From the NCBI GenBank assembly GCA_977017575.1, contig CDRNVI010000056.1, positions 310,001 through 374,000 of the forward strand: 64,000 nucleotides of DNA, read 5' to 3'. Numbering within the stretch: position 1 is the first letter of the stretch; each line of letters opens with the position of its first letter. The notes under the pieces were generated by a model that was given only the letters and a program-made list of their open reading frames with translations, did not search any database and was not told the origin of the DNA. The position numbers were made by a program, and so were the translations under genes. Positions 1 to 64,000 of the stretch are shown here, piece after piece. Origin of the DNA: Paramoeba atlantica (lineage: Eukaryota > Protista > Discosea).

Positions 1-666
1 AGAAGCTCAAAGGGTTAGCTCAGAAACCGTCCAAACCATGAATCGTCCTCGGAAACACTGTGGCCAAATACCTAAGCCATTAGGGAAAAGACGGGATTAC
101 TTCAAGATTGCAGAAGGTGATCCTCTCTCCAAAAAGGGCACCTCGCCACCTGTAGAGACTGGAGTGGATTCTCCTGAAAAGAAAGAGTGCTTGCCTGAGG
201 AATGTGATGCCAAAAATACAAAGTTGCATGAAAGACGTACCACGCCCGGTTCAGCGGACAAGGAGCATGAAAGGGCGAATTCACCTGAGAGAAAGACGTC
301 GAAGCGACGACAAAAACGGATGTGTTCTTAACCGATGCAAATCGGTCTTATAGGATAGGATAGGACAATCCTGCGGAAGTGGCAGACATAGGTTCTCAGT
401 GCGCGACCCGCGCGCTCCAGCGCGCGGGTCGCCAAAAAATATAATTCTGTCCCAGGGCTACGCTCACAGTTGGTCCTTGCTCGCGAGACCACGTGAGATC
501 ATGTGAGACCTCTCCAGAGCGGATTTGGCTCGGGAGGGTTGTTGAATGACCAAAACGAGGTCACGCGAGATCGTACTCGCAACCCCTCAATAGTTGGGGG
601 CTGATTTTGAGGAGCTGCGGGTGAAGTCTCGCCACCACGTTCAGCTAAACCAAAGAAGTGCAAAAA

Positions 667-740
667 TGCTCCCGGCAGGGATCGAACCTGCGACCTTGGG
701 CTTATTAGACCCACGCTCTAACCATCTGAGCTACGAGAGC
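667..740 (-). tRNA. tRNA-Ile(AAT)
   Basis: Reverse complement GCTCTCG...CGGGAGCA folds as a cloverleaf; anticodon loop CT-AAT-AA; T-loop GTTCGAT. Confidence 0.95.
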
Positions 741-823
741 ACACTTCGTGTTCGGTGATCTTCTAGGACAACTGAAATTAATGTCACGGATTGCATATCT
801 GTCCGCTCGACTCACGGTGTATT

Positions 824-895
824 GGTCGCGTGGCTCAATGGTAGAGCGTCTGACTACGGATCAGGCGGTTGCAGGTTCGATCCCTGTCGCGATCA
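824..895 (+). tRNA. tRNA-Arg(ACG)
   Basis: Acceptor stem GGTCGCG/CGCGATC; anticodon loop CT-ACG-GA; GTTCGAT; followed by TTTT. Confidence 0.95.
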
Positions 896-920
896 TTTTG
901 TCGACGTGAGTTCGACAAAA

Positions 921-992
921 AGGACGCACCCGGGTTTGAACCAGGGACCTCTCGATCTGCAGTCGAATGCTCTACCACTGAGCTATGCGTCC
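921..992 (-). tRNA. tRNA-Cys(GCA)
   Basis: Cloverleaf GGACGCA/TGCGTCC; anticodon loop CT-GCA-GA; T-loop GTTCAAA. Confidence 0.95.
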
Positions 993-1085
993 ACGAGCCC
1001 GGCTCCTGAGGAAATTTTATTTTGACGCACACGGATCTTTTTGCCTAGCGGCGCACAGCTTGGATGCCGTACCTCGCGTGCGTTC

Positions 1086-1233
1086 ATACCTTCTCGGCCG
1101 TAAGGCTAAGATCAAGTGTAATTTCTGTTCTTGTCAGCTTAGTATCTGATATCAGCCTCCGGGCTGAAGATCTAGCTAATCTCCTGCGGCGGTCAGGTTC
1201 CCGATTTGCATTGCTCGGGATCTTGGCCGCTGC
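1086..1233 (+). ncRNA. U2: U2 snRNA (kinetoplastid type, ~148 nt)
   Basis: 5' ATACCTTCTCGGCC..GGCTAAGATCAAGTGT..TCTGTTCTT.TCAG..TA.TATCTGATA matches U2 stems I and IIa. The 3' hairpin has a TTTGCA loop (stem IV) and no stem III is apparent. Divergent tRNA-Cys lies ~94 bp upstream. The 3' end is approximate. Confidence 0.93.
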
Positions 1234-1309
1234 TCTGCGTTACTACCGCATACCTCCCCTCAGTAAGAGAATGGGTTTTAGGTCGGAAATCCACGCCGAG
1301 GGGCTGGCG

Positions 1310-1490
1310 TTAGCACATTTATAATGCATATTAACTGCACGTTTATAATGCATACTAAGCGGCACATTCAAATGCATATAGCACTTTCACATGCATAACA
1401 GCACATTCATATGCATAAATCCGGCACATTCACATGCATATAGCACATTCACATGCATAACAGCGCATTCACATGCATAAAATTTTAGGC
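1310..1490. repeat. ~20-bp minisatellite (ATGCATATAGCACATTCAC/TGATA family)
   Basis: Degenerate tandem units; the same family occurs at 47345-47610 and 53178-53400. Confidence 0.85.
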
Positions 1491-1616
1491 ACGGATTTCA
1501 ACTTTTTTGAAAAGTTGGTGCGGGGTGCTATGGAAGCTCACGTTTGCTCCCGGTGAGGCCCCGGAGTTGCGAGAGGCCTCCATACCCCACAACTACCACC
1601 TTCCCCCCCTATTTAG
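1490..1616 (+). repeat. Dispersed hairpin repeat family D (5' part, split by Merlin element A)
   Basis: TTTGCTCCCGGTGAGGCCCCGGAGTTGCGAGAGGCC...CAACTACCACCTTCCCCCCCTATTTAG. Other copies at ~1800-2050(-), 35790-36040, 36110-36340 and 47650-47800. Confidence 0.85.
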
Positions 1617-2821
1617 GGTGGAAGTATAGGAATATTGCATAAGTATAGGAATATTGCATAAGTATAGGAATATTGCACAAGTATAGGAATATTGCACAAG
1701 TATAGGAATATTGCATAAGTATAGGAATATTGCATAAGTATAGGAATATTGCATAGCCGTCTAATCATGTCACAAAATACTGTGAATTAGTTTAGTATAG
1801 GTTTAGTTTTTGGGTATCACACTTTCACGTGACTCAGTGGCCCGGCCGGCCCCTCCGTGCGTTCGGCCTCTCATTTCCCCCAAAACAACTACCACCTTCC
1901 CCCCATTTATCACCCTAAATAGGGGGGGAAGGTGGTAGTTGTGGGGTATGGAGGCCTCTCGCAACTCCGGGGCCTCACCGGGAGCAAAGGTGAGTTCCCA
2001 TAGCACCCCGCACCAACTTTTGGCAAAAGTTGAAATCGGTGCCTAAAACTTTATGCATGTGAATGTGCTGTACCGAAGTATAGGAATATTGCATAAGTAT
2101 AGGAATATTGCATAAGTATAGGAATATTGCATAAGTATAGGAATATTGCAGAAGTATAGGAATATTGCATAAGTATAGGAATATTGCAGAGCCCCTCTAA
2201 TTTTTTTTTAACTTTTGAAAAATTTCTCCTGGCAAGATCCCACCTGTATTGGATCTTACAAATCCTTTTCCTTGTAGATGAGACTCCAAAGTATATACGC
2301 ACATCACATTTTCTAAAAATGGAAAAGTTGCATATAGGGGGTGACCCCGCCAAAGTAGCCAAAAACAGGTGAAAGTGGGCTTTTTTAAGCAAAATCCACG
2401 AAAAGTGGCCATTTTAGGGCATTTTAGAAGGGTCACCCCTAATATGTGAAGTGTTCGTTCGAAGTAAAAGTAGTTCAAAGTGATAGATTAGGGTACGTTA
2501 TAGCGTCCATATGTTCGGTATTCCATTTTCCCGGGGTTACAAGTCTATGAGGCACGTAACAAATAAAAAAAATCGCATATTTTCGAGAAATATACCACCC
2601 TTGACTTTGTAAAAATTTGTTTCAAATTACAAAAAATAGGTGGTTTCCCGACAGTGTAATCGCAGATCTATACAACGGTTATAACTGTCTACCGAAATCA
2701 AGAAACTCATATTAAGGGGTGGGGGGTCAAAAATAGAGTTATGCAATATTCCTATACTTATGCAATATTCCTATACTTATGCAATATTCCTATACTTATG
2801 CAATATTCCTATACTTTGACC
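1617..2821. mobile_element. Non-autonomous Merlin-family element A
   Basis: Ends GGTGGAAGTATAGG... and ...CCTATACTTTGACC; 8-bp TSD CTATTTAG (1609-1616, 2822-2829); 19-bp AGTATAGGAATATTGCATA arrays. At ~1765-1790 it carries the first codons of the Merlin ORF seen at 39126. Confidence 0.85.
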
Positions 2822-2844
2822 CTATTTAGCGGGGGTCGCGCGAG

Positions 2845-5421
2845 GAAGAAAGAGGAAGAAATTTCCCGGTCGCCTGTCTCGCGACAAAGGTGTTTCTGTC
2901 GCGGGATAATCAGCATTTCATTCATCCCGGCATCTAGGCTGTGATCATGGTGTGCATTGAGAGGGTTGGTTGATGCGTTATAATCTTTGTGGATTAGTGC
3001 CTCCTGTATTTTGCCGGTTGTCGAATCCACCAAAGTCTTTCCCGCCTGGCGGTTAACACGCTCCACTGTCTCGGGAAACCATTTCGCCTCGGACGGTGCC
3101 CAGTCATCTTGAGAACCCGCAAAGGCTGCTGAAGAGACATAAGCCGCAGATGAATGTATAACGGAGGATCTTAGGCCAAAACCACCGTGTCTCTTGTCGC
3201 GTTGGATTTGTGCTCGTGCCGGGGCGTCTAGAGGACAGAGTACAAGCTCCGTAGCGCGGAGCACGGCGTTATCAAGCCTCTGACAGAGGTCTACCATGTA
3301 TTTTGGTGGCGTTGTGCGGAGGGAGTAGACTAACTGGCAAAAGCCAGCGCAGTGGCGAATTAGCGTGAGGGCTACCTGTGGGTCTTCTAGTATGCCTATC
3401 GCCTTTAGAGTTGCTTCCGCAGGTTCGATCGCAAACTCACGTAGGTACTCAATACAGAACTCTTCTGACCCTGCTGGGCTACCCAAAATCCTAAAGTTTC
3501 CTTCGTGATTTTTCATTCTGGCTGGGATGGTGGTGAATGAGTCCGTGCAACGCGAGGATACCGGATGAGATATTATCTCGCATTTACTCGCATTAAGATG
3601 GAGCCCCCACTGAGGTCCCGCACATGCTATAGCATCCAACGCCCTCCGTACGCTGTCGGATTTTCCTGCTAAAACATCGTCATCGAGATACCAAAGGTGC
3701 AAGAGGAGTCCGCTGGGCACTTCATTCTCGATCAGTTCAGTAATCTCTCGCAGAACCATGGAGAAAAGGAGGGGCCCTAAAGGAAAGAAAAGGAGGGGCC
3801 CTAAAGGAAAGAAAAGGAGGGGCCCTAAAGGTCCCCCTGTTGAGCTCCTTCGGTGGAGGCAACTGTTTGAGAACCATATGTGAGTGCGCTATCGGTGGCG
3901 TAGCACCAATTTATCCAAGGAGTCAACTCGGGGAAGTGCTTTTCTGATAGGGATATGAACGCCGCCCTGGATACCGTATTGAATGCGTTACGAAGGTCCA
4001 TCTTGCATAAGACAAGTTCTGGGTCATTCTTTGTGGACTCCACCACTTGGCGGCAGAGGTGGATAACCCTTTCGGAGCCAGATGCCGTTGCCACACCATA
4101 TTGACGTCCTTGGAAAAGTGTGCTAGCTTTGGACTTTACAACAGAGCAGGCAGCCTTGCTGACCATGCGGCGCAACGTTTCCCCTGCTGCGATAGGTCTT
4201 TCATTTTGCCCTTTCTGCAATGCACACAATCGAGCCCCTGCGTAATATTGTTGTGCTTCAACTGGAGCCTTACCGGCGAGTAGGTGATTGGCAAGCTTTG
4301 TGAGACTCTCGAGGGGATGAACATCCGTGTCAGTTCCAGCGAATAATGCCGCTCGTATGTGTTCCGCTCGTAGCGCCATGGTTCCACCTGAGGAGCCCCT
4401 GTTAAAGCTTTGGATCGCCTTTCGTACATCATCCTCATTGACAGTTAAGGAAATGATTTCGTTGGAGGACGGTGCGCTTTGGCGTAGTGGACCGAACAGC
4501 CGGCTCGGGTGCTTGGTGACTAGTTTGTTATACATACGTATGTCTCCTCATTGTCGGGTGCCATTGGCGCCGAAGTGAGTGCAGCTATTCCTCGAGAAAC
4601 TTCTCCTTGACGGACCAGTAGTTCGGAGCGAATCGCTTTCTTTTCCTCATCCAGTAGTGTACCTGCTCCGGATCCTTGCTTCCTCTTCTTCTGGTGTTCA
4701 AGTACAGCTTCTTTCCACAGGGCTGAATATTCGTGTGCTTCCCAGCGATCCAGATATTTCCGCACGTGGGAGGCGTTCGAGCTATTTCCCTTTCGTCCTC
4801 TTCTATGCGGGGCTGGCTTTGTTTTTTTTCTTTTTTTTTGTCTTTTTTTTTACATCTTTCCCTCAATTCCCCCCGTGTTTCTAAAACAAGCAACTTAACC
4901 AAGCAACCCTACTTTCCCACTTCCCCTACCCAACTTACCACCTTTCCAGGGAGGGTAGGGACTCCCTGTCTCGCGTTGCGCGAGATAGATCATTGCCTGG
5001 GGGCAAGGCTATCCCCAAACCATTCGCGCGTTCCGGACCGGGTCTTTCGACCTCTCCACGGCCTGACTTGGGACCCTTCCCTTGTTATACGGGAGGGCGC
5101 AGGCGCGGGCCTGTGCCGACAGCGGCACGGTCACGAAACAGGATGCTGGTCGACGGGAAGGGAACAAAGTTCCCAGCCCTTGTCCTACCTCACTTGGAGT
5201 ACCTAGACCTGGCGGACTAGGCGTGAGCGTAGACCCTGTTTTTTTTTTGCAACGAATAAGGGGGGAGAAGTATGAAACGCGGCATTGCCTCTATATTTTT
5301 ACCCAATACTTGAACCCTGTAGGCCCATCGGAATCCAGACCCAATCCATTCGCGCGTTCCGGACCGGGTCTTTCGACCACTCCACGGCCTGACTTGTGAA
5401 CCCTTCCCTTGCTATACGGGA
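2845..5421 (-). mobile_element. Degenerate CRE/SLACS-clade retrotransposon composite (RT fragment plus two A-tailed 3'-UTR pieces)
   Basis: Fragments RPIAAGETLRRMVSK, KMDLRNAFN, QQGD, WYLDDD and GGFGL are homologous to ORF 42168-46160; frameshifted. Flanked by the 21-bp direct repeat ATTTAGCGGGGGTCGCGCGAG (2824-2844, 5422-5442). Confidence 0.9.
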
Positions 5422-5646
5422 ATTTAGCGGGGGTCGCGCGAGCCCAACCGTCTGCAAGGTAAAATAGAAATGGAAAGCCCATTCTAGGAATCGGAAATAT
5501 GCAGTTGAAGGAAAGTTGGTAAAACTCAGAATTGGCAGAATTTATTATGTAGCCCATGCCGCTTTCAAGAGAGTCACATCTTATGCAGAAGAGAAGAACC
5601 CGCCCAGCTTGGAGTTGAGTAGATGTCCAAACATGTTTAAAAATTG

Positions 5647-5735
5647 TATGGAAGAGTGAAATACGCACATGGAAGAGTGAAATACGCACATAAAGAGTTA
5701 AATAGGCACATGGAAGAGTGAAATACGCACATAAA
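5647..5735. repeat. 21-bp tandem repeat GCACATGGAAGAGTGAAATAC
   Basis: 3-4 copies just downstream of the IS30-like ORF. Confidence 0.8.
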
Positions 5736-5773
5736 AAGCGCTAGAGAAAGGGACTGATGGGTCCTTCGGAGAT

Positions 5774-6742
5774 TCAAGAGGACTCCTGGGAACTGTCGAC
5801 CAAAAATTGTGGGCGAGTTTTCCGAAGAATTTCTACGAACTCGCATGGCGATTGTTCTTGGAGCACTTCTTTTGGTCGAGCATTTATATCCAGCGAAACG
5901 GAGTCAAGATCCTTCTGCGAGATGTCACTAAACAAACGTCGTTTCGGGTAGAAATCTCGTACTACGCCGTTGAAATTTTCAACACCCCCCTTCTCCCAAC
6001 TTGCATACGGTTTACAAAAATACGAAGAGCAATTAAGCGACTGATTTACTTTCTCGTGTTTTGCAAACTCGGTTCCGTTATCATATGTTATGGAGTGAAC
6101 CAAGAAACCTTGAAGAGCACTGGTTATGTTTTCAGCGACCAGTGCCGATTTCTTGCATGTGAGCTTCTTTAGTATCCCGAACCGACTCTTTCGCTCAACC
6201 AAGGTGAGGAAGAATCCGCTGTGTCTTGTGCCTTCTAAATTTTTCTTTATAAGGTCACATTCCCAATCGCCGTATCGCTCCCGATTGTTAACAATATTCG
6301 GTCGCTCCTCAATGTCGGTGCGATTCGGAATACCGGTACGGTTGGTTCCCCGACGGCGACGTTGACCACGTCTTCCTCCACGGCGCAGACAACTCTCCAA
6401 GTTCCCATGTTGACCATCATCCCGCTTGATAAACCCGTATATTGACGTTCGGGATGCTTTAATATCATCTTCTTTGCGCAAGACTACTCTAATTTGCTGG
6501 GGGCTAAAGCGCCTGCGTAGGAGAGACACGACTTTGTCTTTAATCTCTCCTTTAATCATGCATGGGCGCGGCTGGCGTTTCAGCATGGACTGCTTCGCTG
6601 CTCGTTCAGCGCGCCTGGCACTGTACGTATCATTTCGAAGTCCGCGTGCGAGTTCCCGGCTCAGAGAGGATTGATTCATATTCAATTTCGCGGCAATTTG
6701 GACTTGGGTGAAATTCTGTTGATTGTAAAGCACCTCAATCAT
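5774..6742 (-). CDS. IS30-family DDE transposase
   Basis: HTH (QIAAKLNMNQSSLSRELARG), FSPQQI, SIYGFI, GDWECD, LVERKSRF, TYDNGTEF, CKPYASWEKGGVENFNG, INARP; DD33E spacing. Termini not identified. Confidence 0.92.
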   Translation of the reverse strand: MIEVLYNQQNFTQVQIAAKLNMNQSSLSRELARGLRNDTYSARRAERAAKQSMLKRQPRPCMIKGEIKDKVVSLLRRRFSPQQIRVVLRKEDDIKASRTSIYGFIKRDDGQHGNLESCLRRGGRRGQRRRRGTNRTGIPNRTDIEERPNIVNNRERYGDWECDLIKKNLEGTRHSGFFLTLVERKSRFGILKKLTCKKSALVAENITSALQGFLVHSITYDNGTEFAKHEKVNQSLNCSSYFCKPYASWEKGGVENFNGVVRDFYPKRRLFSDISQKDLDSVSLDINARPKEVLQEQSPCEFVEILRKTRPQFLVDSSQESS

Positions 6743-6859
6743 GGTGCGGTCCTCTGAATCTATACGTTGACTAAAATAAGTTTAATTTCTTATCTGTGAA
6801 GAGGTCTAAAAACAGCGGGAACGTGCAGATCTCAAAATTTTGAACGAAAAAGTGCTGTG

Positions 6860-7355
6860 GGGGTTTATAATAGTAGCGTAGCTCGCAAAGTAGTTTTTGG
6901 CAATATACTTTTTGAAGAATCTGCATGCCTGTATGAGGGGTGACCCTCGTAAAATGGGCGAAAACGGCGAAAAACGACCATTTTTTACGAATTCGTCCAA
7001 AAATGGTCATTTTTTGCGATTTTCAAGGGGTTACCCCTTATATGAAAACCGCTCATTCAAAGTTTTGTGAGTACACACGAACAGTTTAAGACCTGAAGGA
7101 GGCCCTATGTGATTCCTTTTCAACATTACGCACACTACAGAGATATCGTAAGGTCAACATCGCCGAAAAAAGTGTTGTTTTGGCAAAATGTCATGCACAT
7201 TGTTGCCTCCAAATATTCTCCCCAGGACCCAAACCAGGGGGTAATTCGGTAGTATAATGACAGATCTGTATGATGGTGCTATACATGAGTCGCAATGGAC
7301 TCATGCAGACTTATGCAAAATTCCTTGACTTATGCAAAAGTCATTTACTTTGACC
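6860..7355. mobile_element. Partial copy of Merlin-type element C (right end)
   Basis: Near-identical to 34560-34990; ends in the TTGACTTATGCAAAAGTC repeat and TTTGACC. Confidence 0.75.
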
Positions 7356-7502
7356 TGATTTTTCTTGTAGCAAATAACTTTCTGAGCCACTAGAGAGTGG
7401 TTTTTCATCCAGTCCAGACATTGATTCTCACTCCAGGAAGAAATTCTTGTGATCGTAAGTTTCGAACGGCATAAGAACCCACCGCACCCAGTGCACGTCA
7501 TT
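7356..7502 (-). pseudogene. Merlin transposase N-terminal fragment
   Basis: CTGCGGF...WMKNHSLVAQKVIC aligns with CEGCEEF...WLKNHKLVAQQVWC of ORF 38101-39126. Confidence 0.7.
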
Positions 7503-7529
7503 AAAAGGTGAGAAGGGCAATAAGCAACA

Positions 7530-8248
7530 CATGTACACAACGTATTCCTCACAAAAAATACCAACTCTCCTTCTTTTTTTAACAAACTAAAATCCTTAAA
7601 AACCGTAAAATCACCTAAACAAAACCCTATTCCTCTATTTTTCCCTAATTCTTGCTCTCTCTTTTTTTTCTCCTTTTCTTTACCACCACCTCCCAAAAAC
7701 ACAAAACAAAAACGCCAATCCCCCACTTTCATGTCCATTTCACCCGAAACCTCCCCCAACCACCCCAACCCCCCAACCCCCCACCCCCAACTTCATCCTC
7801 TTCGGTAAATCCTTAAACACAACACAGGTACACAATGTATTCCTCACAAAAAAAACACAACCCTCCTTCCTTTTTATCAAATAAACTAAAATCCTTAAAA
7901 AACATACAAAACCATCTACAAACAAAAATAAAACCCTATTCCTCTATTTTCCCCTAGTTCTTGCTCTCTCCCTTTTCTTCCCCCCATCCCCTACTTTCCC
8001 CAATGTTCACCTCCCCCGAAACCCCCTCCCCCCCCACCCCCTCCCCCACCCCCAACCTCATCCTCTTCGGCAGATCCTCAAACACAAAAAATACCCATCC
8101 TCACAAAAAATCCCAACCCTCCTCCCTTTTTATCAAATAATCTAAAATCTTCAAAAACCACAAAACCTCCTCAACAAAACCCCATTCCTCTATTTTCCCC
8201 TAGTTCTTGCTCTCTCCCTTTTCTTCCCCCCATCCCCTACTTTCCCCA
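7530..8248 (+). repeat. Tandem degenerate duplications of the adenylate kinase upstream region plus first codons
   Basis: ~280-bp units; the two upstream copies end at CTCATCCTCTTCGG (the LILFG codons), and divergence increases with distance from the gene. Confidence 0.8.
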
Positions 8249-9031
8249 ATGCCCACCTCCCCCGAAACCCCCTCCCCCCCCACCCCCGAAACCCCCCCCA
8301 CCCCCAACCTCATCCTCTTCGGCAGCCCCGGCAGCGGCAAAGGCACCCAGGCCGCCCTCCTCACCGCCGCCTACAACCTCTGCCACCTCTCCACCGGCGA
8401 CGCCCTCCGCGAGGCCGTGTCCCGGCAAACCCCCGCGGGGCTCCAGGCCCAGCAAACCATGGCCGCCGGGGGTCTGGTCCCCGACGCCCTGGTCCTTGAC
8501 ATCGTCAGGGAGGCCCTGGCCCACCCCCGGTGCGCCCGCGGGTACATCCTCGACGGCTTCCCCCGGACCCTGGCCCAGGCGAAAAGCCTGGAGGCAATGA
8601 CGCAGGGGAGCGAGCGCACGCAAATCCACCGGGTCGTCTCCATCGAGGTCCCGAAAGGGGTGATCGTGGAGCGCACCGCGGGGCGGTGGGTCCACCCCCC
8701 GAGCGGGCGGTCCTACCACGAGGTGTTCGCGCCCCCGAGGGTGGCGGGGGTGGATAACGAGACCGGGGAGGCGCTGGTGCAGCGGGGGGATGACCGGGCG
8801 GAGGTGGTGGGGAGGAGGGTGGAGCGGTTCGAGCGGGACACCGCCCCCGTGCTGGGGTACTACGCGGGGAAGGGGTTGCTGAGGACGGTGGATGGGGATC
8901 GGGGGATTGGGGAGGTGCATGAGGCGATTGTGGGGCATATGCCGGAGAGGGTGGGGGGGAGGGAGGGGGAGGAGGAGGAGGGGGGGGTGGGGGGTAAAAG
9001 GGGACGGTCATGGTGGAAATTGTGGGGGTGA
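8249..9031 (+). CDS. ADK: Adenylate kinase
   Basis: GSPGSGKGTQA P-loop, HLSTGDALR, LVPD, GYILDGFPRT, LID GRWVHPPSGRSYH, QRGDD. The ATG at 8249 was chosen within ORF 8207-9031. Confidence 0.96.
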   Translation: MPTSPETPSPPTPETPPTPNLILFGSPGSGKGTQAALLTAAYNLCHLSTGDALREAVSRQTPAGLQAQQTMAAGGLVPDALVLDIVREALAHPRCARGYILDGFPRTLAQAKSLEAMTQGSERTQIHRVVSIEVPKGVIVERTAGRWVHPPSGRSYHEVFAPPRVAGVDNETGEALVQRGDDRAEVVGRRVERFERDTAPVLGYYAGKGLLRTVDGDRGIGEVHEAIVGHMPERVGGREGEEEEGGVGGKRGRSWWKLWG

Positions 9032-9546
9032 GGGAGGGGGGGGGGAATGGATGGAAGGGGGTTATTTTTTTGCTTTTCGAGAAGAGGTGAGTGATGAAAA
9101 AAGATGCAGGTGTGGGGGTACAGAGATTTTTTTTCTCGGTAAGATAGAGGAAACGTGAGGAAGAGGGTTTTAAAAGATAAAGATTTGGAGAGGGGGGTAG
9201 AGGAAATGGATAAGGGTGTGTGCTTCACCATTTTCACTATTGTCTTGTGTTTTGCATGAAAATAAGTGTCACAATAAAAGAAGATGCCCAACCATGTGCT
9301 TCGGGTTAGGAAAGTAACGCACAAGAGTATGACATGCCGATTGATTTTGAGAATTTCTAAACGATTGGACCCCACATTCTGTGTTCTTCGAAATTTTTGG
9401 GCACTCGCGTCGTTCACGGACGTCTCACATGGAATATCTGGTGGGTGCGTTGAATACGACGTGGGATTTCTATGAATCATTCATTCCCTTCAACATCCTA
9501 CTCCTCTTTTTTTTCAATACCCCTTTCCTTTCGCCTCCCCTTCCCC

Positions 9547-12500
9547 ATGGCTTCACCCAAACAACGAAATGTCTCCATCGCTGACCCGTCTTCTGCTGAG
9601 GTACGACCCTCCGCCTTACCCTCTCATACCTTATTCTGTGCCGGGGTGATTCTTCCTGACCCTCGATACTTGCTTTTACCCCCACAGCCTCCTTGGAACC
9701 CATCTGAAGGAAAAGAAAAAAAATCACAGCCTCCCGAAAATAACATGGAAGCCACTGCCACAAATGAAAACGCAGAAGAGGGAGAAAAAGGTGTTGGAGA
9801 AAAACTCTCGAGGTTATCATTTCCTCCTTTAGTTCTTCCTTTAAATTATGAAGCCATGCTGCAACGCCCTTCGTATGTTTTTAACCCCAGCGTTTCTTCT
9901 GCTTCTTCTTCTCTCATACGCTATGAGTTTAGCATTCGAGAAAACTTGGCCCCGAGAGCAAAAGAAGAGGGAAGAAAAGAAGAAGATGAAACTCTGGGGG
10001 CTCCCCTTTTTGTGATTCACGTTGAGGACGACAGCAAACGCCCGATGGTGGGAAACTCACTACAGGAGGTCGTGTCGATTCTGCATGGTCGATTACATCC
10101 GAAGGTGGGCCATACTAAAACTGAAAATAAAGAAATTAAGGAAAACAGCGAAAAAAATATGGAAAACAGCGAAAAAAATATGGAAAACAATGAAATTAAG
10201 GAAAATAAGGAAAACAAATCCAATGAATCACAAAGCGTGAGTCTTGAAATTGCCATGAGTGTCTTTGGGTTGTTCGAGCCCTCGATACGAAACGCGATTG
10301 AAAATCTTCCAGGCTATCGAAAGGCAATGGCGGCGGTGTTGCCGGAGGAGTGGAAGAGGCGAATGGAAGAGGAGGCCAAGGGGGAGGAGGGAGAAAAAGA
10401 AGAAAACAAAAAAAGGGAAGAAAGGACGAAAAACGAAAAAGGGGAGGCGGAGGTCACCATTGCATTGCATCGCACCTTGTTGGGTGAAAAAAGAAAAACA
10501 GCGAAAAAAGAAAGAGGAGGAAAACGCGGGAAGGAAATGCTGGGAAAAAAAGGAACGAAAGGAGAGTGGGAAAAGGTGGAGGCAGGGGAGAAAACGAAGC
10601 GGGTGAGGAAAGGAAAGGTTTCAGCGAGCAGTGCAAGCTGTACGCTGGATACAAAAGTGCGACCTGTGAATCAGTTTACGGAGGAAGTGTCAAAAGCGGT
10701 GAGTTCTGTGTCAGGTCATGATGGGAATAGTCTAGACGGTAAACCGAATGAGGACGGCGTCTCTTTTTTGGGTGATGTAAAGGAAAATTCCGCGAGTGGA
10801 TTAGATTTTAGACGCGATACCGTAGAATTGGGAAGTACACAGCTTTCGGAATCTAAAAACGTTATCTTGAGACAACCGGTGAATGACGCAAAATCTGAGA
10901 GCTTGTTAAAAGCAAAAAGAATACGCACGAAACCTCCTGCTTCTATTAACAAGGGAGTGGATCGAAAGCCACGAAAACTAGCTGCTAAAAAAGGATCCGA
11001 TGCAATTTTATTGAATGCAACCAAGTCTGAACAAACGACGCTTTCCCTCAACGACGCATCACCCAAGACAACAAAACCTATCAGAAAGAAAACGAAAAGA
11101 AAACAATCCTTTGACACCAGCATCAACGCAGATCCCCAATCTATCTCTGAAAATACAAATCAAAAAATAGTGTATTGCCCAAAATGTCGTCTTCTAACTC
11201 CCTATTGTCCTATTACAGGAAAATCCCACATACCTCAACAGAAAATCGAGACAACCCAATCTTCTTTATCCTGGGCGTCTAAATCTTCCCCTCGCCCAAG
11301 TGTGCTACAACTGGTCGAAAACAAAGAACTTTCTCCCAATAAAACGACAAAGGGCATAAGCTTGGAAGAAATTCCACTTTTAGAAGTGTTTGGAAGAAAA
11401 CCCGATTCACAAAGTGGGCGCAGAGTAAAATGGCGTCCTGGCGCCTTAGAAGATATTACTGTGACTTCTGTACCGAAAAAAGAAGCGCGGGGACGAAAGT
11501 CACAGGATCTTTCCTTAAAAAAAGATTCCAAAGCAAAGTTTGTGCCTCAGATGGCGACCCTTGCCGATTCACTTGCAATGTTTCGTAGCGTAAGCAGTGC
11601 TCACACAAGCGAAGGTAAGGACAGCCAAGAATTTTCCAAAAAAGATACTCTCATCTCAAATGTCTCTTTTGGGAACAAAGAAGTGAAGAAACGAAGAACA
11701 AAGAAAAAGGGTCCAAGTCAAGCGGAGGACGTAAAAACAAATGACCTCTCCACGGATACAGTCTCGACTACCGAACACAAGGAAGAAACGAAATCACAAA
11801 AAGAAACCGAGCTTGATACCGTTTCTACGACGGCTCAAACACTTCCCCCTCCGCGGTTGCGTCCATGTGTATCCAAACTCACCCAGCAACAGGCTCGAAA
11901 AGAGTTACTGCGGCTAAAGGAAGAAGCCTTACGTTCTTCCCTCCTCGACACAAAAACAAAAGTATCGAGCTCCAGTACAGCGGACGACCCCACAAGTCAA
12001 ACCAGCCAAGAGGGTTTAAATGTTTCTCCTGCTGAAAATACGAAACCTGAAGCCTCTGAATCTGAACGCCCTGAAAAGGAAAATACACACTTAACGGGGA
12101 CTACCGCATCCGAAAACGATAACACAGGCGTTGAAAAAGACTCTGAAACGGTTCTACCCCTTGAAGAGGGCCCAGAAACCCAAAATGCATCCCTTTCGAC
12201 GGTTTCCTCCTTAACACCCGCTTCTTCTTCTTTTTCTTCATCTTTAGCTCAAAACATTTCTCTCACTCACAAAAACAAAACGTTATCCCCTCCCCACCAC
12301 AACATGCCTGTGGCCCAGTGGGTGAGACAAACCTGTGAGCGCTGTCTTTCCCTATCCCACCCGAAACTACGGATGGACCATTTTCTGTCTCTCCTGCAAA
12401 CCCTTGCCCTCACGGAGAGAGAAAAGCTTTCGCTCGGGTCGGCTTACAATGAGCATTTGGGGGAAATGCGTCGAACGGGGAAAACCAAAACAGCAATTTC

Positions 12501-12717
12501 AAAGTTAAAAGTACCAAAAGGCAAAGGCAAAGGGGGTGGAAGAGAAAAAGAGAGTGAAAACAAAGTCGATACCGATGAAAGCGTTAAGGAAATCACGACA
12601 GAGGCGCAAAATGTGGATGGGGAGGAAAATTTTTGCAGCTTGAAAACCGATGGGACACTGGAGATTGAAGTCAACACAACGCCTTTAGAAGGGAAGACTT
12701 CGACGGTCCATGAGTAG
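9547..12717 (+). CDS. Large low-complexity (K/E/S/T-rich) hypothetical protein
   Basis: Uninterrupted ORF of >1000 codons with a small CPKC..TPYCPITGKSH Cys/His motif. No family recognised. Confidence 0.75.
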   Translation: MASPKQRNVSIADPSSAEVRPSALPSHTLFCAGVILPDPRYLLLPPQPPWNPSEGKEKKSQPPENNMEATATNENAEEGEKGVGEKLSRLSFPPLVLPLNYEAMLQRPSYVFNPSVSSASSSLIRYEFSIRENLAPRAKEEGRKEEDETLGAPLFVIHVEDDSKRPMVGNSLQEVVSILHGRLHPKVGHTKTENKEIKENSEKNMENSEKNMENNEIKENKENKSNESQSVSLEIAMSVFGLFEPSIRNAIENLPGYRKAMAAVLPEEWKRRMEEEAKGEEGEKEENKKREERTKNEKGEAEVTIALHRTLLGEKRKTAKKERGGKRGKEMLGKKGTKGEWEKVEAGEKTKRVRKGKVSASSASCTLDTKVRPVNQFTEEVSKAVSSVSGHDGNSLDGKPNEDGVSFLGDVKENSASGLDFRRDTVELGSTQLSESKNVILRQPVNDAKSESLLKAKRIRTKPPASINKGVDRKPRKLAAKKGSDAILLNATKSEQTTLSLNDASPKTTKPIRKKTKRKQSFDTSINADPQSISENTNQKIVYCPKCRLLTPYCPITGKSHIPQQKIETTQSSLSWASKSSPRPSVLQLVENKELSPNKTTKGISLEEIPLLEVFGRKPDSQSGRRVKWRPGALEDITVTSVPKKEARGRKSQDLSLKKDSKAKFVPQMATLADSLAMFRSVSSAHTSEGKDSQEFSKKDTLISNVSFGNKEVKKRRTKKKGPSQAEDVKTNDLSTDTVSTTEHKEETKSQKETELDTVSTTAQTLPPPRLRPCVSKLTQQQARKELLRLKEEALRSSLLDTKTKVSSSSTADDPTSQTSQEGLNVSPAENTKPEASESERPEKENTHLTGTTASENDNTGVEKDSETVLPLEEGPETQNASLSTVSSLTPASSSFSSSLAQNISLTHKNKTLSPPHHNMPVAQWVRQTCERCLSLSHPKLRMDHFLSLLQTLALTEREKLSLGSAYNEHLGEMRRTGKTKTAISKLKVPKGKGKGGGREKESENKVDTDESVKEITTEAQNVDGEENFCSLKTDGTLEIEVNTTPLEGKTSTVHE

Positions 12718-13202
12718 TTTTGTCTCATTTTTTGTGTCTCGTTTTTTGTTCAAAAATGGAGAGTTCGTTGGGAACACACTGAAAGGTGTGACTTCCTCGA
12801 GAAATAAAGTAGAGTTCCTCCAGAAATGATGTAAATGTATGTTAGAGTCGTATTCAAAAATACGCATTCTTCCTTTTCCAAAGAGAATCACTCACACGTA
12901 CAGGAAGAATAGCGTCAGGAATTAAATTCTTAGCAAAGCGCGCAGGTGTATGCGTTGTATTCATAATTCTATTACCATAGTCTAACTAGTATTTTAGTAT
13001 ATACTATAGTATACTATGAGATACTACTTTTCGAAGGTGTCTATAATCTTACTAAGTGTCTATAGAAATGTAGTTTTTCCCTGTATATGAATGGAAAGAT
13101 TTGTCTTTATTGCGACATTTAGGACTGGTACACAAGTATTGCTCAGCCTTTTTGTTTACACCTTATCACTTCCTTTAATCACCTTGTCACTCACTGTTTT
13201 AA

Positions 13203-14468
13203 ATGACGCAACGTTCAAAGAACTCGGAAAGCGCACCTTCAACCCCCACCCCCGAAAACACAAGAAAGCGACCGTCAGCACGGGAGCATCGCGAGAGAGT
13301 AGCCGCAATTACGTCACAGTTAGAGGAGACACCTTCCCAAGTAGCGTTAAGTGCGTCCCTCTCTCCGCTTGAAGAGGAGAATGCTCTCCAGAGAAAGAGA
13401 AAAAGCAACTGCGGGAACGATCCACTCGCTTATGGAAGCCTCCGTCGACAGCAGCAATTAACGTACGAGCGATGCGATCTCGGCGTTGAGTCCTCTGGAA
13501 AATTGTGCCTCGAGTGGGCTCGGAAAAACGTCTCAGGCATCCGGAATGATGCTATGGGCCACTCACAGCATGTTCGATGTAAAGTATGTGGGTGGGTGAC
13601 CCATAGCAAGGGGGGGAATTTTTGTTATAAACATTTGAAAGAGTGCTGCTCGAAGGCGCAGCAGGGGATGGAAGACTCCAGTGAAGTTGCAAATCCCAAG
13701 TCTCTAGAGGTGTACATCTCCGAAGCTCTCCCATGTTTCGCAGCTCAGAGCAATCTTTCTACCGAAGGATTCCTCGAGTGCGTAAAGAACTTATTTCAAG
13801 AATTTCCCCCCGACATACATCCTTCAGAAGCTGCATCGATCCTTCCTTCTCCTCGCGAATTTCATATCAGTGAACGTCGAATTGCCGACATGATCTGGGA
13901 AGACATTCGACGAACCATAGATGGAGCTAAATTCTTTGGTCTCGCCATCGACGGTGGAGTTGAAAGGGTTCTTAGCGAACATGTACTTATCGCCATTTTG
14001 TATGTTGTGGATCGCCACTTTATTCTCCCACCTATCTACCACCCTAAGCACAAATCATTTAACGGTAGCGAGATGGCACAATCCCTGATAGAAGTACTTC
14101 GGTCATGCCTCTCCGAGAGCCGACTCCTAAAGTTGCGATTCATAATGGCAGACGGAGCCCCAGTAAATAGTGTGGCTAGGCAGGAAATAGAAACCACTAT
14201 GTTAGGCATTCGTGACTCTCTTGTTTCCGCAGAGGAAGAATTTTACTCGCGCCTCAGCTCTATCGGAAGCACGGACCGGGAGAACATTGTAATTGGCGTG
14301 ACGAAGCACTGTCCACGTGTCGAGCTATTACCATGCTTCGGACACTTGTTTCATAATATGGCCAAAGATGCAATGCAGCACTACGCAAATCTGCCAATTA
14401 TGAAAGTAAGAACATACTTCTCCAGGATCTTCTATGCAGGGGACCGTGTGGGGGCAAAGAAGGGGTAG
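13203..14468 (+). mobile_element. hAT-like transposase, 3'-truncated
   Basis: BED-like CKVC..YKHLKECC, catalytic GLAIDGG, FIMADGAPVN and CxxH (PCFGHLFHN). No C-terminal dimerisation domain. TACTATA subterminal repeats upstream. Confidence 0.75.
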
Positions 14469-14551
14469 TATTTCGGAATAATTACGTGCTTCATAATTTG
14501 ATTACTTTTTAGAAGCACAAATTTGTACTTCATTCTTGTTTCACATTTTTG

Positions 14552-15253
14552 ATGCTTCCATTATGCTTTTGTGAAGACCCAAGTGCACGAGTGAGCCGCC
14601 CAGGAAAGGTGCGAGGATCCAACTTACCGCAAGAATACGAACTCGCACGATTTTTTCAAAATATTACAAACCCTAGATCTTCATGGAAGACGTCCACGTT
14701 TGCGTGTGAGTGGGAATGTGTGACCTGTGATCAAGACTTAAAAGTGGCGCGTATTCAAGCCCATAGGCCGTATAGCAAAAGGAAACTGGAAGGATCGTTT
14801 CAATGGGAATACCTGTGTCACACAACACGTAAATTTTTTATGTATGGTAATAAACTTACTGGAACTGTGCCACTCGATCTTCTTCCCTCCCCACTGACTA
14901 GTTTTGACATAGGAGACAACACTATTTCGGGCGAATGCGATTTAACATATTTGCCTCCGCTCATGGAGATATTTTCCGTATGCAAAAACATGTTTCACGG
15001 ACGTGTGGATCTTACCCATTTGCCTTTGACTTTGACATATTTGCGAATGGATTCCAATCAGTTTTCCGGGGAGCTTGACCTCACGCGTCTACCTAAAAAT
15101 ATGAAAGGGTTACAGTTGTCGCACAATCGTTTTAGTGGACCGCTTGATCTACGGTATTTACCGTTATCCATCGAAACTCTCGAATGCCATGAAAACAAAT
15201 TCTCTGGTCCTGTGTTATTTGACCCTCGAACCAGAAAGCTTGTTCGAATTTAA
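14552..15253 (+). CDS. Leucine-rich repeat protein (expanded family, type A copy 1)
   Basis: KVRGSNLPQEYELARF, W..STFACEW and repeated LPxxLxxLxxxxNxFSGxxDLT. Confidence 0.85.
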   Translation: MLPLCFCEDPSARVSRPGKVRGSNLPQEYELARFFQNITNPRSSWKTSTFACEWECVTCDQDLKVARIQAHRPYSKRKLEGSFQWEYLCHTTRKFFMYGNKLTGTVPLDLLPSPLTSFDIGDNTISGECDLTYLPPLMEIFSVCKNMFHGRVDLTHLPLTLTYLRMDSNQFSGELDLTRLPKNMKGLQLSHNRFSGPLDLRYLPLSIETLECHENKFSGPVLFDPRTRKLVRI

Positions 15254-15730
15254 ATTAGCAAACAATACCGAGTTCTATGGTGAATTGTGAAAGAACTCTT
15301 TCGAAAGCGTTCAAAGCAGTGTACTAAAGCAGTGTTCATAAACGTGAGGGTATGTTCGTGTGATTTTGCTTTTTTTCTCCATTTCTTTTGAAAAGTAAGC
15401 TTGTTTTGTATTTTGAGTTCCTAACCCGATCGACTATCATAGTTGGAATTTCTCAATAATTACATTTTCCTTTCGACGACTGATGTTTGCTTCTCCTTTC
15501 TCGTTTTCTTTTCTTATTTTTCAGCAGGTACATTATTTTTTAGATCTTCTTTTCTTGTCCTCTGTTTTACAATGCCGACTGTTATACAATGCCGACTTGC
15601 TTTTCACTCCCTGTTCTAGCCACCTCTGACGAAGACCAGCTTAAACACGATTCACATCGAAAACGTCGTCGAGAGGACGAATCTTTGAGCGCAACTCCGA
15701 AGACCACAACCTAGTTATCTGTCGCACCCC

Positions 15731-15793
15731 TACCCCCCCTAGTTATCTGTCACCTTTTCTCGGAAAGTAGCGACAGATAACTAGGGGGGGGTA
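15731..15793. repeat. Short palindromic MITE-like element
   Basis: TACCCCCCCTAGTTATCTGTC...GACAGATAACTAGGGGGGGGTA; lies at the point where an LRR type B 5' copy is truncated. Confidence 0.65.
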
Positions 15794-15890
15794 CAGTTAA
15801 ATATTATTCCGCACCCCGGGTTACATGCTTCATAATTTGATTACTTTTTAGAAGCACAAATTTGTACTTCATTCTCGTTTCACATTTTTG

Positions 15891-16589
15891 ATGCTTCCAT
15901 TATGCTTTTGTGAAGACCCAAGTGCACGAGTGAGCCGCCCAGGAAAGGTGCGAGGATCCAACTTACCGCAAGAATACGAACTCGCACGATTTTTTCAAAA
16001 TATTACAAACCCTAGATCTTCATGGAAGACGTCCACGTTTGCGTGTGAGTGGGATTGTGTGACCTGTGATCAAGACTTAAAAGTGGAGCGCATTAAAGCT
16101 TCTTATCCGTATGCTGCAAAAAAACTGGAAGGATCGATTCAATGGGAATACCTGTGTCACACAACGCGTAAATTTTATCTGTATCGCAATAAACTTACTG
16201 GAACTGTGCCACTCGACCTTCTTCCCTCCCAACTGACTGAGTTTGACGTAACATACAACACTTTTTCAGGGGAATTGGATTTAACGCATTTGCCTGCAGC
16301 TATGGAGGCACTTTTCTTATCCAAAAACATGTTTCAGGGACGTGTGGATCTTACCCATCTGCCTTTGACTTTGACAAATTTTCGAATGAGTTCTAATCAG
16401 TTTTCCGGGGAGCTTGACCTCACGCGCCTACCCAAAAATATGAAATGCTTACAAATGTCACACAATCGTTTTAGTGGACCGCTTGATTTGCGGTACTTAC
16501 CGTTATCCCTCAGAAATCTCGAATATCATGAAAATAGATTCTCTGGTCCTGTGTTATTTGACCAGAAGGCTTGTTCAAATTTAAATTAG
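15891..16589 (+). CDS. Leucine-rich repeat protein (type A copy 2)
   Basis: Close paralogue of 14552-15253 within a tandem unit. Confidence 0.85.
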   Translation: MLPLCFCEDPSARVSRPGKVRGSNLPQEYELARFFQNITNPRSSWKTSTFACEWDCVTCDQDLKVERIKASYPYAAKKLEGSIQWEYLCHTTRKFYLYRNKLTGTVPLDLLPSQLTEFDVTYNTFSGELDLTHLPAAMEALFLSKNMFQGRVDLTHLPLTLTNFRMSSNQFSGELDLTRLPKNMKCLQMSHNRFSGPLDLRYLPLSLRNLEYHENRFSGPVLFDQKACSNLN

Positions 16590-16975
16590 CAAACAATACC
16601 GAGTTCTATGGTGAATTACGAAAGAACACTTTCGAAAGCGTTCAAAGCAGTGTACGTGGGTGGTATCCAAATTGATATCTGATACTTCTTGTTCGCGAGA
16701 CCTTGATTCCATAAACGTGAGGGTCTTTTCGTATGATTTTGATTTTGTTCCCCATTTCTTTTCGAAATAACCTTCTTTTTTCTGAGTTCCTAACCCGATA
16801 GACTATCATAGTTGGAATTCCTCAACAATTTCTTTTTCCTTTTAACGACTGATGTTTGCTTCTCCTTTCTCATTTTCTTTTCTTATTTTTCAGCACATAT
16901 ATTATTTTTTGGATATAGCTTTATTTTCTTGTCTTCTGTTTTCAACGTAGAATCTCCTAAAGTACACAACATACA

Positions 16976-17440
16976 ATGTGGACTTTCTTTTCACTCCCTG
17001 TTCTAGCCACCGCTGACGAAGACCCGCTTAAACACGACTTACATCGAAAACGTCGCCGAGAGGATGAATCTTTGAGCGCAACTCCGAAGAGCACAATCTC
17101 CCTGTCCTCCAAGAAGTACTCCCGTGGTTCTCTCCTCCCTGTCGAGTATGATTTAGAACGCCTGATTCAAAACATTTCGAATCCCCATCCGAGTTGGAAG
17201 AGTAGTACTCCTGCGTGTGAGTGGAGAGGGATTAAATGCAGCGACTCATTTTCCGAAATTCGGTCATCCGAAAATGCATACGAACAACAAGGAACTTTTC
17301 AAGGAACGACACACTACGGGGAGAGCGCTCCGAAACACAAGCGTACTAAGGGCATTCAAGTTGTGACTTCCATTGCATGGGGGCTTTATGAAATAGAAAT
17401 GTCTCATAATCCCAAAGGACCGCTTTTTCTGTTTTTTTAA
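16976..17440 (+). pseudogene. LRR type B gene, 5' partial copy
   Basis: Near-identical to the 5' half of 21582-22473; ends before the LRRs. Confidence 0.75.
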
Positions 17441-17964
17441 TGCCCAGCATCACGATTCATCTTCTTGGCGATCTGGACGTCGGCTGTATTTTCCGGCATG
17501 ATGGGAACATGTTCTCACTATTTGGACGATATGCCATTCACATGAAATCCAAAATCTTGGTAATTGTGCTTCCTTTTTCACGTCATATTTCGAAGCCATA
17601 ACTTCCTATGTTGCTTTATTTTTTTTCTAGGGGCGCTTTCTTGGACGGCGAATCCGCGGCATTCAATTTGCCTTCAGGGAAACTCTACTTCAAATTGGTG
17701 TGTAAGCGTACCCCATATACGGTTGATAATTTTACACGCTTCATGAGATCGACAGTATCCATTCATGAGTGCCGTTCTCGCAGGAAGACAATCCATTGCA
17801 ACGATCATTTTTGAAATTGCCACGTACGAATATGTTTTCAGAAAAATGTGAATGACGTTTTCTACCGCTAGGAGCTCTAAATGAAATGCACTCAACTCGG
17901 CTTCTTTCATTGTATTTTCCTCCGCCCAGAGACCGTACAGTCTGCCAAACGTGTCAAAACAAAA

Positions 17965-19207
17965 TCCATTATGCTTTTGTGAAGACCCAAGTGCACGCGT
18001 GAGCCGCCCAGGAAAGGTGCGAGGAGCCAACTTACCACAAGAATACGAACTCGCACGATTTTTTCAAAATATTACAAACCCTAGATCTTCATAGAAGACG
18101 TCCACGTTTGCGTGTGAGTGGGATTGTGTGACCTGTGATCAAGACTTAAAAGTGGAGCGCATTAAAGCTTCTTATTCGTATGCTGCAAAAAAACTGGAAG
18201 GATCGATTCAATGGGAATACCTGTGTCACACAACACGTAAATTTTATCTGTATCGCAATGAAATTACTGGAACTGTGTCACTCGACCTTCTTCCCTCCCA
18301 ACTGACTGAGTTTGACGTAACATACAACGCTTTTTCGGAAATTGGATTTAACGCATTTGCCTGCAGCTATGGAAGCACTTTTCTTATCCAGAAACATGTT
18401 TCAGAGACGTGTGGATCTTACCCATCTGCCTTTGACTTTGACAAATTTGCATAAAGATACAGTTTCTGTACCTTGTTGCCCTTCCTTTCTTTTCCCGGAA
18501 ACGGGCATATTCTTACTTTTAAATGCCCGTTTCCGGCTGACGGCTAGCTGGAACTGTCCCTCTTTGTCGCGGAAGTAGGGGACGCACTTCGCACTCCTCA
18601 CCCCTCGCCGGCTCGCTCTCTTCGAGTGAGCTTTCTTCCCTCCCCGGCTCTCCCCTTCTCGTGCTTTCTTCTCCCGGGAGCTATGCGCCATGGTGGCCTC
18701 CATTGAGGACCACTGGGCGTGCTACAGCGGGAGGACACGTTGTATGCGTGTATAGGGGATGCGAACTTGCCCCCCTCTCTCCCTACATACTGTAGCGAGT
18801 GCGGCGGTAACGGACCTCCCCATGATGCATCATGATCCACGGTAGACCATCTGACTACATGAACCCACGGCTTGACCGTGTTGCAGCATGAACCATGGCT
18901 ATACGTGCTGTAGCATGACCGATGGGCGACTCGTCTCCTACCTCGCACTCCACTCTCTGTGTGACACCCGTCGTATGCGGGTCATGCGCCGATGGTATCG
19001 GCCGTCACACAGAGAGACGTACCTCTGCGCCTCGAGCGTATGATGTCATATATGAGTTCTAATCAGTTTTCTGGGGAGCTTGACCTCACTCGTTTACCCA
19101 AAAATATGAAATGCTTACAAATGTCGCACAATCGTTTTAGTGGACCGCTTGATTTGCGGTACTTACCGTTATCCATCAGAAATCTCGTGCAAATGTCGTG
19201 CAAATAG
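17965..19207 (+). pseudogene. LRR type A copy 3 (stop, frameshifts, interrupted by SL-capped insertion)
   Basis: Paralogue of 15891-16589 with TAG at ~18091 and a 601-bp insert between ...ACAAATTTGC and ATGAGTTCTAATCAG. Confidence 0.85.
18451..19051 (+). other. Retroposed SL-capped RNA fragment
   Basis: Begins ATAAAGATACAGTTTCTGTACCTTGTTG (no GT donor after it) and contains strong hairpins. No poly(A); 2 bp (GA) of the target apparently deleted. Confidence 0.8.
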
Positions 19208-19595
19208 ATTCTCTGGTCCTGTGTTATTTGACTCTCGAACCAGAAGGCTTGTTCAAATTTAAATTAGCAAACAATACCGAGTTCTATGGTGAATTGTGAA
19301 AGAACTCTTTCGAAAGCGTTCAAAGCAGTGTACGTGGGTTGTATCCAAAATGATGTCTGATGCTTCGTGTTCGCGAGACCTCGATGCCATAAACGTGAGG
19401 GTCTGCGCGTATGAGCTTGCATAATTTTGCTTTTGTTCTCCATTTCTTTTTAGAATTAGTGATTTTTTTGAAGTAAATTTAATAACCCGATAGGTGGAAG
19501 TTCTCAAGATTTGTTTTTTCCTTTTGATGACTGATGTTTGCTTCTCCTTTCTCGTTTTCTTATTTTTCAGCACATACATTATAATAATGTATCCT

Positions 19596-19644
19596 ATTAA
19601 CATCGCAGGCTCCTAATAAATTATTAGGAGCCTGCGATGTTAAT
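19596..19644. repeat. 49-bp near-perfect palindrome
   Basis: ATTAACATCGCAGGCTCCTAATAA-A-TTATTAGGAGCCTGCGATGTTAAT. Confidence 0.9.
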
Positions 19645-19892
19645 TGGAATTGTCTATATAGTTAGAAATATTTTATAACGGCTCAATGTTTGTATTACAT
19701 GTACATTTGTTTTATGGTAGGATTCATCCATTGATTATTCACGATAAAAAATTTGATAAACGAGAAATTTCCCAGTCGTGGGCAGGTGATGAACAATTAT
19801 AGTGGAAATATAAATTAGCCGGATAATTTATGAACTTACTTAATGTATATCGTTTTAAAAATATTCAGCATGTATGTTGCATACAACATATA

Positions 19893-21448
19893 CAGGGGTG
19901 CAAATCAAATGCTGGGGGGGGTCTAAAATTAGCAATGTTTGCGCAATTTTGGAAAATAATAGCGCATTCGAGAGCTCTCGCAGAGATCTATGTTTTGGCG
20001 CTATTATCACGTTAAAAGAAAACAAATTTGAAAAAGATATTTTTTTTAAAGGTTTTTTACCCCCCTAAAAGTTGCAGATTTTTCAATTTTTGCAGTTTTG
20101 TCCGTGTTTTTTTGTTTTTCAGCTCACTATTATGCCGCAAAAGCGATCCCTCTCTAAGCAAAACAGTAAAAGCTTATCTGATAGATCACATGAACCCCCG
20201 GGGCACACAAAATATTCACACAGGATGCTTCTCGTTAAAGATTACGAGAATACAAACTCCTACAGTGCCACTTGCCAAAGACAAGGCGTCCACGACAGCA
20301 CTGTTAAGTTGTGGGTTAAGCGATTAGAGGAAACCGGGGGTGTTGAACGTGCTACGCCTCCTCGCGAACGCACTGTGACAACGCCGGAGCTTCTTGAGGC
20401 ATGCCGCGAAATTATTGACGCGTCCAACGCGACAAGTGCGCGAGGTTGTCCCTCGTGGAGTTTTATTCTTCGACAGGTTAGGAAAAGGGGTTTCTCCCGC
20501 AGCAGGCCGACCCTAGTAAATTTTTTGAAGGACGAAGGGATGATCCAACGATCTTTTTCTAAAGGCCTGTTCTTAACTGAAGTTCACAAGGCCAAGCGAC
20601 TAACATTTGCACTGAAAATGCAGAAGTGGTCCGTCGCACAGCTTCGTCACATTATTTGGTGTGACGAAAAAAAGTTTACTTGTCAACTTGGGCGCGAAAG
20701 CCGTTCTTACATTTGCCGAGCGAGTGACCCCCCCAAGCCACCCCTAAAAGCTGCGCAAAAATGGTTTGGGGGGGATGGAGCAAACGTTTGGATGGGTATA
20801 AGCCTTATTTATGGAGTTTTTTATCACGTCTTTCCCGACAGGGACAGAAATGGGAAAGTTACGATTACTTCAAATGTTTTTAAAGCAGCTATGACAAAAA
20901 GGGGGGGTTTCTTAAGTTACTTGAAGCGTCATAGCGGTACTAGAGTTGCAATGGATAATGCTCCTTGTCACAATGGCACCTTTAAAACCTTTCGAGAAAA
21001 CCAAGTCTTTGTTTTAGACTTTCCCCCAAAATCTCCAGATCTTAACCCTATTGAAAACATTTGGGACATCATGGACACCTTTATTAAAGATGGTACAAAC
21101 CCAGAAAATAGGACTGTTTTGTATTCTATTGAAAAGGCGGTTGATTACATTAAAACAGATGGTCATGAGATGCTCATAAACACTTTAAACAGCATGCCGC
21201 GGCGTTTCGACATAGTAGTAGAAAAAAAAGGGGTAAGTTGTAATTATTGAACGTACAAAATTTTTCTTTCACTTTTTGCATTTTGACGTTTTTTGGCTTC
21301 TCCTCAGTTGACCACCCCCTTACACCCGGGGAAACCGCCTATCCAAATACATAGATCTCTGCGAGAGCTCTCGAATGCGCTATTATTTTCCAAAATTGCG
21401 CAAACATTGCTAATTTTAGACCCCCCCAGCATCTGATTTGCACCCCTG
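19893..21448 (+). mobile_element. Tc1/mariner (IS630-like) transposon, complete
   Basis: ~100-bp TIRs (19893-19992, 21349-21448) starting CAGGGGTGCAAATC; TA TSD on both sides; intact transposase. Confidence 0.93.
20132..21250 (+). CDS. Tc1-like DDE transposase (DD32E)
   Basis: WCDEKKF, MDNAPCH and PPKSPDLNPIENIW; 32 residues between the second D and the E. Confidence 0.92.
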   Translation: MPQKRSLSKQNSKSLSDRSHEPPGHTKYSHRMLLVKDYENTNSYSATCQRQGVHDSTVKLWVKRLEETGGVERATPPRERTVTTPELLEACREIIDASNATSARGCPSWSFILRQVRKRGFSRSRPTLVNFLKDEGMIQRSFSKGLFLTEVHKAKRLTFALKMQKWSVAQLRHIIWCDEKKFTCQLGRESRSYICRASDPPKPPLKAAQKWFGGDGANVWMGISLIYGVFYHVFPDRDRNGKVTITSNVFKAAMTKRGGFLSYLKRHSGTRVAMDNAPCHNGTFKTFRENQVFVLDFPPKSPDLNPIENIWDIMDTFIKDGTNPENRTVLYSIEKAVDYIKTDGHEMLINTLNSMPRRFDIVVEKKGVSCNY

Positions 21449-21672
21449 TATACGAACTATCACTGAATTTACTTAGGCATTGATTTTACAATTCTAAATT
21501 ATGTATATTATTTTTTGGATATAGTTTTATCTTCTTGTCTTCTGTTTTCAACGTAGAATCTCCTAAAGTACACAACATACAATGCCGACTTGCTTTTCAC
21601 TCCCTGTTCTAGCCACCGCTGACGAAGCTTAAACACGACTTACATCGAAAACGTCGCCGAGAGGACGAATCT

Positions 21673-22473
21673 TTGAGCGCAACTCCGAAGAGCACAATCT
21701 CCCTGTCCTCCAAGAAGTACTCCCGTGGTTCTCTCCTCCCTGTCGAGTATGATTTAGAACGCCTGATTCAAAACATTTCTAATCCCCATCCGAGTTGGAA
21801 GAGTAGTACTCCTGCGTGTGAGTGGAGAGGGATTAAATGCAGCGACTCATTTTCCGAAATTCGGTCATCCGAAAATGCATACGAACAACAAGGAACTTTT
21901 CAAGGAACGACACACTACGGGGAGAGCGCTCCGAAACACAAGCGTACTAAGGCCATTCAAATTGTGACTTCCATTGCGTGGGGGCTTTATGAAATAGAAA
22001 TGTCTCATAATCCCGAAGGACCGCTTCGATGGGAATTTCTTCCGTCTACGTTGTTGTGTTTTCGACTCTCCGGTGCCAGACTCTCGGGAAACGTAAACCT
22101 TGGTGTTCTCCCACGAGGTTTGCAAGTCTTTAATGTGTGTAACAATGATTTGGACGGACCCCTCGACTTACCCGCTCTTCCTCCCAGTATACTTCATCTA
22201 GATTTATCCATGAACAGTTTTCGCGGCACCGTAGAATTGACTCGCTTGCCGAGTGCACTTCTGCGATTGTTTTTATCGGAAAACGTTCTATCGGGGGAGG
22301 TCATTTTTTCGTCCTTGCCTCCGCAATTATCTTGTCTCACGGTGGATCAAAATTCCCGTTTGAGTGGAGTCATACATACGCATCAAGTCCCGCAGTCTTT
22401 GAATTACATACGATACTACGAGTCCGAAGTTGTGTTTATCAATGACAACGATTACAAGGGTGACGCCTTGTAA
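21673..22473 (+). CDS. LRR protein type B (original ATG at 21582 is out of frame through a small deletion)
   Basis: LPVEYDLERL, TPACEWRGIKC and LPxxL LRRs; may be a pseudogene or use a downstream start. Confidence 0.7.
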   Translation: MSATPKSTISLSSKKYSRGSLLPVEYDLERLIQNISNPHPSWKSSTPACEWRGIKCSDSFSEIRSSENAYEQQGTFQGTTHYGESAPKHKRTKAIQIVTSIAWGLYEIEMSHNPEGPLRWEFLPSTLLCFRLSGARLSGNVNLGVLPRGLQVFNVCNNDLDGPLDLPALPPSILHLDLSMNSFRGTVELTRLPSALLRLFLSENVLSGEVIFSSLPPQLSCLTVDQNSRLSGVIHTHQVPQSLNYIRYYESEVVFINDNDYKGDAL

Positions 22474-22959
22474 TCCATGTGACAACTTTTAAGGGGTTCT
22501 ACTTTTGGTCCTAATCCATTAACGTGTTGTTCCCGACATGTTGTGTCGACTAATTATCCAACGGCTAGCTAGTTGTGTCGACTAATTATCCAACTGTAGC
22601 CTAGAAAAACGTCTTCCCGAAGAGAACCTTGAAAAGTTAAGCTAGTCAACATTCCCCGTCCCGGAACTTTAAACTGGACTGCGGTTTATTCCTTAGTTCC
22701 TGTCAAATACAACATACAGTTTTTTCAGTTGATATTGCTCCCCCTCCCGAGGAATTTTTGATTTTTGATTGGTCGATATTAATGAATTTATTGAAATGTT
22801 GATGTCAAAAGATACGTTAATGTTGAATTCCTGTCGCAGGCTTATAAAAGAGCAGTTCAAAAGGCTTATAAAAGAGCAGTTCATTGATAGGTGGAAAGAA
22901 AATTATTGCTTTTTTGTAGGCGATCCCCCTTATCAAGTCTTACCAAACCTTTCTTTTTC

Positions 22960-24253
22960 CCCTCCATCCCCTCTCCCCCCAAAAGCAAACAACAGCAATA
23001 TCAGTAAGCATCACTTTTTTCAGAATGTTGCACAAGAACATTTTCTTACCTTTTCTTTTTTTACTTCGTTACCCTCTTCTCCCCCATGGGCCTCCTCCTC
23101 ACCAAACTCCGCTCCCTCTTCTCCCGCACCCAGAAACTCGAGATCTGTCTCGTCGGGCTCGAGAACAGCGGCAAGACCACCCTGCTCCGTGTCCTCTCAA
23201 GTGAAAAGGACAGCGGATTCGGAATGGTTGGGTCGAAAAACGGTGGTAGGCAAAATATTTCGAAAATCGGACAAAAATACGAGGCCGGTAGGGGTGACAT
23301 GTCGCAGAACACCACTGTAGTTCAGTAGGTTACTTAAAACAATGGACTCGAAAAACAACAGCAATGTCCATAAAAAACACTTTTTTCAGCATTTTATACA
23401 CCACTATTTTCTTACCTTTTCCTTTTATCCTTACCCCACCTTTCTTCCTCCCCTCCCTCCCTCCCCTCTTCTCCCCCATGGGCCTCCTCCTCACCAAACT
23501 CCGCTCCCTCTTCTCCCGCACCCAGAAACTCGAGATCTGTCTCGTCGGGCTCGAGAACAGCGGCAAGACCACCCTGCTCCACGTGCTCTCAAGTGAAAAG
23601 GACAGCGGATTCGGAACGGTTGGGTCGAAAAACGGTGGTAGGCAAAAGATTTCGAAAATCGGACAAAAATACGAGGCCGGTAGGGGTGACATGTCGCAGA
23701 ACACCACTGTAGTTCAGTAGGTAACTTAGAACAATGGACTCGAAAAACAACAGCAATGTCAATAAAAAACACCTTTTTCAGCACTTTGTCCACCACTATT
23801 TTCTTACCTTTTCCTTTTATCCTTACCCCACCTTTCTTCCTCCCCTCCCTCCCTCCCCTCTTCTCCCCCATGGGCCTCCTCCTCACCAAACTCCGCTCCC
23901 TCTTCTCCCGCACCCAGAAACTCAAGATCCGTCTCGTCGGGCTCGAGAACAGCGGCAAGACCACCCTGCTCCGTGTCCTCTCAAGTGAAAAGGACAGCGG
24001 ATTCGGAATCGTTGGGTCGGAAAACGGTGGTAGGCAAAATATTTCGAAAATCGGACAAAACTACGAGGCCGGTAGGGGTGACATGTCGCAGAACACCACT
24101 GTAGTTCAGTAGGTAACTTAGAACAATGGACTCGAAAAACAACAGCAATGTCCATAAAAAACACCTTTTTCAGCACTTTGTCCACCACTATTTTCTTACC
24201 TTTTCCTTTTATCCTTACCCCACCTTTCTTCCTCCCCTCCCCTCTTCTCCCCC
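22960..24253 (+). repeat. Tandem ~392-bp duplications of the Arf-like gene upstream region plus first ~36 codons
   Basis: Three truncated units encode MGLLLTKLRSLFSRTQKLEICLVGLENSGKTTLL followed by the same unrelated tail. Confidence 0.9.
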
Positions 24254-24793
24254 ATGGGCCTCCTCCTCACCAAACTCCGCTCCCTCTTCTCCCGCACCCA
24301 GAAACTCGAGATCTGTCTCGTCGGGCTCGAGAACAGCGGCAAGACGACCCTGCTCCACGTGCTCTCGCTGGGGCACGCCGTCGAGACCTTCCCCACCATC
24401 GGGCTCAATGTCAAGATGGTCCACAAGGAGGGGGTGAAGATGAAAGTGTGGGACCTCGGGGGGCAGGAGCGGTTCCGCCCCGAGTGGGTGCGGTACGCCC
24501 ACGGGTGTGACTGCGTGATCTTCTGTGTGGACGCCCACGACAGCGCCCGGCTCGGGGTCGCGCGCCGGGAGCTGCACCGACTGTTGGAGGATCGCCTGCT
24601 CCACGGGGTGCCGCTGCTGATTTGTTTGAATAAAATCGACCTGGAGCCGCATGTGGGGAAGGAGGAGGCGGTGCGGGAGTTGAATTTGGATTACATTACG
24701 GAGAATCCGTGGGTGGTGGCGTCGATTAGTGCTTTGCGGCATACCAATGTGGTGCAGGTGGTGGATTGGTTGGTGAGTCACTCGCATGCGTAG
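24254..24793 (+). CDS. Arf-like small GTPase (ARL8/Arl18-like)
   Basis: MG N-terminus, G1 GLENSGKT, PTIG, G3 WDLGGQ, G4 NKID, SAL. Confidence 0.93.
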   Translation: MGLLLTKLRSLFSRTQKLEICLVGLENSGKTTLLHVLSLGHAVETFPTIGLNVKMVHKEGVKMKVWDLGGQERFRPEWVRYAHGCDCVIFCVDAHDSARLGVARRELHRLLEDRLLHGVPLLICLNKIDLEPHVGKEEAVRELNLDYITENPWVVASISALRHTNVVQVVDWLVSHSHA

Positions 24794-25032
24794 GGAAAGA
24801 AACAAACGGGTGATGTTTGGGGGAAAAGAACAGAGGCTTGTTGTTGGGATACCGTAAAAGGTATTCTCTACGTACATGGGTTCTGTTTTCTCCCCATTTT
24901 TTCTATGGTGGTTGCCATCCTTTGAGTGAACGTTGTCACTACACGTTTCTTTGGAAATGGTTTCTTGGTTCCACCTCACCTCTTTTTTTCCTTTAAATTG
25001 ACATTCCTTTTCCTCTTTTTATCCTGTCTGCC

Positions 25033-26100
25033 ATGAAACCCACCCTATCTCGCGCCTTCCCTCGCTTCCCCTCCCCTTCCCCCACCGTCTTTTCCCCCCC
25101 AACAATGCGTCTCCCCTCTCCTCTCACACGCCTTTCCCCTTCCCTCCCCCCCAACCGTTTCTTCCCCGCTCTCTCCTCCCTCCCCTCCACGACCCAACCC
25201 CAACGCCCCTCCCCCACAACCCCCCTCCCCCCAGCCTCCCGACCCCAAATCTTCGTCTCTCCCCCCCGCTTCTTCCCCCACCCCTCCCCCCTCCGACCCA
25301 AACCCTCCCCTCTCTTCACCTCCCCCACCCGAGCCCTCTCCGCCTCCCCCTCTCCCCTTTTCCTCCGTTTCCCCAACACCGAACCCCACCGTGAGCTTCA
25401 AAATATCTATTCCCCCGTGAGTAGTAGCAGCAGCCGTAGCCGTTCTTCTCCGTATGACGACAACAACAACGACCTCCCCCCCCACCTCCGCTCCCACCTC
25501 ACCCGGGTCTACCTCCTACTCGCCTCCGGGGTCCTGGCCTCCGCCCTCGGGGCCGCCCTGATGCTCTTCACCCCGCTGTCGAAAGCCCTCCCCTTCTACC
25601 TCCCCCTGCTCGGGGCCTTTGTCCCGCTTCTCTGGCTCAGCTTCGCCCCCCCCGCGAACCCGAACCTCAAACTCGCGCTGTTCTTTCTCTTCTGCGGGCT
25701 GGAGGGGATGGGGCTGGCCCCGGTCGTGGGGGTCTCCGCGGCCAGCGGGGTGTTGTTCTCTGCGCTGTTTTTAACGTTTGCGGTTTTTGCGGGGTTCAGT
25801 GCGGCCGCGTTCCTGGCCCCCCAGGGAGGGTTGTTAGCGTTCCAGGGCCCGCTGTTTGCGATGCTGCTGGGGTTTGTCGGGTTGTCGTTTCTGCAGCTGG
25901 CTTGGCCGAGCGCGTTTGCGCACTCGTTGTTGCTGTATGGGGGACTGGGGTTGTTTAGCGCGCTGGTGGCGGTGGATACGCAGGCGATGATGGAGAGGGC
26001 ACGGTGTGGGGTGGGGGATGCGGTGCAGGATGCGATGGGGTTGTTTTTGAATATGGTGAATATTTTTGTGAGGTTGAGTCAGATTTTGAGAGGGGATTGA
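25033..26100 (+). CDS. Bax inhibitor-1 (TMBIM) family membrane protein with S/P/R-rich N-terminal extension
   Basis: HLTRVY..., multiple TM helices, DTQAMMERA...DAMGLFLNMVNIFVRL. The start may be downstream (25084). Confidence 0.88.
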   Translation: MKPTLSRAFPRFPSPSPTVFSPPTMRLPSPLTRLSPSLPPNRFFPALSSLPSTTQPQRPSPTTPLPPASRPQIFVSPPRFFPHPSPLRPKPSPLFTSPTRALSASPSPLFLRFPNTEPHRELQNIYSPVSSSSSRSRSSPYDDNNNDLPPHLRSHLTRVYLLLASGVLASALGAALMLFTPLSKALPFYLPLLGAFVPLLWLSFAPPANPNLKLALFFLFCGLEGMGLAPVVGVSAASGVLFSALFLTFAVFAGFSAAAFLAPQGGLLAFQGPLFAMLLGFVGLSFLQLAWPSAFAHSLLLYGGLGLFSALVAVDTQAMMERARCGVGDAVQDAMGLFLNMVNIFVRLSQILRGD

Positions 26101-26378
26101 GGGGGGAGGGGGGGTTGTGGTGAATCCATGTGGGGGGATAGTGATTCATGTTAAAAAGGTGGGGATAAGAGAGAAAAAGGGTAAGCGCTTTTGTTGGATA
26201 CTCATGTTTTTTGTCGCTCCCGGCATTTCGTTTTCAGCAGATTGGAGTACATGGGGTGTTGTAAAGTGTGGGATGATTTATAACGCTTCGTGTTGTACAT
26301 TTTGTAGATTGGCTAGCCAACGGATCCGCATTTCACTTTTACGCGAAAGGGTAGGCAAGCCATGTTCTTGTTTTCTTT

Positions 26379-28926
26379 CAGGGGAAAACTTTAAAAACTT
26401 TATTATAGTACTTTTATAGTACTATAAACTTTTAAATACTATATACAAAAAAAGGCGGCAAATGAAAAAAAGGCGGCAAGGTTCTTCGCTAGGGGAACGA
26501 GATCTCTTGAATGCTGCAAAAATTAGAAAAAAAGGATAAAAAAAATGGCATTTGCCAGGCCAGGGGCACACTTCTGTCCATGGGTGTATAAAACCTTATT
26601 TTTTTTTGTTCTCAGAAATGCCAAATAAGCGACGGAACGACGAAAGCCAGGCGGAATTTGTTGCTTCACACTTTGTTAAAATTAGTGATACGAACAATTT
26701 CGAATGCCAAGTCTGCGAAGTAGGCGCGAAAAGAACCTTTTTTTGCGAAAAGGGGATTCGTGTCTCCTACTCCTCGGCACTCACGCACTTGAAAAAAAGT
26801 CATAACCTAAATTTTGAGGAGTGGTTACAAAGCACTCAGCGCCAAAAACGTGTGGAACAAGGATCTTTGGATGCCTTCACCGTGAGACCACAATTATAGG
26901 AATTTGAGCGACTCCTCCTTTGGAAAAGCGATCATGGGGTTAGCAATGCTGCTTTGCAAGACCCAAACCTTAAGTGGCTTCTTACAAAGGGACTGCGCTG
27001 CGTCCCTGGGGAAAGATTAACAACTTACTCATTGATCTGAAGGATAAGTTGCGGTTGGAAATGTGTGCTCACGTGCGTGGCAGTTTTGTTAGCATGGCTA
27101 TGGACTCGGGTACGATTCATGGAAGAACTACGTCTGCCATATGCATTTTGCACGATGGGCAGGCTTTTACATGGAACGTAGTAGAAATGGTGGATGGCTG
27201 TACTGCTAGTGCATATAACGCGCTCCTTGGTACCGTAGTGTCCGAGCTGAAGCAAATGCATGTTACTGTGGTGCACATCGTATCCGGCGCTGGTTCTGCG
27301 ATCAAAAAAGCCGTGCGGGAGTTTACGAAAGCAGGCAACATGATTGGGAGCCTATCCACGGCTCACGCATTGCAATTGGTAATGGAGCAAGTCTTGACTC
27401 TAGGAAAAAAAGATGATATCCTTGAAATAGCTTCTCGTTGTCCTACGTTTCGAGCTCCAGTACCCACCAGGTGGTGGTCCTCGCTAAATGAAGTGCAGCA
27501 AGTAATAAAATGTTCCAACTGGAATGATTACACCCAAAAAGGTATCTTGCAGGAGTGGGACAAACGGTTTGAAATGTACCAGGTCGTGGGTCGGCTGTTA
27601 GAAAGAAACGACTGTACTATTGGCGCTGCGCTCCGACTATGGTTAGCTCTCACAGCCAAAGCAGAAGAAGGCCACAAAGTTCACTTGAATGATCGTCTTA
27701 TTCGCGTGATGTCCGCGCATTTGCTTTGCGGAGTTCTGTCGCCTGCAGTGAAGTGGGGGACAATATCTACTTCGATTAAAAAACGTCTTCATGAGACTTG
27801 TGTGCCACTCGTTCTCTCGCTCAGTTCCGATATGCCAAGTGTGACGCACAGTAGTATTTGGTCCGAATTTAATAGTTGGTTCCTGGATAGTTGTTTATTG
27901 GATGAACGCGCTATGGTTCGCAGTGCTCAAGGAAAAAGTGCTTTCGCCGGATTTTGGGGGAACTTTGTTGTTGTGGACAAAGTGCCTCACTTGGCACATG
28001 CTGCTCAAAAGGTTGCTGTAGCATGCGCCTCTGAAGCTGCGTGTGAACGACTTTTCAGTTCGACGTCTTTTATCCATAGTGATCTGCGGGCTCGCCTGAG
28101 GCAAGACTTGGTTGAAGCAGAATCAGCCATACGATGTCGGGTTAAATCTACGATCGATATATCGAAAGTCGAAACCGGTGAAACTGGGGATAATACTGGC
28201 TGCCCGTTCTTTTCTCTTTTATTTAACGATTGTATGTCCTCAAGCGAAGTTGAACAGATCGAATCACTCTACGACGCAGGAGACATGTGCGCCCACATGG
28301 CCTTGACAAATCGCCCATTTTGCGTACGTCATAACGGCACGACATATTACAATGCCAGAGTTGTTCGCTACGGCAACAATCAATTAAAGGAAATAAAATG
28401 CACAGAAAGTCAATCTTCCAATTCGCGGCAGGTTTCTCTGGTAGTCGCATCCATTTATGGTGATTTCACCGTTGCTTCATATCAGGAATGATCTTATGTT
28501 GAATTCGAAAGATGTTATTGGATTGGAAGATACGATTCATCATGGGCTTTTTTAAACGATACACACGTGGGTTTTTTCCGCCGGTTCTTCCCATTCGCCT
28601 TGTTTTTTCCTTGTTTCCTTGTTTTGTTAAATATACATTGTATGTATTTACATGTTTTGATTTCTTTCCACTTTTTATTGCGCGCTATTTTTTTATAACG
28701 TATTGTCAAACGCATGCTAGACAGAAGCGCAAGTGCTTAATGTGCACTTGTCATAATCACCGCATTTATACACGGGGGGAGAAGAGTAGGAAAATAAATA
28801 AAGTTTTTCAAACACTTTAAAGTATTTATAGTACTATAAATGGCATTTATAGTACTATAATTTTTTTTTGAAATACTATAAACTATATGAACTATAAAAA
28901 ACTATATAAAGTTCTAGGGACCCCTG
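26379..28926 (+). mobile_element. hAT transposon (transposase with one stop and one frameshift)
   Basis: CAGGGG termini; 8-bp TSD TTTTCTTT (26371-26378, 28927-28934); ACTATA subterminal repeats; BED finger, AMDSGT, TRWWS and ACERLFS dimerisation motif. Confidence 0.9.
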
Positions 28927-29158
28927 TTTTCTTTCTTTGCAGTATGTTCGCACGTTTGAACCTTATAAAGTTTGGAGAAATGCAACGAAACGCATGTGAA
29001 TGCAGCTCAACAAACTTGAAAAACTAAAAAAGAATAATCAAGAGGAATATAGTAAGTGACAAGCTCTTTCATTGTACTCTTCTCAATATCCAAAAGTGTG
29101 TCTCTACTGTGTGGGTTTTTCTTTTCTTTTAATCTTTTTCTGTTGTACCCTTTCCGAA

Positions 29159-30028
29159 ATGGATTCAGCTTCGTTGATGGAGCCTTCTCCCAAGAAACGC
29201 AAGGCAACCCCTCAAGACAGCGCCAATCGGATTCCTTCCAATACTTCAATCGTCTCCTCAACTCTTGGTAAAGTCCGCAGCGCTTCGTTACCCCAAGAAT
29301 ACGAGCTCGCACGATTTGTTCAGGACGTTGAACTAAACAGTGAATTTCAGAAAACCTGGAGCACGCATGTTCCAGCCTGTCAGTGGGCTCATGTTTCCTG
29401 CGAACCTAACACTCATCAGGTAGAAATGCTTTTGTGGGAAGCATTATCACTTTCCGGTACCCTACACTGGAAATATATGCCGACCTCCCTCTCCGTCGTC
29501 GATCTTTCTATCAATGAGTTTAACGGGAAAGTTGCATTCTCGTTATTAGCCCCTGAACTAACAGAAATTTACTTTACTCAGAATCATTTTGAGGGAGGCT
29601 TAAAATTGAAATCATTGCCTGCGTCAACCAAGCACTTTTGCGCCTCTTACAATGCTTTTTCGGGTGGTATTTCTTTGAGCAATCTTCCACAAGAATTGCG
29701 TACTCTGTCATTGGAACGCAATCAACTTACCGGTGAAGTCGATTTTTGTCACCTTCCACGTTATCTGAAATCGCTTGACCTCAGTGGCAATTTGTTTGAG
29801 GGAACACTCGACATAAATCACCTTTCATCTTCGTTGAAAATACTTTTTCTTGGTCTAAATAATTTCAGTGGTCGTGTTGATGTGAACTGTCTTCGCGTGG
29901 AAAAATTGACTGTTGACTCTGCAATCGGCCTTGATGGCCTTGAGCAAAGCAGATACCGTTTGGAAAATTTTATACTTGCAACAACCGGTGCTCCTATGAG
30001 TACACTGCACAGACTTCACAGCAATTAA
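29159..30028 (+). CDS. LRR protein (same family)
   Basis: KVRSASLPQEYELARF, PACQW and LPxxL LRRs; N-terminal PKKRK. Confidence 0.85.
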   Translation: MDSASLMEPSPKKRKATPQDSANRIPSNTSIVSSTLGKVRSASLPQEYELARFVQDVELNSEFQKTWSTHVPACQWAHVSCEPNTHQVEMLLWEALSLSGTLHWKYMPTSLSVVDLSINEFNGKVAFSLLAPELTEIYFTQNHFEGGLKLKSLPASTKHFCASYNAFSGGISLSNLPQELRTLSLERNQLTGEVDFCHLPRYLKSLDLSGNLFEGTLDINHLSSSLKILFLGLNNFSGRVDVNCLRVEKLTVDSAIGLDGLEQSRYRLENFILATTGAPMSTLHRLHSN

Positions 30029-30409
30029 AGATACCCTTTAGAAACGTCTCCTGTCTTTAAATCCTCTCTTTTTTGAGTTTTTTTACTCCTTTCTTTTGGG
30101 TTTTTTCCAATTCTTTTCTTGCTTATGCCTTTTTCGTCTCCTTTTTATTTCAGCTATATCTCCCTTCCAGATCTTCACCAACTATTTTTGCTTTTCTTTG
30201 CTATTATATTTTTTCTAGATTGCCTCCTTTTTTCGAGTATACATACAGTATAGTTGAAGAAACCCCAGTTTTGCATCAAAGTTTGTCTCTCTTTTACAAG
30301 AAACAACACATTCAGAAACCTTTTTCTTTTTAAACCTTTTTCTTTTTAAACCTTTTTCTTTTGCCCTCTTGCCTTTCTTCTTCCCTCTCCCCTCCCCCCC
30401 CCTCTCCTA

Positions 30410-31114
30410 CCCTGTGTACCTAATGTCATTCAATATCCATTGTAAAGTTTTAGTAAGTGAAACGCAGATCTTTAGAGGATAAACACTCTGAAAAATTTAC
30501 TTTCCACAACATTTTTTCATCTTTTTGCCCCATATTCTCAAATCGTACTCCATTTTACCCCCTTAGACCCCATTCCCACTCTCCTACCTGTCCATTCCTT
30601 ACCCCTCTACCATTTTATTTTCACCTCTAACACCAACCTCTCAACCTTTACTCTACCCAAAAGATCTACTCTTTTTTAACTCTCCACCACTTTCTTCACC
30701 TACGCTATCCGATCACAACACCCCCTATCCGATACACCCCCCTATCTACATCTACCCCCCCCCCCATGTCCTCCCTCCTCCGCTCCCTCCTCTCCCTTCT
30801 CACCCCTACCCCACCCCCAGGCGCCCCTACAGCCCCCCCCCACCCCCTCCCCCTCTTACCCCTTGTACCTACAAATGCCATTCAATATTCACTGTCTTCT
30901 TCTGTGCTTCTTCTTCTTCTTCTTCTTCCTCTTCCTCTTCAATATCCACTGTAGTAAGTGAAACGCAGATCAGAGGATAAATACTCTGAAAGCTTTACTT
31001 TCCACAACATTTTTTCACACTTTTTCCCCATATTCTCAAATCGTACTCCATTTTACGCCTTAGACTCCATTCGGACTCTCCCCCTCCCGATCTATCTACA
31101 TCTACCCCCCCCCC
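30410..31114 (+). repeat. Degenerate duplications of the Snf7 upstream region and first codons
   Basis: 30700-30850 repeats ATGTCCTCCCTCCTCCGC...CCCCCCCACCCC; an older copy of the upstream region lies at 30410-30660. Confidence 0.75.
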
Positions 31115-31924
31115 ATGTCCTCCCTCCTCCGCTCCCTCCTCTCCCTTCTCACCCCTACCCCACCCCCAGGCGCCCCTACAGCCCCCCCCACCCCCCCTCC
31201 CCCCTCCCTGGACGAGCAGTGCAGCCTCATCGAGAAGCGACAGGCCGTGCTGGAGACCCAAATCGCCGCGGAGCACCAGAAGGCCAAGGAGGCGCTCGCG
31301 GCGGGGAACAAGACCACCGCCTCGGCCGCGCTGCACCGGCGGCAGATCTACGAGGCCCAGCTGCGGAAGCTGCAGGCCCAGGCGATGGGGCTGGAGCGGA
31401 TGAGGCTCGCGGTGGAGGAGACCCAGATGAACGCGGAGGTGTTCAAGGCCCAGCGCCTGGCGGCCGCGGATCTGGCCAAGCTGCAGGCGGAGATGGACCC
31501 GGGCGCCGTGGAGGAGGACGTGGAGCGCGTGCGGGAGTTAATGGAGAGGACCACGGAGGTGAGTGAGGCGTTGGGGGCGGCGGGGGTGGCGTTGGGGGAG
31601 GGGGGGGTGGATGAGGAGGGGGTGGAGAATGAGCTCGCGGCACTGGAGAAGGAGTTGTTGTTGGAGAAACTTGCGGGGGTGCGGGTGGGGGAGGCGTCGT
31701 TGTCGCCGCATGGGATGGTGGGGCTTGGGGAGGGGGGAAGCGAGGGGGTGGGGGAGTCGGTGGGAAGTGGGCTGCGTATGGGGTCCGGTGCGAGGGTAGA
31801 GAGCAGTCCCCGACGTGGGGTCACGCCGCACCGAGGTGTCGTAGGGGTAGAGACGCAGGCGCTGCGGCGGTATGAAGACACACAAGAGGAGTTGGAGGCT
31901 TTGGAACGGGAGTTAAATGCGTAG
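31115..31924 (+). CDS. SNF7: ESCRT-III Snf7/Vps32 (CHMP4-like)
   Basis: LIEKRQAVLETQI..AKEALAAGNK..A..ALHRRQIYEAQL; acidic DEE..ENELAALE; C-terminal EELEALERELNA. Confidence 0.88.
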   Translation: MSSLLRSLLSLLTPTPPPGAPTAPPTPPPPSLDEQCSLIEKRQAVLETQIAAEHQKAKEALAAGNKTTASAALHRRQIYEAQLRKLQAQAMGLERMRLAVEETQMNAEVFKAQRLAAADLAKLQAEMDPGAVEEDVERVRELMERTTEVSEALGAAGVALGEGGVDEEGVENELAALEKELLLEKLAGVRVGEASLSPHGMVGLGEGGSEGVGESVGSGLRMGSGARVESSPRRGVTPHRGVVGVETQALRRYEDTQEELEALERELNA

Positions 31925-32169
31925 GTTTCGCTAATCTTTGTCTTCTTTGGACGGAGGTACTGTTGTTCGTTCGAAAGTATTGCGTACAATGGTTGAAAAT
32001 TCGTGTCCTCATCTAGATTTTTAAATTTTTTTAGAACGAATCTGCGCTCGTAGTGGTCATTACAGAATTGACAAATAAATGTTGTAGACGTGATACAATC
32101 ACTCCTCCCCTTTTACAATTATTTCTCAACAAAAGCAAGAATATGTTCTTCCCAACTGGTTCGTTAAAA

Positions 32170-32950
32170 TGCTATGATGGTTTACAAAGTGGGACCACGA
32201 GAACCGTGAGCCCTGCCCTGAAAACCTTCACTGCATTTTAACAAACTAAGGGAGGAATGTTCACCATTTTTCCCTCGTAAACCGTTTTCTTGCACAAAAA
32301 TGTTTGGGTACGTCCCTCACATGCAACAAAAATGAGCAAAGCCGAATTTTTCTACACTTTTAAATCAAAGATCCGAATTTAAATCTATCTAATATCTTTT
32401 TTTGTTGTTTTTAATTTTGAACCATCCGAATTCACTACTAGGAACGGGTGTGCCAGTTTCCCTGACGGCCTCACAGTAAGGACTCAGACAGGCCTGCGGT
32501 CTGGAGGACCGACCCGGAACCTGGCACCAGCTCCCGTTCCCGACGTGGTCCTCAAACACGTCCGAGCCATCTTGGACAAGCGAAAACTGGTAGAGGCGTT
32601 AGGATCTCGCATCCCCAATCATCTGTGAGGGGCCTGGCTTGTCACCCTTGAAAGAGGGCGGCAACTTCCCAAAAAAAACTTTTCAGGAGGTACAACCTCC
32701 TGGGGGGGCCAGCGGCCAGCCCGGTGTTCTTCCTTCATGATCGTTTACAAAATGGGATCACGAGAACCGTGAGCCCCGCCCTGAAAACCTTCACTGCGTT
32801 TTAACGAACTAGGGAAAGAATGTCCACCATTTTTCCTTCGTAAATCGTTTTTTTTTTCACGAAAATGGTTGAGCCCATCCCTCACATGTAACAAAATGTG
32901 AGCAAAACCGAATATTTCGACACTTTTGAACCAGAGATCCGAATTTGGGC
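32170..32950 (+). repeat. Pair of diverged ~220-bp direct repeats (32170-32395, 32745-32950)
   Basis: Both begin TTACAAA.TGGGA.CACGAGAACCGTGAGCCC and end GATCCGAATTT. Confidence 0.75.
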
Positions 32951-35900
32951 TGTTTTGTAGGGTTTCGCTAGGTTTCTGAGAAGATTCACATCTCCCATGT
33001 AAGCACACGACTCTTCTCCATTTCCTTCTGATCCCCTCCTTTTCTTCTGATCCCTAAGTTACGCTTGAGGTTGATACCGCACCATGTATCTTTGGGACGC
33101 GCGTCTTCTTCATATTCGGTAGTTTGGCGCGGGGAAAGTTACCATAAATTGTACAAGCTACCATAAATTGTACAAGCTACCATAAATTGTACAAGTTACC
33201 ACAAATTGTACGCGAAAACTGGGTTTTCGAAAGTAACCATAAATTGTACAAGTTACCATAAATTGTACAATTTACAATAATTAAATAAATTGTACAGAAT
33301 TTACGCATGTCCAATGAGGAGGTTTTGTTCTGGGAATAAAAATATACAGAAAATCTTACTAAAATTACTGCACATATCACTAAAATTACTGTACATATCA
33401 GGAAACCAAAAAAAAAGAGAACGGGGAGAAGGTGTTATAGAGGGGTAAACTACTAAATACGGCTTCGCAAATTGCTCACGCGGGCCCTCGCCGTTTTCCG
33501 GCCGCGCGCACCCCCGCGCGGCCAAAAATGAGTACTAAAATTTGTTGTCAAGGTAGTTGGGCTTCATAACGGTAGGAGGGCTTTTGCCTCCACACGTGGG
33601 CTTCGCATAAAGATGGTCTTGCCTCCGGAAGAGTAAACTAGAGACATTTAAATGGAAAGTGCGTAATCCACCCATTTTCCTCTTTTTTAATGTTGATAGA
33701 GCTACATTTGTATGTCATGAGTGTTGTAGTTACTCGAACAAGGTCTTAGTTTTTTGGACTTATCCTGTGCAATTTATGGTTACTTTCTCACGGCTTGCAC
33801 CCCCCCCCCCTGAAAGTGCCGGAAAAAATCACCTTTCATAAGTTGCGCCACTTTTTTGTCAAGTTCTTATTTGACTCAAAGTGTCATATGCGGGTGAGAT
33901 TGGACCTCAAAGAGTCGGCCATGTCTCTAATTCGTTGACGGGTCAACCAAATGGCTGCCACTTCGTTGACAGTAAATCCGACTGTCAACGACGTGTTTGG
34001 TTGACCCGTCAACGAAGTAGAGACGTACCCAAAGTGGGTGGAAGTCAAGGACTTTTGCATAAGTCAAGGACTTTTGCGGAACACCCAAGAATTTTTTTTG
34101 ATTTTCATTTTCCGTGCGTTCAGTATCCTACACTTCACTACATACGTTGACAACGCCTGCGTAGCGAAAACTACGAAATTCAGTGAGCTTCGCAAATTGC
34201 TTCCCACTAACGACGCACAGGGGAATCCTACGCGGGAAACGGCTCAGGCCCGCTCACGCGGGCCCTCGCCGTTTCGCGGCCGCGCGCACCCCCGCTCACG
34301 CGGGGGCCCCCGCGCGGCCAAAATGGGTACTAAAATTTGTTATCAAGGTAGTTGGGCTTCGCAAATTGCTTCCCATGAATCTAGAGAGAAGCACACGTAC
34401 AATAATTGCACGATTTTTGCTTCCGTTTGTAAGTCAAGGACTTTTTCACAAGTCAAGGACTTTTGCATAAGTCAAGGACTTTTGTGACACCCAAGATTTT
34501 TTTTAGATTTTCATTTTCCATGCGCCAAGCAAGCCCGGTCCGTGAGCTAGCTTATGAGTATATATAATAGTAGCGTAGCTCGCAAAGTAGTTTTTGGCAA
34601 TATACTTTTTGAAGAATCTGCATGCCTGCATGAGGGGTGACCCTCGTAAAATGGGCGAAAACGGCGAAAAACGACCATTTTTCACGAAATTGTCCAAAAA
34701 TGGTCATTTTTTGCGGTTTTCAAGGGGTTACCCCTTATATGAAAACCGCTCATTCAAAGTTTTGTGAGTACACACGAACAGCTTAAGACCTAAAGAAGGC
34801 CCTATGTGATTCCTTTTCAACATCACGCACAGTACAGAAATATCGTAAGGTCAACATCGCCGAAAAAAGTATTTTTTTGGCAAAATGTCATGCACATTGT
34901 TGCCTCCAAATATTCTCCCCAGGACCCAAACCAGGGAGTAATTCGGTAGTATAATGACAGATCTGTATGATGGTGCTATACATGAGTCGCAATCGGTCAA
35001 AGTATAGGAATATTGCATAAGTATAGGAATATTGCATAGGTATAGGAATATTGCATAACTCTATTTTTGACCCCCCACCCCTTAATATGAGTTTCTTGAT
35101 TTCGGTAGACAATTATAACCGTTGTATAGATCTGCGATTACACTGTCGGGAAACCACCTATTTTTTGTAATTTGAAACAAATTTTTACAAAGTCAAGGGT
35201 GGTACATTTCTCGAAAATATACGATTTTTTTTATTTGTTACGTGCCTCATAGACTTGTATCCCCGGGAAAATGGAATACCGAACATATGGACGCTATAAC
35301 GTACCCTAATATGTCACTTTGAACTACTTTTAGTTCAAATGAAGACTTCACATATAAGGGGTGACCCTTCTAAAATGCCCCAAAATGGCCACTTTTCGTG
35401 GATTTTGCTTAAAAAAGCCCATTTTCACCTGTTTTTGGCTACTTTGGCGGGGTCACCCCCTATATACAACTTTTCCATTTTTAGAAAATGTGATGTACGT
35501 ATATACTTTGGAGTCTCATCTACAAGTAAAAGGATTTGTAAGATCCAATACAGGTGGGATCTTGCCAGGAGAAATTTTTCAAAAGTTAAAAAAAAGTTAG
35601 AGGGGCTCTGCAATATTCCTATACTTATGCAATATTCCTATACTTATGCAATATTCCTATACTTATGCAATATTCCTATACTTATGCAATATTCCTATAC
35701 TTATGCAATATTCCTATACTTATGCAATATTCCTATACTTATGCAATATTCCTATACTTATGCAATATTCCGATACTTCGGAACAGCACATTCACATGCA
35801 TAAAGTTTTAGGCACGGATTTCAACTTTTGCCAAAAGTTGGTGCGGGGTGCTATGGGAACTCACCTTTACTCCCGGTGAGGCCCCGGAGTTGCGAGAGGC

Positions 35901-36679
35901 CTCCATACCCCACAACTACCACCTTCCCCCCTATTTAGCGGGGGAAATTTTGGGGGAAATGAGAGGCCGAACGCACGGAGGGGCCGGCCGGGCCACTGAG
36001 TCACGTGAAAGTGTGACACTCAAAAACTAAACCTAGATCTTGTTTACCCATCTGCACAACAGAACCGTAAATAGCACGTAAAGATGGTTGGCCGAGGTAC
36101 CGAATAAATTAACCTTTGCTCCCGGTGAGGCCCCGGAGTTGCGAGAGGCCTCCATACCCCACAACTACCACCTTCCCCCCCTATTTAGCGGGGGTCGCGC
36201 GAGCGACCCCTGATAAATGGGGGGAAGGTGGTAGTTGTTTTGGGGGAAATGAGAGGCCGAACGCACGGAGGGGCCGGCCGGGCCACTGAGTCACGTGAAA
36301 GTGTGACACCCAAAAACTAAACTTAGATCTTGTTTGCACAACAGAACCGTAAATGTCACGCAAAGATGGTTGGCCGGGGATTGTGGTTTGGCCGCAGGAT
36401 TGTGTATTTATTTTCCTATGCATTTTCACGTTCTTTACCTTTTTGGGGGCAAATTGTGAACGTCGACCAGAAAAGGGGCATTCTAACCACTGTCAACATG
36501 GGTAACCAACTTGAAGGTATACAGGATATGAAATGAAATAACCTATACTTTCTGCGGGAAGAAATTTCCTTCTGCGTGAAGAAATAACGACGGTACACAT
36601 GGACACAAAAAAAAACGAGCCTTACTCCGAGTCACTACTTTCGTCTTCTTCGTCGCGGTAGAAACTAACACCGGCTTGG

Positions 36680-36743
36680 GGGTACGTTCGTTGAGCTCTC
36701 AACGAAAATCCGGATTTTCGTTGAGTACTCAACGAACGTACCC
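36680..36743. repeat. 64-bp palindrome of palindromes
   Basis: GGGTACGTTCGTTGAG..CTCAACGAAAATCC|GGATTTTCGTTGAG..CTCAACGAACGTACCC; related copies at ~38085-38115 and ~41598-41655. Confidence 0.85.
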
Positions 36744-37204
36744 TGTGACCGTAAAAAATCTGCAGGACCTTAGAGGGAGGAGGAAGAAAGATAGATAGAT
36801 AGAAATTCAGACCGTTTGTCTCCGTAAAGATGTGGTCTCCTACTTCCAGCGTAGGTCGCTGTGCGGGGGTTGATGATCTATGCATCACTGCCAACACGAG
36901 AGAGCAGAGCTCTCGACCATACAGGCAGCCTCCCGACTTAAAGGGACGTAGAGTACACTGAAGTACCCGTTGACCGGCGATCACTAAGTTGTTACCAACT
37001 TTGGTTAGTGAGGACCAGTCCCCCGCGCGCCTTAGTAGAAAGGAGGAAGAAAGGCCCAACTGTGAGCGAAGCCCACGCCTGCAAGCAAGGCCCAACTGTG
37101 AGCGAAGCCCACTACTGGTGGCAAAAGCCCCCGTTTGCGAGCAAGGCCCAACTGTGAGCGTAGCCCTGGGACATAATTATATTTTTTGGCGACCCGCGCG
37201 CTCC

Positions 37205-37405
37205 ATGCGGAGGTGGTGGAAATTGGCACGGCGGGCGGAGGAGGAGTTGGCATCACGGTCTTCTTTTTCCGGCGGGCAGGAGGGAGCGGCAAAATCTCAG
37301 GAGCTACTCCTGATTCTTTTGCTTTGGAGCGTGTGAACACTCCCATGAAAGGTAAAAAAAGTAAATAATCAACAAGGTACAGAAACTATATCTTTATCGT
37401 TAAAG
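37205..37405 (-). other. Retroposed SL-capped mRNA 5' fragment
   Basis: CTTTAACGATAAAGATATAGTTTCTGTACCTTGTTG (37405-37370), then a 5' UTR and ATG GGA GTG TTC (MGVFTRSKAKE...). Confidence 0.8.
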
Positions 37406-38100
37406 ATTATTGTACGTGTGCTTCTCTCTAGATTCGTGGGAAGCAATTTGCGAAGCCCAACTACCTTGATAACAAATTTTAGTACCCATTTTGGCCGCGC
37501 GGGGGCCCCCGCGTGAGCGGGGGTGCGCGCGGCCGCGAAACGGCGAGGGCCCGCGTGAGCGGGCCTGAGCCGTTCCCCGCGTAGGATTCCCCTGTGCGTC
37601 GTTAGTGGGAAGCAATTTGCGAAGCTCACTGAATTTCGTAGTTTTCGCTACGCAGGCGTTGTCGCTACGCAGGTCCGTTGAAGCTGAGGTGCTAAAACCG
37701 TTGAAGCTGAGGTGCTAAAACCGTTGAAGCTGAGAGTCGACACTCCCAAACTATGCCAGCAAGAAGGCAAGGGGTCAAGGAGCACTGCTTTTGGCAGTGT
37801 CGGGGATTGCAAGCGCACTGTGGACCTGTGTTTACCACTTCCGCAGGATTGTCCAGAGGCAAGGCCCAACTGTGAGCGTAGCCCTGGGACATAATTATAT
37901 TCTGCAGGTATCATAGGGGGGGGTAGGTTTCAAAGGGGGGTACAAAATCTCTTCGAAGAAGTCTTCCCGCCAAGCTTCTTCACATGACGAAGATACCGTT
38001 TCTGTAAAAATGTGAAACTAATCGGTGCGTACACTTTACGTACGCACACTTGACGTACGTCAACGGGATTTTGGACGGTAGATTTCCGTTCGTTGAGTAC

Positions 38101-39126
38101 TCAACGAACGTACCCCCAACCCCTAACACCTTTGCAGAATGTACGAATATCTTGGAAGATGCGACGTACACGGGAACCTCCGTTGACAGAGAGTGTCGCG
38201 TTAGCAATTTCTGCGAAAAACTTCATTCGGTGAGCGCGAGATATTTCATCGTTGCCAAGACGGCCCCCACGAGCTTTGAGTTCCTTTTTGAGGAGGCCAT
38301 TGGCATGTTCCACGGTATTAGTGTGGATGCCGGAGACTGTTACCCAATGTTTTCGATGGTTTACGGCCCCATGGCGCCATTCCCGATTTAGACACTTGCT
38401 GGCACCAGCGCAGTCCGTATATATTTGGCAACGGGAGTTCTTGACAAGATGGCGCACATGAACGGTCATAGTGGCAGCATCTGTGCTTTCCAGGTACTTT
38501 ACAAATATCTCTTTCATGGGACCTTCTTCATCTGGGATCTCATCGCAGTGTACCAAAGTATGGTACCAAGAGGAACCATCGCGTCGGACTCTTTTCCCTC
38601 GACCGCACCCCATTCGCTTGATCCGGGAAACGCACGTTTCGTCCTTTTGCATGAAAAGAACTGTGCCCTGTGAAGCGTCGAAGCGCATGTCGTGCGCAGT
38701 GCTAATAATGTATTCGAAGAACTGAAACAATTTGACAATTGTAAGCTTGCCAAGAGTACATTCGCGGGAAACTTGTTGAAGGGACATACCCTCGATGAGA
38801 CCGTACAACACGATGAGTGTGTCCTTAATACTCCGTTTGCTTTTTAAATTAAATAAGGGTTCCATCGCACTGTAACGTGCTCTACACTCTGTAGTTTCCA
38901 CGTAAGGACAATACCAATGGGAACCATCATGTACACACATGATTTCCTTGGTGTCATGATACTTGACTTTGTGGCACCACACCTGCTGGGCAACAAGTTT
39001 GTGATTCTTGAGCCAACGTGATAAAAGTTCTTCAGTACTGTCCGCAAAACTGGAGAAAGAGATGTTCTTTATACATTCGAACTCCTCACACCCCTCGCAA
39101 AACCAATTCACGGGATTTTGTGACAT
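38101..39126 (-). CDS. Merlin (IS1595/ISXO2-like) DDE transposase
   Basis: QKDET, GRG, IYTDC, HGAVNHR, GIHTNTVE; N-terminal Cys motifs. Confidence 0.88.
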   Translation of the reverse strand: MSQNPVNWFCEGCEEFECIKNISFSSFADSTEELLSRWLKNHKLVAQQVWCHKVKYHDTKEIMCVHDGSHWYCPYVETTECRARYSAMEPLFNLKSKRSIKDTLIVLYGLIEGMSLQQVSRECTLGKLTIVKLFQFFEYIISTAHDMRFDASQGTVLFMQKDETCVSRIKRMGCGRGKRVRRDGSSWYHTLVHCDEIPDEEGPMKEIFVKYLESTDAATMTVHVRHLVKNSRCQIYTDCAGASKCLNREWRHGAVNHRKHWVTVSGIHTNTVEHANGLLKKELKARGGRLGNDEISRAHRMKFFAEIANATLSVNGGSRVRRIFQDIRTFCKGVRGWGYVR

Positions 39127-40226
39127 GATTAGACGGCTATGCAATATTCCTATACTTATGCAATATTCCTATATTTATGCAATATTCCTATACTTATGCA
39201 ATATTCCTACATTTATGCAATATTCCTATATTTATGCAATATTCCTATACTTCCACCGTCGCAATCGACCAACTCATATAAAGGGGGTCCCTGCTAAAAA
39301 TTGACTTCTGCAAAAGTCCTTGACTTACGCAAAAGTCCTTGACTTACGCAAAAGTCCTTGACTTTGACCCCCAAAGTGTCTTCCTGGACCTTTTTTTAAC
39401 AAGGGAAGATTTTGTGTATAAGGGGTACCCCCTCAAAACGGCACTTTTCGGCCTAAAATGGCCGATTTTGGGCAAAAAGCACCATTTTTACCCGCTTTTG
39501 GTCATTTTGAAGGGGTCACCCCTGATACTGAAATGTCGTTCTTTGAAAGAAAAAGCATGGGGAAGGTACATAGAGGTCTTCTTTATGCGTAATTGAGTCT
39601 GGTTTGGATTATACGTCACGGATCTAGGTGTGGTCTGCTTTTTTCGAAGCGTTTTCGCAAAAAAATGCATTTTTTGAGACCGCCAAAAGTGCTTATAATA
39701 GAATCGTAGATGTGGGGAAAATCAAGCAAAGAATAGTTCAGACAGTGAATTTTGATTGTCCAGCACCGAAACTACGTTTTTCATTAAAGTCACATAAAGG
39801 GTCCAAATCCGAATTTTTGTCTATGCAATTTATGGTAACTTGTACAACGATGGGTAACTTTGCCCGTTTGGCGCAGTGTACTTGGTAGGCATAAAGTGAT
39901 CTCTTTACGACTTCATGCCGCTCAGGCTGAACGTAGCTGGTCCGGAAAGGTTTCACCGAGGTTTCGCGAGGCCCCCAAACGAAAAAAGGCGAATCACATC
40001 GGATTTCTCCGGTTGGGTTCTCCGCATTTGGTGTTTCGAGATCGATTAGGAACGCAACTCGGCCAAATCTTGGCGATGGGAAGCAGTACAATAGTTGGCT
40101 ACAGTTAGCTGGTTACAGTAGTTGGTATTTTAGAGAATTTTTTAGAGTTGGCATTTTTTAGAGTCGTGCGTGGAGTTATCGGAAATCCGGAACCCCGTCG
40201 CCCGGTCTCTGCATTTTTTCGGAAAA

Positions 40227-40299
40227 TGCGAACTGTGAGGATCGAACTCACGACCTTGGGATTATGAGACCCACGCGCTGCCGACTGCGCCAAATTCGC
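40227..40299 (-). tRNA. tRNA-Met(CAT), elongator type
   Basis: G1-C72; anticodon loop CT-CAT-AA; GTTCGAT T-loop. Confidence 0.92.
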
Positions 40300-40374
40300 C
40301 CCTCTCGTTCGACGCATAAGCTCTAGATTCATTCTTGTTTTCATGTCACAAGGCGTGACTTCGCCGGTGTTGAT

Positions 40375-40447
40375 GCCCCAGTGGCCTAATGGTTAAGGCG
40401 TCGGATTTCTAATCCGGAGATTGCGGGTTCGAGTCCCGTCTGGGGTA
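40375..40447 (+). tRNA. tRNA-Arg(TCT)
   Basis: Acceptor stem GCCCCAG/CTGGGGT; anticodon loop TT-TCT-AA. Confidence 0.94.
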
Positions 40448-40460
40448 TTTTCATCGAAAA

Positions 40461-40542
40461 TGCTGGAGGTGGGATTCGAACCCACGAAGCAATCGCAGTG
40501 GATCTTAAGTCCACCCCCTTTGACCAACTCGGGTACCCCAGC
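40461..40542 (-). tRNA. tRNA-Leu(TAA)
   Basis: Anticodon loop CT-TAA-GA; long variable arm. Confidence 0.94.
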
Positions 40543-40599
40543 GTGCGATGCCTTCGTTTGAGACTCTGGGTAACCGAGTAGGCCAGCACGGACTAAAAA

Positions 40600-40681
40600 C
40601 GCAGACGGCAGGGTTCGAACCTACGCATGCAGAGCACAACTCCTTAGCAGGGAGTCCCGTTAACCACTTCGGTACGTCTGC
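40600..40681 (-). tRNA. tRNA-Ser(GCT)
   Basis: Anticodon loop CT-GCT-AA; long variable arm; discriminator G. Confidence 0.93.
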
Positions 40682-42167
40682 TTGGCAATGTTCCTGGTAG
40701 ATTCTAACTGGCCGTGATACCGCTAATTTTTTGTCCAGTCGCGCATCGTTCCGTCACGGACGCCTTTCATGACGTCCTTGTGCTTGGGATTAAGTGGGCG
40801 CCGTGACCTCTGGTAGCTCCTGCATTTTGCTTACCCTCGCAATCAACTAAATATTTGGAACCGTCCCGACGGCATTACTGTTTTTCTGCACTATAATCCA
40901 CTGAATTCCCTGAGTTTCAAAGGGTACAATACGCGTAATCAGGTTACATTATGCATTATAAGGGTGCGAGTATTATGCGTTACAAGGGTGCGTGTGCCGC
41001 GGTCTGTTACAGTACACCCCTCCGTCTGCGTAAAGAGGCAGTTTTGGCCTAAAACTCGAGTAAATACTCGAGGTATTTTCACCCAAAAAAGTTAGATGTT
41101 CAAGCATGGGTCATTTTGGGAGGTCAAAGTAAAGGAATATTGCATAAGTATAGGAGTATTGCATAAGTGTAGGAATATTGCATAAATTTTGTCCCCCGAC
41201 CCCTTTATATGAGATCTCTGATTCTGAAAAATACATAGAAGCCATGTGGAGATCTACACTTATACTACCTAAGAACCCTGTCTTTTTCAAGTTTATGAAC
41301 AAAGTTTGGCCAGACTAGAGACGAGACGTTTGTTCCAAAAAAGTTTCGTTTCGACGACCTCATTTCGTGCTTCAATACGAAGCAACAGATGTAGCAGATT
41401 CCCACTGAAAAGAAATCTCCGTGCACGAAGTTGACTCCAAGATAGCAAGCGCATAGGTAGGCATTTCTCGTTCAGGGAGATACGGTTTCTTTTCAGTGCG
41501 AACCTGCCACATCTGTTGCTTCTCCCTCTGTCTCCCTCGCCCCTTTATGCCTGGATTCGGGCAAAGTTACCCTTCCTTGTATGATTTTTCGGCTTGGGTG
41601 TACGTTCGCTGATTTCTCAACGAAAATCCGGATTTTCGTTGAATACTCAACGATCGGATATTTTCGAGAGAGAAAATGAAAAAAATTTCAACTTGGCGAC
41701 CAAAATGTTAAAAAAAGTATTTTTTTAAAATCGTTTCCCCTATTGCACGTTGAGAGCTTGGGACCTACACTGGCTTTCTAGACCGTTGTTTTCACAAGAT
41801 ACTCCCCCTGTCGTTAATAATCATAATCTTAAAAAAATTATCATTCTATGTGGTGAAAACTCTTAAAAAATTATCAACTTATTTTCATGCACGCCGGACT
41901 TTCTTACAAAAATTCTTGTGTCCTAAAAACAACGTTTTTTGAACTAAAAAATTATCAACTTATCTCCATGTTTTAGACCGTATTTTCGTATTTATTTTTC
42001 CGTTACTTCTCGATAATCGAAAAAGAAGTGCCCATTAGATGAATCGGGCTTCATTAAAAAATTTACAAGCTTTGGTGGACGACCATTTCAACGATAAAGA
42101 TACAGTTTCTGTACCTTGTTGAATTATTTTCTATATTTCATCCTTTTTCAGGTACGCGGTTCGTTCT

Positions 42168-45100
42168 ATGTCAGGCGAAGACCACTTTGAAGAGCCATCT
42201 CCTATGGATGACGATTCGTTTTTGCATGAGGAGGCGACTCATAAAACAGGATCCTGGGACCAGTTCGCGGGTAATGCGCATCTCATTAAACAGCCGAGTA
42301 CCTACAATGAACTACTATACACAACTCCTATACCTGCGAATATTCCTCATGACTGGTGCAAAAATGCTGCTTTGATTTCCCACGAAAAACCGACGCCTGA
42401 TACAGGACGCGAAGATGGCAGCGATGAAGAATCAAATCACTCTCGTGTGCTTATCGGCCCAGATCACAACACCCAATCACCACAGTCTGAAAAGGATTCT
42501 GTCGCAAGGAAGTTCTCTCGACGTCGAGTAGCCACTATACCTCCCTGCGCTAAAGGACATATTCGAGGCATCATAAAAACCACCAAGACGCGAGAGAAAA
42601 CCACGCCCATTAGAGGCGAAGCGTCGGACCTTAGGGCACACGACAAGGACCCATGCGATAGAGGAGATTCTCCTGCAATGGAGCTCGATCAATCCGCTGG
42701 GACCGCCGTTCACGAACAAACTCCCCCTTATTTCCCGCTGTCGCAGCAACAAGGAACGTTCCCAGCTAACAGGTGTGAAGAAGAAGTTGACTCAGCGGAA
42801 GTGAGTCAAAAACAACTGGAACATGGCCCCACCAGCTCACAAGATCCACCCCTACCCTGCAATAGGGTCGACGCTCGAGAGTGCCCAGCCCAGGGATGCT
42901 CATGGCGGAGCTTACCGCATGGCGGGTCGTGGCAAGCTTTCTATAACCACGTCGCTTGCCGGCATGGAAGCAGCATTCCTGCAGAGTGGTGGGAGGGGGA
43001 GGGTCGCTTCGTATGTTCCTCTTGCGGGCGTAACTATGATAAAAGCAAGCGTTCATCTCACTCTCATAGCTGCCAAGCAACAAAGGCCTCCTCATTACCC
43101 GAACCTCACGCCGAAACCCTTTCTGAGGAAGACAGCCCCACCCTGGTGGATGGAACCACGCAGCTCGAGCTTCCATCTTTATCCAATATCTGCTCACTAC
43201 CCCTTAGTACGTGCAAAGACGTACCGCATCGATGCCGCCAGTTGTGGGGCGAAATTCTTACAGAGGCCATGGATAACGCCGTCAAAGAAAATACGCTGCA
43301 GTCATGGACCTTGTTGGCCATGTTGCCTAAATGTGTCCTTCCCGCCCCGCGCCGTGGAGGGCGCAAAGGTCACATGGCTTACGCTTCCCACGCCTACAGT
43401 TGCATGCAGCGTTGGCTTGCGTTGGATTATTCCTCCCTATGGCAAGAGGCCACGACGAACTACCGCAAAAAGAAAGTAACTCCTACCGAGGATAGTGATG
43501 AAGATGAAAAAGCAGCACTAAGGGCAGAACTCCTTGCTCGACAGGGAGAATATTCCAGAGGCATGGCTGCTCTAACGTCAGACCCCATGGCTCCGGACGA
43601 CGACGACACATTCTCTAAATTACAAGAAAAGCACCCCTGCCGTTTGCTCGTTCCGGGGGCCGCCAACTTTTTCCCCGCAGCAGAGCCCCTGGAGTTGGAT
43701 GAATCTGAAATCGCGAAGGCAATCAAGGGCTTTCACAGAGGCTCCTCCGCGGGTACCTTGGGATTACGCCCCGAGCATTTACAGGCAGCGCTCCTTACCC
43801 ACGGAGGCAAGAACACAGACCCACTCGAATCCCTTACGAAGCTCGCTAATCATCTCCTCGCAGGAAAAGCACCAAAGGAAGTACAGAGTCACTTTGCGGG
43901 AGCCCGACTGTGTGCCCTAGAGAAAGGTGAAAACGACGTTCGCCCAATTGCCGCCGGGGAAACTTTGCGACGGTTAGTGAGCAAGGCTGCATGCAACGCA
44001 GTCAGGTCCAAGGCTAGAACTCTTTTTGCAGGACGGCAATTTGGTGTGGCTACCCCAGCTGGGAATGAACGCATTATCCACATGTGCCGCTTGGCCATCT
44101 CATCAAACATGGACTGCTCCAACTTTGTACTCTGCAAAGTTGACCTACGGAACGCTTTCAACAACGTGAGCAGGACTTGTTTTCTTCCTCTAGTCCAAGA
44201 GCACTTCCCAGAGCTATTCCCATGGATAAGCTGGTGTTACTCGAACCCCAGCTCCCTCACCTATGGACTCCGATCACTTTCTTCTGAAGAGGGAGTGCAA
44301 CAGGGCGACCCTTTAGGACCGCTACTCTTCTCGCTAGTGTCCTTAGCGCTCGCAGAAGCAATTGCTCTTCAGGCTAACCTCTTTGCCCAGTTATGGTACC
44401 TCGATGACGGCGTCCTCATTGGACAAGCGCAAGACGTTAGGAACGCCCTCGACACGATTGCCCGAGTAGGTCCACAATGGGGTTTACATCTTAACATGTC
44501 TAAATGTGAGATCGTTACACCCCCGGCATCGGCACACCACGCCTCCGAATTTCCAGATATCCCCTCCAATAAGATCAATGTCCACGGCAATTTCGACATC
44601 CTTGGGAGCCCGGTGGGATCGCCAGAACATTGCTCAGAGTACCTCGAGACACATGCCATAGGCCCCGCGGAGGACACGCTTGACGCGATAGCCACCATCC
44701 GGGACCCACAGGTCGCACTTGCCCTTATCAGACAGTGTGCTGGGTTTTGCAAGATGGTGTACGCTCTGAGAAGTACACCGCCCCAAGCCATAACCCATCT
44801 ATGCACCCGACTCGACGGCTTTCTTATGACTGCTACCGAAGCAATAATTTGCCCCCTGGATCGCCACGCGCGATCTCAGGTACAGCGTTTGAAGCGGCAC
44901 GGCGGTTTTGGATTAAGGTCCGCAGCGTTGCACGCCACGGCCGCCTACGTATCTTCCGTCGCTTTCTGTGCGGCCAGAGACTCATGGAACCCCACTGACG
45001 CAGATGGATTCGCGGAAGCTGTCAGGGATATCAACAAGAAGGCCGGAATATCTTTACTTGACTCGCGAGGCCGTATCCTCACAGCGCCGAACGCCCCTTG

Positions 45101-46160
45101 CGAAAAAGCAGTTGGCAGCCCTTTCTCCCATAGAAAGAGGAAACGCCCCCTAGGTGTCATCGATCAGCCTCCCTCGGAGATCTGCCTACCCCTGCGCATA
45201 ACTTCCCGCACCATGCATACACCTGAGGAAATACACTTTTCTACACCGCTGTACGCCTCGGAGGATTGTGCTGATACGACCCCCCCGCAATGGTTGAAAG
45301 GGAAGATCCCTCGCCAGCGAGACATCAGCTACGCGATCGCGGCCCACGATTTCTCCCAATCATACGAAATGTCAGATGTGCGGACACGAGCACGATGGAT
45401 ATCTCAGTGCGGTAAAGGGGCAAGCAGCTGGGCTTTTGTAACCCCGTCTAAGGACATGGGGTATTCCTTTACCCCTACAGCATTTCGAACCTTGGCCCGT
45501 TGGTGGTTAGGGATCGATGTTTACCCTGAAGAAGGGAAGTGTCCTATGCCGAAATGCCCTCTTCCACTCGACACAAAAGGGGACCACGCATTGTCTTGCA
45601 AGCACGACAACGGAATTATCGCGAGGCACAATGCCGTGGCAGATCACTTCACGGACCTTTGCAGCAGAGCCAAACTGGCCCCACAACGGGAGAAAAGTCT
45701 TGGCAACAGAGGCCCAGGGGGGGGCCTCACCAGACCTGGCGACGTATACCTGCGCAGTCTTTTCTTGGGGAATCCCATCGTGCTTGACTTCGCGGTCACC
45801 CATGCTCAGCAACTAAAATATACGGACAAAGTCCGGAACGCTAGCTGGGTAACCGCGGGGTCGTTTGCCGAGCATTATTCCTCCATGGAGAAGGGTAGGC
45901 AGCGCCGGGAAGCCGTTGACGCCGGGTGTGACTTTACGGCCATGGTGGTCGAAAGCTATGGCGCCTGGAGCCCCAGTGCTTCAGCAGTGATCCGCAAAGT
46001 TGGGGAACGTCTCTCACATGCCTCGTGTGGGTTATTGACAGAGGGGGAAGCCACGAGCAGAATCTTTACGGAGCTGAACGTCACCCTCATGCGCCTTCAG
46101 GCGCGCATGATGGTTACTCGTTTACTTCCTGAGGATCCGCTCTCTCCTACGGAGGTGTAA
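42168..46160 (+). CDS. LsmAD-like + C2H2 ZnF + reverse transcriptase + CCHC + restriction-like endonuclease polyprotein
   Basis: WDQF..N..L..S.Y.E.LYTT; CPAQGC..HVACRH; RPIAAGETLRRL; KVDLRNAFN; GVQQGDPLGPLLFSL; WYLDDG; C..C..DTKGDHALSC; RHNAV; RPGDV..LDFAVTH; VVESYGAW. Confidence 0.95.
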   Translation: MSGEDHFEEPSPMDDDSFLHEEATHKTGSWDQFAGNAHLIKQPSTYNELLYTTPIPANIPHDWCKNAALISHEKPTPDTGREDGSDEESNHSRVLIGPDHNTQSPQSEKDSVARKFSRRRVATIPPCAKGHIRGIIKTTKTREKTTPIRGEASDLRAHDKDPCDRGDSPAMELDQSAGTAVHEQTPPYFPLSQQQGTFPANRCEEEVDSAEVSQKQLEHGPTSSQDPPLPCNRVDARECPAQGCSWRSLPHGGSWQAFYNHVACRHGSSIPAEWWEGEGRFVCSSCGRNYDKSKRSSHSHSCQATKASSLPEPHAETLSEEDSPTLVDGTTQLELPSLSNICSLPLSTCKDVPHRCRQLWGEILTEAMDNAVKENTLQSWTLLAMLPKCVLPAPRRGGRKGHMAYASHAYSCMQRWLALDYSSLWQEATTNYRKKKVTPTEDSDEDEKAALRAELLARQGEYSRGMAALTSDPMAPDDDDTFSKLQEKHPCRLLVPGAANFFPAAEPLELDESEIAKAIKGFHRGSSAGTLGLRPEHLQAALLTHGGKNTDPLESLTKLANHLLAGKAPKEVQSHFAGARLCALEKGENDVRPIAAGETLRRLVSKAACNAVRSKARTLFAGRQFGVATPAGNERIIHMCRLAISSNMDCSNFVLCKVDLRNAFNNVSRTCFLPLVQEHFPELFPWISWCYSNPSSLTYGLRSLSSEEGVQQGDPLGPLLFSLVSLALAEAIALQANLFAQLWYLDDGVLIGQAQDVRNALDTIARVGPQWGLHLNMSKCEIVTPPASAHHASEFPDIPSNKINVHGNFDILGSPVGSPEHCSEYLETHAIGPAEDTLDAIATIRDPQVALALIRQCAGFCKMVYALRSTPPQAITHLCTRLDGFLMTATEAIICPLDRHARSQVQRLKRHGGFGLRSAALHATAAYVSSVAFCAARDSWNPTDADGFAEAVRDINKKAGISLLDSRGRILTAPNAPCEKAVGSPFSHRKRKRPLGVIDQPPSEICLPLRITSRTMHTPEEIHFSTPLYASEDCADTTPPQWLKGKIPRQRDISYAIAAHDFSQSYEMSDVRTRARWISQCGKGASSWAFVTPSKDMGYSFTPTAFRTLARWWLGIDVYPEEGKCPMPKCPLPLDTKGDHALSCKHDNGIIARHNAVADHFTDLCSRAKLAPQREKSLGNRGPGGGLTRPGDVYLRSLFLGNPIVLDFAVTHAQQLKYTDKVRNASWVTAGSFAEHYSSMEKGRQRREAVDAGCDFTAMVVESYGAWSPSASAVIRKVGERLSHASCGLLTEGEATSRIFTELNVTLMRLQARMMVTRLLPEDPLSPTEV

Positions 46161-46224
46161 ACGTTCGTAAGCGTCGACCGCGCCCCTTTTGGCACGGGAA
46201 CACGTTTGCGCCCATGAAGAGCTG

Positions 46225-46473
46225 GTCGGGATGCTGGTCGAGTCGACAGAGTCTATACTCACGCCTAGCCCGCGAGGGCTAGGTACCCCAAGTGAGGTAG
46301 TACACGGGTAGTGAATCTCCTCCCCGTCGGCCAGCATCCTGTTTCGTGACCGTGTCGCTGTCGACACAGGCCCGCGCCTGCGCCCTCCCGTATAGCAAGG
46401 GAAGGGTTCACAAGTCAGGCCGTGGAGTGGTCGAAAGACCCGGTCCGGAACGCGCGAATGGATTGGGTCTGGA
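46225..46473 (+). repeat. Conserved structured 3'-UTR module of the CRE-like family
   Basis: Reverse-complement copies at ~5010-5237 and 5335-5421; stems GGATGCTGGTCGA/TCGGCCAGCATCC, CCTAGCCC/GGGCTAGG and GGTC-GAAA-GACC. Confidence 0.85.
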
Positions 46474-47041
46474 TTGCTTGTTTTTATTTTTACTGTGTCT
46501 TATTTGTCGTATATACTTAGGGGAGATTGAATTGCTAGTTTTGGGCTGAGAAAAAAGAAAAAGAAAATATACTTCTGTGGAAATGAAAAGAATTGCTAAT
46601 TTGATTGCTTGTTTTAAATTCATATACCCAAAAAAAAATTCAACTTGGCGAAAAAAATGACAAAAAAAATATTTTTCCAAAATCGTTTCCCCTATTGTAT
46701 TTTGATAGTTTGGGACCTACACTAGCTTTCTCCTCAGTTGCTTTCGCAAGGTATCCCTTCTTCGAACCGTGGTGCGCCCCTCAAAATGACCCAATTTTGA
46801 CTAAAAGAGGTGAAAAAGTATTTTTCAGACCCCAAGGGGCCTTCTTGTGTTGAAAGAATGGTATGGTTGGAGTCGCATTCTCTACCCAATACGTTCGGTA
46901 GGCTTTCATTCATGCCTACGAGTGATTTCCCATGCGCAAATGTCGGATTTAGTGCTCTGACAGCAAAAATACGCGAAAATCACCCCATTTTTACTCGAAA
47001 TTCGGCTATTTTTGGCTATAATCTTTCCGTTTTCCAGGCTA

Positions 47042-47164
47042 AATTTTCTTTTTTAGGCTCTTCGTTAAACGCGGCGGTAGTTTTCAACGCGAAGCGCGCA
47101 GCATGAGTGACTTCTAAGTTGAAAACAACCACCGCGTTTAACGAAGAGCCTAAAAAAGAAAATT
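47042..47164. mobile_element. ~125-bp MITE-like foldback
   Basis: ~33-bp TIR AATTTTCTTTTTTAGGCTCTTCGTTAAACGCGG; a second diverged copy at ~63872-63985. Confidence 0.7.
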
Positions 47165-47344
47165 ATCAATGTGCGAGTGGTCCCCCATTTTTTTCAAATT
47201 TTTTTTTCAGTTTTGGACCACCGGAGCCCCCTTTTATATTTTTTTCTTCTATTATATTACTGTGTTCCTCTTTATATTTTCACTGTTTTTGTTCACTTTT
47301 TTTTCAATAATCGAGTGTAGAGCGGTAGTTTTACAACCACCGCA

Positions 47345-47610
47345 ATGCATAGTTACTGCACATTGATAATGCATAACGTGCCGCACATTGATAATGCATA
47401 TAGCACATTGATAATTCATAGTTTCTGCACATTGATAATGCATATAGCACACTGATAGTGCATACTAAGCGGCACATTGATAATGCATATAGCACATTGA
47501 TAATGCATATAGCACAATGATAATACATATAGCACATTGATAATGCATATAGCACATTGATAATGTATACAGCACATTGATAATGCATACAGCACATTGA
47601 TGATGCATTA
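47345..47610. repeat. 20-bp minisatellite GCACATTGATAATGCATATA
   Basis: More than 10 tandem units; inverted copy at 53178-53400. Confidence 0.9.
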
Positions 47611-48032
47611 TTTGGAAATTAAAGGTGTTTTCAAGAAATTGTGAACACTCGTCTCTGCTCCCGGTGAGGCTCCGGAGTTGCGAGAGGCCTCCATACCCCA
47701 CAACTACCACCTTCCTCCCTATTTAGCGTGGGTCGCGCGAGCGACCCCTGATAAAATGGGGGGAAGGTGGTAGTTGTTTTGGGGAATATGAGAGGCATAA
47801 GTACATGCGCGTGTATATAAAGGACGTACATTTATGGATAAGAATCGGATGTCTTTGTTACTGAGACAAACCTCAGATACGAGAGGAGAAAAGAAACGAA
47901 GCGGAGCTGTGGACGCGTTTATTGCAGAAGGTTATTGTTCAGAGGTATAATATCTTGGACGATTATTACGATGATCGCAATTTTGAAATTGAAATAGCAA
48001 TTTTGGTGATATGATGCTGCCTATAAAGTCCG

Positions 48033-49050
48033 TCATTCTGATTCTTCCGACGTGTCTACTAAGAACCCGCTACGTACCTTCGGAGCAATGTTACCTCGAA
48101 TGTTTTCGGCAAGCTCCTTTGGGCTGCTGTTCTGGAGAATTTCCATAGGTCGTTGGTTAATTGAATCACACAGAGTGGCTTGAGAAATGTCAGTGAAAAC
48201 AACGCGCTTCGGGTAGAAATCGCGAACCAGACCATTGAAATGTTCTACCCCGCCCTTTTCCCAACTTGCGTAGGGCTTGCAAAAGAAAGATAAACAGCCT
48301 AATGCTTCATTCACTGCCTCGTGCTTCGCAAACTCGGAGCCGTTGTCATAGGTCAAAGTACGAACCTGATAACCTCGCAGTGCTTGGATAATTTCCTGCG
48401 CAACGAGATCCGACCTTTTGCAAGACAGCTTGCGAAGGATGCCAAACCGGCTTTTCCGTTCTACAAGACTGAGAAAAAAGCCGCTGTGCTTACTCCCTTC
48501 AATTAGGTCGCATTCCCAGTCTCCATACCGGGACTGACTCCGTACCGGTACCGACTGAATCGGGGCGTTCGCTAATATCCGTCCGGTTTGGTATTTTCAG
48601 ACGATTCGTGCCACGACGTCGTCTGCCACGACCTCCCCCCCGCCGAAGAAACTTGACCAAGTTCCCCGCTCTGTCTTCGCGTTTGATAAATCCGTAAATT
48701 GCTACACGTGACGGTTTTACGCCATCTTCCTTATATATTGCAGTCGCAATTTGTTGAGGGCTAAATCGCTTTTCCAGAAAGGAGAGAACTTTATGTCGCA
48801 TTGAACCGGAAATCTTAAGCTTCTTCCCCTTGCGTTTTGTCATGGCTTTTTCACTCGTCCCTTGCGCACGCTTTGCACTGTACTCGCCGAGACGTGCGCC
48901 TCGCTTGAGCTCCCGGCTCACAGTAGCCTGGCTTACTCCCAGTTTTTCTGCTATTTCTTCTTGCGAGAAGACTTATTGATTATAGAACACTGCGATAGTT
49001 TCCCGGGCCTCGGTGTCTAAGCGTTTGGTTTTACGTTGGGAAACTGACAT
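48033..49050 (-). pseudogene. Second IS30-family transposase (premature stop near the N-terminus, one frameshift)
   Basis: MSVSQRKTKRLD..YNQ*VFSQEEIAEKLG; FSPQQI; (frameshift) YGDWECD; TYDNGSEF; CKPYASWEKGGVE. Confidence 0.9.
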
Positions 49051-49061
49051 TCTGGAGGTCA

Positions 49062-49266
49062 AACCCAGATTGAAAGGGGCGAGGGAGATACGAAGCAACA
49101 GGCGTGGCAGATTCCTACTGAAAAGAAATGGTATCTCCCCGCACGAGAAAAGCCTTTGCGCTTGCTAGCTCGGAGACAAACTTCGTGCGGGAGATACCAT
49201 TTCTTTTCAGTGGGAATCTGCCACGCCTGTTGCTTCGTATCTCCCTCGCCCCTTTCAATCTGGGTT
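49062..49266. mobile_element. ~205-bp foldback MITE
   Basis: ~90-bp arms ACCCAGATTGAAAGGGGCGAGGGAGATACG...; copy at 61768-61973; degenerate copy at ~41375-41545. Confidence 0.8.
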
Positions 49267-49270
49267 ATAC

Positions 49271-50277
49271 GGCGGGCCGTTCGAGGCGGTGCAGACCCGC
49301 TGGCGCGGGTGGTGCTTTACCTCGTGACAAGTAATCTTGAAGGAAACAAGCTTCTGAAATCTTTTTTTTGAAGGGCCCGCCCGGCGGGCCCTTCGAGGCG
49401 GTGCAGACCCGCTGGCGCGGGTGGTGCTTTACCTCGTGACAAGTAATCTTGAAGGAAACAAGCTTCTGAAATCTTTTTTTTGAAGGGCCCGCCCGGCGGG
49501 CCCTTCGAGGCGGTGCAGACCCGCTGGCGCGGGGAGTGCTTTACCTCGTGGCAGGTAATCTTGAAGGAAACAAGCTTCTGAAATCTTTTTTTTGAAGGGC
49601 CCGCCCGGCGGGCCCTTCGAGGCGGTGCAGACCTGCTGGCGCGGGGAGTGCTTTACCTCGTGGCAGGAATCTTGAAGGAAACAAGCTTCTGAAATCTTTT
49701 TTTTGAAGGGCCCGCCCGGCGGGCCCTTCGAGGCGGTGCAGACCCGCTGGCGCGGGGAGTGCTTTACCTCGTGGCAGGTAATCTTGAAGGAAACAAGCTT
49801 CTGAAATCTTTTTTTTGAAGGGCCCGCCCGGCGGGCCCTTCGAGGCGGTGCAGACCCGCTGGCGCGGGGAATGCTTTACCTCGTGACAGGTAATCTTGAA
49901 GGAAACAAGCTTCTGAAATCTTTTTTTTGAAGGGCCCGCCCGGCGGGCCCTTCGAGGCGGTGCAGACCTGCTGGCGCGGGGAGTGCTTTACCTCGTGGCA
50001 GGTAATCTTGAAGGAAACAAGCTTCTGAAATCTTTTTTTTGAAGGGCCCGCCCGGCGGGCCCTTCGAGGCGGTGCAGACCCGTTGGCGCGGGGAGTGCTT
50101 TACCTCGTGGCAGGTAATCTTGAAGGAAACAAGCTTCTGAAATCTTTTTTTTGAAGGGCCCGCCCGGCGGGCCCTTCGAGGCGGTGCAGACCCGCTGGCG
50201 CGGGGAGTGCTTTACCTCGTGACAAGTAATCTTGAAGGAAACAAGCTTCTGAAATCTTTTTTTTGAGGGGCCCGCCC
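49271..50277. repeat. Nine tandem 112-bp units with 12-bp terminal inverted repeats
   Basis: Unit starts at 49271, 49383, 49495, 49607, 49718, 49830, 49942, 50054 and 50166; junction GAAGGGCCCGCC-C-GGCGGGCCCTTC. Confidence 0.95.
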
Positions 50278-50603
50278 GGCTAACATTTTGCCTCTGGGAG
50301 GTCTATGTTCGATTCTACTTACGTCTTGTTTATGTTAAGCATTGAGCCGTTTATGTTGTACTTTAATAATGCAAAAGTGCACCTATGGGCACGTTCACTG
50401 GCTCAGTGAGACGGAACCGAGGTTCCCCCAACACTTACACCAGGTCGTGCATACGGAACATTTCGTTCGTTGACAGTTCTTTATGTATCTCTGCTTGGTT
50501 AGCGAACAGGCATTAAGCTCAGACGCCACGTCAAGGCGAGAGATAATTGTCTGAGGACCTTCTTCTCACGAAGAAGGTATTCAAAATGAATGTGATTTTC
50601 GTA

Positions 50604-51150
50604 TCAATTTATTTTAGTTTTTTCAGGTACGTATTTTTCATTGCCTTCCTTCTGCGTCATAAGTTTCACGAATTTCGAAACGTCGGCGTTGGGTCGCAAG
50701 TTTTCCAAGTAGCTAAAGCCTCCATCACTTCTTTCAGGGAGTAACCAAAGTTGACTCACACTTTTTACTCTTGAGAGGGCCACGTACACCGAGGCATGAC
50801 ATAACATCTTGCTGTGATAGCATGTTGGTCTGCGGTTCAAGTCTATGCAGACATTTTCTGTAAGAGTAGCTCCCTGTACTTTGTGAATGGTGTAAGAGAA
50901 GCCGCACCCAATTTCAAGCTCATCATCAATATCACTTTTTCGAAATTCAGCCGAAAGATTTCCGTCTACTGTTGAGGCCGAGATGCCAGCTATTGAGAAG
51001 GCTGTGCAATCCAAAATTTTACCAGGCCTTCCATTTTCTTTAATGTATGAGCTTAATTCTTCTTTGGTCTTCTCGTTCTTTACAATGATTTCATCTTCAA
51101 TCATTAGCGTACCATTCACTAGTCGCCTCTGCGGGCATAGGTTGACTAGG
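50604..51150 (-). pseudogene. PIF1-like (Helitron-type or host) helicase C-terminal fragment
   Basis: CLVNL...LVNGT, YTIHKVQGATL..VCIDL, VYVALSRV. Confidence 0.8.
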
Positions 51151-51399
51151 CACATCACGGGTTTCCCAGGAACAGAAAGGCCAGCTGGCCACTTTTCGAC
51201 GAAGCACAAACCGTGTTTTTGGTGGCCAGCTGGCCACCCTTCCACAACATGGCCAGCTGGCCACCCTTCCACAAATTGGCCACTTCTAAAACATGGTCAC
51301 TTCCAAAACATGGCCACTTCCAAAACATGGTCACTTCCACAACATGGCCAGCTGGCCACTCTTCCACAACACTCTCCCACCCCCGTGGGACTCACTCAG

Positions 51400-52350
51400 T
51401 GGACTCACTCAACGTGAGTCACTGCCCCACGTGGCAGTGCTCTGACTCTCTCACGTGCCACTGTAGGTACAGTGCCGATGCAGTCACTACCTTACGTGGC
51501 AGTACTCTCACTCTCTCACGTGCTACTGCAGCTGCACTGCATCACTGCAGTCACTGCCTCACGTGGCATTGCCTCTCACTCTGCCACTGTATCTACACTG
51601 CAGTCACTGCCTCACGTGGCAGTACTCTCACTCTCTCACGTGCTACTGCAGCTACACTGCAGTCACTGCCTCACGTGGCACTACTCTTACTCTCGCACGT
51701 GCCACTGCAGCTACACTGCATCACTGCCTCACGGGGCACTGCTCTCACTCTCTCACGTGCCACTGTAGGTACAGTGCCGATGCAGTCACTGCCTCACGTG
51801 GCAGTACTCTCACTCTCTCACGTGCTACTGCAGCTGCACTGCATCACTGCAGTCACTGCCTCACGTGGCACTGCCTGTCACTCTGCCACTGTATCTACAC
51901 TGCAATCACTGCCTCACGTGGCAGCACACTTACTCTCTCACGTGCTACTGCAGCTGCACTGCATCACTGCAGTCACTGCCTCACGTGGCAGTAATCTTAC
52001 TCTCTCACGTGCCACTGTAGCTACACTGCAGTCACTGACTCTCTCACATTCCACTGTATCTACACTGCATTCACTGCCTCACGTGGCAGTAATCTTACTC
52101 TCGCACGTGCCGCTGCAGCTGCGCTGCAGTCACTGACTCTCTCACATTCCACTGTATCTACACTGCATTCACTGCCTCACGTGGCAGTAATCTTACTCTC
52201 GCACGTGCCGCTGCAGTTGCGCTGCATCACTGCAGTCACTGCCTCACATAGCAGTGCACTTACTCTGGCACGTGCCACTGCAGCTGCACTGCATCACTGT
52301 GCAATCACTGCCTCACGTGGCACTGCTTTCACTCTCTCAAGGTCCACTGT
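51400..52350. repeat. Complex CACGTG-rich minisatellite (~20/45-bp hierarchical units)
   Basis: Repeats of CAGTCACTGCCTCACGTGGCA and CTCTCACGTG.CACTG.AGCT; bracketed by AAACCGT.TTTTTGGTGGCCAG.TGGCCAC direct repeats. Confidence 0.9.
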
Positions 52351-52531
52351 AGCTACACACTGTACCACTCGGACCTGCACATTATTTTGCTCTCTATACG
52401 TATACGAAATGCAAACCGTATTTTTGGTGGCCAGTTGGCCACTTTTTTCAAGAAAAAAAAATCTGAAAAAATAAATCGTTCCGAATTTGTTTTTTTCGCG
52501 ATTTTGAGCATATAAATTTTTTTGTTCAAAA

Positions 52532-52605
52532 ATGTCGATGCCGGGAATCGAACCGCGGACATCCAGCGTCAAAATGGAACCCCTTTACCAACTGGAGTAC
52601 TCAAA
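52532..52605 (-). pseudogene. tRNA-like sequence / tRNA pseudogene
   Basis: Perfect B box GGTTCGATTCC and an A-box-like TACTCCAGTTGG, but the acceptor and anticodon stems do not pair well. Confidence 0.5.
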
Positions 52606-52786
52606 GGACTATCCTTAGTCAACCAGTTTGTCGTATCGCAGACCTTTGCAGACGCACTTTTTTTTACCAAAAGTGTTCTACAATTTGGGAAATGAGGTCG
52701 TTGTAGATGATTTTTCGAGTATTAAAGAGTTCATCTAATGAGCTACTGCTACGTTTTAAAATTTTGAAAAAACTCGATCTCTCGCT

Positions 52787-53165
52787 TCTTTGAGGGGCAT
52801 TTTCAAGTTTTGGAATTAACCTTAGTAAGCGAGTTAGATACTCCGTATCTCCCTCAATATAGTCAACACCTCTACATTATGCAGACCAGACCCTCTAACC
52901 CCAAACAGGGGGAGTACGTACAAGGATGGAATGACAAAAGAGAAGACAATCCCCCAATATCCCACAAAGGAACCGTAGCATTACCTCTTTGCGAGAGAAA
53001 AGAAATAATAAAGCAACACAAAAAGGGATTAAGCATACATAAATTATCTAATAATTTCGGACGTGACCGTCGCACCATAAGAAGAATTGTTGTCTTTGAG
53101 GGGCATTTTCAAGTTTTGGAATTAACCTTAGTAAGCGAGTTAGATACTCCGTATCTCCCTCAATA
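52787..53165 (+). repeat. 73-bp perfect direct repeats enclosing an HTH-coding fragment
   Basis: 52787-52859 = 53093-53165; the interior encodes ERKEIIKQHKKGLSIHKLSNNFGRDRRTIRRIV (Tc3-like HTH). Confidence 0.7.
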
Positions 53166-53177
53166 AAATTCTGAAGG

Positions 53178-53400
53178 TCAATGTGCTATATGCATTATCA
53201 ATGTGCTATATGCATTATCAATGTGCTATATGCATTATCAATGTGCTATATGCATTATCAATGTGCTATATGCATTATCATTGTGCTATATGCATTATCA
53301 ATGTGATATATGCATTATCAATGTGCTGTATGCATTATCAATGGGCCGCTTAATATGCATTATCAATGTGCCTCTTAGTATGCATTATCAATGTGCTGGC
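53178..53400. repeat. 20-bp minisatellite ATGTGCTATATGCATTATCA
   Basis: Reverse complement of 47345-47610. Confidence 0.9.
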
Positions 53401-53588
53401 GCCAGAGCCTAAAAAAGAAAATTTGGTCAGGAAAGCTGAAGAAAACGGAAAGATTATAGCCAAAAATAGCCCGGGTAAAAATGGGGTCAATTTTAGCTTC
53501 AACAACCATGGCCGTTCAACCTTTAGGATTCAACTACCATGGCCGTAAAAAGTAATTCCGCTTCCTCCGCTTCCTGGCATTGTTTATC

Positions 53589-56500
53589 CTACGTTGTTGA
53601 GTAGTGTTCAGCAAAAGATCCCGCAGCCACCCAGCTAGCATTCCGGACAGAGTCCAAATACTTTAGTTGCTGTGCGTGGGTGACTGCGAAGTCTAACACC
53701 ATGCCACTTCCCAGGGTGCAATTCGGGAGAAACACGTCAGCTGGTCTGGTGAGACCCCCTCCTGGACCACGATTTCCCAGGCTTTTCTCCCTTTGCGGAG
53801 CCATGTCGGCTTTTCTGCAAAATGCTGTGAATTGCTCACAGACCGCGTTGTGACGGGTGGTGAGGCCATGCCCGTTCTTACATAACAATGCATGTTCCCC
53901 ATTTTTCTGCAGAGGTAATGCGCATCCCTTCGCTGGGCAAGGACGATCTTCTTGATAGATGTCGGATCCCAGCCACCAGCGGGACAACGTGCGGAACTCT
54001 GTTGGTGTGAAGGCGTATCCTTTGCTCCTAGAAGGCGTCACGAAATCCCAGCGACCTGCTCCCTTACCCGACTCTGAAACCCACCGTGCGCCAGTGCGAG
54101 GGTCAGCCTGCTCGTATGCTGTGGTAAATTTCTGCTGTGAGATAGCCTGGCTGAGTTGCTGCTGTCGAGGGATGACCATCTCCGGCGCGGTTGCCCTGTC
54201 CGCTTCCATATTGTTTTGAGTGCTCCGTGGGCGTTTCCTTTTCGGGAGGAAGTTGTGATGGTGGCCTGAGTATGGGGGTGGCTTGTCCTGCTTGAGTGTG
54301 CGCCCCGTGCTGTGATCCACTAGCGCTACTCCTGCTTTACGGTTTACGTCTTGTACCGAAATGGCGAATCCATCAGCCTCTGTAGGATCCCAGTCGTCTA
54401 TGTCGGCGGCGTGCGCGACGGAAGAAACGTAAGCGGCTGTCGCATGGAGTGTTGCAGACCTAAGGCCGAAACCTCCGTGGCGGTTCCTTCGTTGGATTTG
54501 GTCACGTGCGTGGGGTTCCAGGGGGAAAAGTGTCCACTCGACAGCTTTAAGAACGGTTTCGTCTAGTAGGCTACAAAGTTAAAAAAGAGCCCGTGGGGGT
54601 GTGGTGTGGAGAGCGTACACCATTTGGCAGAAACCAGTGCACTGGCGGATGAGGGCGATGGCGACTTGTGGATCGCCTATTAGCCCTATTGCTGCGAGAG
54701 TCTCGCGTGCGGGTTCAATGGCGTGAGACATTAGGAACTCCGCGCAGTGCTCCGCAGACCCAATCGGGGATCCGAGAATATCGAAATTCCCATCAACACG
54801 AATTTTGGCGGTGGGTATTTCCGGAAATAAAGTTGTGTGATGGGCTGAGGCAGGTGGCGTTATTATTTCACACTTGTTCTGATTCAGAAATAGCCCGCAT
54901 TGTGAATCAACCTCGGAAAAAACATCAAGCGCCTTTCGAACCTCCGCCGCCTCCCCCATGAGAACTCCGTCGTCCATGTATGACGTCGTCCATGTATGAA
55001 CTCCGTCGTCCATGTTCCTTCTGGCGTTGTTGAACGCATTTCTGAGGTCCACCTTACAGAAAACAAGACTGTCGCTCCCCTAGTTGTTTAGCATTGTTTT
55101 CCGGCACAGATGAATTACTCGTTCGGCCCCCGCGGATGCAACCACACCATACTGTCTTCCCCGGAATAAAATTTCAGCCTTCTCCTTTACGGCGACGCAT
55201 GCCGCTTTGCTTACTAGACGTCTGAGGGTTTCGCCCGCTTCTATGGGTCGGACATCTTCTTCACCTTTCTCCAGAGCGCAGAGATGGGCTCCTGCGTAGA
55301 ACAGTTGTACCTCTGGCGGTGCCTTTCCTTGGAGCATGTGGTTCACGAGGCGAGTGAGGGCCGAAAGAGGACCCACCTTCTTGTCGGCGTGTTCCAAAAT
55401 GGCAGCCTGGATATGTTCTGGACGTAGACCCATTGTTCCGGCAGAAGACCCTCTGCGAAAACTTTCGACCGCTTTCCAGACTTCCACTTCCTCCAGACGC
55501 AGGGGATTACCCCCAATCGGTGGAAGATCGTTCTCAAGAGGGTTTTCGTGAGGATTTGGGTGCTTTTCTAGAAGCTTCGCAAGAGTCTCCTCGTTGTCCG
55601 GCGCCATGGATGCTGCGGTTAGAGCGGCTAGTCCCCTAGAGTATTCCCCTCGACGTGACAGTATTTCTGCCCTGATTGCCGCTCTTTCTTCTTCGTTTTC
55701 GGAATTTCTAGGCTTGGAGCGTTTTTTGGCGTGATCTTTCAGGGCCTGTTCCCAGAGTAAGAGGTACTCTCCTGCCAACCAAAGCTCCATGTTTTTTTCC
55801 ACATGTGTAGAATATGACATACGAATATGTCTATGTCCTTTGCGTCCGCCTCGGTAAGGTGCAGGTAAGACGCATTTAGGGAGCATTGCGAGCAACGTCC
55901 ATGCCTCCACCGTGTTTTCTTGAACAGCAGAAGTAAAGACTTGTGTCAAAATGCTCGCCCACAGGAATGTGGGACGTCTTTACATGTACTTATGGGCAGT
56001 GCCCACACAGAGCTTAGCGTTGGGAGCAGGTTTTCCGGAGGAACATCCGCTGCGTTTCTAGGACATGTCGTTGGCCTAGGCGGGGTTGGAGATCTGACAT
56101 GGAGGTTGTGGCCTTTGCAGTGCTTGGGGTGAGACTTTTCCTTGTTTTTGTCGTAGTGCCTGCCGCAATCCTTGCAGAGAAATCTTCCATCTCTCTCCCA
56201 CCCGTCTGTGGGTACGCTTTCGCCGTGTCGGTGGGCCACATGGTTGTAACACGCTTGCCATTGTCCACCATGTGGAGGCGTCTTCCAAGAGCATCCTTCC
56301 GCTGGACATACTCGTTGCGTGCTGTGTTGTAGAGACGGTAACGGGTTTGCGTTCTTGCGCTTGTTTGGAGAAGAAATTTTCGCGCCAGAGACCTCCGGCG
56401 GGTTTCCTGCGCTCGCATCCACAACGCGAGAGTGATTGGTCTCTTCATCATCCGTCACTCTCCCCGTGTCCGGTGTGGGATTCTCTCCAGCGAACTTGAC

Positions 56501-56790
56501 GGCTCTTTCTGCCCAGTGTTTCGGTATGTTCTTGGGAATAGGTGTCGTGTATAAAAGTTCATTGTAGGAGCTCTGTCCAGAGATTAAGTGTGCGTTACCT
56601 GCAAATTGGTCCCAATCACCCGTGTTGTGAGAAATCTCTTCCTGGCGGAAAGAGTCGTCGTCCATGGGCAATGCATTCACGTCGAAAAGATCGTCTTGTG
56701 GCATGATTATACCCTCCTCCTGGGGAAAAAAGTGGGATAATTAAAATGTTGTCAACAAGGTACAGAAACTGTATCTTCATCGTTAAAGTT
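53589..56790 (-). mobile_element. Second SL-capped CRE-clade retrotransposon (degenerate, internally deleted, 3'-truncated)
   Basis: SL 56790-56753; ATG at 56704; LsmAD-like, ZnF, RT (RPIEAGETLRRL, DLRNAFN, YMDDG) and RLE (RPADV..LDFAVTH) fragments with stops and frameshifts. Confidence 0.9.
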
Positions 56791-57406
56791 TTTTATTTTT
56801 ATTTTTTTCTTGTTTCTTTTAGCCATTCAGGTTGAGCCCTGAGTCCCTGAGCTATACAAATATTATAAAAATCCCTCGTAGTCCGATGCGCAACTATCGG
56901 AACTGAGTTCCTCAAATTCTTCGGGAACGGGAAACCCGTAGTTATCATTAATGCACTTCATTATATTCACGAAGCGACTCTGCCAAGACTGCTCGCGGCC
57001 ATTATGTGTATCCCCATACTTTACACACTGGAGCGCGACGTTTCGCTGCAACTCCAACGTTGTTGCCCCAAAATTATAGTGTTAGAGTCTTGTTGTTGTT
57101 GTTGCCACAGCCCGTTTACCTGCGTCAGGTGTGGGCTCCTACTTCCCGCGTAGATCGCGGTGCAGATGATGATACTCGAAGCATCAGTATCGACGTGAGA
57201 GGAGAGTTCGACCAGCTCTCTTCCATCACCAGAACGGCAATGGGCCCTCGACCACAGAAGATACGTACCTGACTTTATCTTCCTCTAGAGAAAGCCAATA
57301 AATAATACAATGGTGCTGTCAACCTTTCAGGAATTGCTTCCCTACAGATTGTTGGTCGCGCACCAAGGAGCTCAAGGAGGTGAGGTTCGCTGGGCCCTAA
57401 CATCGC

Positions 57407-58400
57407 CTAACTTGGCGATGCCCCTGACCTAGTTATCACGGCAATATTGACTTTATGACGTATGACCTGGGGGAAAAGGCTCTTTTCGTTTCCTTCGTTT
57501 ATTGCTGTATCTATTCTCTTCTTTATATTGTAAATCTTTATAATCTTGTCTTTCCATGCTTTTCCATTTTGCGCTTGAGTTTTCCATATAATTGGGTTTA
57601 GTCCAGCTCTTTCTGTGGAGCCTCTTATCGCCTGGTCCGCTGTTTTATATCCAGCTCTTGGAATCCTTCCTTCATATGACCCAAAGAGGATTCGGTTAGG
57701 GAACCTTTCTGGGCCCATACGAGCCACGTGACCTGAGAATGATAGTATTCTTACGTCTATTCGAACTTGCAAGGGTGGCACGTGCGCAATGCGTAAAATT
57801 TCCTCGTGCGATTTTCCGTGAAAATTTTGGTTGGCAGTTGGTTCCTTGCTTGGTGTAAACATCTTGTTCGTTTCCGTTTCTCCTTCCCAGGTCCTTATTT
57901 GGAAAGCTTGTTGTATCAGTTGGACGTAGGCCTGAGTTATCCTTGTAAACTGCATTGGTGCAAGCTGCCAAATTGAGCATCCGTATATAAGGTGTGGGAC
58001 GACATAGGCTTCAAACACCTTTGCCTTTGGCCATCTCGAAAGTGCTTTATTTTTCCACACTGCTTTCGAGACCTGTAGAGCGTTAAAGGCGCTTCTTATT
58101 CTGTTATTAACTTCTTTTTCCAGTGACGTATCCTCTTGGATATACGATCCCAAATATTTGAAGCTGCTTACTTGCTCTATTCCGACTCCATTCAGAAATA
58201 TATCTACGGTGTGATACGTTTTTGAGTCAAAGAGTTGAATTACTTGACACTTCGTTTTTCCGCAATTCATCTGCATGCCCCAGTGGCTCGTGGTACTTGA
58301 CACGTTTTCTAAAACCTCCTGTAATTCTGATGCGCTGTCTGACCAGATGGTCAGATCGTCGGCATACGCCAGTATACCAATCTTGTCTTCCCCTTTCACC
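57407..58400 (-). mobile_element. RTE-clade non-LTR reverse transcriptase C-terminal half
   Basis: YADD, FKYLGS..EVNNRI, KAKVFEAYVVPHLIYGC..W, FSGHVARM...RILFG and W...AQ..KAW. Confidence 0.85.
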
Positions 58401-58625
58401 TGGTCGCCCCGGTGTGTTCCGTAATAGAGTAGTTCCGACTCCGAAGAATATTCGGCGTGGAAAAATCGATGAAAAGGCTTCAATGTCGCCAATCCGTAAA
58501 TAGCCCGCGCCAAGTCATTTCTAGATGGAGAGTTGAAGGCATTCTTAACATCAATGGATAATATGCAAGAGCCACCTCGATATTTCGCATTCAATTCGTG
58601 TACCACCCGTTTGCAGCCTCCTTTT
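58400..58625 (-). pseudogene. Fragment of a different (CRE/CZAR-like) RT fused in frame to the RTE RT
   Basis: GGCKRVVH..ILSIDVKNAFNSPSR..FF..EYS.ES.L. Confidence 0.55.
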
Positions 58626-58949
58626 GAAAGCACGCCCTGTTGGATTGGTGTGAATAGTGGTTGTAATGTGTTTTCGAATTCCGAAATATTGTAAACTTAC
58701 TTTTCCTTTTCCTGCCCTTCCTCGCACACTCTTCACTGTTCCTTTTGAGACGTTCAACTGATCTTGATCTCACCGGTTGAGACACGAATAAAGACTGTTT
58801 GGGGGTGTTTAGCGTGTGCGATGTCATTAGCTTTTGTCTCACTGGTTGAGACACGAATAGAGACTCTTTAGGGGTGCTTGTGCTCACAGCTACATATCGG
58901 ACACCGTTCCATACAAATCTGGGAGATAAACGAGTAGAATAGCCTGTGA

Positions 58950-59625
58950 AATTCGCTCGCAGTCTCTTCGATGCCGGAGCACGAGTGGTTGTTGGGGTGG
59001 GGAACAATCCGTAGTGGATGGTTCGTCTTTCGGCACGACCGTACGGGGTCTTCGCGCCGCCACTCGCCACCCCCCGACGAAAATCCTGCTGCGAACGGGG
59101 ACAATTCGCACGTATGTGGCCTGGCATACGACAATTATAACAGACAGGAGGCTGAGCCGGTAGCACCCGTCGTGATTGTTTACTTGTCTCTTCGAGCATA
59201 AACTTACCATAAGTATCATCAGGGTTTTGGACCTGGTGCAAACGTTGTTGGACCTTTTCGACGGGAGCGCCGGCTGCCGCCTAGTAATGATTGCAAAGTT
59301 CCTGAATAACTATCTTAGCGATGTTGTAAAAATTCTCATCAGTCCATTCAGCAAGCTTACGCGCGGCATAGGTCCATTGGATCAACATCTCAAAAAGCCT
59401 TTCGCGAACAAGGGGAGGATTGAAACGGACACCGAATTCCTTATACTCGCGAAGCTCGCGTACTAACTCACGTGGTTTGAATTCATCTAGAGCCTCGATC
59501 CAAGTCCCCCATGTTTTCGGTTCGATAGGAGAAAAGTTCTTTGGGTCCGATAAGGATAAGCGATCCAAGGAAGGAAGTCGTTCGACCCGTGCACCGCCCG
59601 GCATCCGGGCTTGAACCTTGGCCAA
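58950..59625 (-). pseudogene. Gag-like ORF with CCHC zinc knuckle (one in-frame TAG)
   Basis: ORFs 59281-59625 and 58591-59241 are in one frame; CYNCRMPGHIRANC. Confidence 0.65.
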
Positions 59626-59639
59626 GGCAAGCGAATAGT

Positions 59640-61700
59640 AATCTATGTCTGAAAATGGGAAAGGGGAAGTGTTGGAGTCTTACCCAATACTTAATGGTGT
59701 TGTGGACACTCTCAGCACCATTAGTATGGTATCCCTTCTCGTTCACAAACTCCTTAAACCAACTGTACGGATATTATTCGCATTTTTTTATTATTCGCAA
59801 TATACTTATTATTCGCAAATACACTTATTATTCGCATTTTCTATTATTCGCATTTTTTTGGTTTTGGGATTTTTTGTCCTTTTTATATCTGAATGAAGTG
59901 TCACAAGCTCACAATATTCGTCGGCTTAATGCAGGAGGAACCGTCAATTATATGCAAAAAGATGAGACTTGTACGAGTACGGTGAAGAGAGGGATGAAAT
60001 TCCTCACGGAGTGTGTGAACGGAAAGTTGAAAGTAAACGGTGGATCTAGATTTCGACGTATTTTGGCAGACATCCAACTCTTTTGTGAATCTGTGGAGAT
60101 GCAATAAGCAAGGGTGATTCAATAAGCAAAGATGGAGGAAGTGATTGGCAAAGGTGAGAGGAATAAGCAAAGGTGGAGGAAGATAGATGTAGTCATGTAA
60201 CGAGAAGCACGATGCATTCGAGAATGATTTTAGGAAAAACCTTTTTTTGCGCAATTTAGGTACTAATTGTCCCATTCTTTTGACTGGAAGTGTGTGACCA
60301 AGCGCCGTAGATGAGGTAGGAGGCGCAAGGACAGAAGCAGAAGGCGGAGAATTCTGACTTTTTGCCGCGGCGACGACGACTTACTCGCGTGGGAATCTGT
60401 AAGCATACCTAGGGAACGTGTTTTCATGGCTCTGGAGCCCCTGCAACTTGGCGTCTTTTTTGGGTCCACCCGGGTCCACTCGGGGTCACGGTGGGTCACT
60501 AGGGGCCATGGTGGGCCACTGCTACTGGTCCTTGTTGATCATTTTGTATGTATGTAATTATTGTGATGGGAAAAATGTATTGTCCTCGCTGCAAGGTGGA
60601 CCGCCACGTGTCTTTGGGGGAACCTATAAGGTGTGTAATGTGTGCATGCACCATTGAAAGTGATGCAAAAGATCCTTGCCTCCAATGTCAAAGGGTCTCT
60701 GTAATCATAGGTACGAACTACTGTCCTCTATGTAATGCTCCACAGGACTCTGAACGACTTCTGCCCAGTGCCATCGACCATCTACACGCTCGTGAGCTTC
60801 AAGGGAAGCACAATTTTCGCGCTCTTGCGGATGGAGGGTTTTATGAAAGTCGCACCAATAGGCTGATACTGCCTTATTCAAAGACAATTCCCCTATCAGT
60901 TTTCCAAGCAAAAACAGGATCACAAGTGCGAACAATCTCTTTTACACTTTCATAGCTTTTTAGGTCATGTTTTCATAAAATCCTTCATTAATTCCTTAGT
61001 GGGGTATTATCAATGCATAGCATCTGTCCCTCGCCGGAGGTATTTCTCGCCGGTTTTTGGGTCCACTCGGGGCCACTTGGGGCCACCAAGGCCCACACTC
61101 GGGTACATACAAAGTAAGAGATACCATCTTTCCTGTGCGAAGCCGCCGCATCTGTGTTATCGGTATCTCCCTCGTCCACTTTAGCCTGGATTATGTCGTT
61201 CTTCTGCGTTTTATGAACGCTTTTCCTTACATTTCTTTCGCATTCGGTGCAAAATACATTTGTTATTCGCATTTTTTTCTTATTCGCACGCGAATAATAT
61301 CCGTACAGTCGGTTTACTATGATTTACGGAGTAGTGACGTCAAACTTGGTTCAAACCATTGTAAACCCCCCAACAATCGCTCACTACCACGGATGGCGCA
61401 CTGGCAAGATGGGGAATGATGAAGCCATGGAGGGTAGGCGTATCACGACGCTTCAGCAATTTCCAATGGGTCCGCCCCGTTTTACCAGTGCCTCGAGACT
61501 CCGTGACAGTTGCGAACCACCATCCTCTTTTCCGCTGTCTACGGCCCCGATTATACTTCCGTTTGCCGACGAAAGTCTCATCGACCTGCACTCGACTGAA
61601 TCCATAATTGGACATGGTTTCCTTACGGAGTGGAACGTGGGTGCAGGTGGACTGCACATCAAACACCCACATGAGAGACCGTGCGCCACCAGTGGCTGCC
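59640..61700 (-). pseudogene. Second-family Merlin transposase remnant split by a nested insertion
   Basis: VDETFVGKRKYNRGR..WW..SDCWGVY..VNHSK (61700-61315) continues as EFVNEKGYHTNGAE (59756-59640). Confidence 0.8.
59757..61314. mobile_element. Non-autonomous TIR element with TA TSD
   Basis: TIR AACCRACTGTACGGATATTATTCGC; TA on both sides; TTATTCGCA subterminal repeats. Carries a deleted Merlin piece (59900-60110) and a Cys-rich ORF (~60572-60955). Confidence 0.8.
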
Positions 61701-62010
61701 CTGGTGTTCCATTTAGAGAATGTTGTTACAGATCGCCATGTTGTGGAAGGGTGGCCAGCTGGGAGATAACCCAGATTGAAAGGGGCGAGGGAGATACGAA
61801 GCAACAGGCGTGGCAGATTCCCACTGAAAAGAAATGGTATCTTCCCGCACGAGAAAAGCCTTTGCGCTTGCTAGCTCGGAGACAAACTTCGTGCGAGGAG
61901 ATACCATTTCTTTTCAGTGGGAATCTTCCAGGCCTGTTGCTTCGTATCTCCCTCGCCCCTTTCAATCTGGGTTTATTATATTTACTTAACATACCTATAC
62001 CTTGATAACA

Positions 62011-62364
62011 TAAAGGGGGGGTTCGTCTATTATTAACAACCATCTATTATTAAAAATGATATTATTTCATCTATTATTAACATTCATCTATTATTAACAA
62101 GAATTAATTTTCTTCATTTTTCGCAGCTTCCCTAAAGGAAAATTCGCTAAAACTAACTTTCATGGAGCTTTTTTTCGTAAAAGTTGGGTTATTCTTGGGG
62201 ACAAGGGTAGTAAACAAGCCGAAAATAAGCCGAAAAGGTCTATTGTTAATAATAGATGAAAAATTCATCTATTATTGAAAAAGGGGGTATTATTTCATCT
62301 ATTATTAACAAACCGTCTATTATTAACAAAAACGTTTGTTAATAATAGACGAACCCCCCCTTTA
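62011..62364. mobile_element. MITE with 29-bp TIR and 17-20-bp flanking direct repeat
   Basis: TAAAGGGGGGGTTCGTCTATTATTAACAA TIR; CCTATACCTTGATAACA at 61994-62010 and 62365-62381. Confidence 0.8.
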
Positions 62365-63026
62365 CCTATACCTTGATAACATACCGGGGGGTATGTTAAA
62401 TGGGTATGTGGTTTATGTCCCAGGGCTACGCTCACAGTTGGGTATCTATAGAATTCAGATCTCCCAGTACTACGCTTTCATGGGGGTTAGAGTGAACGCG
62501 TACATGTGTCTATAAATTCAAGAAAAGAGGAAAAGACATTTCAATATATATTTTTGACTGGCACATTCTTGCTAAAGCCTCTCGCACTTTCACCCCTTGA
62601 GGATTGATCCTTGACGCAATGAAGCGCCGTTGCCTTTGATACGTCGGACCGTTCGTAAACTGGTCCAATCTTTTTCACTACTTTTGAGTCCGAATCGCTA
62701 AGACAAACATTCAATTTCTCTTGCATCGTCAAACACACTTTAGAAGTCCTAGGTGTGCTGATAGAGAGAGAATGAAGTGCCTTGGTGGAGGACGGCTGAC
62801 GACTGGGGGAACCAAATTATTTTTTTCGTTGAACGACATTTTCATGTCGTTCATCCCAAATTTTAATGACTTAAACAATTGAAAAACTAGAAGTCAGTAT
62901 GGAAGGAAATACTTTTTTAATAGATTTTTAGTGTCTCTATCACACGTTCAACGTACGGCAACGATTCGTTTGAACGACCCCTATAAAATTTATCCACATA
63001 AGAATATCTTAATTCAGTAACGTGTA

Positions 63027-63761
63027 ATGGACTACCAGCCCTCCAAAGTGCGTCCCTCCAAAGTGCGAGGCGTAAATATGCCACAAGAAATGGACCTTGA
63101 ACGTCTAATTAGTGGTGTTTCCAAACCACACGAAAGTTGGAGTTCACGGACACCAGCATGTCAGTGGATAGGCATAGAATGCAATCTCGACGAACAAGTC
63201 ACGAAAATATTTTGGGCTCGTCGATCACTCCGTGGGCACTTGAATTTTTCGCACATCCCAATCTCAGTAGTGCGTTTCGATGTTGAAGAAAACATGTTAA
63301 CTGGTGGAATATTTTTGAGTGGCTTGTCTCCGTTAGTGAATCTTAAAGATTCCATTATTGGTAGGAATGAGTTTACTGGAAATCCGGACCTTACAGTTTT
63401 ACCACAAAATTTGTCGTCGACATGGATGGAGCAGAACAAACTTTCGGGTGAAGTATGTCTTACCCAACTACCTACTGAATTGAAGCATCTCGACATCAGT
63501 TGCAATGAATTAACTGGGAATATTGATCTGCGGTCTCTCCCGAGTACTCTACGTAGTTTATATATGAACCAAAATTTATTTGAAGGAATTGTGGACTTGT
63601 CACATCTTCCACAAAAGCTTGATGACTTCTTTATTGATGACAATGAACTGTTGGAAGGTACCATAATGTTAAGCAGCCTCCCTGCTAATTTAAAAGGTGA
63701 GGTTTTACGGATGACGAGAAATACTAAGCTTATTGTTGCTTCGGAATCACTCTTGGGGTAA
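63027..63761 (+). CDS. LRR protein (same family)
   Basis: KVRGVNMPQEMDLERL, TPACQW and LPxxL LRRs. Confidence 0.85.
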   Translation: MDYQPSKVRPSKVRGVNMPQEMDLERLISGVSKPHESWSSRTPACQWIGIECNLDEQVTKIFWARRSLRGHLNFSHIPISVVRFDVEENMLTGGIFLSGLSPLVNLKDSIIGRNEFTGNPDLTVLPQNLSSTWMEQNKLSGEVCLTQLPTELKHLDISCNELTGNIDLRSLPSTLRSLYMNQNLFEGIVDLSHLPQKLDDFFIDDNELLEGTIMLSSLPANLKGEVLRMTRNTKLIVASESLLG

Positions 63762-64000
63762 TCTACTCTCTTGGGGCAATCTCTCTCGGGGTAGAGTGTG
63801 TTTTGTTTTCGCAAATATCTCACTTTTCTTACACCGGACTGGATTTATAAACATAAATCCAAAACGTATATAATTTAGTCGCTTCGTTAAACGCGGTGGT
63901 TGTTTTCAACATAGCAGTCACTCATGCTGCGAGCTTCGCGTTGAAAACTACCTGCGGGTTCAAAATAAGCGACTAAAAAAGAAAAATTGAATAGGAAACC

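Follow-up and report, generated by a model that had tools for sequence, protein, structure and literature searches.

The window analysed here, a stretch of 64,000 nucleotides, contains on its forward strand a non-LTR retrotransposon of approximately 4.55 kb (42090–46638). From the 5' end, the element consists of a spliced-leader (SL) sequence, a 46-nt 5' UTR, a single ORF, a 469-nt 3' UTR, and poly(A). The SL occupies positions 42090–42121, and the short 5' UTR leading from it to the ATG (42122–42167), which was read from the sequence, is common to close copies. The ORF (42168–46160) encodes a protein of 1330 amino acids, in which translation and Pfam searches indicated an LsmAD domain, zinc fingers, a reverse transcriptase (RT), and a CCHC/restriction-like endonuclease (RLE) region. 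The LsmAD domain (amino acids 21–101; 42228–42470), delimited by hhalign, BLASTP, and an island of conservation, includes a short N-terminal extension that is common to the PBP1 of the host. It is followed by a linker (42471–42881) of variable length and poor conservation, and then by two C2H2/CCHC-type zinc-finger motifs (amino acids 239–302; 42882–43073), which were read from the translation and showed conservation of 0.49–0.60. The RT core was located at amino acids 586–794 (43923–44549; PF00078, 55.2 bits, E = 1e-14). A CCHC motif and a PD..D-type restriction-like endonuclease region, also read from the translation, were found at amino acids 1125–1212 (45540–45803; conservation 0.54–0.71); this C-terminal region gave no profile hit and was alignable with the C-termini of relatives. 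The 3' UTR (46161–46629) ends in a poly(A) tail of nine residues (46630–46638), which is the end of the element.

Both ends of the element were defined by comparison with its copies. All close copies began to match at positions 42087–42090 of the window; the DNA upstream of this point is a different repeat that is not common to the other copies, and the upstream flanks differ. In every close copy, the SL lies 78 nt upstream of the ATG. Its core, ACAGTTTCTGTAC, is a euglenozoan SL core and is closest to the 'Euglenozoa 14' type among the core types listed previously (PMC3795323). In a probable RNA data set, X5, contigs had only positions 42090–42121/42130 in common with the element and diverged thereafter. 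These match starts, the overlap with RNA contigs, and the SL core identified the SL as the 5' end of the element. At the other end, the copies matched up to position 46629, where the homology of most of them stopped before the A9 tract, and positions 46224–46629 of the 3' UTR were 97–100% identical even in otherwise diverged lineages. The element is thus mRNA-like, with an SL at its 5' end and poly(A) at its 3' end, and the host is a euglenozoan-type protist that uses spliced leaders. Since the SL-defined 5' end lies upstream of the ATG in the copies, the sequence encoding LsmAD belongs to the element itself and not to flanking host DNA. X5, the sole probable RNA data set, yielded no element transcript, as only the SL was matched, and none of the runs on record as RNA contained the element.

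A second copy, diverged and broken, lies on the reverse strand of the window (53589–56785). It starts like the first copy with an SL at its 5' end (56785–56754), followed by an ATG at 56704 and an LsmAD domain (56647–56393). Its ORF fragment extends from 56704 to 55946, with the residue W31 encoded at 56614, and the RT and endonuclease fragments are located downstream of LsmAD in separate frames. A reading of the window from its letters and open reading frames (hereafter, the sequence-only reading) had quoted an LsmAD-like pattern at residues 30–94 of the long ORF, and the residues were confirmed as quoted (42255–42449, forward strand). The same reading had described this pattern in the reverse-strand copy together with a shorter linker, which was also correct: the linker from LsmAD to the zinc fingers is approximately 40 amino acids in the second copy and approximately 145 in the first.

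We next consider the identity of the domain. The Pfam LsmAD model (PF06741), which has a curated cut-off of 25 bits, gave 16.1 bits (E = 0.016) for the window copy alone and 16.8 bits for the second copy. Since both values are below the cut-off, the motif match noticed in the sequence-only reading needed a stronger test. A profile built from the alignment of eight element lineages (A1) was compared with a profile of 16 canonical LsmADs (A3) using hhalign; the two matched with 99.8% probability and an E-value of 7.6e-28 over 81 columns, that is, over the whole domain. A search of 1.84 billion representative sequences with profile A1 retrieved 783 proteins at E ≤ 1e-3. We checked 75 of the lower-ranking matches; every one carried the Pfam LsmAD domain, 45 carried SM-ATX, and 11 carried PAM2. 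P0125, a protein with 22 Ig repeats, was a false positive of the profile search. The residues W, Q, F, N, L, Y, T, T, and EE were invariant in the eight element lineages, and canonical domains show no variation at these columns either. The central helix (A..IA.EI) was kept in lineages F and G and was diverged in the window lineage. On the Pfam test, the proposed match fell under the cut-off for the window copy itself and was over it in sister lineages (28.9–34.4 bits), one of which, L044, encodes LsmAD (28.9 bits) and RVT_1 together in an ORF of 1401 amino acids. The claim that the segment matches LsmAD was upheld by hhalign, the genome-wide Pfam search, BLASTP against the host PBP1, and reciprocal retrieval. 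We concluded that residues 21–101 of the ORF are a full-length, true homologue of LsmAD.

The distribution of the domain was investigated in the 45.7-Mb assembly. Searching with PF06741 yielded at least 150 matches, approximately 100 of which exceeded the cut-off, most of these in open frames of 1200–1450 amino acids. The matches in long open frames covered positions 5–71 of the 72 positions of the model, and approximately 68 of 150 scored copies were in open frames of at least 1100 amino acids. These data bear on the simplest objection, namely that the resemblance to LsmAD is due to chance or is a local artefact caused by a host PBP1 fragment lying beside one copy. The weak Pfam score of the window copy alone would agree with it. 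Chance resemblance, however, was refuted by the hhalign E-value and by the retrieval of ataxin-2 proteins with the element profile, and a local artefact by the presence of the domain at no fewer than 150 loci in the same place inside the SL-defined end. The probability of this explanation is negligible.

In an RT tree with 62 relatives, all nine LsmAD-bearing ORFs fell into one clade (SH-aLRT 100). LsmAD was absent from all seven N-terminally complete ORFs of the sister RT clade. It was also absent, on testing with both LsmAD profiles, from approximately 208 more distant RT relatives, including proteins of Diplonema papillatum named 'SLACS', sponge elements, and metagenomic elements. One protein, P0034, seemed to be a close relative lacking LsmAD and was rejected as such, as its gene call misses the domain by beginning at an internal Met immediately downstream of it. 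LsmAD is retained by all members of the element clade with a complete N-terminus, and the RTs of this clade have diverged to approximately 55% identity. The genome-wide comparison of copies with and without the domain, which had been proposed as a check, thus placed the bearers in one RT clade and the relatives without the domain outside it. The confinement of LsmAD to one RT clade fits a single capture. Several database proteins were identical to loci of this genome, and, judging from such sequence identity, the LsmAD-bearing RT proteins found elsewhere probably belong to this organism or to a near-identical assembly.

Regarding the class of the element, the presence of an RT was confirmed by PF00078 in the single long ORF. 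The relatives of the ORF in the PDB were R2 retrotransposon proteins only, with weak matches to 9nl3 and 9nl2. The nearest named relatives were Diplonema papillatum proteins with 36–37% identity, which had been automatically named 'SLACS 132 kDa protein'; the CRE-clade label given in the sequence-only reading is provisional, with these distant relatives named after SLACS as its support here. SLACS, CZAR, and CRE sequences were sought through a Diplonema relative, and none was found. In common with the CRE/SLACS/CZAR and R2 types, the element has a single ORF, N-terminal zinc fingers, an RT, and C-terminal CCHC and putative endonuclease motifs. It differs from them in having an N-terminal LsmAD, its own 5' SL, and a poly(A) tail. 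The hallmark of CRE elements, insertion at a fixed site inside spliced-leader RNA genes, was not seen; here the SL forms the 5' end of the element itself, and the element does not sit at a fixed site in SL-RNA genes.

To characterize selection, mean pairwise identity was calculated along nine full-length or near-full-length ORFs. Residues 21–60 showed a value of 0.61, which is comparable to that of the RT core, and the flanks of the domain were far less conserved, with values of 0.20 for the first 20 residues and 0.08–0.29 for the linker. The dN/dS ratios over LsmAD determined by the Nei–Gojobori method were 0.17 (lineages A and B), 0.06 (A and C), and 0.09 (F and G); synonymous sites are saturated in deeper lineage pairs. 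The LsmAD of the element is under purifying selection. The sequence-only reading had proposed selection on the domain from the two copies in the window, and both the dN/dS ratios of 0.06–0.17 and the island of conservation bore this out. It is therefore very improbable that the domain persists as a neutral leftover of a single capture, without a function for the element. The decayed central helix of the window lineage and the below-threshold Pfam score of the window copy might suggest such a passenger, but the low dN/dS ratios (read with the saturation of synonymous sites between deeper lineages), the conserved island beside a freely evolving linker, and the retention of the domain in every N-terminally complete member of the clade, despite the divergence of the RTs, all speak against it.

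We then compared the element with the PBP1/ataxin-2 gene of the host (L041:4848–7733), which encodes SM-ATX, LsmAD, and a PAM2-like motif (LNPNARAFTP, amino acid 436). BLASTP showed 57% identity between residues 19–62 of the window element and the host PBP1 over 44 amino acids (E = 3e-15), and the similarity reached residues just upstream of the Pfam boundary of LsmAD. Against the element profile, the host PBP1 scored 74 bits. Two unnamed fragments, P0143 and P0153, in which LsmAD lies at the same position as in the element domains, scored 78 and 57 bits, respectively, and the proteins shown to carry Lsm (SM-ATX) all scored 57 bits or less, the 74-bit host gene aside. In a maximum-likelihood tree of 97 LsmADs, 22 element domains, the host PBP1, and P0143/P0153 were placed on one side of a branch with support of 96/96, and 60 ataxin-2 representatives and a PDZ-LsmAD-RRM family on the other. 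This tree rests on 93 columns and does not settle the branching order within the element/host group. By these sequence comparisons, the nearest LsmAD found is that of the host's own PBP1 gene. The claim that the element had captured a host mRNP domain was thus substantiated, and the tree against host PBP1/ataxin-2, which had been put forward as a check on it, grouped the element domains with the host PBP1 at the 96/96 branch. LsmAD is a general feature of ataxin-2 across eukaryotes. A transfer in the reverse direction, in which the LsmAD of the host was derived from the element, is excluded by this established knowledge.

In the element ORF, Pfam detected no SM-ATX, and LsmAD begins approximately 20 amino acids after the initiator Met. 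A regular-expression scan for a PAM2-like motif, which is present in the host PBP1, found none in the nine element ORFs. We propose that the host lineage's PBP1/ataxin-2 gene was the donor in a single capture, in which Lsm (SM-ATX) and PAM2 were not taken along. In the likeliest route, the RT would have switched templates to PBP1 mRNA at the 5' end of the element, after which SL trans-splicing would provide a new cap and leader.

The alignments also indicated what the captured domain has kept and changed. The element LsmAD is homologous over the whole domain to those of ataxin-2, Pbp1, and trypanosome PBP1, with W, Q, F, N, and YTT invariant; the S-T-Y motif is nearly invariant, and the acidic EE..S.V end is common to the element and ataxin-2. 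Compared with canonical LsmADs, the element has a TPDTG motif in place of the 'H..EERG' stretch, and the helix of the window lineage is diverged. Unlike in ataxin-2/PBP1, the domain stands alone at the N-terminus of an RT protein, without Lsm/SM-ATX, PAM2, or long disordered regions.

What the domain does for the element was considered on the basis of its role in PBP1, where LsmAD is regarded as a site of protein contact; to our knowledge, no partner of it is known. Isolated human LsmAD is weakly folded and does not bind RNA (PMC11898529). An AF2 model of the element domain from the eight-lineage alignment showed short helices only (pLDDT 63, pTM 0.23), and this low confidence fits the published weak folding of isolated LsmAD. 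A solved LsmAD structure was sought by sequence, and only chance-level matches to tachylectin-2 and neuraminidase were obtained. Two candidate partners were rejected on published evidence: LSM12 binds the Lsm domain and not LsmAD (PMC11166328), and yeast Mkt1 binds Pbp1 elsewhere than at LsmAD (PMC12345631). When the Lsm domain of host PBP1 was paired with the element LsmAD in a complex prediction, the score was 0.00, which is no answer and is evidence neither way. In trypanosomes, PBP1 belongs to an MKT1-LSM12-XAC1-PABP complex, and binding by this complex increases mRNA expression; PBP1 recruits LSM12 and PABP, and tethered PBP1 raises the expression of a reporter (bioRxiv 10.1101/2020.03.02.973057).

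Additional evidence came from two sister elements, P0021 and P0022, in which an MLLE domain of the PABP type follows the endonuclease. These share 41–42% identity with the window ORF over the zinc-finger and RT region in pairwise BLASTP. That related elements with poly(A) tails carry LsmAD or MLLE, two different modules of the PABP-PBP1 node, suggests recruitment of this node. Since LsmAD on its own folds poorly and fails to bind RNA, and is regarded as a site of protein contact in PBP1, we favor the reading that the element LsmAD is an adaptor linking the element RNP to the host PBP1/PABP mRNP network, to which we give slightly less than an even chance. As a fold-on-binding adaptor, the domain would occupy the same host partner as the LsmAD of PBP1. 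The ORF protein, bound in cis to the capped, polyadenylated RNA that encodes it, would thereby be connected to the PBP1/PABP mRNP network. Stability, translation, or the assembly of the RNP close to the poly(A) tail, the starting point of target-primed reverse transcription, would improve as a result. A broader generalization, that the PABP-PBP1 node is a recurrent target of hijacking by retroelements of this group, through LsmAD in one clade and MLLE in a sister lineage, is tentative and at present rather doubtful.

The same homology and selection data would also agree with a competitive mimic. In this case, the element LsmAD would titrate the partner of the PBP1 LsmAD or displace PBP1, so that the element RNA would be kept out of PBP1-dependent granules or repression rather than recruited to an activating complex. 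The element has taken only LsmAD, without Lsm, PAM2, or the disordered regions responsible for condensation, which is what a decoy needs, and in flies the structured domains of ataxin-2 counter granule formation (PMC7946432). A decoy, however, acts in trans and needs abundance, whereas ORF proteins of retroelements are usually scarce and cis-acting, and the MLLE of the sister elements is more like recruitment than competition. We regard competition as unlikely.

Another role could lie in the handling of RNA, in which LsmAD and the zinc fingers within the ORF protein would together bind or chaperone the element's own RNA, in parallel with the reported support by LsmAD of RNA binding by the Lsm domain of ataxin-2. 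LsmAD aids Lsm folding and the binding of AU-rich RNA in vitro (PMC11898529), and in the element it lies upstream of conserved zinc fingers. This role is quite improbable, as the element has no Lsm domain to assist and the stretch between LsmAD and the zinc fingers is freely variable in length and sequence. The overall account, in which an mRNA-like RLE retrotransposon would have captured LsmAD once from the host lineage and retained it under selection, is taken as a whole quite probable.

Among the signatures of ataxin-2/PBP1, which is intensively studied for SCA2 and ALS, LsmAD is the most conserved. In the element, this domain has been freed from Lsm, PAM2, and disordered regions and selected for a different client, which argues that it is a self-sufficient interaction module. 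The element LsmAD offers a clean bait for finding the partner of LsmAD. If the broader generalization of repeated hijacking is true, LsmAD would be an autonomous protein-docking module, its partner would be a host factor needed for retrotransposition, and the element, as an 'LsmAD-only' construct made by nature, could show what LsmAD does in ataxin-2. The case also suggests that SL-capped, polyadenylated elements gain by joining the poly(A)-mRNP machinery of the host, with which the MLLE-bearing sisters agree, and it illustrates how SL trans-splicing may make a 5' capture immediately expressible.

Capture of accessory domains is known in various clades of non-LTR retrotransposons, including esterase, PHD, RRM, and protease domains. 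Among the RT relatives examined here, precomputed or tested Pfam matches indicated UCH, OTU, Ulp1, PHD, SAND, Prim-Pol, and MLLE domains. As in the known cases, the element has a host-type module that is fused to an RT protein and maintained. In contrast to other captures, its donor gene is still identifiable in the same genome, which makes this a datable host-domain capture, and LsmAD was described only as a feature of the ataxin-2 family in the literature searched. The sequence-only reading had known of no retrotransposon with this fusion, and, in agreement with it, no paper linking LsmAD to retrotransposons was found in that literature. RT or transposon fusions were absent from the text and the examined supplements of a 2026 survey of ataxin-2 chimeras, and the Diplonema genome paper lists SLACS-type RTs only.

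Proteins that combine PDZ, two LsmADs, and RRM, known from Diplonema papillatum (KAJ9472136.1) and relatives, are another example of LsmAD in an architecture other than that of ataxin-2. These come from the same broad protist group but are cellular multi-domain proteins and not mobile, and their LsmADs formed a separate, well-supported group in the LsmAD tree.

The window contained four occurrences of the spliced-leader (SL) sequence of the organism, whereas none was expected. Two of these formed the exact 5' ends of the LsmAD elements, namely 42090-42121 on the plus strand for the first element and 56754-56785 on the minus strand for the second, and the other two were located at 18459-18472 (plus) and 37376-37389 (minus). 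The position of the SL at the 5' ends of both elements suggests that a trans-spliced RNA serves as the template for retrotransposition. The segment directly upstream of the first element (41796-42086) is part of a separate dispersed repeat, of which about two dozen copies with 84-91% identity are present in the genome.

The SL also headed 5' fragments in tandem arrays with a period of approximately 2.28 kb, detected at C21:1-12000 and C22:137000-156000 of the genome assembly G000 (loci L010-L024). Each array unit combines fragments of the 3' UTR and runs of poly(A) with the SL-headed 5' fragment, in which LsmAD is still encoded in short frames of 168-224 aa. These arrays exemplify lineages whose distal 3' UTR (46224-46629 in the window) is 97-100% identical, whereas their LsmAD proteins are only 86% identical. 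This disparity suggests that 3' ends have been exchanged between lineages, or that a recognition element for the RT is under strong constraint.

Two related RT/endonuclease ORFs from JGI metagenome contigs, P0021 and P0022, aligned with the window ORF at 41-42% identity across the part that holds the zinc fingers and the RT. Both have an MLLE domain of the PABP type (PF00658; 47-49 bits) C-terminal to the endonuclease (aa 1557-1620 and 1079-1143, respectively). MLLE is a second poly(A)-mRNP module within the group comprising the LsmAD elements and their RT relatives; our literature search found no description of MLLE together with a non-LTR retrotransposon. In P0021, a 2A-like peptide, DVEKNPGP, was also present close to the N-terminus. 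In contrast to the LsmAD-element clade, elements of the sister clade carry a Prim-Pol-like domain (PF09250; 27-31 bits) at the N-terminal place of LsmAD, as seen in P0024 (aa 16-136) and P0032 (aa 3-103).

LsmAD was also identified in other genes. A canonical ataxin-2 gene interrupted by several short introns was located at C163:163000-172999 (L043) on an AT-rich contig (35% GC versus 45-47% elsewhere). This contig could stem from a second organism whose DNA is included in the assembly, or it could be a genomic compartment that differs greatly from the rest. Furthermore, a cellular protein family with two LsmAD domains was found, comprising P0133 (KAJ9472136.1, Diplonema papillatum), P0141, P0144, P0148, and P0156. 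PDZ was present in three members (P0133, P0141, and P0156) and RRM in two (P0133 and P0141). This family is another non-ataxin LsmAD architecture, at least in diplonemids.
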